NCBI GenBank assembly: GCA_002104905.1
Contig: MCFE01000160.1
Location: 62,001 to 126,000, forward strand
From: Basidiobolus meristosporus CBS 931.73
Taxonomy: Eukaryota; Fungi; Basidiobolomycota
Length of the DNA: 64,000 nucleotides
Direction: 5' to 3'
The notes under the pieces: generated by a model
The model's database searches: none
What the model was told of the DNA's origin: nothing
Seen by the model: only the letters and a program-made list of their open reading frames with translations
Position numbers and translations under genes: made by a program
Shown: positions 1 through 64,000 of the stretch, one piece after another
Position numbering within the stretch: position 1 is the first letter of the stretch
Layout of the letters: each line of letters opens with the position of its first letter

Positions 1-371
1 CACTAGTCAGAGATGTGGATTATGCCATTGACACAAGAGATAGCCCTACAGTAAGTAAGATACTCTGCAGAAGGAGTCCATTGGAGTTGGAAGAGATAAA
101 TAGATCAGTTATTGGAGCAAGAGTGTATCAGACCTAGCATGTCACCTAGGGGAGCACCAGCACTTTTTGGGAAAAAGAAGGATAGAACACTTTGACTGCG
201 CATTGAATGCCAAGCCCCCATCTCAGTTACCACAAAGTTTAAGTACCCCATACCTTGGATTGAGGCACTGTTGGACTTACATTGTAAAGGTCTTGAACAA
301 ACTGAAAGAGAACAAGCCATACAGCAAGCTAGCAAAGTGTGAATTCTTGAAGGAACATGTTGATTACCTGG

Positions 372-1068
372 TGTTGTATCCAAGAGAAAGTGTAATAAAA
401 CTCTTGAATGGTTTAACTGAACCAAAGGGACAATCAAGTGCAGAATCTTAGAATTATCAGAGAGTGGTGGAAATATTAGCAGAAAGATTCTGATCTAATA
501 TTGGTCTTGGATATAGCTGGGTTGGCTATAAAGACAATGATATTTGTTTGCTAGGCAGGCTAGGCTTGGTGTTCTTTGGAGTGCTAGATATACTAGGCTT
601 GAATAAAAACTAGAACGGAATTGTTGGATTCTTATTTTTGCTGAGACAGAATCTAAATTTTGTTGAAACACACACCAAACCAAAAGGTTCAGTAAACTTT
701 ATTTATACTTTTCTGATCTAGTTGAATTAGTAAGTGCCAAGGGACTGGATTGATTGAAATCAATTTGGGTGTTCATAGGTGCATAAGACAAATGACAATT
801 ACATCATCAATCAACTGATGTCTTGGCAACTGCACAGTGGTTGGATAGATCTCAGATGACTAATCACCTGGGAAGGCTTGGGAGATAGGTTGATAATGTA
901 ATGACCATTTGAAAATAGATCAGGTGTGATAGCTAAAAATAGATTCTGAGGTGGGATAAAATAAACTGTAACTGGGATTTGTTATGTTTGGGTTAGGGAA
1001 AATCAGTTAGGGTACTAGATTTTCAAACGGAGTAAAATTGGCTAAGTTTTAAATGTTGATGCACAACA
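372..1068 (-). mobile_element. Solo LTR (697 bp) of the G3 gypsy family, inserted in the G1 RT
   Basis: TGTTGT...ACAACA termini and a perfect 5-bp TSD CCTGG (367-371 and 1069-1073). Excision restores VDYLGHIVTSTGV. The reverse complement aligns with 9026-9283. Confidence 0.93.
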
Positions 1069-3012
1069 CCTGGGACACATAGTGACTAGCACTGGAGTGA
1101 ACTTGAACCCCAAGAAGGCTGAATTCAAAAAGAATCTGAAGCAGCACCATAGCACTTTAGAACTTGGATCATTCCTTTGAACATCCACCCATTGTGTGGG
1201 ATCTGTCAAGTTGTTTGCATTTATTGCTGCCCCTTAAATGGATATTCTCAAAAAAGACAACACCTTCAAGTGGGATATAGCCTTTGAGACCGACTGTCAG
1301 ATGCTTAAGCATGAACTTGCTGAGCTGCCAAGCTCAAGAATCCCACACTTCAGAAAAGAGTTAACTCTGTGCACAGATGCTTCAGACTATGCAATTGGCA
1401 AAGTACTGACCCAAGAACATGAGGGAAAGGACTACCCAGTTGCTTTTGAGTTCAAGAAACTGAATACAGCAGAACACAACTATCCAGTGCATGGGAAGGA
1501 GATGCTTGCCATAATACACTGCTTGAAGACCTGGAGATGCTATGTTGAAGGAGTCAAGGGGACGGTAAAGGCTGATCATGCCTCACTCAAGCATATATTT
1601 ACTCAGAAGGTACTCTCCAGAAGAATGATAAGATGGAGTGAATATATTCAGCAATTTGGCTTGGAGACTGTCTACTGCCCTGGGAAAAACAACATGGTTG
1701 CGGATGCCTTATCAAGACCAGACCAACTTGAACAACTCAACTTGGTGCATTACCAAAGTACATGGAGGACCAAGCCATTCCTTCTGAGGTGAATGTAGAG
1801 AGCAAGCATATAATCTGGAATGAAAACAGCAAATTTATAGTACCAGAAGAAACACTCCATCAAATAGCTGATGAACGCCCTGTTACCTATTGCCCTTATG
1901 TTGCTTGCCTGGACTTAGTACATAAGCTACACAATGGATATGGACATCCCAGCACCAAAGAGACCTAAAGCCTTGTGAAAACCAGAGCATAGTGGCCCAG
2001 AATGGGACAAGATCATGAGAAGCTGGTGAAAACATGCCCAAATTGCTAAACCAACCAAGGCCAACCACAGAAGATTGCTGAGCTCTGTCCCTTGGAGCCT
2101 GTAGAGCCTGTTGAAAGATGGGGATTTGACTTGATTGGAAGACTGCAAACTACCAGGAAATACAACTGATAGATCTTAGTAGCAATTGACCATGCCACCA
2201 AATGACCAGTTGCTAAAGCAGTTCCTGCAGCCAGTGAGTAAGTAGTTCCAAATTTCATCTACCATGAGATTCTTATGGAGCTTAGATACCCTGTAAAGGT
2301 TTCATCCAAAGAAGGAACAAGCTATATGGCAAAGACATTGGAAGCTTAGCTGGAAATGCAGCAGATCAAACACTTTGAAACTTTAACATACAGCTCTAGA
2401 ACTAATGAAGTCACTGAGTGGTTTGATGGATTATTTGGAAAAATGCTGACCAAGTGTGCAAATGGAGCTGTTGTTAGATGGGATGAGTATACCAAGCAAG
2501 CACCTTTTGCATTCAGAGTGAGAGTACACAACACTACCAAACAATGGCCATTTTACTTGGTGTATGTATGTGAACCAAGAATTTCAGGAGATTTCACATA
2601 ACCAAAGCTTACAGACACTTTAGAAGGTGAGCTCAGTTAGCTAGGAAGATGCCAGCAGCTGGAACAACAAAGTCAAGTGGCACAGCACAAAGTATCTCAA
2701 AGTGCAGAGTAAATGAAGCAGAGATTTGATAAGACTATATCACCAGAAGCATTAGCAGTGGGAGCTTTGTGTTGCTGAGCAACACCACTCTGAAGAAGTT
2801 GGAGCCCCAATGGATAGGACCTTTCAAGATCATCAGAGAATCTTCATTTGCAACTTACCAAACAGTGGGCAAACAAGGGAATATCCAGGAGGATCTACTG
2901 CCTGGAGACAAACTCCAGCTTGCAAGACTTGCCAACAATACTGAACCAACAGGATATTGGTATCACAAAAAGAGGGATTCAGCAGAACCCTCTGAACTTT
3001 ACTGGGGGAGAA

Positions 3013-3381
3013 TGTTATGATCTATTGCCTGAATGTTGTAGTTAGATCAGTTCTTAGTCAAATCAGTTAGTAATATTTTTTAGCCTACCAGTATATAGTG
3101 TTATCTTTCAAATCAGTAGCATTAGCCAGCAAATGAATCAGTAGATCCTTATTGGAGAGATATAGATTTATCAAGTTGAATCTTGTTGGGTCACAATGAT
3201 GCAAGCAAATGAGTAATCAGACACAACCTACATTAGGAAATACAATTTGTCAGCACTTGATTTGGTGCAAAGTGTATAAGGAGCTGCTGGAGCCTCAATA
3301 AGAATCAGCCCAAGTTTAAGTGAATACAATACTAGCTAAACTCCCTATTCCTCTACAACTCTTTTACCAAGACTTGTAACA
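3013..3381 (+). repeat. 3' LTR of G1
   Basis: TGTTA...TAACA termini directly after the PPT; a homologous copy lies on the minus strand at 8392-8761. Confidence 0.9.
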
Positions 3382-4560
3382 GCAGCAAAAGATTTCCACT
3401 GAGAGCAGTGCATTTACTTTTCAACAGAATCTTCATACTAATGACATGTTATACATGAGGCAGCTTAAGATGAATGATCCCCTTGAAATACTAGAAATAC
3501 TTGAAAGAATTGGCAAGATATTACTGAGTAGTTGCTTTCAATGTACTTGCTGCAGGCTCCAACCTAAATTCATTCACATATGCAACAATACAACTGCAAG
3601 AACTGGATGAACTGGATATGTACTTAGTCAAGTATCATTCTAAAGCCATTTCTACCAACAGCATACTTGAAACAATGGGAGTCATATGTTGACATTGTAG
3701 GAATGTGTGTGCAGATGCAGCTCACCAATCCAAGCTAGTTGCATCTACAGCTTCTATGCAAGGGGCTTGTAACAAGATTTGAGCAGCTATACTATAAGCA
3801 TAATGCTGAGTGTGAAGATCTTTGCCTCTACTATAACCATTCTCTACTCCATCATGCTTGGTATGTTGAATATATTGGGCCTTGCTTCACCTAATGGGAG
3901 TTTCCCATGGAGCAGATCTGTTGAGAGGTAGGAAGACAAGTCAAGTTGTAGGTACTTCTATATCCCAATATCACAACAATATAACATTCAAGTCCATCAT
4001 TGATTCAATTAATTGACACATGGAGGATGGCTAGGAAGAGTCTCAGAACACTGAGGACAGATGTGCTCACTGAGACACATGTGGCTATGGCATTTAGAAG
4101 CTAAACAGCCACAAAGCATGGGTAATCAGTTAATTAATGCAAAGCTGGGTTGCATGCAACAAGCAACTAGTGTTTATTAGTACAATCCCACTAAAGTATG
4201 CCAGGTTGCTCCTGGTCATAGGCCAATTTCTACGCCATTGAATAGGGAACTCACACAAATAAGATCCAGAGCGCACCTATTAGGGGGATTGGAATTCAGC
4301 TGATAGAAGAAATGTATTGGCTCAATACCCAGAAGTTGTTTGCAGATATTCAGGAGGTATTCTTGGCAAAAGAGGCAGCAACTAAGCATATGCAGCAAGA
4401 TGTATATGTTGGTAGCAAAGCAAGTTACATAGTAGCTTTGCAAGTATTGCACTAAAAAGTTGTAAAGTTGTGGTTCTAGAAGTATGTCAACTGCTGCAGG
4501 TGTGCATGTATGTAGAGTTTGTCAAGCAGGAGGCCATACATTTTTTGATTCAAGCTATAT
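3382..4560 (+). pseudogene. CACTA/EnSpm-like transposase, C-terminal fragment (host of G1)
   Basis: Aligns with 26200-27330 and 34240-35430 (FPLGAMHLLFNN and WEFPMERMCGE regions); multiple stops. Confidence 0.85.
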
Positions 4561-4564
4561 GCAC

Positions 4565-5726
4565 ACCTGATTTGTCATTCTGGAGTGTTCACTGCTTAGA
4601 TATTCCTGTGCACTGATTCAGGCTGTATCATAGTTATAGAGTCCTGGGGTCTTAGTTGGACATAGCTGTGAAGCATGAGTCATAGGTGTCAAACCATTGG
4701 CTAATATAAGAAGGGGGTTTGGTATTGTTGGCAATAGATTGGACAATAAATAAAATGGGATGTAACTTTTATAGATTCTTATCTCTTATACCTCCAGCAA
4801 TATGGGGACCATTTCAATCTGTAATTCTGAATCCAGAGTTGTCAAAGCTGAAACCAATTTCTCTGCTGAGACCTTGCTGACAGATAGTAAACTCTTAGCT
4901 ATTCCCTAGTATAGAGATTGATGCTTTAAAGGTCAGTGTATTGGGCTTCCCTCACTGCCTTAAAGATTTACTTGGATAGGTCCTTTGCCCATTTGAATCA
5001 TGTGTTCTATTGTCACTTATGAGAACCTTCCTGATTGGAATTTCCTGATACTCAGTAGAGAATTCTTTTAGGAATGTAAGGTGCTGAGATGCTCCAGAGT
5101 CAATGTACCACACATAAGAATCATTATTTGTAGTCATATTTGGTACAGATATGAGCAACCTAACTTCAGTGGTTGCATCATATCCATATTCAGACTTCTT
5201 CTGCTTACTATATCCCTTTTGAGGCAGAGATCTAATATGTGCCTTTTCCTTTTGTGTTAGTTCCAAAACTGGTTGCTGTTACCTTTAAAATGTCTTGAGT
5301 ATCTTCTTCTTGGTTATTATTGCTTATTAAATCATTTTCTTCTACCTTATTTTTGGTACTCAATTTTCATTATCCTTTGTACAGGAGCCCTCCATATACA
5401 TAACCTAAGGCCAAATCTTCATTTTTGGACTCTAAGGCTGATACAAGACCATAAACCTGCCTGTCAGGTCATTCCAGATGGTGTCTAGCACAACCTCATC
5501 AGTATTTGGGACACCCACAGATATCATCTCATCCACTGACAAGGTAACTATATTAGTTACAGTTTTCATTTCTTCTCCTGATAGCATCTTTGTAGTAAGG
5601 AATCCTTATGCAAGTTACATACTCATAGCAGCTAAATAGGACTGGCAGGTGTCTTCTAATGCCCTCCAGGCATTCTTTGCCATTATGGCTCTTGAGCAAT
5701 GAGCAAGTAATTCGTCTTTAAGATGA
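4565..5726 (-). mobile_element. Ty1/copia gag-protease remnant C1
   Basis: WYIDSGASQHLT protease motif (ORF 4952-5266) and gag homologous to 13700-15440; cut at 5727 by a CACTA-like terminus. Confidence 0.85.
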
Positions 5727-7676
5727 CCCTATGGAGAATGATTTGTTCCTGTGGGTGGATCCTATCCAGATCAGCTGTCAGGATCCTGTTTACAGACTAT
5801 CATAACACCAGCAACTTGGAATTAGTGATCCTCTAAACAATTTTATGACAAGTTCACAACAGCATTTGGCTAATTCTACTGCCAAGTATAGTTATAAAAC
5901 TTGAGAAGATTTGATTGTTGCTGTGACAATAATTGCATTGTATTGTTGAGATCTTGTTGCGCTCTACAACTATTTTAAGTAGATCCCACCAGCCATGGCA
6001 TCCAGTTGCCTTACATGGCAAGAGACTGGACAGTATTTCATTGGCCTCACAGCAAGACTCTAAGGGCATTAAAATGACAGTATGACAACCAACAGCTACT
6101 TCTGTATAATGCTGTACCTGTTTACCAAATTGTATTTCCTCTCTCTGCCTCCCCTTGTGCAACTCATATATTCCACTGTAGAATCACCCTACTTTATTTG
6201 CTTATGTACAGCTACCTAGGGTATTCCACATAGAGTTAAGATCAAAAAAAACTATGGCTTCCTGCTTACTAACTACTACAAACATGCACACTTGCCACAA
6301 TTGACATACTTCTATCACCTCAACTTCATGGCTTTTTAGTGTGATACTTGCAAAGTAGCCATATACCTTGTAGTGCAGGTAACATATACATCTTGCAAAC
6401 CTGTGCTTGGTTGTTACCACTGTTGCCATGTACACCTCCTGAATATCCACAAAGAACTTCTTGGTATTGAGCAAATATATTCCTTCTGCTTGCTGGATAA
6501 TATATACCAAGTTCATCCAGTTTTTGCATTTGTATTGTTGCATATGCATATGAATATTGATTAGAGCCCATGAGAAGTATTTAGGATAGCAAATGCTCTG
6601 TAATCCCTTGCCAATTCCTTTTATTTTTGCCTGTCTCTCAAAGGGCTCATTTAGCTTGAAATGCTCCATGTACAACTTAGTCATTGGTATAGGGATATTG
6701 TTGAAAAGCAAATACATTGCTCACAATGGAAAGCTTTTTCTCCAACAGACACCCTCAATCTTAAGTATCTCTGGTTTGCAATTGATCCCATACTCTGGCT
6801 AATGGCTTATAGCTTGCCAACTATGCTGCAACTGCATGCTGACTTCTGTACATTCTCTCTGTGGAAATATGATGTTCTTAGCGCTGGTGTTTGGGTAATA
6901 ATCATAATATGTGTGAGTTATGGAGTAGAGCCCTTGGATCTCACACATTTGACAGCAATACCATCCATTGTGCCCAGAGAACCTGCTATCATGCTGATGG
7001 CTGAGGTATCTCCAATGCAGATAATGATATGTGCTTTTACATGACAGCCATTTACTGTTATCCTGCAGGAAAGCATACAAAACTTATTCAGCAATAAATA
7101 CATGTAGTTATCCAGGTTGGGTAGTGACTTAGGCTCATTTACCAGCAAGACTACCATCAGATTATTATTCTAATACCATTAGATGGGCAGCAATTCAGAT
7201 TGATGAGAATCAGTGGCCAGTAGGATTTGTTAGTTGAGTACTTGTCCACTGAGAAAAAGTGCTAAGGCAAAGGCATGGTCATATATACTATCAAAGTAGT
7301 CCTTACTTTTTAACTGTTTGGTATGTTTGCCATCATATATATTGGATATGTTTGAGATTGATTGGTACTGAGTGTGGTACTGCATAGCTTTGCAATATTT
7401 GTTGGAATGCATTAGCTTCCTTAGATGGGATGTTACCAGAATATATCCAGAGTGTGAATAATGCTTTCACTCAAGGGTGCTGGATTCCTGACAAGCTGGA
7501 CATGTTGTAGTGGAAGCATTTTTGTATGTGAATGCCATACAAGTGTTGACATATGCTGGAATCAGGACAGTCCCTGGTTCATATGTTGCCAGCTGCAGGA
7601 TGGTTGTCCACTTGTACCATGTACCCTTTGCATGGTAAGTTGCATCCCCCAATGATTTGCGCAAGATGTAGGAATA
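5727..7676 (-). mobile_element. CACTA-like element copy 1: 3' TIR plus decayed transposase
   Basis: Starts with CCCTATGGAGAATGATT (TIR); the transposase segments match the other copies (ORFs 6202-6717, 6799-7080, 7230-7412, 7467-7664). Confidence 0.85.
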
Positions 7677-8391
7677 ATTGGCAAGAACTGCAGTTTTTTT
7701 GCATGCCTCCCCCTCTCAGGCTTGGGTTAATACTTTTCCCTACATAATTTCCTTTATTGCTGCCAGGTTTTTCACTGCTACTTTGTTTGAGTGCATCTTG
7801 TAATAAACTATGTTTTCTTTGTGATAAACTCCGCTCTGATGCATCCATGTTGGCCTGTTTGTCTCTTGGTGGCAATCACTTGGCTACCTGATGTTTCTTT
7901 TCTGCTTGTTATGAGCTCTTGACTATAGTGTGAAGAGCTCCTGTAAGAGCTGCTGGTTTTAATCACTGCCAGGTCCTTCACTGCTACTTTGACTAAGTAC
8001 TTTTTGAATGGTACTATGCCTTTTTCTTGATATATGTAATGCTGGTGCATCCATATCTACCTGCTTGTCCCTAAATGACACTCTTTTAGCTACCTGATGT
8101 CTCTTTGATGCTTGTCTGGAGCTTTTGGCCCTGATTGTAATAGGCACTTGAGGAAGCCGCTGGTTTTTGGCCACAGCGCCCTTGTTCTTCTGCCTTTTAT
8201 AGTTTCTGCTACTCTTAAGGTACTTTCTTAGCACACCAATGCTAGCCTAAAACCTGTTTGCCTGTTTGAATCCAGGATAATGCTCATTTACCAAGTCAAC
8301 TGCATTCTGCTTGGCCTTGAGTTCCAGATGGTCCCACAATATGCTGGCCTTAAGGTGATGGCTTGCTTGACTTCTAATGGCCTCTTGAACA
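7677..8391 (-). pseudogene. Fragment of the CACTA-like accessory gene (ORF-A)
   Basis: Homologous to 23313-23800 and 28374-28660/30538-31000 (DKQADMDAPA...SSSEGSGSDK units); interrupted at 8392 by an LTR. Confidence 0.8.
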
Positions 8392-9025
8392 TGTTACAAA
8401 TCTTGGTATAAGTGTTGTAGAGGAATAGGGAGTTTAGATAGTATTGTATTCACCAAAACTTGAACTGATTTTTATAGAGGTTCCAGCAGCTCCTTATATA
8501 CAATTTTGCCAGATCAATTTCTGACTAATTGTGTTTCCTAATATAGGTTCTGGTAGGTGACTAATTTGATTGCATCATCATCACCAAATAAAATCCTACT
8601 TGATATACCTATTCCTGTCTGATAAGGATCTGCGGATTCATCTGCTGACTAACACTACTGATTAGATAGATAACACTGATATACTGATAGACTAAGCATA
8701 TAACTCATTGATTTGACTAAAAACTGATCCAACTTAAACACTTAAGAGGTATATCATAATATTCCCCCTACTAAAGCTCAGAGGGTTCTCTTGATTCTCA
8801 CTTCTTATGATACTAATATCTCAATGGTTCTGTTTTGTTGGCAAGTCTTACAAGCTTGAGTCTGTCTCCATGAACTAAATCTTCCCGGATATTCCCTTGT
8901 TTGTCTACTAGTTGGTATGTTGCAAATGGACATTCTCTGATGATCTCAAACGGTCCTGTCCTTTGTAGCCCAAACTTCTTCCAAGTATTGTTTCTCAGCA
9001 ATACAAAGTTCCCAGCTGTTACTGA
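8392..9025 (-). mobile_element. G1-family gypsy 3' end: integrase C-terminus, PPT and LTR (8392-8761)
   Basis: ORF 8813-9052 (GPFEIIRECPFATYQLVDKQGNI) matches 2769-3020. PPT at 8762-8768; the LTR is the reverse complement of 3013-3381. Confidence 0.9.
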
Positions 9026-12000
9026 TTTCAACAATCCCATTCTAGTTTCCACCCAAGCCTAGCATATCTAGCACTCCCACAAGCTCCAAGTCAACCCTGC
9101 AACACAAACCAAGTCTGTTGCCTTTATAGTCCAACTCAGCTATAAAAAAGTCCAATATCAAATCAGAACTTATTGGCTGATATTTCAGTCACACTTAACA
9201 ATTCTAAGATTTTGCACTTAGTTGTCACTTAGATTCAGTTAACTCATTCAAGAGTTTATTTTACTTTTCTTTTGGTTACAACATTTTTTTGTTGAACTTC
9301 ATTACATTCAACTGCTTCACAAGATGTCCTTGGCAGCAAGCAATCCATATCATTCCATGTTATAAGAAACCAGAGAAATCAGGAAGAACTAACTTAGCAG
9401 CTTGCAAACATCATGCATGAAAGAAACACCTTAATGCTTAAGCACTCAAAGCTTGCCAAGACAAGATCTGACAATCATTGTAGAGATGAACTGCTTGAAG
9501 TTATTTCTGGTTACTAACATGAGATTGATTATCAAAGAAGCCCTGAAGAATGTTGCCACTGTAACTGGCAGCATTGAAACTCAGCCAAGCCTTACTCTGC
9601 ATCAGCCATCAAGAAGTCATGCCTTTGGATCCTCCAGATCAACATCTCCCTCTTGATCTGCCCTGGTGGTTGCTCCAGGATCCTTGCCTCTTTATGCTGA
9701 CAGAGCCAATGCAATCAAGAATTCTACTGCGCTTCTATACAAGTTTAGTCACGTCTTGGCTGCATACCAGTTAGACCCTGACACCAATTGGGCTAGACTT
9801 CTGCCTCTCTGTCTTGCCATACAAGATGCTGACCAGGTTAAGGTGAAAATTCCTTCCAATAGTACATGGACTAACCCTAAGGTTGAGATAAATATTCCTT
9901 CCAATAGTATGTGGAAATTGTCCAAAATTTCTTTTGCAGACATCTTGAAGATCCCCTAAAGAAAGCACATCTAAACTGCATATTATGGAAAACCAAAGTG
10001 CATAAAGGTGAATCTGTGCAATACTTCTGTGATAGATTCCAGAGATAAATGAGATTAGCTGGAATTAGGGATGATAATCCATTGCTTGCTTCTCATCTTA
10101 TCTCAAGCTTTTCACGCTGAGCAATATTGCTATTGTCAAAGCATGCAGCCCAGCATGTACCTATAACAAAATCTCAGAGATACTTACACTTGCAATCACC
10201 TTGACTGCAGCTGTTTGCCAGGCTTCAGGCAACTCCAACCAAGATGCAGCTACAACCAGAAACAAGAGCTGTCATGCAACCAAGAAGAAGTCAACCGCTA
10301 CAAAGCATTGTAAGCTTCATGGAAGATGCTATCATTCTACTAGTGAATGCAAAGGCATCACTAAGCAGGCAAACAAGTCAGGAAACATGTCAGTGAATCA
10401 GCAAAACACCAAAACTGATAATCCATATGCCAATGACAAATGCTTCAAAGGGGGAAAGATGAGTCATTAATCAGTTGCCTGTCCTGATAAGAACTCCACA
10501 CCTTTGGCAAAAATCACTCCAATCCTAGATGATCATTCAACCAATGAAATGTTAAGGTATAAGAAAGCATATGAAGAACTGACAATTAAAGATTATCACA
10601 ACCTCTTTGGATTTTTGGCTAAAATTGCAACTCTTCAAGAAAAAAGCAACCAATTACACAGCTAAAGCTACAGAGGTGCCAATCATATGTATCACCATTA
10701 GATACTGGATCATCCACCTCTATTATATCCCCTAATGTAGTCAAAGAACTCCAGTTGGAAACAGAAAAGTGACCAGGAAAAATTATACTTGCAGCTGAGG
10801 AATTTGCAGCCCCAAGAATTGGTATCACCAACCCAATCAGCATACATTGAGGTTTGATGACTATAATTCTTTGAGTGAGAGTTATTGAAATTCCAGGTGG
10901 TCCTCAGGTAGTCATTGGTCTTGACACCTTCACCAAACCTGGCTTTCACAAAGGCAGACTACAAGCTTCATATCCTGGAATAACTAAACCTCAGCCACCC
11001 ATAATGGATCAGACTCTAGAGACTATCTCACCCCATCCAGAAGCAGAGCAGTGAGCCACAACTTTCAAGCATATTCTCAATCAGTTGTGTGAGAGGTTCA
11101 GCCAGCCATGGAAATAAATCAAGTCATTCCTAGGAGCACCTTCTGCACTATTCCAGAATCCATTGTTGTGCTAGAAGCCCCACCAGCTTAGTCAACATGA
11201 AGGAGGAAATACCTAATTCTGCATTCTTGTCAACACTTGCTTGATGAAATAGTTCAAAAGTGGGCTGACAATGGAATAATCTCTCAAGCCCCTGTAGACA
11301 CAACATTTGACAGCCCTTTGACACTTCACCTAAGAAAGACACTGATGGAAATCTAACACTTAAGAGAACTGGTCTGGATCCTAGATCTCTTAACCAACTT
11401 CTCCAAGATGATGAATTTCCAATTTCAAATATCCAAGATATCTTTTCCTCACAATCAGGACCAAAAGTACTCACTAAGATGGACTTTAAGATTGTGCATT
11501 AGCAATTCCAGATCCATCCAGAGCATCAGCATTAGACTGCCCTTACTTGTAAAAATATGCAATGGATGTTTCAGGGAGCTCTCTTTGGCCTAAGGACACT
11601 GAACAGCAAGTTCCAGAGTGTCTTGACTATGATACTCAAGAATGCACCATATGCCTTAATATTTGTTGATGATGTCATCATATTGCCACAAGCTATAAAA
11701 ATCGTGCAACTCATGTCATTGATGTAATTGATAGACTGACAGCAGCTGGACTAATTCTCAATGCGGAGAAGAGCAGTTTTGCTTGCCTCAAAATCAATCT
11801 ATTTGGAAAGTCCCACATGCCAATAAAAGGAAAACATTAATACAGAGGGGTCATTTACTTGGTCACTTTGGAGCTGACACACATATGAGGATGCTGCACT
11901 CTGATGGATATCACTGGCCCAATATCAATGCAGACTGCCTAGATTCTGTCAAGTATCACAGAGAATGTCAACTGTAAAATATTAGCCGCCATGTATTTCA

Positions 12001-12065
12001 CCCGTTGAGTCCCATCCATGCAAGCCCTCCTATGGATCATATTGCAATTCATCTGGCTGGACCTT
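9026..12065 (+). mobile_element. Degenerate Ty3/gypsy-like element G3: partial 5' LTR (9026-9283), gag, RT, integrase start; RNase H deleted
   Basis: LTR ends TACAACA at 9283; gag with CKLHGRCYHSTSEC knuckle (10201-10470); RT core KMDF...LFG...IFVDDVII (~11460-11700) joins directly to the integrase zinc finger GHLLGHFG...WP...CQL (11783-11977). Confidence 0.8.
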
Positions 12066-14020
12066 CAGCCTTATATTTTATCTTAAAGACCCATCTGCAT
12101 CCAATTGAATTTTGGTTGATTGGTAATTTGACCAAGTCCCAAATTTGACTTTTGATTGGGGCTTGATATTCCTCCATCATTGCAGATATCCAAAACTTTG
12201 TCTAAGGGCTGTTTAGGGCCTCCTTTACAGTCTGGGGTTCATCAATGTGGACAGCATAGGCTAAGTTTGTACCCTCATTAATATAATATTTTGGACTATT
12301 TCTTGTCTGGTTAGATCTCCGGGCATTTGATGCTGGAATGATAACTTCTGGGAAATACCTGGCCACTGATTCAGGCTGAACCAAAGCTGTAGGGTCTTCT
12401 GGAGTTAAAGAATTTTCATTGTCTTGCTCTGATGCAATCCTGACTATTTGTGGACTTGAGATCAGATTTTTGTCATCATCTACTGTCATTTGTTGGGAAA
12501 ATTTTAAGTATTCATCAATCAACACATTCTTGGACTTGATCTGCTTCTTTGCTTTGGTATTGTAGAGTCTGTATGCCTTACTCTCATTGCAGTAGCCCAT
12601 AATATGTATTTTTCACTTTTTAGATCAAATTTTGACCAATTTCTTAGCAGTTTCTTGGCATATGCTATACACCCAAATATTCTTTGATGTTCTGCACTTA
12701 GTCTGTATCAATACCATTCAGCAAATGAAGTAGAATCATGTAGTATTCTGCTATAACTCCTGTCTTTAAGGTATATAGCTGAGGCAACTAACTCCACCCA
12801 AAAAATCAATGAATAATTTTTGAACTTGGATGATTGATCTTGCCATATTGGTTATTGATCTATTTGCACATTCTGCTACTCCATTGTGCTGTGGTGAGTA
12901 TGGTACAGTAGTCTCTTGCTTTATTCCATGAATCTAGCAGAAGCAGATAATGAGTTTTGAGGTATATTCTCCACCGTGATCAGAGTGTATTTTCTCAATT
13001 TTTTCACAAGTTTTTCTCTCCACCATGGCTTAAACTCCTCGAACATAGACAGAGCCTCTTCCTTTCTCTCTATGAAGTAGAGCCATGTGTATCTTGTATA
13101 ATCATCCATAAAAGTGATTAAATACTTCATCCTGCCTAAGGATAAATATGCATAGGTCCATACATATCTGAGTGAATTAGATCTAATATTTTCTTAGTTT
13201 TGATTAACCCAGAGCTCTTGAACAGATGCCTGGCTTGTTTCCCATATATGCAGGCTTCACAGTGGTCCAAAAATACTGGGGTATCAACTTTTACTCCAGA
13301 ATCTAGCTGATCTTTGATCATTTTGCACAAATAATCAAAATTGATGTGTCCAAATCTCCTGTGACAAGCTATTATGTTTCTTCATTTAAGTTACTAGCAC
13401 TGGCTTCCAGATATAATGGATTATAAGTCACTTGTGTAGGTTCTGACTTCTGATACCCAAAGCAATATGGGCACTATTGTGATCAGTGATCCTGCATCCA
13501 GAATTGTCAAAACTGAAACTGAGTCCTTCTGCATTGGCCTTGCTTACAGATAGTAGGTTTTTGGCTATTTCTGCTATATCAAGTACTTCTTTATAGGACA
13601 GTATATGGCCTCCTTGGCTACTTCTAAGGCTTACATGGATAGTTCCTTCTCCCACTGCATCAAGTGCTCTATCCTCACCTATGAAAACCTTGATAATCTG
13701 AGTTTCTTGATATTTGGTAAAAAGTTCTTTTTGTTGTGTGAAGTGTTGAGATGCTCCAGAGTCAATATATCATGTCTGAAAATCCTTGTTTGTAGTCAAT
13801 TTAGTGCAGATATGAATAGTATATTGACTGTTGTCGCAGCATTTCCATATTCAGCCTTCTTTTGCCAACTCTCTCTCTTCCACGTGCTGGGCTGATTTGT
13901 GTTCTTTACTTTTGCAGTAGTTACAAAATAAGTGGCTATTCCCTTTGAAAGGTCTTGGGCATCTTCTTTGTTAGATATCATTGCCTATTGAAGCATTTTC
14001 TTCTTCCTTCTGATTGATGC

Positions 14021-14822
14021 TGCGGTAGGGTAAACTTACCTCCCACAGACAAGTTTATTCATATAGCTATTATGATGACTTATCCATATTCTATCTTATC
14101 TGTATTGTCCCATTCTTCTATTGCCCATATTATTAGTATTATCCCCATATGATGCTTATCCTGATTAGTTATTAGCATTTGTCATCCCAGTTGTTATTCA
14201 GCTTTGTGATCTATATATGTATGCACATTACGCAAGTACACATGTGAGTACCTGTGACACGTGACCTAAGTCTGTGTAACCATCCCTGTCATTTCAATAC
14301 CATATATGGTATCTCTATGTTGCATAGGTTTCAGACTACTGATCCCTAGTTGGTTGGATGTGCTCTGCCTTTAAAACCTTCCAGGACCTTCTTGGGGTAT
14401 TTTTAGCTCATAGTGATGTAATCAAGGATTCCACTGACACCTGGAATTTTCAAGAACCTTGTCATTAGTAATCACTTGGCAATCAGGAAAGTATTTTGGG
14501 GTAGTCAATACTTCATCAATAAATCATCCCTTCTATCAGTAACACTACTCCCATATTGATTAGCAGTTGACCACTGCACCTGCCTTCAACAGTTGTATCT
14601 CAGACCTGCCATCAAGGAGCTTTTCAGGGTAGTGCACAAGACACACAGAGGACTTTGGAGACACCTGGAGTACCTAGGAAGCTAGAGAAGCATGAGCTTT
14701 TACCATAGTGACATATTGACAAAGACTCCAGCAGCTTAGATCAAGAGGTTAATGCATCCATCAGACACCTCACACATCTTGAGTTGTCTAGCTTCTCCCA
14801 GGATTACCTCTACACCACCACA
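14021..14822 (-). mobile_element. Solo LTR, family L1, copy C, inserted in C2 gag (strand relative to copies A and B)
   Basis: Reverse complement aligns end to end with 29504-30307. Flanks ATGC/GTGC form a 4-bp TSD with one transition, and gag continues across it. Confidence 0.92.
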
Positions 14823-15421
14823 GTGCTTGATTTTGTTAAGTTTCATTCAGGAGCCTTCCATACACATGATATAAACTCAAATCTTCAGCTCTGGACTCTA
14901 GGACTGATACAAGACCCTGAAACTTCTCTGTTGGGCTATTCAGGATGGTTACTATCACATTCTTATCAGTAATTGGTATGCCCACAGATTCTATCTCATT
15001 TACCAGTAGTGTAGTTCTGTTAATTAAATATTTCATTTCCTCTGCTGGCAGCATGTTGTGGTTAAGAATTTCTGTCTAGGATACATTCTCTTAGCAGCTG
15101 AACATGACTGGTAGTTGTTTTCTAATGCCTTCCAGCCATTCTTTGCTGTTTTGGCATTTGATCATTGAATTAGCAATTTGTCTTTAACATGGGGGCAATT
15201 GCAGTTAAAGGCATTTTGTTCTTTCTTCTGGTACTTTAAGGCTTCCTCTCTCATGTTTTTAGCAGGGCATTCTTTTCTATGAGAAAATCCAAAAGGCCTC
15301 TTTCTTGTACCAGCATCTCAATCTTTGCCTTCCACACTTGGTAATTAGATCCATCAAGCTTTTCAGCAGAGGGGAAATTCCACCAATGGCAGTAGTAGAC
15401 ATTGCATAGAGTGACAGCTTG

Positions 15422-15433
15422 GGGCTCATAACC
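15422..15433 (-). promoter_or_regulatory. Copia primer-binding site GGTTATGAGCCC
   Basis: Immediately follows the LTR end ...ACAACA; matches the GGTTATG(A/G)GCCC PBS typical of copia elements. Confidence 0.85.
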
Positions 15434-15555
15434 TGTTGTAAGAGTCTTGGTGATATTGGAAGCCCAACAAAAAGTAATTGTAATGATCCCATCAAAAGAC
15501 TGTTACAAAGTTAAAGTCCCATGACTAGGAGGTACTGATCCCAACAGGACACCAT

Positions 15556-16074
15556 TGTGGTGGTGTATAAGTCCAAGGGAGAGATAGATCCAGCACTTCT
15601 CAAGTATTTTGTGTGTGGGGTGTTCACTGAGTGCAATTACCTCTGGCAAAAGCTTGCTAGGAATACCTGGGTTCTGTCTCCAATCTAATGTGATGGGGAA
15701 AAAAGCCACAAGCTTGTCAAGGGAAAACTATTGAGCTACAATCCTCAACTTAATTGATCTCTTAACAAAAGTATGTGCTTGGTTCAGCATCTATTGAGAG
15801 GACAGTGTACTAAAGCTTCCAAAGTCAAAGCCACTGTAAACTCCACTAGCAGGGACTTGATAAGAATGCAGCTGTGGTCAATAGTTAAAAAGACAGAAAA
15901 GTATCTTTGCCTCTACAAGAAGAAACTTGGGAAGGAATCAAATATACTAAAAGATACCTACTCTGAGTATTCCTCACAAGTAGTGCCTCCAAGGTCAGTT
16001 GGCTGTCAACATGTTTTCCTGGGAGTGTCCTGTGGTCTGGGGTTGGAATCTCAGGTAGCAGTAGTAAGTGATCA
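15556..16074 (+). mobile_element. Truncated LTR, family L2
   Basis: Begins TGTGGTGGTGTATAAG and aligns with 28661-29180; fused to the G2 LTR at TGATCA. Confidence 0.88.
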
Positions 16075-19000
16075 TGTGACTAGGTCATGTGACATGTGGC
16101 TACCATATATGGCATGGGACTGCATAAATTCTAATGGGAAGCTTCTATTGAATGTTCCATTGTGTAATCTTGACTTGGAGCTTTCAACAAGTTGCTTGAA
16201 TGTAGCAGAACTTTCTAGAAGAAACTGGGATTTCCTCACTGACTTGATTTGGCTAGATAATTGCAGACTGGGGATGTCATGTGAGCATGACACTATTCTC
16301 CCCTTTTGAGGGGCTCTCCTCAAGCTTTTGGCTTTGGCTTGTGGGGTATGTCTGGTGAAATGGCACTACTAGATCTTGGCAGTTTGTTAGGCTTGCTGCT
16401 GGTTCCCAGGTTTGATCATTTGGGCTGTTACCCACCCAATCTACTAGATAGTGAAGTTGGGATCTGATGTACTTTGAGTCCAACACTTGCCAAACTTTAA
16501 ACTCTTCTTGTTTGGCCACTTGAATGGCTGGGGGATTTGCTGGGTGCCGGTTGGGTAGAGTACTTTCATGGAATGGCTCTAGGAGGGATACATGGGATGT
16601 ATCATGAGTTTTCATACTTGGTGGCAATTGTAGTTGGTACACAGTTGGACTAATTTTCTTCTTGATCTTGGATAGACCTAATTTCTTGTAGTCTAATTTG
16701 TCATAAGGGTGGCTGGTAGCAATGTTTCTTCTCAAGAGCCATACTGAATCTCCTTCATTAAGCTTGTGGCTAGGCTGCCATTTGTTGTCTGCAAACTTCT
16801 TGTACCCCTCAAGGGCTAAGGATAGTTCTTTCTTGAGTGTTTCTTGCATTTCCAGAATTGTTGATGCTTGTTCAGCTGCTGGGGGGCTCATAGGGTTGGT
16901 TGGGATCTGAATATCAAATTGCAGATGAAACCATAATTTGCATAGCATGGAGTGAGACCTGTTGCACTATGACAACAGTTGTTTTAGGCAAATTCTGCAA
17001 GTGGTAGCAGTTGGGTCCAGTTGTCTTGTTGATAATTAATATAGCACCATAGGTATTGCTCAAGGATCTGGTTGATTCTCTCTGTCTGGCCATCGGACTG
17101 TGGATGAAAAGTGGTTGAGAGCTTGACTTGCACACCAAGATATTGCATGAAGTGTTTCCAGAATTTTGATATGAACTGGGGTCCTCTGTCCAATACAATG
17201 TCACTGGGGATACCATGGAGCTGGAAATGTTCTTGATTACTAAGTGGGCAATCTCCTTAGCAACTATGTTCTTTGAGCAGGGAATAAAGTGAGCCATCTT
17301 GGTGAGCCAATCTGCCACCACTAGGATTGAATTGAACTGGTTTGATTTTGGGAGGTCAGTGATGAAGTCCATTGAAATAGACTTCCATTGCTGGTCAGGG
17401 ATTGGCAAGGGGTTGGAGAAGTCCATATGGCTGGTGTCTAGCAGATTTTACACTGTTACCTGTATCACAGGATTTCCCTGTTTTATACCTGGTCTATAGG
17501 TAATGACAAAGTCAATGCTGGACAGGAAGTGGGACCATCTGGCTTGTCTCTGGTTTAGTACTTATGAGGTGGTAAAGTACTCAAGGCTCTTGTGGTCACA
17601 GAAGATCTTTATCTTTTGGGCTGAACTGTCAAGGTAGTGTCTCCATTATTCAAAGGCAACAATGATTGCTAGTAGTTCCTTATCATAGATTATCATAGTT
17701 TACTTCAGCTGGAGTAAATTTCTGGGAGTAGAATGCAATAGGGTGTAGTACACTCTTGTCATTGCACTGGGAAAGGATTGCACCGAGTGCAAAGTCCAAG
17801 GCATCAATTTCTATGATGAAAGGTTTCTTAAGGTCAGGGTAAGCAAGCAGCGGAGCATACAGGAGGGATATCTTGATGGAATTGAAGGACTTGGACTGTT
17901 CCTCATTCCAGGCAAAGGGCAGATTCTTCTGGGTGAGCTTTGTCAAGGGAGTAGACTTGTTTCATTGTACTGTGCCAGGGTGCACGGTGTGATCCGCAGT
18001 CTCTAAGAACAATTGGTTGCAATATTGTGGCTACCAGTAGGCAGGATTGCTCTTGGTCAATTTTGCACCATGTGGGACAATCTTGCACACTATGGCACAA
18101 TCTGACACAATGAGGTTGGCACAAATGATTGTGCCCACTTGTAATGTTTACATCATGTGCATAATTAGATGCCGCTATTATGGTAGGTAAAATCTGGTAA
18201 TTGGATATGATTCTTTAACAAAAATGGAAATAAATGCGTATCACACTATAAACTACACCAACACCTACCATTTTGGTTACCATCACTCCAATTGGATGGA
18301 ATCTCAGTGGTTAATTGGTCCAACAGTATCCTGAAGCTTTCAGCCCCCAATTGGCTCTTTGACCAATACACAAGCTACTTGATTTGCCTTCAAATATCCC
18401 ATTTTGCCCATTAAGCAAATAAATACCTGATCTTAGTGATTGGACAAGGTGTCATAGCTAGCATGCAACCAATTGTATGGGTGCAAATCAGATCAAATGG
18501 CTGCACTGGTGTCACAGATGATGTATACATATGCAGGGTGTTTATATATAGGGGTCCTGTCTCAAATGTGAGACAACCTTAACATTGCCTATATCAAAAA
18601 CTTAGTGATCACTTACTTGCAATGACTTGATGCAGATTGCAAAAAAAAATGAGTTGTTTGGATCATTACAAATAATAGCAATCCAATGCAATTGCATCAT
18701 CCTCTCCTAGGCTTTTTTCTCACAGGGATTACTACTGAAGCATTTGGTAGTGATTCACTTTGCACACCTAAACTACTTTCTTGTTGACTATCCTCTTGGC
18801 TACTTGTGTATTTGTAGTCAGTATTTTGCCTCCTAGTTGGTGAGTGCAATGCTGCAGCTTGGCCATGCTGAATTGCTCCTGATGATGCAACTGAGCCAGC
18901 CTTCAGTGCTATGTGCTGACGCATTCCTTTACATGCCAAAGGCTCTGGTGGTGGAGGCACTTCATGTGGGTCATCGTCAGTCAGTTCACCAGAAGAAACT

Positions 19001-22000
19001 TGCTGATGGTCAGATGTAATGGCATGCGCAGATACAACTTGATGCGCTGGCATGGCCCTTGGCTGAGTTTAATGTGATGCTGCTTGTTGACACAACTTGG
19101 CCCACTCCAATGTACTTGTGTCTTTCTGAGCAGTTTGGTGGGTTCTGGTAGTTTTGCTCTAAAGCGTGTGTGTTGACCCAATACACATTGAGTTAATGCT
19201 GAGTGCTCTTGCAAAGGGTGTTGGTGTAGTTTGGACTGACGTGCGCTGGCATGCTGACGTTGCAAGGGATGGTAAAGAATGCAGCAAGGTGTGCTAACAC
19301 AATCTAGACAATGTTGCTTGCGGTCTATACTCTTCCTCTTGAAGCTCACCTTCTGACTCCTCAAGGTATTCACTAACCCTCTGTCTAATACTTTGCAACT
19401 GTTGCCTGGATCAGTTCTGTGGATATTGCTCTTGGAAGCCACTTAGCTCTACTAATATATCATGTAATACATTAGTCATTTGTGGCAAAAACTCATTCAA
19501 AATCTCTTTGGTTCCCAAAGTTGAGGCACAAACAGACGTGTCCGGCCTATACTGAGCAACTTGCGCGCAAAATTGCTCCCGCGTGGCTTCCTCATCAAAT
19601 CCCCTCACTCTCAGCTCATTCTTGATTTCAATACTTGTATTGTTAAATATCTTCTTAAATACATCCACTGACATCATGATGTAGAAATGATGCCACAGCT
19701 TTCTACTCAGGTTCTTCCATCTCTGTTGACTCTCCAAGGTATCTAGTTCTGCTAGATTAATGAGTAGTGCCCAAATATCTGTATGAAGGCTCATCATAGA
19801 CACTTGGCCCATACAGCAGAATAGGTAACATAGTTAAGATGCTCATCAATGCACAATTTATTCATACAAGAAGACATCCACTAAGAGAAATGTGTCTGGA
19901 GCATTATGAAGATTAAATAAAGCAAGGAAGGCAGTCCTCTGAGCAACATAAGTAAGATTGAGTAAAATTTCCAGTAACTATATCATACCACTGACATGAT
20001 TGTAGAAATTATAGTGCCAGATAGTGCCAGATCAATCTGGCACTATCTGGCACTATGTGGCATGATCCAATGGAACAAGTCTAGTGACTATAGGAGTTTT
20101 CCACAACTGGAGAGCTTCTACTTCTTGGGGTCCATTCTTGTTCCATTTGAGCTGATATAATAACCTAAGAACTCAACCTCTTTCTGGTCAAACTCACATT
20201 TCTCTAGTTTGGCATAGAGGCCAGCAGTGTCAAGTTTGGTCAAGACTTTCTTGACATGAGAATTATGTTCTTCTTGGGTCTTGGAGTAGATCAAGATGTT
20301 GTCAAGGTAGATAACCACAAATTGGTTAAGGTATTCACAGAATATGTCATTCATCAGGTGTTGAAAGACAGCTGGGGCATTGGTGAGACCACATAGCATA
20401 ACTTTATATTCAAAGTGACCATATCTTGTTCTGAATGCAGTATTCCATTCATCACCAGGCTTGATCCTGACAAGGTTATATGCTCCTCTGAGGTCAATCT
20501 TGGTATATACTTTGGCAGCAGAGAGTTGATCCAACAGGGTGTTAATCAGGGGCAAAGAGTACCAGTACTTGATTGTGATCTTATTCAGTACACAGTAGTC
20601 TACACACATTCTTAGGGCACCATCCTTTTTTTTGACAAAGAGGATTGGGGTGCCAGCTGGGGACTTAAAGTGCTGAATAAAACCTTTCGGGAGGTTTTCT
20701 TGAATATAGTCATGGAGTTCTTTCAACTTGGGTTGCAAGAGGCTGTAAATAAGACCAAAGGTGGGGTCCTTCCTTCTTCAAGGTCAATGAGACAATCATA
20801 GGGTCTATGGGCTGGGAGTATTTGGCTTTCTTCTTGTCAAAGTCATGGCAAACTCTTGATACTTGGCAGATATTCCATTGGAGGGTGTTCCTTCAGTGAT
20901 GGTGGGCTTCTGGGTCTGGGGTAGCTTGGAAATGGATACTTCTTTACCTGAAAAATCAGATTGCTTCATGGAGTTGACATGGTGTATTCTGGGAAATGCC
21001 AGGTTTTTGGTCTTCCAGTTGATTGCTGGGTTATAGTGACTAAGCCATGTGCTTCCATGGACTATGGAGTAGTGGAGAGAGTTGATAATGTTGAAGGCTA
21101 GCTTCTTGTGGTGACCAGTACTGGACAGCTGGAGTAGACACATCTCATGGGTAACAGCACCAGAGGAGAGGGATCTTCCATTAATAACTTCTACTTGGAC
21201 AGGACAGGATCTCAGGACAGTGGGGATTTTGTACTTCTGGGCAAATGACTGGTCAATGCAACAGAAGGAAGCACCAGAGTCTATGAGAACAAGGGCACAG
21301 ACAGGACTGGATTCAGGAATGTGGATGTTGACATGCATTCTTAAGGACTGGAAGGACTTGGTAGCATATGATGTTTCTTCAATGTGCTGAATTTCATTGG
21401 AGGGTCCAGTTGCAAGCCTGTCATTGTAACTGGATATTGGAGTTTCCCAATAATTCAGGAGAAGATTGTTCACTGGATAATTGCAGGAGTTTGAAGCTGG
21501 ACTTGTTGTTAGGACAAGACTTGGCAAAGTGGCCTGGCTGGCCACAGTAAAGGCAGAGGTTTGCCTGCTGACATCTAGATCTTTCTTCTTTTGGGAGTTT
21601 CTTATATCTAGCACTGTCAATTTGCATAGGATCATAAGGCTTAGTATTGGGTGACTGTATTACTGGGAAGGAGGTTGGCTGATTAGTATGTTGGAATTTC
21701 TGTTTCTTCTGGAAAAGACAATTGTCTCATTGGATTGCTTGATGAATAGCTTCACCCAAGGTGGTTGAGTCAGGGAGAGTGAGAAGTATGTCACTGACTT
21801 CATGATTGAGCCCATCTTGAAATTGACTAATCAGGGCAGCATCACCTCAAAGACTCAAATCACTGGCTGGTAGCCAGAATTCAGAAGCATACATGGATGC
21901 AGGTCTGTTTCCATGTGTCAAGTTGTTGATCTTGTTGGCAGCAGTTCTGGCTTGGTCAATGTTGCCAAATGTTAGCTCCATTTCTGTAAGGAAGGCTTGG

Positions 22001-23312
22001 TAGTTGCTGAGTAGAGGGGAGTTGGTTTCCACCAAAGGGGAGAACCATTTCTGGGCAGTTCCAGTCAGCAGGTTAGAGATATAACCAACTTTTGCTTGAT
22101 CTGTTGGGAACCAATTGGGTTGTAGTGACAAGTGGTGTTTCACTATGTTGATGAAACCTTGGAATTCATTCTGGGAGCCACTGAGCTTGGTAGCAGAAGT
22201 GATCTTGGGATTATGGTAGGAGGGAGCCTGGATAGGCTGTTGAGCATTTTGGCTCTGGAGTTGAGCAACAGAGTTTCTGAGGTCTGCATTGTCTTGTTGC
22301 AGCTGGGCAAAGGCAGCCATGAGACTTGCAATGTTATACTCTGGGCTGGACATGGAAGCAGGAGGCAGAGAAGCCTCTTGGACTTGATCAGGAATACTGG
22401 ATATTGCTAGCTAATTTGTGGGTTATAAAACCACTAGTTTGTCAATAATATAATTATTGAGCCACAATCCCCAACTTTGAATTAGTTAGCATCACTTCAG
22501 AAGGTACTGGCGTTAATGTCCTTTGATAGAGTACTGTATTAAAGCTTCCAATACTGTGACAACTGTAACCTACACCTGCAGGGTAATAAAGTGAATGCAG
22601 CTTTGGCCAATAATCTTACAAAGATCAAGTATCCTTGCCTTTAGAGGACAAGACTAGGGAAAGATTTAGGGTGATACTTATGGTAGGTATTCCTCTACAA
22701 GTTCTTCTTAAGAACTTTTGTTAGAAGGCAGAGATCCACAAGTAAGTCAGGAGAAGTCTGATAAAACTGTTATGAATAGACACAAGGCAGAAAGAAGAGC
22801 TAGGCAAGGCAGGACCAGGAAAGGACTTAGGTGTGGATCAACATGGCATGACATGCTACCAAGGCAAGGTGGATTTCCAAAGCAAGGCTGTTTATTCAAG
22901 ACCTGTGTTTATCAGACTGAGAAATATATAAGGGGGGATAAGACTATATATACTCTTTGACAACATGGTTGCCAAGAGATATTGGCTAATACTGATGGGG
23001 TTCTGGGGTGAGGCACAGTAAGTGTGCCAATATAGAATATACTAGAGAACAGACTGGAATATCACATGGAGATATGCCGGGGGTAAGCTGATCATGTGAC
23101 TAGGTCATGTGACATGTGGCTACCATATATGGCATGGGACTGCATAAATTCTAATGGGAAGCTTCCATCAAATGTTCCATTGTGTAATGTTGACTTGGAG
23201 CTTTCAAGAAGTTGCTAGAATGTAGCAGAACTTTATAGAAGGAACTGGAATTTCTTCACTGACTTGATTTGGATAGATAATTGGAGACCAGGGATGTCAT
23301 GTGATCATGACA
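16069..23312 (-). mobile_element. Degenerate chromovirus (Ty3/gypsy, Tf2-like) G2
   Basis: 5' LTR 22440-23312 (TGTCA...TGACA); gag 21847-22353; knuckle CLYCGQPGHFAKSC; protease LIDSGAS; RT 20118-20738 (YLDN for YLDD); RNase H 17683-17946; integrase WKSISMDFITDLP; chromodomain (YLVDWVG...DQTWEP) in 16277-16948; PPT 16293-16307; partial 3' LTR 16069-16292. Confidence 0.96.
17952..20083 (-). mobile_element. Unclassified TIR DNA element (2.13 kb) inserted in the G2 RT/RNase H junction
   Basis: TIRs TAGACTTGTTTCATTG and CAATGGAACAAGTCTA; subterminal TGGCAC repeats at both ends; broken minus-strand ORFs 18697-19812; about 25 RT codons are missing at the site. Confidence 0.75.
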
Positions 23313-24503
23313 CTGACAGGCTCCTGTAAAAGCGGCTAGTTTTTATCACTGCCAGAACCCTCACTGCTACTTTGACTGAGTGCTTCTTGAGTGGTACTAC
23401 GCTTTTTCCTTGATAATTGTTGTGCTGGTTCATCTGTGTCTGCCTTCTTGTGCCTAATTGGCACTCTTCCAGCTACCAGATATCTTTTTAATGCTTGTCT
23501 GAAGCTTTCAGCCCTGCTTGTAACAGGCTCATGAGGAATCCGCTGGTTTTTATCCATGGCACCCTTGTTCTTCTGTTTTTGATAGTTACTGCTATTCTTA
23601 AGGTACTTCTTACCATACCAATGCTGGCCCAAATTCCATTTGCTTGATTGCATCCAGGATAATGCTCATGGAACAAGTCAAGTGCATTCTGCTTGGCCTT
23701 GAGCTCCTGATGGTCCCATGGTATGCTGGCCTCAGGGTGATGGCATGCTAGACTCCTGATGGCCTCTTGAATATTAGCCCACTGTTCATTATTGCACTCA
23801 ACATTTTCACAGATCTCCAATGTCTTTTAATTTTGAGGCTTTGGTATAAGCACCACATTGTCTCCCTCTGATGCTGTGATAGGTTTTTCTGTGGGCTTCA
23901 TCTTTTGGGACTGTTGTTGTGCTTCAAAGACTCTACAGTGTTTCTCTGCTGTTACATTGCAAAATGGCTCAATTCTTGGCTGTGACATTGAGCAACTTGA
24001 GTCCCTTTGTTGCAGCAAAGATACTGCTTTTGCTACCTGGGATATTGACTGCTCTACACATATTATCTGCTCATTCTGTTTCTGGTCTGTTTCCTGATTT
24101 CTCTGGGCCATTGCATCTATCCTATCAGCCACTGCACCTAATTGCTTTAATAATGCCTTGGTATGAGCTGACATTATACTTGCTGATATGGGTGGAAGTG
24201 ATGTTATCATGGCCACTTGCTGGTATTCAACTGAGGGTACTGTGTTTGCTACATTGTCATCTGTCTGAGCATAATGGCCAGCTTGTGGCTCCACAGAGGT
24301 TCCCAATTGCCTACTTGACTGAGAGTATGAGGAGTCTTCATTATTACCTTCAGTAGGCACACTGTTAACATGGCCTTCTTTGGATGTGGTCCTGCTTGAT
24401 GCACTAAATGTCAAAGCAAGCTGTTGTCCAACCATTCTTTTGCTGCCATCAGCAGTGGGGTTTGGTTGCAAACCAGACAACTTTGCTTTATTTTTGGCAA
24501 CAT
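23313..24503 (-). pseudogene. CACTA-like accessory gene ORF-A, copy 2 (5' half)
   Basis: ORFs 23827-24480, 23488-23820 and 23336-23653 are collinear with copy 3; ATG at 24503, one A short in the run that follows (frameshift). Confidence 0.8.
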
Positions 24504-24725
24504 ATATATGGAAGTGGGTTAAACCAAAGGGGAAATAGTGTTACATATACATGTGTATATGGAGCCACAACTTTATTTATAAAGCTTACTACGGCAGGCC
24601 ATCATTGAGTCATACATTCTCATAGGTGCAATGTCTCAAATACAAGACTGTCTTAAACTCACGTGAGTATTGACAAAAACAAGATATTATAGCATTACAT
24701 TGCTGAAGGTCAAACTGTTTGCCCC

Positions 24726-27340
24726 ATGGACAAGACTACTTCAATTCAGCACCATAAGAGAAGAGAAAAAAGACCATGTGGCTATTGTAGCAAGCCACTC
24801 AGCCATGAAGCATGCAGACAGCATAGGAAGTATTACAAGGATCATGGCCAGTATTTTAACACATAAGTCATATTTGACCATTCATTGGTCACTACTGTAC
24901 TAACATTATCTTGCCAGCCAGTTGATACTTCTATATCAGCACCTAGCTATCTTTGTCACTCTATACAAACTGAGTCAGGTGAGTTTGTGATGCTTTTAGG
25001 CTCACCTCAGCCTTCTGAATATGGCATGCAGAGTGATAGCTCTGACAAAGAAGATCAACTGATGGATTGTGAGCCTATCTCCCTTAACAACAGTACCACA
25101 TATGAGCCAGGTCAAATCCCAATATGCAATGAGACAACACCAGTTGAAATAAATGCCAAGGATACATTATGGAGCCAAGTGAGCCCAGTAATATATCTAC
25201 TGTTGAATGATGTAATGTTGTGGCTGGAGAAGTGGCGTGTTTCCACTAATATCAGTAATGGGAGCTTTGAGGATTTATTACTACTTCCTGCCAAAATCAT
25301 ACCAGGATGCAAATTACCATGTACATTTTGCAAGTGGACAAGTGTCATGCAGCTGGTAACATATGAACCAGAGACTGCCCTGATTCCAGCATGTGTTAGC
25401 AGTTGCATGGCATTCACATCCAAAAGTGCTACCATTGCAATGTGTTCAAATTGTCAGGAATCCACTGCCATTGAGGGCAAACATTGTTCACACTAAATAT
25501 ATATTACAGTAATACCCCATATAAAGAAGCTATTGCAGTGTAACGAATATTGCAAGGCTATGCAGTCCCACACTCAGTATCAATCAGGCACAAACATATC
25601 CAATATATTTGATGGCCAACATTGCAAACAGCAAAGAAGCAAGGGCTACTTTGAAGGTATGTATGACCATGCCTTTGCCTTAGCACTTGAAGGATTCTCA
25701 TTAAACAAGTACTCAACTAGCAAATTCTGCTGGCCACTGATTCTCATCAATCTGAATCTGCCACCCATCTTACAGCATCAGAGCAATAATCTGATGGTAG
25801 TCTCACTAGTATCTGGGCCTAAATTACCATCCAACCTGGATGGCTACCTGCATCCATTGCTGGATGAGTTTTGTATGCTTTCCAGTGGGATAATAGTAAA
25901 TGGCCATCATATAGAAGCGCAAATTATTATCTGCATTGGAGATACCCCAGCCATCAGCAAGATGGCAGGTTTTTCTGGGCATTACAGATGGTATTACTGT
26001 CAAATGTGTGCAATCAAAGGAATATACTTCATAACTCAGACACATTATTATTACCCAAACACCAGCACTAAGATCATCATCTTGCCATGGAGAGAACGTA
26101 GAGTAGTCAGCATGCAATTGCAGCAAAGTTGGCAAGCTATAAGCCATTGGCCAGAATATGGAACCAATTGGAAACTGAATATATCAAAGATAGAGGGTAT
26201 CTGTTGGAGCAAAAGCTTTCCACTGGGAGCAATGCATTTGCTGTTCAACAATATCCCTATACTGATGGGCAAGTTGCACATGGGGCACTTCCAGCTATAT
26301 GAGCCTTTCAAGATACCAACAAAACTTGAAAGAATTGGCAAGATATTACAGAGTATCTGTTACTGTAAGTACTACTCATGGGCTCCAATTAATACTCATA
26401 TGCATATGCAACAACACAAATGCAAAGACTGGATGAACTGGATATGTATTTATTCAAGTAGTGCTCTAAAGCCATTGCTACCAAGAGTACATTGGAAGCA
26501 TTGGGAGTCATATGTGGGCATTGTAGGAATATTTATCCATATGCAGATGACCAATGCCAACTTGATGCATCTACAGCTGTTCTGCCCAAAGTTTGTGACA
26601 GGATTTGAGCGGCTATACTACAAACATGAAGCTGAACATGTAGATCTCTGCTGCCACTGAATCCATTTTCTACTCCATCTTGCATGGTGTGTGAAGAATA
26701 TTGGGCCTTGCTTCACCTTTTGGGAGTTTCCTATTGAGCAGATGTGTGGGGAAATAGGAAGACAAGGAAAGCTGTAGGTACTACCATATACCAATCTCAT
26801 CAATAATACTACCTTCAAGTTGGTCATGGATGTGATGAGTTGCCAGATGGAGGACAGCCAGGAAGAGGTGAAAAAACTGAGGACAGATGTGCACATGCAG
26901 ACACCTATGCCTATGGCATTAAGAAGCAAAGCAGCCACAACACATGGGTAATCAGTTAAGTAATGCAAAGTTGGGTTGGTGTAACAAGCAACTAATTTTT
27001 ATTAGGAAAACTCTACCAAGGTATGCTGGATTTTCTTGGTCACAAGCCAACTTCTACACAATTCAGTACAGAATTCACAGAAACAAGAGCCAGAGTGCAC
27101 CTATCAGGGGGACTAGAATCCAGCAGGGAGAAGGAATATACTGGCTCAATACTAAGAAGTTCTTTGTGGATATTTATGAGGTATTCATGGCAAAAGTGGC
27201 AACTTTGCAAGTATCACACTAAAAAGCTGTAAAGTTGAGGTGATAGAAGTATGTCTATTGTGGCAGGTGTGCATGCTTGTAGGGGTTAGTAAGCAGGAGG
27301 CCAAAGTTTTTTTTGATTTGAACTATATGTGAAATACCCA
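24726..27340 (+). pseudogene. CACTA/EnSpm (Tnp2, Transposase_21-like) transposase, copy 2
   Basis: FALALEGFS...CWPLILINLNLPP...LVSGPKLPSNLDGYLHPLLDE...IGDTPA...YCQMC...PLGAMHLLFNN...FWEFP. Apparent GT-AG introns near the 5' and 3' ends; stops present. Confidence 0.93.
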
Positions 27341-28660
27341 AGGTAGTAGTGGGTAGGCCAATAAAGTGGTGTGATTCTACAGTGGAATATATGAATTGCA
27401 CAAAGGGAAGTAGAAAAAGAAACAACCATTTGGTATATCCCTATGAGAAATTATTGAGATGATCCCATAAAAAGGCCATCACAAAGTTAATGTCCCGTGA
27501 CTGAGAGGTACTGATCTTATCAGGACTCTCTCCAAAGACTGTTGAAAAATAATTGCACCCCAGATTTCACAAAAAACTTTGTCAAAATCTTTCATCACAA
27601 CAATGTATAAGTGACTTTTGATTGGTTCCCTGCCAACTCGCTCACTTTCTGATCCTGGACACTCTATTGCCTCCTATGTTTGTGTGAATTGATTGGCTAT
27701 TGCCTCTTTTTCTCACTCCTTACTTCCTGACTCAACTGTTTCTCTTACTTTTCATGCGTACCAATGGACTTATTTTTGTTAAAACTTCAGTTGTACCTCA
27801 ATTGCCAATTGTATAGGCCTATACAAGTCTCTATACCCAACACTAACATTAAGCCCAACCCCATACTCAACAAGTAACTCCATTAAAATCCACCACTCAA
27901 TAAGTATATCTGCTGTAATGCTCTGGTTCCACTACTTTGGCAGGAACCCAACAGCTTTATGCCACTGTTCATTCACTGGTTCCCACACGTCCTGGTCTTC
28001 AGCCAGCACTGCAAGGTCTAGCTCCTCATCTGCCAGTCTTTGCAATAAATCCTTGCAATATTCCAGTGCATTTTCTTAAGCACTGCTCTTGAAGAAGTGC
28101 TGCAACCTCTTGGTGTGCCTATTAATGTTCCAAAACTCCCCTGAAGGCATTGTGATAGTCTTTTGAGCTCTTGAGGTTGTAGCCTTGTCTGTCAGTGGGA
28201 TCTTCACTCTGTCAACAATGGAGCCTGTGGAGGCTGTGGAGGCTGTGATAGACAAATTGCCTTTTGCAGCAAACTCATCTACCTTGCTGGAGTGTAGCTC
28301 AACTAGCAGTGCTTCCAACTCTTGTGAAAACAGCTGTTTTCTTGTTGGTAACTCTTCTTGGCTATGATGGGATTCAGTCTGTTCCTGCTTGTGGCGTTAA
28401 TTGGCAAGAACTGCAGTTTTTTTGGATGCCTCCCTGTCTCAGGCTTGGGTGGACATTTTTCCCTTTGCCTTTTCCTTTATCACTGCCAGGTCTTTCACTG
28501 GTACTTTGTCTGAGTGCTTCTTGTAAAGAACTACGTTTTCTCCTGGATAAATTCTGCTCTGACGCATCTGTTTTGGCCTGCTTGTCCCTTGCTGGCACTC
28601 TTCTGGTAACCTGACGTTTCTTTTCAGCTTGTTTTGAGCTCTCAACTGTAGTTGTGACGG

Positions 28661-30537
28661 TGTGGTGGTGTATAGGTCCAAGGGAGTGATACGTCCAACA
28701 CTTCTCAAGTGTTTTGTGTGTGGGGTGTTCACTGGGTGCAATAACCTCTGGCAAACGCTTGCTAGGAATACTTGGGTTCTGTCTCTAATCTAATGTGAAG
28801 GGGAATAAAGCCACAAGCTTGTCAAGGGAAAACTATTGAGCTACAATCCCCAACTTAGTTGGCGTCTTAACAAAAGGATGTGCTGGGTTCAGCGTCCTTT
28901 GAGATGACAATGTACTAAAGCTTCCAAAGTCAAAACAGCTGTAAACTTCACCAGCAGGGACTTGATAAGAATGCAGCTGTGGTCAATAGTTAAAAAGACA
29001 GAAAAGTATCTTTGCCTGTACAAGAACAAACTTGGGAAAGAATCAAATATAATAAAAGATACCTACTCTGAGTATTCCTCACAAGTAGTGCCTCCAAGGT
29101 CAGTTGGCTGTCAGCACGGTTTCCTGGGAGTGTCCTGTGGTCTGGGGTTGGAAGTTCAGGTAGCAGCAGGTAGCAGTGATCACACTAATCAACAAGTTGG
29201 TATATTGATAAAAGGGATGATGATTAACTGTTGAGGGATAGCCTCCCTTATATACTTTTCTCACTGGCTAAGTGATTACTAATCATGGTGTTCCAGAAGG
29301 TTCTGGATATCAATGGAAATCTTAATGACATCAGAATGACCTAAGAATGTTCTAAGTATGTGCCGGAAGGTTCCAAGAGGCACAGCATATCCAACCAATC
29401 AGGAGTCAGTATTCAAAACCTGTGTAACATAGGGATACCATATATGGTATGGAAATGGTAGGTATGGCAACACGGGTTGATCATGTGTCACGGGTACTGG
29501 CGCTGTGGTGGTGTAGAGGTACTCCTGGGAGAAGCTACACAACTCAAGGTGTGTGAGGTGTCTGATGGGTGCAATAACATCTGTGTCTAAACTGCTGGTG
29601 TCTTTGTCAATATGTCACTATGGTAAAAGCTCCTGCTTCTCTAGCTTCCTAGGTGCTCCAAGTGTCTCCAAAGGCCTCTGTGTGTCTTGTGCACTACCCT
29701 GAAAAGCTCCTTGATGGCAGGTCTGAGATGTACTGTTGAAGGCAGGTGCAGTGATCAACTGCTAATCAATAAGGTAGAAGTGTTACTAATAGAAGGGATG
29801 ATTTATTGATGAGGGATTGCTTTCCCTTAAATACTTTTCCTGATTGCCAAGTGATTACTAATGACAAGGTTCTAGAAGATTCTAGGTATCAGTGGAATTC
29901 TTGATGACATCACTATGAGCTAAAAATATGCCAAGAATGTCCTGGAAGGTTCTAAAAGGCACAGCACTCTCAACCAATCAGGAATCAGTAGTCTGAAACC
30001 TGTGCAACATAGAAATACCATATATGGTATTGAAATGGTAGAGATGGTAACACAGACCTAGGTCATGTGTCAAGGGTACTGACGCGGGTACTTGCCTTAT
30101 ATAGATGCATCTACTGATCACAAAGCTGAATAACATCTGGGATAACTAATGCTAATAACTAATCAGGGTAAACATCATATGGGGATAATACTGATAATAT
30201 GGGCAAAAGAAGAATGGGATAATACTGATAAGATAAAATATGGATAAGTATATCATAATGACTATATGAATAAACTTGTCTGTGGGAGGTATGTTTACCC
30301 TACCACAGCGCGGGTACTTGCCTAATATAGGAGCGCTTATAGCTAGTAATCTACATAAAGTGAGGGGTAACTTATGCAATAAGGTAAGCAGGTGTGGTAG
30401 TCAACTGGCTTATGGGATAGTACTGATTGGGTAAGACAAATGGGATAAAACTAAAATAAATGTAGTAGAGATATAGGGATGTAGAAAATGAGGGAATGAG
30501 CACATCTGTCAGTGGGTGTCACTGTCACCCCACTACA
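28661..30537 (+). mobile_element. Solo LTR, family L2 (1069 bp net), inserted in ORF-A
   Basis: TGTGGTGG...CCACTACA termini; perfect 4-bp TSD ACGG (28657-28660 and 30538-30541); ORF-A continues across it. Strand is provisional. Confidence 0.92.
29504..30307 (+). mobile_element. Solo LTR, family L1, copy A (804 bp), inserted in the L2 LTR
   Basis: TGTGGT...ACCACA termini; perfect TSD GCGC (29500-29503 and 30308-30311). Confidence 0.95.
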
Positions 30538-31853
30538 ACGGGCTCCTGTAAAAGTGGCTGGTTTTTATCACTGCCAGATCCTTCACTGCTACTTTGACTG
30601 GGTGTTTCTTGAGTGGTACTATGCTTTTTCCTTGATAGATGTTGTGCTGGTGCATCCATGTCTGCCTGCTTGTCCTTAATTGGCACTCTTCCAGCTGCCT
30701 GATGTCTCTTTGACACTTGTCTGGAGCTTTCAGCCCTGCTTGTAATGGGCTCTTGAGGAAGCCACTGGTTTTTAGCCATGGCACCCTTGTTCTTCTGCCT
30801 TTAATACTTTCTGCTATTCTTAAGATACTTTCTTGGCATACCAATGCTGGCCCAAAATCCGTTTGCCTGTTTGAATCCAGGATAATGCTCATGGAACAAG
30901 TCAAGTGCATTCTGCTTGGCCTTGAGTTCCTGATGGTCCCATGGTATGCCAGCCTTAAGGTGATGGCATGCTAGACTTCTGACAGCCTCTTGTATATTAG
31001 CCCACTCTTCATTATTGCACTCAACGGCTTTACGGATCTTCAATGTCTTTTGATTTTTAGGCTTTGGTATAAACACCACATTGTCTCCCTCCCATGCTGT
31101 GATAGGTTTTTCTGTGGGCTTTATCTTTTGGCACTCTTGTTGTACTTCAAAGAGTGTACAGTGCTCCTCTGCTGTTACATTGGGAAATGGCTCAATTCAC
31201 GGCTGTGACATGGAGCTACTTGAGTTCCTTCATTGTAGCAAAGATACTGCTTTCTCTACCTGGGATATTGATTGCTCTACACATATTATCCGCTCATCCT
31301 GTTTCTGGACTACTTCCTGATTTCTCTGGGCCATTGCATCTATCCTATCAGCTACTGCATCTAATTGCTTCATTAATGCTTTGGTATGAGCTGACAACAT
31401 ACTTGCTAATATGGGTGGTGGTGATGTTATTGTGGCCACTTGCTGATCTTCAACAGAGGGTACTGCATTTGCTACATTCTCATCTGCCTGAGCATAACGG
31501 TCTGCTTGTGGCTCCACAGAGGTTCTCAATTGCCTACTTGACTGACAGCCTGAGGAGTCCGCATTATTACCTTCAATGGGCACACTGTCTACAGGGCTTT
31601 TTTTGGATGTAGCCCTGCTTGTTGCACTGAATGTCTGAGCAAGCTGTTGTCCAACTGTTCTTCTGTAGCCATCAGCAATGGGGTTTGGTTGAGAACCAGA
31701 CAACTTTGCTTTATTTTTTGGCAGCATATATTTGGAAGTGAGCCAAAGCAAAGGGGAAATAGTGTTACATATACATGTGTATGTGGTGCCACAACTTTAA
31801 TTATAATGCTTACTATGGCAGGTCATCATTGAATCTTACATTCATGTAGGCAT

Positions 31854-32657
31854 TGTGGTGGTGTAGAGGTACTCCTGGGAGAAGCTACACAACTCAAGGT
31901 GTGTGAGGTGTCTGATGGGTGCAATAACCTCTGTGTCTAAACTGCTGGTGTCTTTGTCAATATGTCACTATGGTAAAAGCTCCTGCTTCTCTAGCTCCCT
32001 AGGTGCTCCAAGTGTCTCCAAAGGCCTCTGTGTGTCTTGTGCACTACCCTGAAAAGCTCCTTGATGGCAGGTCTGAGATGTACTGTTGAAGGCAGGTGCA
32101 GTGATCAACTGCTAATCAATAAGGTAGAAGTGTTACTGATAGAAGGGATGATTTATTGATGAGGGATTGCTTTCCCTTAAATACTTTTCCTGATTGCCAA
32201 GTGATTACTAATGACAAGGTTCTAGAAGATTCTAGGTATCAGTGGAATTCTTGATGACATCACTATGAGCTAAAAATATGCCAAGAATGTCCTGGAAGGT
32301 TCTAAAAGGCACAGCACTCTCAACCAATCAGGAATCAGTAGTCTGAAACCTGTGCAACATAGAAATACCATTTATGGTATTGAAATGGTAGGGATGGTAA
32401 CACAGACCTAGGTAATGTGTCACGGGTACTGACATGGGTACTTGCCTTATATAGATACATCTACTGATCACAAAGCTGAATAACATCTGGGATAACTAAT
32501 GCTAATAACTAATCAGGGTAAACATCATATGGGGATAACACTGATAATATGGGCAAAAGAAGAATAGGATAATACTGATAAGATAAAATATGGATAAGTA
32601 TATCATAATGACTATATGAATAAACTTGTCTGTGGGAGGTATGTTTACCCTACCACA
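31854..32657 (+). mobile_element. Solo LTR, family L1, copy B (804 bp), in the ORF-A/transposase intergenic spacer
   Basis: 12 substitutions versus copy A by my count; TSD GCAT/GCGT; the spacer rejoins to match 24610-24650. Confidence 0.95.
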
Positions 32658-32757
32658 GCGTGATGTCTCAAATACAAGACTGTCTTAAGTTTGCATGAGT
32701 ATTGACCAAAATGTGATATAATAGCATTACGTTGTTGAACGTCAAACTGTTTGCCCC

Positions 32758-35447
32758 ATGGACAAGACTACTTTGACTCAACACCATAAGCAAAGAGAAA
32801 AAAGACCATGTGGCTATTGTGGCAAGCCTCTCAGCCATGAAGCATGCAGACAGCATAGGAAGTATTACAAGGATCATGGCCAGTGTTTTGCCACCCAAGT
32901 CATAATTGACCATTCATTGGTCACTACTGTACTAACATTATCTTGCCAGCTGGTTGATACTTCTATATTGGCACCTGGCTGTCTTTGTCACCTTGCGCAA
33001 ACTGAGTCAGGTGAGTTTGTGATGCCTTTAGGCCTACATCAGCCTTCTGAATATGGCATGTAGAGTGATAGCTCTGACAAAGAAGGTTCACTGATGGATT
33101 TTGAGCCTATCTCCCCTGACAACAGTACCACATATGAGCCCGGTCAAATCCCTATATGCAATGAGACAACACCTGTTGAGACAAATGCCAAGGATACTTT
33201 ATGGAGCCAAGTGAGCCCAGTAATCCATCTACTGGTGAATGATGTGATGTTGTGGCTAGAGAAGTGGCGCATTTCCACTAATATCAGTAATGGGGGCTTC
33301 AAGGATTTATTACTACTTCTTGCCAAAATCATACCGGGATGCAACTTGCCATGTACATGGTACAAGTGGACAATTGTCATGCGGCTAGCAACATATGATC
33401 CAGAGACTGTCCTGATTCCAGCATGTGTTAACAGTTGCATGGCATTCACATCCAAAAATGCTACCATTGCAATATGTCCAAATTGTCAGCAATCCACCAC
33501 CATTGAGGGAAACATTGTTCACATTCTGGATATATTCCAGTCATACCCCATCTGAGGAAGCTGATGCAGTCCGACAAATATTGCAAAGCTATACAGTACC
33601 GCACTCAGTATCAATCAATCTCAAACATATCCAATATATTTGATGGCAAGCATTACAAACAGCTAAGAAGCAAGGGCTACTTTGAAGGTATGTATGACCA
33701 TACCTTTGCTTTAGCACTTGATGGATTCTCATTAAACAAGAACTGTACCAGTAAATCCTGCTGGCCACTGATTCTCATCAATCTGAATCTGCCACCCATC
33801 TTATGGTATCAGAGCAATAATCTGATGGTAGTCTCACTGGTATCTGGGCCTGAATCACCGTCCAACCTGGATAGCTACCTGTATCCATTGCTGAATGAAT
33901 TTTTTATGCTTTCCAGTGGGATAATGGTAAATGGCCATCATGTAAAAGCGCATATTATTATCGGCATTGGAGATATCCCAGCCATCAGCAATATAGCAGG
34001 TTTTTCTGGGCACAATGGATGGTATTGCTGTCAAATGTGTGAAACCCAGGGGATTTATTCCATAACGCACACACATTATTATTACCCGAACACCAGCAAT
34101 AAGAACATCATCTTTTCACAGAGAGAACATACAGAAGTAGGCATACAATTGCAGCAAAGTTGGCAAGCTTTAAGCAATTGGCCAGAATATGGAATCAATT
34201 GGAAACTGGAGATACTTAAGATAGAAAGTATCTGTTGGAGCAAAAGCTTTCCACTGGGAGCTATGCATTTTCTTTTCAACAATATCCCTATACTGATGAC
34301 CAAGTTGTACATGGGGCATTTCAAGCGAAATGAGCCCTTTGAGATACCAGAGAAATTTAAAAAAATTGGCAAGATATAACAGAGTATCCACTACCCTAAG
34401 TACTTCTCATGGGCTCCAATTAATATACATACACATATATGACAATACAAATGCAAAGACTGGATGAACTGGATATGTATTTATTCAAGTGGTGTCTGAA
34501 GCCATTCCTACCAAGAGTACATGGGAAGCATTGGGAGTCATATGTGGACATTGTAGGAGTATTTATCCAGAAGCGGATCACCAATGCCAACTTGATGCAT
34601 CTACAGCTGTTGTGTGAGAAGTTTGTGATGGGATTTGAGTGGCTATACTGAAAACATAAAGCTGAATATGTAGATCTCTGCCGCTACTGTATCCATTCTC
34701 TACTCCATCTTGTATGGTGTGTGGAGAATATTGGGCCTTGCTTCACCTTTTAGGAGTTTCCTATGGAGCGGATGTGTGGGGAGATAGGAAGACAAGTCAA
34801 GTTGCTGGTACTACCATATCCCAATCTCATCAAGAATATTACCTTCAAGTCTGTCATGGATGTGATGAGTTGGCACATGGAGGACAGCTAGACAGAGTTG
34901 AAAAATACTGAGGACAAATGTGCACATGGAGACACCTATGCCCATGGCATTAAGAAGCTAAGCAGCCCCAATGTGTGGGTAATCAGTTAAGTAATGCAAA
35001 GTTGGGTTGGGTGCAACAAGCAATTAATTTTTATCAGGAAAACTCCACCAAGATATGCTGGATTTCTTGTGGTCACAAGCCAACTTCTACACCATTCAAT
35101 ATGGAGTTCACACAAACATAAGCCAGAGCCCCCCTATAAGGGGGACTAGGATCCAGCAGGGAGAAGGAATATATTGGCTAAATACCAAGAAGTTCTTTGC
35201 CAATATTCAGGAGGTATTCATGGCAGAAGTGGCATCAACCAAGCATATGCTTTCAAGATGTATATGCTACCAGCAGTACAAAGTATATGGCAACTTTGCA
35301 AGTATCACACTAAAAAGCCGTAAAGTTCAGGTGCTAGAAGTATGTCAATTGCGGCAGGTGTGCGCGTTTGTAGAGGTTAGTAAGCAGGAGGTCATAGATT
35401 TTTTTGATTTGAACTATATGTGGAATACCCAAGGTAGTAGTGGGTAA
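32758..35447 (+). pseudogene. CACTA/EnSpm-like transposase, copy 3
   Basis: MDKTTLTQHHKQREKRPCGYCGKPLSHEAC start; FALALDGFS...CWPLILINLNLPP (33564-34379); collinear with copy 2. Confidence 0.93.
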
Positions 35448-36321
35448 GCAAATAAAGAAAGGTGATTCTACAGTGGAGTATATGAATTGCACAAGGGGAG
35501 GTAGAAAAGGAAATACCATTTGGTAAATTGGTACTGTAGCATTATACAGAACCAGCAGCAGGCTGTCATATTGCCAAGAAACAGCCATCAAAGTCTTGCT
35601 GTGAGGCCGTCAAAATACCATCAAGTTGCTTGCCATATAAGGCAATTGGAAGTCCTGGCCAACTGGATCCACTTAAAATAGTAATAGAGTGCTGAAAGAC
35701 CGCAACAATAACATGCAAATATTGTCACAGCACCAATCAAAAGTTGTCAAGTTTTGTCCCTTTATTTGGCTGTAAAATTTGTAAAACACCGTCATGATCT
35801 CATTATAACATTGTCAGGAGGGTCACTAATTCAAAGCTGCTGTTATTATGAGGGTCTCTGAACAGGATCTTGATGGATGATCCAGATTGGATCCACCTCC
35901 AGGACCAAATTATTTTTCATAGGGATATTGGTATGGTTGCATTATACAGAACTAACTGTAGGCTGCCATACTGCTGTTATAATGCCATCAGAGTCTTGCT
36001 GTGAGACTGTTGAAATACCGTCAAGTTTTTATCATAAAAGGCAATTGGATGTCCTGGCCAGTTAGATCTATTTAAGTAGTTGTAGAGTGCAACAAGACCG
36101 CAACAATGCCATGCAATTATTGTCACAGGACCAATCAAATCTCATCAAGTTTTATAACTGTTTTTGGCAGTAAAATTAGCAAGACACCATTGTGTTTCTG
36201 CCATAAGATCAATAAGAGGTCACTAATTCCAAGCTGCAGGTGTTATGATGGTCTCTAAACAGGATTGTGACAGCTGATTGGGACTGGTCCCACCCATGGG
36301 ACCAAATTATTTTTTATAGGG

Positions 36322-36631
36322 TAAGTGATTGGGAGAACAAATAGATTATATGGTTTTCACTTGATGATTAATTGAATGTAAAGGTATATGATCTTGGCAT
36401 AACAAACACTCAGAATAGGCTAAGGAAGGTCCAAGCGCATGTGTGCAAAGTTTGGGGCTGTTTGGACAACTTTGAGAATTTTCATGTTCTGGGTATCTGG
36501 TATTTTGGTGAAAAAATTCTAAGTGAGTCCCAACAAGGAATTTGGTCAATATTCCCTAGGATCTGAAGGTAATAATCTATGTGACTAGGTTAGGTGAGTA
36601 TTTAGGTGGAATTACAAGTTTGTACATCACA
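36322..36631 (-). repeat. Remainder of the C2 copia 5' LTR
   Basis: Joins 15434-15462 across CACTA copy 2 and is homologous to 39161-39461; the right end is approximate. Confidence 0.65.
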
Positions 36632-39160
36632 TATGACCCAGAGACTGTCCGGATACCAGCATGTGTTTACAGTTTCATGGCATCTACATCAGAAAATGAC
36701 ACCATTTCAAGTGGTCCAACTTGTCAGGAATCCACCACTATTGGGGGAAAGCATTGTTCACACTCTGGATGTATTCTGGTAATAACCCATCCAAAGAAGC
36801 TCATGCAGACCAACAAATATGTAAAGATATAGAGTACTGCACTTTGTATCAATCAAGTGCAAACATATCCTATATATTCAATGGCAAACACTAAAAACAT
36901 CTAAGAAGCAAGGGCTACCTTGAAGGTTTGAATTACCATGCCATTGCCTTAGCACTTGATGGATTCTCATCAATCAAGTACACTACCAGCAAATCCTGCT
37001 GGCCACTGATTCTCATAAACCTGAATCTTCTGCCTATCTTACTGTATCAGAGCAGAAATCTGATGGTAGTCTCACTGGTATCTGGGCCTATATAAACATT
37101 CAACCTGGATAGCTACCTGTATCCATTGCTGGATGAATCTTGTGTACTTTCCAGCAAGATAACAGTGAATTGCCATCATGTCAAAGTGCATATTATCATC
37201 TGCATTGGAGATACCCCAGCCATCTACACAATAGCCAGCTTTTCTGGGCAATATGGGCAGTATTGTTGTCAAATGTATGAGATCTAGGGGGCTTACTCCA
37301 TAACTCTTGCACATTATTTTTACCTTAACATCAACACTAAGAATATCATTTTCCCACAAAGAGAATGTAGAGAAGTCTGCATACAATTGCAGCAAAGTTG
37401 GCAAGCTATAAGCCATTTGCTGAAATGTGGAATAAATTGGAAACCAGAGATACTTAAGATGATGAGGATCTGTTGGCACAAAAGCTTTCCACTGGGAGCA
37501 ATGCATTTGCTTTTCAACAATATCCCTATACTGATGACCAAGTTGTACATGGGGCATTTCAAGCTAAATGAGCCCTTTGAGATACCAGAGAAATTTGAAA
37601 GAATTGGCAAGATATTACAGAGTATCTGTTACTGTAAGTACTTCTCATGGGCTCCAATCAACATTCATATGCATATACAACAATACCAGTGCAAGGACTG
37701 GATGAGCTGGATATGTATTTATTCAAGTGGTCTTCTGAAGCTCTTTCTACCAAGAGTACATTGGAAGCATTGGGAGTCATATATGGGCATTGTAGGAGTA
37801 TATCTCCAGAAGCAGATCACCAATGCCAACTTGATGCATCTTCAGCTTTTGTGCAAGGAGTTTGTTATGGGATATGAGTGGCTATACTGCAAGCATAAAG
37901 CTGAACACATAGATCTCTGCAGCTACTGTATCTATTCTCTACTCCATCTTGCTTGGCATATGGAGAATATTGGGCCTTGCTTCACCTTTTGGGAGTTTCC
38001 TATGGAGCGGATGTGTGGGGAGATAGGAAGACTAGTCAAGTTGCAGTTACTAAAATATCCCAATCTCATCAAGAATATTACGTTCAAGTCTGTCATGTAT
38101 GTGATGAGTTGGCACATGGAGGACAGCCAGGAAGAGTTGGAAAATACTGAGGACAGATGTGCACATGGAGACACCTATGCCTAAGGCATTAAGAAGCTAA
38201 GCAACCCCAATGTGTGGGTATTCCGTTAAGTAATGCAAAGTTGGGTTGGGTGCAACAAGCAACTAAGTTTTATTAGGAAAAAGCTACCAAAGTTTGACAG
38301 GTTTCTCTTGGTCACAAGCCAATTTCTACACCACTTAATATGGAATCAACAAAAGCAAGAGCCAGAGCACACCTATAAGTGGGACTAGAATCCAGCAGGG
38401 AGAAGGAATATATTGGTCAAGTAACAAAAAGTGTTTTGCAGATATTCCAGAGGTGTTCATGCAAAAGTTGCAGTAACCAAGCATATGCTTGCAAGATGTA
38501 TATGTTACCAGCAATACATGTTGTATGGAAACTTTGCAAGTATTCCACTGAAAAGTTGTAAAGTTGGAGCAATAGAAGTGTATCAATTGCAGTTGCTGTG
38601 CACATGTGCGCAAGTTAATAAGCAGGAGGCTATAGTTTTTTTTGTTCAAACTATATGTGGAATAGCTATGATAGTAGTGGGTGAGCAAATAAATTGGAGT
38701 AATTCTATAATGGAATGTATGAATGGTGCAAGGCAAGGTAGCAAAAGGAATTTTCATTTGGTAAATTGGTACAGTAGCATTGTACAGCACTAGCTGTAGG
38801 CTGCTTTACTGCTGTTATAATGCCAATAGATGCCCACATCAAGTCCATTGAAACACCATCAAGTTTTTTGCAATATATGGCATCTGCATGTACTGGCCAG
38901 TTTGGTCTGCTCAGCTAAGTGTAGGCTGCATAAACACCATTAAAATGCCAGCAAAATTCCATTGAAGAACTGCCCAAACACTGCCAAGTTTACTTACCTG
39001 TATAGCAGTAGAATCAGCAAGACACCATTAACATCCCATTGTAACATCATGAAAAGAGTCAGTAATTCCAAGCTGCTGGCATTATGATGGCATCATTTTG
39101 AGATCTGAATGGCAGATCTGGATTGGATCCACCCAAGGGACCAAATTATTTTTCATAGGG
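36632..39160 (+). mobile_element. CACTA-like copy 4: 5'-truncated transposase plus 3' TIR
   Basis: ORF 37387-38184 (FPLGAMHLLFNNI...FWEFPMERMCGEIGR); ends AAATTATTTTTCATAGGG at 39160. Confidence 0.9.
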
Positions 39161-39461
39161 CTCAGTGTTGGTAAGGTGATTTGGAGAACAGGCAGACCAT
39201 GTAGCATGTATGTGATTGTAAATTGAATGGGTTGAGCAAGAGTAACATATACCAAATGCTTAGGAGGGTCCCAAGAGCATGTTCAGGGTTTGTGAGTCTT
39301 TGGGCAGCTTGGAGAATTCTCAGGTTCTGGCTACTCAACATTCTGTTTAAAATGTCTGAAGTCTCAACACAGAATCTGGGCAAGAAATACCAAAACTCAT
39401 GGGCCAAGATCCAGGGACTAAGTTAACCAAATAAATAGTTGTATCCACAAAATCTACAACA
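39161..39461 (-). repeat. Diverged copia-type LTR (same family as the C2 LTR)
   Basis: Aligns with 36322-36631; terminus TGTTGTAGA (reverse complement) at 39461. Confidence 0.6.
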
Positions 39462-41392
39462 CATTATTCCCAATAGTGTCTCTAAAAAGCTAGCCCCAAG
39501 ATATTACACTAGTATTCAGCTGGTTTCTAGATTCAATTTTCCAGCACTACAAACAAACCTTACAGTAGCAGTAGAGGAGCTAATGAGTGTTTACCATCTG
39601 CAAGTAGAAGTTTTGATGAGCACCTCTGGACTAGATGCCAGCAAGCTCAGCATATTCACACTTGCATCAGCTAGAGAGGTCATGAGAACCCCCCCCCCAC
39701 CCTAAACCAATGGCTCAAAGGCAAGGGTGTCTACTCCGTTTCCCATGCAGTCATGAACCATATCCAGAAGGGTTCAGATTACTTTGCACACATTTTTCAC
39801 TGGTTATGGTTGGGTTTACCCTTTCCCGAGCACCTTTCTCCATTAGCAAGAGTTAGTTATGACCGGCAGAATGCTTCTCTTTCGAGTCAGTAGCTTTCGA
39901 CTTGTCAGATGCAACTCTACTTTTAGGGTTCACAATGTATGCCAGGCCGCCATCACGATTCAGAAAAATCAGCCCGGAGCAACCAGGTGATCAGTCAGGT
40001 CCAAATATATAACTAATGCGTGGTGGGGAGTTTGTATTCAGTCGGCGGGTTTCGAGTATATATGACTGTTGTTATTCATTAGTGGTACGGGAGCCAAAAA
40101 GCCCAACCGTATGGCATGACGCTACATCGAGATGCAGTGCAGCAGCTGTAAATATATCGCCAACCACCAGGTTAGCGCCGTGAAAATGAAAGTTCAAGTA
40201 TTTACGCAATTCTTATGTCGTTACCAGGAATGCTCAATATAAGAAGCCAGAAGCCCATGAAGAAGCCATTTGATATCATTGGCAAGCTTCATTCTCAGGA
40301 ATATCCTTGGGATAAAGGTGCAGATAAAAGAGAAGTTAGGGAAATCGGGCATGGCAAGCACCTTTGCATCAACAGAGGAGTAGTGGCCAAATCACACTTT
40401 CCTCGTTGGCATTCTGTAATGACTTATGGGCTGGTCAGATCCAGGAGCATGGCTGTGCATACAATGGCATTAGTGTAGTTAGGGTAGTAAACTAAGCTGT
40501 AACACTTCTTCATCAATACCCATGTTCCGATGATCCCCAGGCTACTCCAGCTCTCTAGATGATAGTTGACTAATACTGCTCCAGGATGACACCATACTCG
40601 GCAGACAATATGCAGCTCGTATCTATGGGTGCCGACTAGCCAACAAATTCGCTAGTGCGGGGACCGCTTCAGGTTTCGCGGATGGACTTGTTGGTGATCT
40701 ACAGACTCGCCATTGCAGACCTCAATTCCAACGATGCAATGGAGAAGATTCGGGTGATCCGACTGACTGCTCTGCACCTAGTGCGTTCCGCACTTGCCGA
40801 AGCTACCCTGGGAAAAGCCAGTGGCCAACATGACAGTCCTCCTCTGTGCTATAGCAGGCCACCACTCCTTCGTGAAGGCCGACCGTAACTGAGCTTAGAT
40901 TACAAGTAGGCAGTACTCCACGGCGTTCAGTGCATGTATCGAGGATGCATATGCAGTGCCTAGTCCGATACAGTGAGCGAGTCTACAAAACCCAGCTTGG
41001 ATGTGGTTTTGTTATTGCATATGCGCTGATCCCTCGAATGCTTGCGCAGCACCTTAGGCCATAGCAGCAGCAAGCAGGTCACAATGCAGTCATCCTGCAA
41101 ATAGACAGCACCTAGATCATCCAATGATTTGTGCGGCTCTCCCTCCGCTCGCTGTGCATCTAGCAAGTCCAGATCAATGAGTTAATTTCCTAGACTGGCT
41201 GGAACGCCCATTGGCCCAGGGGCCGTGGCTGTGCCTGGAGCCGAAGGATATATACGAGCACCACTCCGGAAAATTAAGTTTCAAAGTGGGAACACTGGCT
41301 GCATATGAAACGCATGCTTACAACTCGGGATTTCCTTTATAACCTACAGCGAGGCCATCTTGCCAAAAGGATGTGTAGTTCATATTGTCAGC

Positions 41393-42765
41393 ATGCTCCC
41401 TTTTCATATCGCCTACCACGGCTTATGGCTAATCCTCGGGCTTTTATCGATAGTGGTAGAGTTGCATGCTGAAGGCCAGTTCTGCCTTGACCAGCTCAAC
41501 CCGCTTTATGATGGAGTGAAACTCGTCAAGGAGTGCGGCATGGTGAACGCCAACTCGGTCCAGAACGCCAAGAGACTTTTTTCCACCTCGAACTCCGCCA
41601 GCGCGCCGATGGTTCTGTCGTTTTATTGCACCTCTCACACCGAAAAATGCGAGAAGGTGAAGGACTCGTTCAACAAGGCTTTCGAGCTGATCACCAACGT
41701 CATTACCCTTCGACACCCGCTGACCGTCAACGCCTCGTTCATCTCATTCTGCAAGGAGCTCACGATAGGCTGCAATGAATTTGGTGTGGTAGGTAAGATC
41801 GGCCTTGTGAACCTGTGCCTATGGCTAAATGCTAACCGGTCGCCAGGCGCCGCGAACCCCGCCCGGATGCTCCCGCATCAGGGTCTAGACGGCAAGGTCA
41901 GGATGTATCCACAGGCGCTGCTGAAGCAGAAGGGCCTCAGGATTCACCCGGAATACAACAAGGATGACATCATAGCGCTCTTCAATTCCGACATCAACTT
42001 CTGGTTTGAGGTTAGTGTTTGCGCTGCGCGTTCCCTTGTTTCTAGACGTCCATCGCGCTAACGATCCCACTGATGAGATAGGATGACGAGAAGCCGATCA
42101 ATTCCACCCAAAACGACTTCCTGTTCGCGGTGATCCACGAGATGATGCACGGCTTCGGCGTGAACACAGACTGGATGGACCATTTCAACAGCCCAGCCTC
42201 CATACTCACACCTATGCCTCTCTTCAACCAGACCGAGGACGGCTTGATCTTCAGTGGCTTTTTCGAGAGCGCCTTTGACCAGTACTTGATTGAGTTTCCT
42301 TCGCTAGAGCCCCTCTCCTCGCACACCCAGGCGCTCAACCAGGCCACCAAACCAGGGACCTTCTATCTCAACGAAGAGGACTTTCTCGCGGCGCTGACGA
42401 ACTCGACGGTGTACAAGCTGGTGGAGCGGATGAAGCGGCTTGCGGTAACCAGAGACTCCATAGTCTTTCTCGCCAAGCATAAGCAGAAACAGAAGGACGA
42501 GCATATCTTTCTGGAAACCTCTCTCAAACCCTTCATCCCGGGCTCCCTCATCACGCATTTTGACTACCAGACGTACACGAACACCTCGGATTTCCTGATG
42601 CGATTCACCCAGATGTACGGAGAGTCGCTTCTTCACGACATCCGGCTGGGGGGAGACTATCTGACAGGGCCAATCGGGCCCAAATTAACCAGCCTCCTGG
42701 AGACCCTGGGCTATGAGATCAATCTAAACCCACGGCCATACACCGACTTTCTGAGAATATACTGA
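41393..42765 (+). CDS. Secreted putative zinc metalloprotease (HExxH); exons 41393-41792, 41847-42010, 42082-42765
   Basis: Hydrophobic signal-like N-terminus; two GT-AG introns with GCTAAC branch points give one frame; AVIHEMMHGFG motif. Confidence 0.75.
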
Positions 42766-43300
42766 CGCCTCCAGCATCCGGACTGCAGTCGCTCGTGAGG
42801 ACCGCGCTATAGATACCGACCACGCGAACGGAATACACATCCGCTATCCTATTCTTACTCTTGATTTTATCTATCATACGTCGAGGCTACCATGGCTATT
42901 TTGTTTCTATTTTGTATCTATTCCACCATAATCTCTGTACTTTTCATTCCCCATGGCGTCTCAACCACTGTAATTAAGCCAATAAAGCATCAAAACTCGG
43001 AGGGACTGGCGTGTAAATAAACCCATGCTGACCATCCCATCTCGTTGTGCTCGACTCCTCGTTTCACCGCCGCCCCGATGCTGCTTCAGCTACTCTTGGC
43101 AGCTTGGGCTGGTTGGGTGGGATCGTGGGATGCCCGCAGTCTACCGGCTCATGTTGCCCTGCTCATACATCCATCGTGGAGATGATTTAATTTAGGACAG
43201 TATCCATTGGTCCATGCAATCACCAAAAAATAGCTGCCATCTACCAGAGACTATTAGTAAGTTTGATGTCCGTGGGTTAACTTGCCACCTCAACACAAGC

Positions 43301-46300
43301 ATGCCTGAATCGGAGGATCTACAGGAACAAAGGCAAGCTATCTTCAGGAAGCTGAAGCCCTCGTGCGTGTCCCTTCTCGAATGGTCTCCTGATCCTTCTC
43401 CCAATGGCCAGAACGAGCTAACAAGTAGGCTTGATGCACTGTTGGAGTGCCTCCGGACCATTGAAAATCCTCAAACAGCGCTGCATGAGTCTTTGCTTCA
43501 GTACATCTGCTTTCCAATACTCCAAACCTTCACCAAGGGCTGTTTGACATCCGATGCGGCAATGTCCGAAATCCTATTGTGCCTTGAGTATCTGATAGAA
43601 AATTGCTTTGAAAAAATGGATATGGAGTTGAAGATTCGGCTCTTTCTAATCACGGTGGAATTCTTGGGTGAGAAAAGCGAGCTTCAGAGTAAAACCCTTG
43701 GTGTCCCTGGGCTGATCTCCGAAGAGGTAAAGCTGCAAGCCGCCCGTACGCAGGCACCGTTCTTTTTCAACCAGAGAGGCCGCGAACAGCTACCCAGTAC
43801 GCCCAGATGCTCAGGGTTTTTCCTGTACACCGAATCAGGTGTGCCTCAACCACGTATTCAGCTTGTGGTAGCGCGTGTAATCCATACCTTCATCCACTGC
43901 ATTAAAGCTGAGAAGCTGCTAGATCTTCGTCTAGTAGTCCTAAGAAACCTCAACCAATTTATATCGGGTTTTTACAATATGGACATCTTGGCACAGTTCT
44001 TTCCTGGTATATTTACTGGACTATCTTCTATCATACTCGACAATATCGATTGTGGCAATAGCCGGCTGTTAGTAGGCTTGCTGAATGCTCTAGAGAATGC
44101 GATTGTTGGCGCCCTGAATGATGAGATCAACTCGAGCCACATATCTGAGGTGACCTCTCTGGAGCAACTTGGCAATTCGCCGACTCTAATGGCAGAAACG
44201 ACAGACAGGAATATCACCACTTCCACTGAAAATCCAAGCGGAGAAACTTCGCAGAAAGATACGAATTGGATCAACGCAGCCCAGGCTCAAACCAAAACCC
44301 TGTTGATCAAGGTTCTCCGTACCCGCTCCCATCTCGACTGGAAAGTGAGGAATGCTTGTTTGAAACTCTGCTTCAATACACTCTCTCAGTGCCATCGGAT
44401 ACTGAGTTCGTGCTTCTCGATTTTAATCGAGACCTTGGTGCTTGGACTGAATGACTCATACTCGGAGATTGTCTCTACGGCTACAGAGTACATAGAGATG
44501 TTACTTCACCACCCGGACTTGGCCAGTCTGGTGTTGCTGCATTCGAAGCAAAACTTTTACAACCTCATCGATTCACTGCCATCCACCCTAACTAGACACG
44601 ATGAGCTGGTGAAGTACAGCGCCCTCTCCCTTTGCGCGGCATATCTACAAATCATCAGCCGTGATATAGATGAGTTCCTCTCCACCAACTTCAACAAATT
44701 TGTTTCATCGCTGCTGCCTTCGTTGGAGCTTGATTATTCGGACATTCAACTGCTCGAGACACGCGCGCCGAGCGCCTATGACGCCCCAAGTCGTACTACA
44801 GCGATCCCGTCGGAGGCATCCAGGTGGACATGGATGCCAACTTTCCTGAACATACACGAAGATAGAACGGCCAAGCAATTGTCGATGATGTTTAGGTCGT
44901 TTGGTTACTATGGGAATGTCGTATCGCTAATGGACAAACTCCTGTCCAACCTTCGCTCAACCAGAGACACCAAGTATGAAGTGGTCTACATTTTCATTAT
45001 CAACGAATTACTGCACGGCGCACAGGATCGTCTAAGCAGTGGCGAAGAGTCTTCTGGCCAGCACCGAAATGTCTTCTATAGCGTAGCTTCCACTGATGAT
45101 GATCTGAGGACCCATGCCAGGATTACGAAATCCGTATCTCGAGCCATCTTACGGGAATATATGAGCCGATGGAACAACGAATCCATAGAGGAGGATTCGC
45201 CGGATACATCTACCGGTGACACTCCCTACGAATATAACGGCTCTCTACTCAACCCGAGGGCTTCCCGCCAACTCACTGGCTCGCAATCCCCCAGCCACTA
45301 CACCAAAATCCATGAGATTTTGACTATCAAGTCCGTACTATACGGAACAGCTCGTGTTGCAAGCATCCTTGACCGAGAGTTTCGCCGGGAGCTCCTGGAC
45401 GTCTTATACCCATTGATGGAGATGATGGGCCATGACAGCACAGTGCTATATGATTCAGCAACATACTGCGCTGAGACCATACGGGTCTGCTGCCAGTATA
45501 GCTCAGTGCAGAACATGATCGCTGAGAATGCGGACTATCTCGTCAATGCCATGTCACACAAGTTTGCGTTTTCTTCGGCGCATTCCCAAGTCCCCCACGT
45601 CTTGCGGGCATTCTTGTGTATTTTAGGCGCACAGGCACTCCCACTGATTGAAGATATGATTGACGACATTCTGGATACTCTGGACAACAATCGAGAGCAC
45701 TATGATATTTGCAGCCAGCTGCTTGCGGCGTTGGACGATTTCCTAGGCTTGACGTTGGAGGTCATCCGCTCATCTGAAGGTCAGGAGGGCTCCACCCGTA
45801 AGGTGGCCGAGACAAGACCGTCGCAGTTCGACAACTTCCTGGCGTGGTACAGAGCCGACGCGGAGGATTCCGATCTACTCCTTGAAACACTCTACACCTC
45901 TGGCACGCCAGACAGCAAACCAAATCAAGCGGACCCCAGCACCAGCGACACTGATCAGAGTCGAGTGTCGATGATGATTACGCAGAAATCCATCCTTTAC
46001 CTTACGGCGAAAACGGCCAAGATGAGGTCGCTGGCCACCAACATCCTTGCCAAAGGATTGAAGATCGTTGGCCCGTCAGATACATACACGTTAATCAACG
46101 ACGCGTGGCCAAGTCTATACCACCTCCTGGAGAGTAAAGAGAGCATGCTAGTCTTCAAGACCGTAAGACTTATCCAAGAAATAGCCGAGGACCATGCAGA
46201 GTTCGCCAGCAAGCGGTTTGTTTCTCAGATCTGGCCTTATTTCTCAAGGTTGTTCACCGCCAATCGCTCGCAGCTCAGGAAGCGCCATTCATTGGAGCCC

Positions 46301-46675
46301 AGCTTTCACGTCGATCACCGTGAATCGCAAAAGCTCCTCGTCGCCGTCCTAGAGGCAACTAGCACCATGCTCTTACACTTGAGTATTCCTATTCGGAAGG
46401 TCCGGTCGATATGTGAGGCTGTAGCACCTGTGGCCATGAATGACTCAGACCCACAGGTCCAGCAGGCGATCTCGCAGGTGTTTAGTTCGGTGGCCCGTAG
46501 ATTCCCTGACGTGTTTTGGGTGTTTATCAACAGTGGGGATGGCAAGGCCGGCATGGCTCAGCCACCAGCGGAATTAAAGCCGATAGTCTTGCCCAACATA
46601 TACGATGAATCCACACGGCGAGCCTGCCATTCGCTACGCTACCTGTTAGAGGAGAGAAACCCTGAGCATGGCTAG
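43301..46675 (+). CDS. TTI1: TEL2-interacting protein 1 (TTT complex, HEAT-repeat PIKK co-chaperone)
   Basis: Long intact ORF with FRKLKPSCVSLL, YICFPIL, QFFPGIFTGLS, HLDWKVR, ENADYLVNAMS, LPLIEDMIDDIL and INDAWPSL. Start taken at the ATG at 43301. Confidence 0.82.
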   Translation: MPESEDLQEQRQAIFRKLKPSCVSLLEWSPDPSPNGQNELTSRLDALLECLRTIENPQTALHESLLQYICFPILQTFTKGCLTSDAAMSEILLCLEYLIENCFEKMDMELKIRLFLITVEFLGEKSELQSKTLGVPGLISEEVKLQAARTQAPFFFNQRGREQLPSTPRCSGFFLYTESGVPQPRIQLVVARVIHTFIHCIKAEKLLDLRLVVLRNLNQFISGFYNMDILAQFFPGIFTGLSSIILDNIDCGNSRLLVGLLNALENAIVGALNDEINSSHISEVTSLEQLGNSPTLMAETTDRNITTSTENPSGETSQKDTNWINAAQAQTKTLLIKVLRTRSHLDWKVRNACLKLCFNTLSQCHRILSSCFSILIETLVLGLNDSYSEIVSTATEYIEMLLHHPDLASLVLLHSKQNFYNLIDSLPSTLTRHDELVKYSALSLCAAYLQIISRDIDEFLSTNFNKFVSSLLPSLELDYSDIQLLETRAPSAYDAPSRTTAIPSEASRWTWMPTFLNIHEDRTAKQLSMMFRSFGYYGNVVSLMDKLLSNLRSTRDTKYEVVYIFIINELLHGAQDRLSSGEESSGQHRNVFYSVASTDDDLRTHARITKSVSRAILREYMSRWNNESIEEDSPDTSTGDTPYEYNGSLLNPRASRQLTGSQSPSHYTKIHEILTIKSVLYGTARVASILDREFRRELLDVLYPLMEMMGHDSTVLYDSATYCAETIRVCCQYSSVQNMIAENADYLVNAMSHKFAFSSAHSQVPHVLRAFLCILGAQALPLIEDMIDDILDTLDNNREHYDICSQLLAALDDFLGLTLEVIRSSEGQEGSTRKVAETRPSQFDNFLAWYRADAEDSDLLLETLYTSGTPDSKPNQADPSTSDTDQSRVSMMITQKSILYLTAKTAKMRSLATNILAKGLKIVGPSDTYTLINDAWPSLYHLLESKESMLVFKTVRLIQEIAEDHAEFASKRFVSQIWPYFSRLFTANRSQLRKRHSLEPSFHVDHRESQKLLVAVLEATSTMLLHLSIPIRKVRSICEAVAPVAMNDSDPQVQQAISQVFSSVARRFPDVFWVFINSGDGKAGMAQPPAELKPIVLPNIYDESTRRACHSLRYLLEERNPEHG

Positions 46676-47053
46676 CCTCCGTCGTCCACACCAGCCTAAC
46701 CCTTCACCACTCGATCAGGAACCTCCCGTATGTACCAGACACACTGTTCCACCATCCCCAGTCTGTTTAGAAGCGAATCATATTTGTCTTTCAGTTCACA
46801 ACACGAAACCCAATTGGTCATATTGTTCTCCCTCTTGATCGGTCTCCCTTCATCGCCATTGACAATGATATAATCAAACTTTGTTGGAATACACAATGAT
46901 GCTACGTGAGATTGATTTTCAACCAAAGATTTTACGGGATCAATGTTATGATTTATTCAATTTTAAATCGCCCAATTTACTGAGCCCGAATGGCACGAGT
47001 CCTTCTCCCAGACAGCCCTAGCTTACGTTCATCACCACCACCTTAGGTCTGAC

Positions 47054-47610
47054 ATGTATTATCCTTGCGAAGCGGAACTACCGGAAGATCCACGCCTCTC
47101 GGTGCAGATATTCGGCTCTTCAGTATCCGGGAATCTACAAGTTCGTTTAAACCCTCCATTTTACCTTAGTCGAATCGGTTTGTTTTGCCTGGACTCGAGA
47201 AAGAACCACATACTCACCACCATTCCTCAACGAATTCACCTTTGACCCAACCCAATAGATAAAAACCCAACAAAAGCGGCTCGAATCCATCCTGAACGCC
47301 CGCCGGATCCCGTTTGTTTTCATTGACGTGGCCGCAAGCACTGCAGCCAAGAACTACATGCGCAACATCAACCCCACCCCTACGGTGGTCCTTCCGCAGA
47401 TCTTCGTGGACGGCTCGTTTCGTGGAGTAAGTGCCATATAGAGAAACCAACGGCAACCGAACCATCCCTCCGGTGCCTCCCTTTTCACTAACCACCACTC
47501 ACCTGCTGCTTCCATTTCCCTCTCTTCGGTAGTTCTTTCGTCAATTCGAGGAGGCAAATGACCGGGACGAACTCACGGAGTTTCTGGGCTTCGACACCAA
47601 CCAAAAATAA
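47054..47610 (+). CDS. SH3BGR-like thioredoxin-fold protein, 110 aa; exons 47054-47140, 47259-47426, 47533-47610
   Basis: Spliced product SVQIFGSSVSGNLQIKTQQKRLESILNARRIPFVFIDVA...LPQIFVDGSFRGFFRQFEEAND...LTEFL matches the SH3BGR pattern; phase-0 GT-AG introns. Missed by the ORF track. Confidence 0.88.
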
Positions 47611-48229
47611 CCGGAGGATATTTGCTGGCCAAACCGACCGGGCTTTAGAGAACTGGCTGCGCGAAGCGTCACCTGATGTGTAAACGCCATGCATAGGTGG
47701 TACTTTCCTCCCAAAAGGAGTCCCAAGAGCACCTGTTCCTAGGGGCCCCGTATCTAACCATCAAGCATTGTACTACTCTATTGCCTCTGAACCAGGTTGA
47801 CATTATTAAATCACCCCTGATTCTATCCCAGTCCAGCTACTGTGGCCCCCTTGGGGTATGATTTTTCACCAGTGGTGGTTGGCCCGGTGGGAGTGGCATC
47901 TAAATCGCTTAGAGTCTGTTCTTAAAACAATGAACGCCACCTGATTTTGTGTGCCTCTATGAATTACCAGACCACTTTCTACGGTGCCCAGGTATATATT
48001 TTGTTGTGGGGGGATGTTCAGCGAGGTATCTTAAGGAACTTCAAAGGGAACGCCTTGTTCTGCAGTTTCAAATGATTTAAATTCCACGGGCCATTTACTT
48101 GGTCATATATTAGCTTAAAATCAAGCCCTCTCTCGTGTGTCCTGGAGAGCTTGAAGGTCACCTCATAACGGCAGGCGATGACACCACCGATAACCATCAT
48201 CTGGTGATTCAAGTATGATAAGCGAGTTC

Positions 48230-48986
48230 AGAGGAAGAGGAAAAGCAGAAACAGAACGAGTAGCAGGGTGTTTTGAATTAGTGGGGAGGAGGTGATGTTC
48301 CCAGCATTAGGATAAATCCTCTCACAGAACCTGAATCGAGCGAGATGGAGAATGGGGTTAGGGGATACGTTGATTGGCACTGATGGGGGCCAGACTTACT
48401 TCCTCCACTCGAAGTGATTTTCGGCCTGCTTCTGCACCGATGCTTCCCTTCGTTTCATTAGGATCGCCTCGACAATTTCTGGATGCTGTTGGATCAAAGT
48501 ACAGCAGCAACAGCAGCGATGATTGGACCTCAAAGACCCGTCGTCCAACAAACAATTACCGTTCTTTCGCTCGAGTGGAAACCCATTATATTGCAGACTT
48601 CTGCTCAGTTTCCGGGTGGCCGCTTCAACAGAGTCGCCCCTTCTCCTCACAGGATACCTATCTACACTTTCATCTTGATGCGAGCTGAATCCTGATTCAT
48701 CCGATTCGTCCCAGGAGGCATACCTCTCCCTCTCATAGCACCTATAGTCTTGCGGAGGAGCGTAGCCACGTGTTTGACGCCTACTCTTGGAGTATCGCCG
48801 GCTGCCCCTCCTTTCAGGACCTAGGCGATGGTGGAAGCTACGCTCATGATCTCCCCAATCATTAGTAGTATCAAAATCGGCATCATACCATTTATACCGT
48901 TTTCTGTAGTAACGTTGCTTAAGATGAGTATCAGTGGGTTTATTCAAAAACTGGGGTGTATGGGGGTCGTCCGAGAGGTATGACAT
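48230..48986 (-). CDS. Hypothetical R/S/D-rich protein, possibly with a C-terminal hydrophobic tail
   Basis: 196-aa ATG ORF ending at a GTAAGT donor (~48400); a putative last exon reads FCERIYP...LLLVLFLLFLFL. No family recognised. Confidence 0.45.
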
Positions 48987-49473
48987 TTTCAGGCTAAGAA
49001 TAAAGGGCTAGGTGCTAAGGTGAAATGACTTGGAGAAGGAGCAAACCTCTCTTATCAATGAGATGGGCTTGCGTTTATACTAGTACTTACCTGACGGTGA
49101 TGGATCACGTGACATGCCAAGCCACTGAGCCTCCGGTTGCATTAGAATTACGCATTAGATCATACAACCGAAATGTCTTACATGCCCAACACAGTTTCAA
49201 CCCAAGAGGGGATCTCACTGGATATTCTCCGAGCTTAAAACCATTGCAAAGCCAGCATGCGTACGTACAGTACATGGTACACACTCCAGTCCAGTGATTG
49301 TATATATGGTGCAGCGCATGATTTGATGAATCGGTTACAGGGGATAGGGTGACTGGTTATATAGATGCGAGCATTCTTTATTGCTGGTGGGTTTTGAACC
49401 TTTACTTGACAGAAAGGCATTAACAAAATGGATAGTTTTACTTATTATTCTCCAGGAAATGTATTTTCTACGA

Positions 49474-51533
49474 CTAACGGAACTTCAGGTTATGGACCTT
49501 ACGGTTGCAGTCGGTGGGGTACTTGAGCTTGTCTCCCCAAAGATTTAAAGTCCAAAGAGTCACCCCGTTGGTCCATCCAAAACCGTCTTGCACCTCATAC
49601 TCTCCACCTCCACCAGCCACACCCAATCTGGTGACATCGAACTTCTCGAACATGTGCCCAGTGTCATTGTTGCCAGGAATGGGCTCCAGCAGTCCTGGGA
49701 TAGAGCCTCCGGTCATTCTCCAGCCACAGTACGCTGCATCAACCATACGTTGGGCCAAGGTCAGCCCTAGCTTGTCAAGTCTCTGTTTGGTGTTTGTGTC
49801 CTTGATATGGTTGTTGACGGAGATCACCGACTTCATTAGAACGTACTGAAGTGGCGGCCATGCGTTGGGGAAATCCCATTGCAGGGTAGAATTGATCTCA
49901 GTGGTTGGAATGCCAGCGACAAATTTGTTCGCGAACTGCTCCACGATGGAGAAGGTCTTCATCACCTTGTTGGGTCGGGTGATGAAACCGTTAGGGAAAA
50001 TCTCCGCCCAGAATGGCCAGTAATTGGAGGGAGTGAACAGCTTTTGGACCGACCCGCTGGTCGCATTGAAATCGTAGTAATGAAGATCCTGCTCGTCCCA
50101 GAGAAGCTTGAGGATGTTGCTCTTTCGAGTATTGGCCACCTTGTTGTAGTATTGGATTTTGTCCCCGGTCTGGTTCGCCTGGACAGTCTGATGGAACTCT
50201 GCCAACGTTTTTTCGTTCATGTACAGAATCGCATTGAGGTCTGTGGGTACCACTTGGCGAGTATTCAGGGTACGCAAAATGGCCGGGCCTGACTCATTCT
50301 TGGTGGGATACACCTTGAGCCATCTAACACTATAATCCCATCCTAAGCGCCTCAGGTTAGCTACATCATCACGAAACCCCCATGCGCGTCAAACACTTAC
50401 CACTTTCAGCGCCGGTGGCGAGATCAGCATAGAGTCCTTTCTTCCCTTCCTCGTCAAGGGTCGACCCCTCCACGGTGACATAGTCCTCCATGTAGGATTC
50501 TGGGCGAGGCTGATCGTTTATGGTGTTGTAGTGGCTCAGCTTGTATTTTTTCCCGTGGTCAATCTCTATTGTGTGGTTTTTGACCCAGAAATCGTATTCT
50601 TTGTCGAGGGTGGGCAGAGCACGACGAAGTAGGTCCATGTCTTTCGTCTTCTCGTAGTAGATCTTGACCATCTGGGTCAACATGGGAGGTTGAGAACGAT
50701 TAAGGTAGTATATGCGGGCACCATTTGCTAAGGGGGAAGTTAGCAAGGGCGATCCATATTGAGGGGGAACCACAAACACTTACGCATAAAGCCGTATTTG
50801 TCCACTAGATCAAGGAAATTCTCAATCATGTTCTTGGCGGTACCTGGAAGCTCACTGAGCAGCAAACCTTCGATCACGAAGTAGGTATCCCTAATGAAAG
50901 GATTAACCACGAGTGCAATGCAGCAACGATCCGGATCTCAAACCACCCACCAGTAATAGATTTCTCTAAAGCGTCCACCAGGTATGACGAATGGTCGCTT
51001 GATATCCAGCAAAGAGGTGACACACCCTGCACATAAGAAGGACTCATCCATACGTCTTGTCAGCTTCTTCCAGTAGCTGTGCACAACCTGGGCCCAGCCA
51101 CGGAGAATCTCATCCTTGATGTTATTCAGAAACTCCGGCTGGTCTTTGTACTCTGGCAAATCGGCAGGCACCAGCTCCTTGCCGGCCTCAAGAAAATTCT
51201 CCTTGACAAACTGTGCTATAGTGTCGTTGTTTGCGGTGGCCGAGAGGGTGTTGAACGCGGCCAAGACCTGGTCAAGGGGCTTGGATGTAGGCTAGAGGCA
51301 GATTGGGGTTAGAATCGAAGACATCACCCAACACAGGGCCGCCGGGTATTTACCTGGTCGACGAAAGTTTTGGAGTCTGGATAGAGCTTGGCTTTTTGGA
51401 TTCGGTCTAGCAGAGGGCCTGGGCAGTATATAGGTGAATCACAACCTACAGCATTGGTTGATAGGATTTCCGACGAGAACAACAAAGCAGCAGTAAGCCA
51501 CTTGACTGACAAGAAGTGTTGAAGTACTGGCAT
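49474..51533 (-). CDS. Secreted alpha,alpha-trehalase (GH37), 607 aa; exons 51533-51354, 51291-50951, 50890-50784, 50727-50401, 50342-49474
   Basis: DSKTFVD, PGGRFREIYYWD, PNGARIYYLNRSQPP, PRPESY, AESGWDYS, QWDFPNAWPPLQ and GGGGEYEVQDGFGWTNG; four phase-consistent GT-AG introns; signal-like N-terminus. Confidence 0.96.
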
Positions 51534-53504
51534 GGTGAGAATAGAACAGGGATCACTTGGTATCTCGGATTAACCAAAGGAAACACCAAGCTAATAATTG
51601 ATGAACGACGGACTACTGCCGCATCTGGTCGCACCTCCGTTATTTATAAGCAGGAGCCCGCTGCGCTGTCATGTTTTTCTGTCCCTAATGGATTCAAACC
51701 TAAAAACATGCTGCTCAGGCAACGTTGTGATGTCCCTTGTATTCTATTATTCAGATCCAAATATTAACCGATACAATGGTTGCTCTGCTGATCAAAATGA
51801 ATCGCGTTGGAAGGTTCGATTTAATTATGACATCGACATTGATCTCGACAAGTTGCGCGGATGCATAATAGCAAGTTAGGCCATCGGTGCCCACACCCAA
51901 ACCACATATGACAACTTACAACGGCAGTGATTCGAGTACGCTGTCCCGAGTATCCAGCCCAAGGCCATCCAGTTTGGAACTTGCCACCGCACTGAGCAAA
52001 CGGGAGAATGTCGTACTGGGCATGTTGTACTCGCTGTCATATTACGCCTAAGCTGACAAATGGTCAGGAATCCCATCCATGCATCAGGCCTTTAGCCTTC
52101 TCTCATTGACGCAATTTTAAATGAATAGTCCACAGGGCCAATGTTGAGGCTATGGCAGCATCATACTAAGTACGTCAAATGAACACGAAGTATTCATCGC
52201 TTGTTTCACCCGATTAGCATGATATCATCCAGTAGTTTGATCTTATCTCAGATGCTGGTAATTGGATGCCTTGACAGATATAGAAACCCTGATGTAACCA
52301 GACACAGCAATACATTCTCAGGGTTGGGATTAATTTAATGGAATGCAAACGATGTTCCAGAGGAACTGACTGTCCAAGAGGTTGCATAAACCTGGTTCTG
52401 AATTTGGCAGACACTGAGAGCCAGGGGCGCCAAGAGCCCCGAGGCCAATAGTCGCGGGCGGCTTCCTCCTGGTCCCACCAAGCTTTGTACAGAAACATGA
52501 GCAATGATCGAGCCCGGAAGCGCTCGCCTGGGTGGTTGGCGAACCAGACGGCTTGATTCACCGTTAAAGTTCTGCCAGGTACGCCCAATAAACACCGCAC
52601 AGGGCTGTTTACTATTGCCCTCTGGGCTCTTAGAAGCAGACACAGGCTTTCCCACAGCCCTGATTGGTGGGCTATTAATTTGACCAGGACGTGAAACCTT
52701 GCTGCCCACTCAACTAATGCAACTAATTTGGATAGAAAATCTCCCAGAGTAACACCTAAGCATTTACCAAATCCATCTGCAGATTGTGGGGAAGGTATAC
52801 AAACCCGGCAGTGCTGCTGTAGGTCTTTAATTAGGATCGTATTCGACTGGTGTGCATCCGCTCCTGGATGTAATGCTGCTCGAGGGATTCGAGAAGCCAT
52901 GCAGATGTATAACGGTAGGTGGCGAACGGCCACTCTACTGGAATGATTGGCTTGCGGAAATGGCGATGCCTGTGGATGTGGGGACCCTGCATCGACCAAG
53001 GCAGTACGGACTACACCTTAGCCAGAGCCTAATATACAACATCCCCGCGCTTCAATTGGTGGAGAAGCCAACCTGGATGTGTTGCCGTGTTTTTTTGGTT
53101 TGTGGGGATCTAATTGGCTGGTAGGTGACCAGCGCTCTTCGGGTTAGCTCAGGTTGGTATGCTCTGATGGGTCACCTGGATTGTCGCAGATATACCGTTA
53201 ATGCTAGCATTCGAGTGGTTTCAAGAGTCACTATGAATAGACGTTCCAAGGCTTCGAATCTGGCAAGAATATCCACCCGATGCTAATTGGATCACTCGCC
53301 ACGCCTGCTGCCACTGTGGGCTGCTTTGCTCAAACCGCAGATCTAGCGAGATGTCCGGCGATTTCGAAGATCAGCGAGAGTTTGGGAAATATGCTTTATT
53401 TAGGGACCTCGAGTGTGTGAACGGTTCGTAATGGGAATGTGTGCGAGTTAACCAGACAATTAGTAACAGTGCAACCGAGTCGTGGCTTGGATGCTTCCAA
53501 AAAT

Positions 53505-54674
53505 CTATGCGTGTGCATTGAAGGAGCCCATCGTCAGATGAGGAAATTGTTCAATGACGGTCTGTAAGAAATGCTCTTTTTCTTTGGACGATTCTTCGCC
53601 GAAAGCTGCCGATATTGACGAGGCACACTTGTCGTCCAGTTCCAGATTTACCTGCTTCATACTGAGTAGAAGTTCTAAGGCTGGTTGGCTGAAACCGTTC
53701 TCGATCAACGCCACCATGTAAGCTGTGTATGTTTCTGAATCAAACTGGAAGCTTGCAATATGCAACTTCCGCCAGACAGCCTGGGCACGTGCAAGTGCCC
53801 CGTACCGACCACAGATTTGGAAGATTGTTTTAACTAGAGGACCGTCAATGGTGATGTTTGACACCAAGATTCCATCCCACAAACGGAACACCATATTGAG
53901 ATCCCCGATTTGGCCGTAGGCACGTAACAACGCTTGGTAAAGCTCATAATCCGGCTCAACATGTACATCTACTCGAAGCAGGTTGTAGATACCACTGATA
54001 CCGGATGAATTATTTCGTTTAGCGTATCCGTTGATCATCGAAATATATGTGCGCACGTCTGCATTAAACCCACACTTGTACATCTCGTCAAAAACACGTT
54101 TAGCGTTGATCATATCCCCCACGTTGGTGTACGCATCAACTATACCGGCATACGTCTCCACCCGTATATTCTGTCCAGAGTCTTTTAAATGGTAGTACGC
54201 CATGACAGCCCCGTCAATATCATTCTGCCCAGCAAGGGCCTGAATCAAAGAAACATAAAGCGGTTGGCTCACAACCACCTTATGCTTAGTCAGTTTATGG
54301 AACAGTTGGACAGCAAGCTTGATTTGCTTCCGAGATATAAGCTCCGATACAACCAACTCCGATAAAGTAGGGTCCCCGGTTTGCACTGTAGAGTCGACCA
54401 CTTTCTCCAGCAACTGTGGAGTGATTTCGTCTATCGATAGAGAGGTTAACTGCTTGGCCACCTCGGCAAAATTCTGCTCTTCTATAAGTCGCGGAATCAA
54501 CAAAGCCTGCGGTTTCGTAGTTGTGTTCGCATCGGAGTGTCCAAGAAGAAGTGAGCTTGAATGGAATTCATTGCTGAAACGCCGAAACGGGAGGAAACAG
54601 CTTTTTATACAGTTGGATCGATATGAATGAGCGATATGGGTGGCGGCAAGATACTTACATCTGCCTCCTGTCAA
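53505..54674 (-). CDS. Pentatricopeptide-repeat protein, probably mitochondrial; true start unresolved
   Basis: Tandem ~35-aa repeats (TYAGIVDAYTNVGDMINAKRVFDEM; TYISMINGYAK; LYQALLRAYGQIGD); R/S-rich N-terminal region; the ORF-track start is TTG, not ATG. Confidence 0.88.
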   Translation of the reverse strand: MTGGRCKYLAATHIAHSYRSNCIKSCFLPFRRFSNEFHSSSLLLGHSDANTTTKPQALLIPRLIEEQNFAEVAKQLTSLSIDEITPQLLEKVVDSTVQTGDPTLSELVVSELISRKQIKLAVQLFHKLTKHKVVVSQPLYVSLIQALAGQNDIDGAVMAYYHLKDSGQNIRVETYAGIVDAYTNVGDMINAKRVFDEMYKCGFNADVRTYISMINGYAKRNNSSGISGIYNLLRVDVHVEPDYELYQALLRAYGQIGDLNMVFRLWDGILVSNITIDGPLVKTIFQICGRYGALARAQAVWRKLHIASFQFDSETYTAYMVALIENGFSQPALELLLSMKQVNLELDDKCASSISAAFGEESSKEKEHFLQTVIEQFPHLTMGSFNAHA

Positions 54675-55622
54675 TAGGGATAAATATCCTTAGTATGGTG
54701 TGCTCGAAACCTCATGATTTTTTGGCTCTTCATTCAATAGAATGTTTACCTCCCAGAAATCTTGTCAGGTTTTTGTAAATTACAGGGCGCATTGTTCAGA
54801 AAGCCGAAGAAGCTCAGCTGTAAAAGAAATTTTCTTGACTGTGTAAATGCTCACCGAATCGGAATATTGATGCCATTCAGACCTGTGAACTATTTTATTG
54901 GTAAGATCGATTGGTTCGTGTGGAGGGTTTCCTTACGCTTAATTAACCATCACAGTGGGTAAGTTTATGTGTAACTCCTTGCTTATCCGAATCCTGGTTA
55001 AACTTAGTCACATGCCTCCAATGCATATTACCACCATTCCAAGAAAAAGCTAAGGCTACTTTAGCCTAATTGGTGTTATTGGTGCTTGAGAACTACACGG
55101 GTACCTGCTGGAACACAAGATAAATGCTTATGATGTTCATATCTCCTGATGATTCTTTTAGATTCACTGATAGCTAAACTCCATATTAACTGATGTTTAT
55201 CAATCTATCGTGCTTATGTATAACTCAATGCTTGTTCAGTCATTGAGCCATATTACGTGGATTAATCAAGTCCCACTTCATTGATGATCCGCGAGCATTA
55301 TCTTCTAGATGCTAGTGCGACAGAGTCAATGTGAGTCAAACTCTACATGTTTTGCTCAAGTCTGTAGATATATCAAAGGCATAAAATCCAATCAAATCCA
55401 ATCTGCGACTCAAGTGTAGTCTTATCTCATCTTCGAGGAAATTGATTGGTCAGCGGCGGGAATTGCAGTCAACCATCTTCGCACTCGCTGAGGCCGGTAT
55501 AAATACGACTCATCAATGTGCCAATCTTTACCCAACCGCAACAATCCATTTCGTCTTGGTACTTCGTACCCTAACCGCCTTTGCGTCGCACGGCTTGCAT
55601 TATCCCCTGTTCTCCCATCACA

Positions 55623-57214
55623 ATGTCCATCGATCAACTCATAAGGAATTCTGAAGAGAAGCCTTGGCTGGTTTTAAAGTTTGGCGGAACTAGCATTGGT
55701 AAATTTCTGGAATCAATTACCTCCACTATCGTACGCCAGGCACTCAAAACCCACAGAGTAATCATTGTTTGCTCCGCACGTAGCGGTAATACCAAATCTG
55801 CCGGCACTACCAGCCAACTGATCTCAGCTGCAGAGAGCGTGCTTCATCCCAAGTCTGCCAATCACCTACAGATTCTCAACAATCTTATGGAGGATCATCT
55901 GATTCATGCGCGGGAGTCTATCTTCAACACCTCTATTCTTGAGAAGCTGGAGAAGGATATCACCCAAGAATGTCTGAAGCTTCAAGGATTCCTTGATGCA
56001 CTTCAAGTAATCGGGGAGGTTTCAACGAAGTCCAAAGATCTGATTATTGGGCTGGGTGAAAAGCTCGCTTCCCTGCTTGTTGTTGCTTCTCTGGAAGACT
56101 GCTCTATCTCTTCGCAATTGGTGTGCCTTGACAAGATTATCGACAAGCACTTCGACGAGGCCAACCTGAATGAAGGGTTCTATGACTATCTCTCTTTAAA
56201 GTTCTCCGAGAAGATACATGCCTGTGATGGTTCCATCCCGGTTGTGACTGGCTATTTTGGCCCAGTACCCGGAGGAATTTTGCAAAGTATTGGTCGAGGC
56301 TATACAGATTTGACTGCGGCCTTGTGTGCTGTTGGTATTCGCGCAGAGGAGCTTCAGATTTGGAAAGAAGTCGACGGGATATTTACAGCGGACCCCCGCA
56401 AAGTTCCCAACGCACGACTTCTGAAAATCATTACTCCAGATGAAGCTGCTGAACTCACCTACTACGGCTCTGAAGTCATTCACCCCTTTACCATGGACCA
56501 AGTGATTCATGCAAAAATCCCCATTCGCATCAAAAATGTCCAGAGCCCAGACGGCCTGGGTACCATGATCTTCCCGGACAGTAACCAGAAGGGGGATTAC
56601 TCCCCTCACTCACCACAGGTGTTGCTAGCCAATGGATATCTCCCTGACCTTTCTCGGAGACACCCTACTGCGGTGACCATCAAAGAGGACATATTCGTAC
56701 TGAATGTACACTCGAATCGCAAGTCGGTATCTCATGGCTTTTTTGCGAAGATCTTCTCTATCCTGGACAGCTACGGCATCCCCGTCGATGTGATTGCTAC
56801 TAGCGAAGTCCATGTGTCTATGGCACTTGGAACAAGCACCTGCGAGCTTCATTTGAACAGCGCTGTCAAGGAGCTTTCACAGTTCGGGACAGTGGATATC
56901 TTAAGAAACATGGCTATTCTCAGCCTCGTTGGAAAGCAGATGAGAAACATGGTTGGAATTGCCGGAGCAATGTTTACCAGCCTTGCTAAAGCAAATATCC
57001 TTTTTATTCATTATCTGCGGCTCGACCAACCAATCATTCCATTAATACTTTAACTCGCTCTTTACATATTAACATTGAAATGATTTCCCAGGGAGCATCC
57101 GAAATCAACATCTCCTGTATTCTCTCAAGGAAACACGCAGACAACGCACTTCGAGTAGTTCACGACAGTTTGTTGGCGAATGTCGATTACAGTGAGTTGC
57201 ACGGGAGTATTTAA
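55623..57214 (+). CDS. HOM3: Aspartate kinase; exons 55623-56994 and 57066-57214, joined across an AT-AC intron
   Basis: VLKFGGTSIG, VCSARS, IGRGYTDLTAA, IWKEVDGIFTADPRKV, ELTYYGSEVIHP and two ACT domains. Splicing restores LAKANINIEMISQGASEINISC. Confidence 0.96.
56995..57065 (+). other. U12-type (minor spliceosome) AT-AC intron, 71 nt
   Basis: 5' site ATATCCTTT, branch point TACTTTAAC (57046-57054), 3' end TTTAC; removal restores the conserved frame. Confidence 0.92.
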
Positions 57215-57845
57215 TTAAGCTTCATTTCTTTTTCTTTCAATTACTGGACACTACGGACAATATTTCAATACCATTCATTAGATGTATAGATTATGGACAA
57301 TTATCAGCTTATCAATGCTCTTACTGGACAATTTTCCCTTCCCTTTCACGTATTTTCTACGCCAATTATTGATCATTTTTATTCGCGAACTTTCGTCAGT
57401 ACTGCCATCTCATCTCTTTCACCCATACACCCTACACTTCGCACTTCCGCTATTTCACCGTCGGTTCACCGACGGACCACGTTCTAATTGAAAAAAACGG
57501 GCTGTACTGCACCACCCTCGAGAGGCATCGAGATTGTACAGAGCCTAAATACTGCATGAAGATCAATCAGCGGGTTGATCCATCACCATGCCATAACCAG
57601 AATTCTATGGACATATTGTCTGGTAAAATCCAAGGGAATAAAAGTATCCATTGGGAACCACACGTCGCGCCTCTCTGTCGCATCTGGATCGGATAAATCC
57701 TCAGAATCGAGGAAAATCTTGATTGTCTAAGCATCACACGAATCATCTGCTTCATTTCAGATTTTCTGATGAAGCAAATTCCCCAGTGCGGACACAAAAC
57801 TGGCGAGCTCTCCAAGTGGATGCGAGTCTAAACACCCTCTTTGCC

Positions 57846-58228
57846 ATGGAACACACAGGAGGCGGTGATTACTACGGTAAACAGCCACATTTTCAGCACC
57901 ACGGGCGCGGAAGGGGTAGGGGAAGAGGTCGCGGTGGAAAAGGTAACTGGAGAGGCCGTGGACGAGGCCAACACCACGGACATGGGAACTTCCGAGGACA
58001 TACGAACCCCAACTCAGGAGAATATCCAGTAGCCCCTAAAGTAAGGAAACCTTCGGATCCTCCCTCAGGCCTATTCTCATAAGGCGCAGATGTACTAATT
58101 CCGCGATTGACTAGAAGCAACGCACTGATCACCCTCCTTTCAATCCAAGCACCGATGATATCTCAGTTTATTACAAGAAAAGCTTTCTACTGGATCCTTG
58201 GTCTCATTTGGACAACCCTGCCCATTGA
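57846..58228 (+). CDS. Small RGG/His-rich protein with an MPLKIP/TTDN1-like C-terminal motif, 102 aa; exons 57846-58040, 58115-58228
   Basis: Phase-0 GT-AG intron with an ACTAAT branch point; the product ends ISVYYKKSFLLDPWSHL, resembling the Y(F/Y)KPSMLEDPW motif of MPLKIP. Confidence 0.65.
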
Positions 58229-59099
58229 AGTTCTGGGTGGTATAGGTTGTTCGCGCGTTCCACGCTGCAGACGATCTCTCTTGAACGAGCTATATGATGA
58301 ACGAAAAGTCCTCATTCAAATCCCCCCGAGATTGGGTGAGTTCTGGATTGCCCTTATTCCTGGGGGGGGGGAAATCAAATAAAGACATCTATGTAAATAA
58401 GTATCGCGTGGCCGATCCTGCTTAGGTAAAGTGTTTTTATTGCGTCAAGGAACCGATAGAACATTAGGCACCTCTTTGAGGGATGGCAAATCGATGGCGT
58501 GGTGTATGCAGCTACACCCAATTCGGCCCCAGGTGGCTATCTACTAGCGAGGGAGATCTCAACATAAGATAGCGTCGCTGAAGGGTAACCACATGTATGT
58601 TGCTCAGTGCACATGAAGTTGACTGGCCTGTTCCTGGGAGAGAGTAGCACCTGCCACATCATAGGCACAGTCATCCTATTCCTGAATTTCATAAACCAGT
58701 ATGGCGGGAGAGCTAGCAGATATAGGGATATGTAGCGCTTTGATAGAGGATGTCGACCATGGAGTGGATACTCGCGATCTGGGCTTATAGACTGGGAGAA
58801 GATAGAGTAGCGAAGTGAACACCATTTGTGGCTCCTCAGATGGGCACCAATGCACCATGCCAATGAGGATATGCACTTCCTGCTCTCCACCATTGGCTAT
58901 AACGGTTGATTGCCCTGCCCACGACCCCTTTACCCATTACTCATTACCCACATCCAACCCATCGTGACAAGGGTGGCTTATCTGCAGTGAGACATCAGGA
59001 AGATCCAGTTGAGGTGGAGATTCCCCTTTTCGTTCATTAGTCAATCAACCCCTTGGGTGAAGGCGGAGTCATCTCAGATATAACAAATAACATTTAATG

Positions 59100-59960
59100 A
59101 ATAGGCATCGCATGGACTACTTGAATGGCAGCAGGCTTGAGGGCCACACCCCAATTACCCAGGTTTCAATGCGGACATACCACAGCTACGGTTTTAAAAC
59201 GCAAGGGTTGTTAGGGGTTGTAGAACAACCTATATTACATGTTCGATTTGATTTGGTCAGGCTGGAGATCAACTCCAGAATCGAGAGATGAAGTATCCAT
59301 GTGCGGATCATTCGCTGTGACTAATTGAGCGGGCTATCGGATGCATCCCAGGTAGGATGTTGGTGGTGGCTGGGTGTGGGTTGTATTGTATGCTGTTGAT
59401 TGTGTCCATCGGCTTTCCGTATGGTATTACCGGCACTTTCGTGAGTCGAAATGGTGGTCCGTTGGCACATTGTCACAAGCCGACAGTGTGGAGAGCCCAT
59501 CAAGCGCTCATTGAAGTTTGAGCATCGTGCTGGAATCAAGTAACTGAAACGTCTCCAAAGGGGTGCCCGGATGCAGAACGAGGCCCCTTAACTGACTCAT
59601 CATTGCCAGATCCGGCCCCGGTTGGGCTGGGCGGCCTTCAGACCAGGTAGAGGCAGGAAACATGGTGAAAGGAAGACACATACATGCACGTATGTCAAGA
59701 GAGGATTTTGAATTCACTACTTGGAGTCGAAGTGCGCCATTCCAGGGATTCCGTGGTCTTGATCTTGCTCCAGGATACCGGGGATTGAGCATCTCCTAGG
59801 TTCTTCCATTTCAGGCCATTCGGTGCGATGAATATGACACTTCATGTGATGTCGAGAATAGGAGTAGTGATGGGCATTCCCAAAGCATCCAGTATACACA
59901 TAGGCAGGAATGATTTCTCGTCCCGGATGGAACCAGTATTTTGCATTCAGAACCAAGGGG
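59100..59960 (-). pseudogene. Possible heavily decayed GH43 glycoside hydrolase
   Basis: Ordered fragments across frameshifts and stops: GNAHHYSYS, APNGLKWKNLGDA, TCMYVSS, SASGHPFGD, RKADG, YRLFY. Similarity judged by eye only. Confidence 0.3.
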
Positions 59961-61617
59961 AACCATTTAAATCATTTCGTTTGCGCAACGACGATAAATG
60001 AATTCGTCAACATTCGCATGACAAATTTAGCAGGATTCAGTTAAAAATACTCCATCCTTCGGTCATCTATCGGACTGCCTTTTCACCAACTTATATTAGA
60101 TAATCTCCATCATCCGTCGATATCTATGACATAGCTGCAGTGTGCCAAGGATGGCCGGCGCAGCAAATTGACTCCGGAAAATGATGGTTATACCAATGGT
60201 TCTCAATAATAGCAATGAGGCATCAATTAATTGGCGCTGGAGTTCATCCCATAGACAGCGGCAGCCCAATTATGAGTCGCCCCATTATGGGCTGCAGATC
60301 GAGGCAACCGTCGGTGGCAAGACACGGGATGAGAGTGAATTGTGTGCGCTACTTGTATCCAAAGCCGTGCACCGAGCCTGGAGGGAGAAAGCCGTTGTCA
60401 TGGAGAAGGGTCGATCTGTCGTGATGATGGCATCGGTGCGATACGAAAGTGACCATCTCCGGGATGGTGGACCCCAGCAGCCAGATATCTATTGTGGCAT
60501 TCCTACGTGATGGGCAGCAGACGATGGGTAAAAACAACCTAAATTGAAAATGACGCAGATGTAAACTCATCCCATGGCCCAAATCGGGAATTATTGATTC
60601 CACCCTCAGTCTCAGAAGAATCTGACAACCATACCAAGGCATTCTTGAAGGACAGCATTGTGCCACGATGAAGTCAAACTTTCTCACTAACTCGGAGGGA
60701 AAAGGGGCGATTGAGTCAGGTTAACCAAGTCTAGGATTGAGCTGGTTTGAGCATGACTGGAGCAATGCTGGCTAGCTGGAAGCTATCAAGAGTCTGAACT
60801 CAGTCTCAGTTCTCGGTGTCTGACCCGCCTCTAATCGATATGGAGCGGTTGCAATTCAGGGGACGTTGCTATCCGACTCACCTGATCTACAACAATGGCT
60901 CTGAATGGCTTGGGAATTCAAATGCCGCAATCAATGAAATATATGCTTGCTCGCAGCATAATGGCATAAATGAATTGCATGCATCGCTTGCCGATGCTAC
61001 CAGTGATCATGAAGCTTCCACCTCACGCTGCGTGATCAGGCCCAGTTAGCCTTTTTAATCTGTTTGTAATAGAGGTGAGCAATAGTGATTTCTTGATAGA
61101 GGGCGGATGGGATAAGCCAACTTCATGCCATATCTACTGACTGGCAGCGATTATTAAACTGAGACATGTGACCGACGAATCAGGCGATGGAAAACCTGAG
61201 ATGTTGCAAGGACTTGTGCTCCGGAATTGGCTCCAGAGATCAGAGTGAACGTATCACTCCCTCATCTTTTTTTATGGCTCGGCTACCCGCTTGACACTTG
61301 GCTAATCAGATTGGTCACTAATTACAGGAATTTCTGGTAGGTTTCTTATATATATAACCTCGGGTTGTCCTCAAGAGGAGCATTGCTTCTTAGCTCGATT
61401 GCTTGAACCCTACCGTTGAAATCCTGCTCCTTAATTTGTCCGTTCAGAACATTAACGGGTGCTGAGTGTATACGAATTAATCCTTTGATTTCCCTGGACC
61501 CACCTTACACGTTGGTATCGTCCTGAATGCTCTTCGACCTCCCTAAACCCCGTTGCTAACCTTTCCCCGTGTCTCCACTAGATCAGTGACATTACTGCGA
61601 ACCACGCGTTGAGAACC

Positions 61618-62587
61618 ATGACTGACACTACATTAAACAGCAACTTTGTGGAAGGTGAAGTTTGTGACGCTTTCGATGCTTTCATCGATCCCAAGTATGT
61701 GGAGGAGTCAGAGAACCTGACCAACTCGGAGCTGTTTCGTTACTACTTCGAGAGTGAACTCCCGCACCAGATTGCCGAGAGTTTGTCTTCCTCGGATAAC
61801 ATCGTCACCACCTCCCCTTCACCAAACATCAAAATGGAGGAGTCTGACATAGAGCTTGTTCTGCAGACCCTTTTGAACAGCGTCAACTCCCATATCCCTG
61901 CCACCACCGAGCCGGCGCTCCTATGCGGTGACTCTGCTGCCGCATCGTCCCCCTCATCCCCACACCCTTCACCTGACCACCTTCAGCACTCTTCCAAAAA
62001 GCCTCTGGCTAAAAGCCCCACCAGGCAGCTTCGGGCCAGCTCCCTTGAGGCAGACCTGGACCCCAACAATCCCGAAATTCAAAAGCTTAGCTCCAAAGAG
62101 CGCCGCCAGCTCCGCAACAAGATATCTGCCAGAAACTTCCGAGTTCGAAGAAAGGGTAAGTGTTTCATGGGTCCTCCGCTTGTGTTCCATCACTCATCAT
62201 GGTGCTTTACCCCCAGAGTACATCTCCACCTTGGAGGCGCAAGTGCAGCAGTATCAGTCGGAAATCAAGACGCTCCGAGATTCCCTCAGCACGGTTGAGG
62301 ATGAGAATTCCAAACTTCGCTCCGAATTGGCCGAGATGCGCAGCAGCTTTGATGCACATGTGCCAATCTCTGATCCGATTAGTAATCCTTCTTCCCTTGC
62401 GGAAAGCGCAGTCGAGCCAATGATCATAGAGAGCCCATCTCTACGCCGATCAGCTTCCCCGTTCACCTTCACGGTGAAATCGGGAATGGCGCCCATATCG
62501 AACGGGGAGCATTTCAACAAAGACATTCCCAACAGCGCTACCAGCCCCGCCTCCCTTTGGCAGGATAGCCGGGTTATTGTTCACTAG
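61618..62587 (+). CDS. bZIP transcription factor; exons 61618-62155, 62217-62587
   Basis: KLSSKERRQLRNKISARNFRVRRK|EYISTLEAQV...LRDSLSTVEDENSKLRSEL; 61-nt GT-AG intron within the basic region. Confidence 0.92.
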
Positions 62588-64000
62588 GCACCCCCTTGAG
62601 TAGTGGTATTTCTCGAAACCAGCCATCCCTTTGCTGTACCCGACCCACTGTATAGTAATGCCGAGCGCTTTCTTCCCAGCCAGCGGCGGTCGGTTGTTTG
62701 CCGACACCCCGTGGCGAGGCAAGCAGAGACCACAAGTCCCCCACCCCATGTACATAGCATACTGAGTCGCTATTGATGTTAGGAACATCTAGCATAGTAA
62801 ACATCTTTATCGTGATCCCCCGTGTTTCGCAGTTGCCTCCTAATTTGATATGGGCGCTGATACCCAGGGAAGGGCATCGGAGTTTAATCCGCGTCCGGCT
62901 GGAAGATCCTGCCAAATCCATGGAAATTGACAAATCTTATTCTTCCACCGGTTTCCTAAATCGGACATGGCTGTATGGGATGCATAATCGAATAAACCAC
63001 GAATATTAACCCACCATTGTCACTCCTTGCCAGAACCTTCCATGTGCCTGCTGTATGGACAAAGTGCTTTGCCACCATGGCGCCGACATCCCATCGGGTG
63101 CATACTCACCAGGCTTTGGTTTCGGATGAACGGGGATATCTGCTGGGTCATCGTGAAGCCAGGCCAACACACCCAATAGCACCCGTCGCCACTTCTGCGG
63201 TAGAGTCGCGCGCAGCACGCGGTTTGGGGCATTCGTCTCAAAGGCCCCTTCTCACAAAGAGCATTACCTCTATTGGATCCGATTGTCCTTCACTCCGGTG
63301 TGAGTAATTGTTTTACTTGATTGCGGGGATGACCATCATGCAACCCGGTGAGCCAGTGGTGTCACTGCGTTAACGCTATGTCCAGCGCTCTTTGTGAGCT
63401 GGCTGCCACGTGACCGGGCCTTGCCCAGCTGGCGACGCAGAGCAATCGACAGGCTCGCCAGTGGATCAGTTGGATACTGCGGAGGCGCCATTGAGGGCGA
63501 GACCTTGTTGAAAACAATCGGGATGGGAGATCCGCCGATTCAGAGGAGCTCTGAAGCACACATTCTTAGAAGCAGATGGAATCCGTCTACAATGGGTAAC
63601 CTCACTGGACTATTTGGACCCTACTTCATGTATACATGTTACATGAATCTAGACAAAACCATCCTATTTCGTTGTCCATCTATTATTAGTTAATATACTC
63701 TGTGTAAGTTTAATCAGCCAGGAAAAGTTTATTTTGGTCTAATTGGCAATATTTAGCGGGAAGCCTGGGAGTGCTGCTGACTTACTGGTTATCATGTCTC
63801 AACCTCAACCACCTGCCTTGGACAGCACCAAAGAAACTGAAGATCCCGAAAAGGTACCCCAAATCTATTTCGCTTCGCCTTTTTCTCTATAGTGATGCTT
63901 CGTTGAAGTTGCCAACTGGCTGGCCATGGTAGCTTGTTACCTGTTTATTTCCTTCCTGATACCCAAGAGCTCCTTATTAGTACACGTCCCCTTCAGTAAC

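Follow-up and report, generated by a model that had tools for sequence, protein, structure and literature searches.

An AT-AC intron of the U12 type in a fast-evolving aspartate kinase paralogue of Basidiobolus that looks like a lineage-specific gain

The DNA that was analysed, called the window throughout, is a 64-kb stretch of contig MCFE01000160.1 of the fungus Basidiobolus meristosporus CBS 931.73. It contains an aspartate kinase gene with an open reading frame that starts at 55623, is unbroken through 56994, and then stops at a TAA (57051-57053), before the C-terminal part of the last ACT domain has been encoded. The locus raises the questions of how the conserved frame is continued, which type of intron is involved, and how old this intron is. 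A sequence-only reading had proposed the removal of a 71-nt AT-AC intron with U12-like 5′, branch-point, and 3′ elements, and its coordinates, its motifs, and the spacing of 11 nt at its 3′ end were all confirmed (Table 1).

A homologue search yielded 3811 matches, the top ones of which are named aspartokinase. The Pfam domain AA_kinase was identified on residues 15-305 (E 2e-37), and the last ACT domain, ACT_9, on residues 433-492 (E 5e-29). With an N-terminal kinase domain, C-terminal ACT domains, and close named homologues, the gene encodes an aspartate kinase of the HOM3 type, and it contains the full domain set of the fungal enzymes of this type (AA_kinase, ACT_9/ACT_7/ACT). The protein is 57-65% identical to the aspartokinases of early-diverging fungi. 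It differs from the fungal HOM3-type enzymes in being a fast-evolving second copy, which is specific to Basidiobolus and exists beside a slowly evolving, intronless copy.

The translation of exon 1 is 100% identical to P0001, the aspartate kinase of B. meristosporus CBS 931.73, and this public protein (NCBI/JGI, 506 aa) equals, residue for residue, the translation obtained after AT-AC splicing. The gene range in the public record MCFE01000160.1 is 1592 nt, i.e. 1521 nt of CDS plus 71 nt. Thus, the intron is already included in the public annotation.

Canonical U12-type AT-AC introns of animals and plants have the 5′ consensus ATATCCTT and a TCCTTAAC-like branch site 10-15 nt before the 3′ AC. 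Positions 56995-57065 of the window contain the extended 5′ consensus [A/G]TATCCTT, a branch motif within the range of about 10-15 nt from the 3′ site, and AT-AC ends. The agreement with the canonical introns comprises a 9/9 match of the 5′ site, a TTAAC core at the right distance, the AT-AC termini, and the lack of a long polypyrimidine tract, the spacer between TACTTTAAC and the 3′ end of the intron consisting of 11 nt (TCGCTCTTTAC). In contrast, the branch motif deviates from the consensus by an A in place of T and a T in place of C (TACTTTAAC versus TTCCTTAAC), i.e. seven of nine positions match and the TTAAC core is intact. Two further differences from the animal and plant introns are the host gene, which is missing from animals, and the position of the intron, which is not shared with the other sampled orthologues.

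Excision of 56995-57065 joins LAKA to NINIEMISQGASEINISC, and the result aligns without gaps with ten homologues. The position of ATATCCTTT is exactly the junction that homology requires, and the spliced product of 506 aa includes FTSLAKANINIEMISQGASEINISC. The intron follows residue 457 and splits ACT_9, in agreement with the earlier claim that it interrupts the last ACT domain. We regard it as very likely that 56995-57065 is a genuine AT-AC intron of the U12 type, and that its host gene, a divergent aspartate kinase paralogue specific to Basidiobolus, has no other intron.

Table 1. Features of the aspartate kinase gene and its predicted intron (positions in the window)
Feature	Position	Strand	Details
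Aspartate kinase CDS, exon 1	55623..56994	+	457 codons and first base of codon 458
AT-AC intron of the predicted U12 type, phase 1	56995..57065	+	71 nt, 35% G+C; from the excision map and the public gene range
5′ splice-site motif ATATCCTTT	56995..57003	+	9/9 match to the U12-type consensus
Branch-point motif TACTTTAAC	57046..57054	+	candidate branch adenosines 57052/57053, 13/12 nt from the 3′ end of the intron
In-frame stop codon TAA within the branch-point motif (TTTAAC)	57051..57053	+	ends the retained-intron product
3′ terminal AC of the intron	57064..57065	+	intron ends with CTTTAC
Aspartate kinase CDS, exon 2	57066..57214	+	last two bases of codon 458, 48 codons, stop; C-terminal part of the last ACT domain

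The exact borders of the excised segment were inspected. The sequence ATAT forms the first four bases of the intron (56995-56998) and again the first four bases of exon 2 (57066-57069). Because of this repeat at both junctions, excisions shifted by +1 to +4 nt yield an identical mRNA, and a shift of +5 nt yields a synonymous one. Six excisions give the conserved protein, and shift 0 alone has recognised terminal dinucleotides, AT-AC. For comparison, all in-frame GT-AG and GC-AG introns between 56700 and 57205 were enumerated. The claim that no GT-AG intron repairs the gene was borne out, as all alternatives of both types spoil the conserved product; each of them alters its length by at least ten residues, with one exception. 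A 56-nt GC-AG intron (56936-56991) would delete about 18 conserved residues and would read through the AT-AC intron.

The U12 motifs alone are not significant, because a loose version of the full U12 signal pattern was observed once, while about 0.7 occurrences are expected per shuffled 64-kb window. The motif RTATCCTT alone is found eight times in the window, versus 4.9 expected. The remaining seven RTATCCTT sites were classified as chance matches; six of the seven lack a branch motif, and no coding context was seen for any of them. At the site at 54684, only a weak TTCTTGAC is present about 150 nt downstream. Two matches to GTATCCTT, at 25158-25165 (-) and 33190-33197 (-), have nearly identical flanks, showing that they sit in two copies of one repeated element; no branch motif is found downstream, and both were rejected as U12 introns and regarded as chance matches. 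What carries the evidential weight for the predicted intron is the coincidence of two elements, a 5′ motif that is perfect over 9 nt and a branch motif at the proper distance, exactly on a junction that is fixed independently by homology.

The 5′ motif of a minor intron pairs first with U11 and then with U6atac, and its branch motif pairs with U12. At this locus, U11 and later U6atac would pair with ATATCCTTT, and U12 would pair with TACTTTAAC at a distance of 12-13 nt from the 3′ AC. Excision would join codon 458 (A and AT) and would restore the second half of the C-terminal ACT domain. Translation of an unspliced RNA would end at the TAA of the branch motif and would yield a protein of 476 aa instead of 506 aa, consistent with the earlier proposal that retention leads to a truncated enzyme. 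This predicted product has a foreign tail of 19 residues (NILFIHYLRLDQPIIPLIL) and lacks residues 458-506. Because the stop codon lies inside the branch-point motif, any unspliced transcript would be ended by the splice signal itself.

The sequence-only reading had deduced that a working minor spliceosome exists. This part stands, but not as a novelty, because minor introns and snRNA genes have already been published for the species and its relatives. Larue and Roy (2023) found 249 minor introns in B. meristosporus, i.e. 0.554% of its introns and the top density in fungi (PMC10639083), and Olthof et al. (2024) reported 237 (PMC11347168). Genes for U11, U12, and U6atac have been described in zoopagomycote species, as well as a putative divergent U4atac in B. 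meristosporus (PMC11347168). An Rfam scan of the whole 64-kb window revealed no minor snRNA gene. The intron described here equals the catalogued minor introns of B. meristosporus (PMC10639083, PMC11347168) in species, intron class, and sequence signals, and the gene model that these two surveys would have read already includes it. Aspartate kinase is not discussed in either survey, and individual gains are not demonstrated (PMC10639083, PMC11347168). The only new point is, therefore, that the intron looks like a gain specific to Basidiobolus.

To characterise the junction in a second species, the C-terminal 107 residues were used for a search. It led to P0151 of Basidiobolus ranarum (KAK9679858.1, “Aspartokinase, variant 2”, 181 aa); a Logan or transcript-derived protein of B. 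meristosporus across the junction was not found by this search. The cluster mate of P0151 is P0241 (KAK9679857.1, 217 aa), and both originate from one B. ranarum contig of 3440 nt. P0241 and P0001 are 84% identical, whereas the values for all other aspartokinases are 61-67%. This identity, together with a grouping of P0241 with P0001 at 100/100 support, characterises P0241 as the orthologue.

In P0241, splicing uses the same junction as in the window gene model (LAKS/NINIEMISQ). P0151 retains the intron and reads LAKS-NILF-YNSLNLFKMM, and the corresponding read-through of the window is LAKA-NILF-IHYLRL. The residues NILF, which are encoded by the 5′ splice motif, are identical in both species, and two of the ten following residues are identical; the conservation of the splice motif in B. 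ranarum is read from this four-residue protein read-through only. The identity between the window and B. ranarum is 137/167 for the compared part of exon 1 and 45/49 (92%; P0241) for exon 2. Because the conserved frame of exon 2 joins exon 1 only if a segment of 3n+2 nt is removed, splicing is supported in both species. This conserved frame is strong indirect evidence, and we infer excision from the RNA from the gene models in combination with conservation. Labels such as “variant 2” in annotation pipelines usually reflect transcript evidence. On the basis of the two gene models, the intron would already have been present when B. meristosporus and B. ranarum diverged.

The intron positions of orthologous genes were compared by protein-to-genomic mapping of 11 aspartate kinase genes from nine species, a sample without Entomophthorales, chytrids, Blastocladiomycota, and non-fungal outgroups. 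The genes of Rhizophagus, Phycomyces, Lobosporangium, Coemansia reversa, Dimargaris, and Syncephalis contain one to five GT-AG introns each, and that of Ramicandelaber has zero introns. Five positions are recurrent in fungi, i.e. 37/2, 128/0, 160/0, 209/1, and 423/0 (P0001 numbering), and none of them is occupied in any Basidiobolus copy. Three Basidiobolus copies are intronless, P0004 of B. meristosporus as well as P0002 and P0003 of B. ranarum. Among the mapped genes, an intron at 457/1 is present in the window gene only. The earlier claim that the intron falls outside the U12 set shared by animals and plants is thereby extended, as the position is unshared even with the other sampled fungi.

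In the phylogenetic tree, P0001 and P0241 form a group with 100/100 support on a long branch (stem 0.77). This group is sister to the intronless Basidiobolus copies with moderate support (91/84), inside a Zoopagomycota clade (100/98). The absence of all five recurrent positions from both paralogue lineages suggests an intronless Basidiobolus ancestor before the U12 intron appeared. Parsimony on this limited sampling indicates that the intron was probably gained along the Basidiobolus lineage, either around the time of the duplication from which the fast-evolving paralogue arose or later. Sliding of an intron from the old position 423/0 was considered and appears implausible, as this position is 34 codons upstream and is occupied by a different intron type.

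The genomic neighbourhoods of the two copies were also inspected. The intronless paralogue (L001 287-1985; L002 1-1775) adjoins a gene for SF1/branchpoint-binding protein in B. meristosporus and in B. ranarum, and because of this common neighbour it is syntenic between the two species. According to the public annotation, the neighbours of the window copy are genes for a PPR protein and a trehalase upstream and for a bZIP protein downstream. A short distance downstream of the aspartate kinase lies a small gene with two exons (57846-58040 and 58115-58228, +; 65 and 37 aa), whose product has an RGG-rich N-terminus. Its intron spans 74 nt (58041-58114, GTAAGG...TACTAAT...TAG), and its exon 2 matches the Pfam family MPLKIP (PF15502) with an E value of 4.1e-07 and 30.5 bits versus a cutoff of 28.9. 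The public annotation has no gene called across 57846-58228.

How might the intron have arisen? The Basidiobolus ancestor would have lost all old aspartate kinase introns, the gene would then have been duplicated before the split of B. meristosporus and B. ranarum, and the U12 intron would have been gained in the fast-evolving copy or just before it came into existence. We lean, a little less firmly than for the lineage of the gain as such, towards a fairly recent event, in which an intron with canonical U12 signals entered an intronless, newly duplicated aspartate kinase before the two species separated. A transposon-derived intron (introner) would be expected in numerous, almost identical copies flanked by target-site duplications. 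Neither the 64-kb window nor three further Basidiobolus loci (L001-L003) yielded a similar copy of the intron; the only hits were chance matches of at most 12 nt. In the window and these three loci, nothing but the 4-nt repeat at the junctions points to a mobile-element origin. The ATAT repeat could be due to chance in AT-rich sequence, or it could reflect the way in which the intron entered the gene.

An alternative is that the U12 intron is ancient, i.e. that it goes back to an early ancestor, fungal or eukaryotic, and has disappeared from the rest of the sample. This would be compatible with the general view that minor-intron gain is very rare outside Physarum and that most minor introns are old (PMC10639083). 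The sample of only nine species leaves room for it, and the loss of the minor spliceosome from a lineage necessarily entails the loss of its U12 introns. However, position 457/1 is free of both intron types in seven orthologues, which represent Glomeromycotina, Mucoromycotina, Mortierellomycotina, Kickxellomycotina, Dimargaritales, and Zoopagales, even though the old intron at 37/2 persists in most of these genes. Many independent losses would be needed, including one in Rhizophagus, which is rich in minor introns and holds about 200 of them (PMC10639083). The apparently intronless ancestor of both Basidiobolus paralogue lineages, which lack all five recurrent positions, also argues against inheritance. 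Taken together, we consider an ancient origin unlikely, albeit deserving of more credit than any of the three alternatives that follow, which concern the nature and function of the 71 nt. One of these is that the major (U2-dependent) spliceosome removes the segment as a rare AT-AC intron of the U2 type. Such introns occur in other eukaryotes, but the 5′ site at this locus is the extended U12-type ATATCCTTT and not a U2-like AT followed by an AAGT-type sequence, the branch motif is 12-13 nt from the 3′ end, and there is no long polypyrimidine tract. In addition, the U2-type introns of the fungal orthologues start with GTAAGT, GTATGT, or similar sequences and end with AG, so that we give this explanation very little credence. 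We judge it just as improbable that the 71 nt are a disabling insertion that is not spliced at all, located in a decaying duplicate, and that both public gene models were forced by homology. The long branch of the paralogue would fit such decay, but the open reading frame is intact over 506 codons and all Pfam domains are present. Furthermore, exon 2 is 92% identical between the two species and is in frame only after removal of the 71 nt, while the intervening sequence diverges right after the 5′ motif, and a perfect ATATCCTTT plus a correctly spaced branch motif at the exact ends would not be expected by chance.

The remaining alternative concerns function. The sequence-only reading had suggested that slow or conditional minor splicing regulates aspartate kinase and, consequently, the flux into threonine and methionine, via a product that lacks half of an ACT domain. 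As a rule, the splicing of minor introns is less efficient than that of major ones, and a defined product of 476 aa with its stop codon inside the branch motif is predicted. In B. ranarum, both a spliced and a retained form are annotated, but this hints at regulation only weakly at best, as the retained isoform may be mere unprocessed RNA. Arguing against regulation, the housekeeping role more likely belongs to P0004, the paralogue that lacks introns and evolves slowly. Moreover, the published analysis prefers to explain minor introns in general by neutral processes, and in Rhizophagus a proposed link of minor splicing with cell proliferation received no support (PMC10639083). A regulation of the flux into threonine and methionine by slow minor splicing is therefore speculation, and we regard it as improbable.

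Compared with these alternatives, a gain of the U12 intron within Basidiobolus is the reading that we prefer. As a further example of a fungal U12 intron, the locus adds little, since it stems from the record-holder species and the public gene model already splices 56995-57065. Its residual value is evolutionary, because recent evolution is regarded as nearly devoid of minor-intron gains. The authors of the survey found the richness of Basidiobolus notable, as the reconstructed ancestor of the Zoopagomycota was poor in minor introns (PMC10639083). The locus looks like a single case, with canonical signals, of a U12-type intron at a new-looking position in a lineage that is unusually dense in minor introns. 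A lone AT-AC intron in a lineage-specific paralogue, common to two species, offers a clean test case for the origin of new U12 introns. If the gain is true, it would be a datable example of the process that has given Basidiobolus the top density of minor introns among the fungi.
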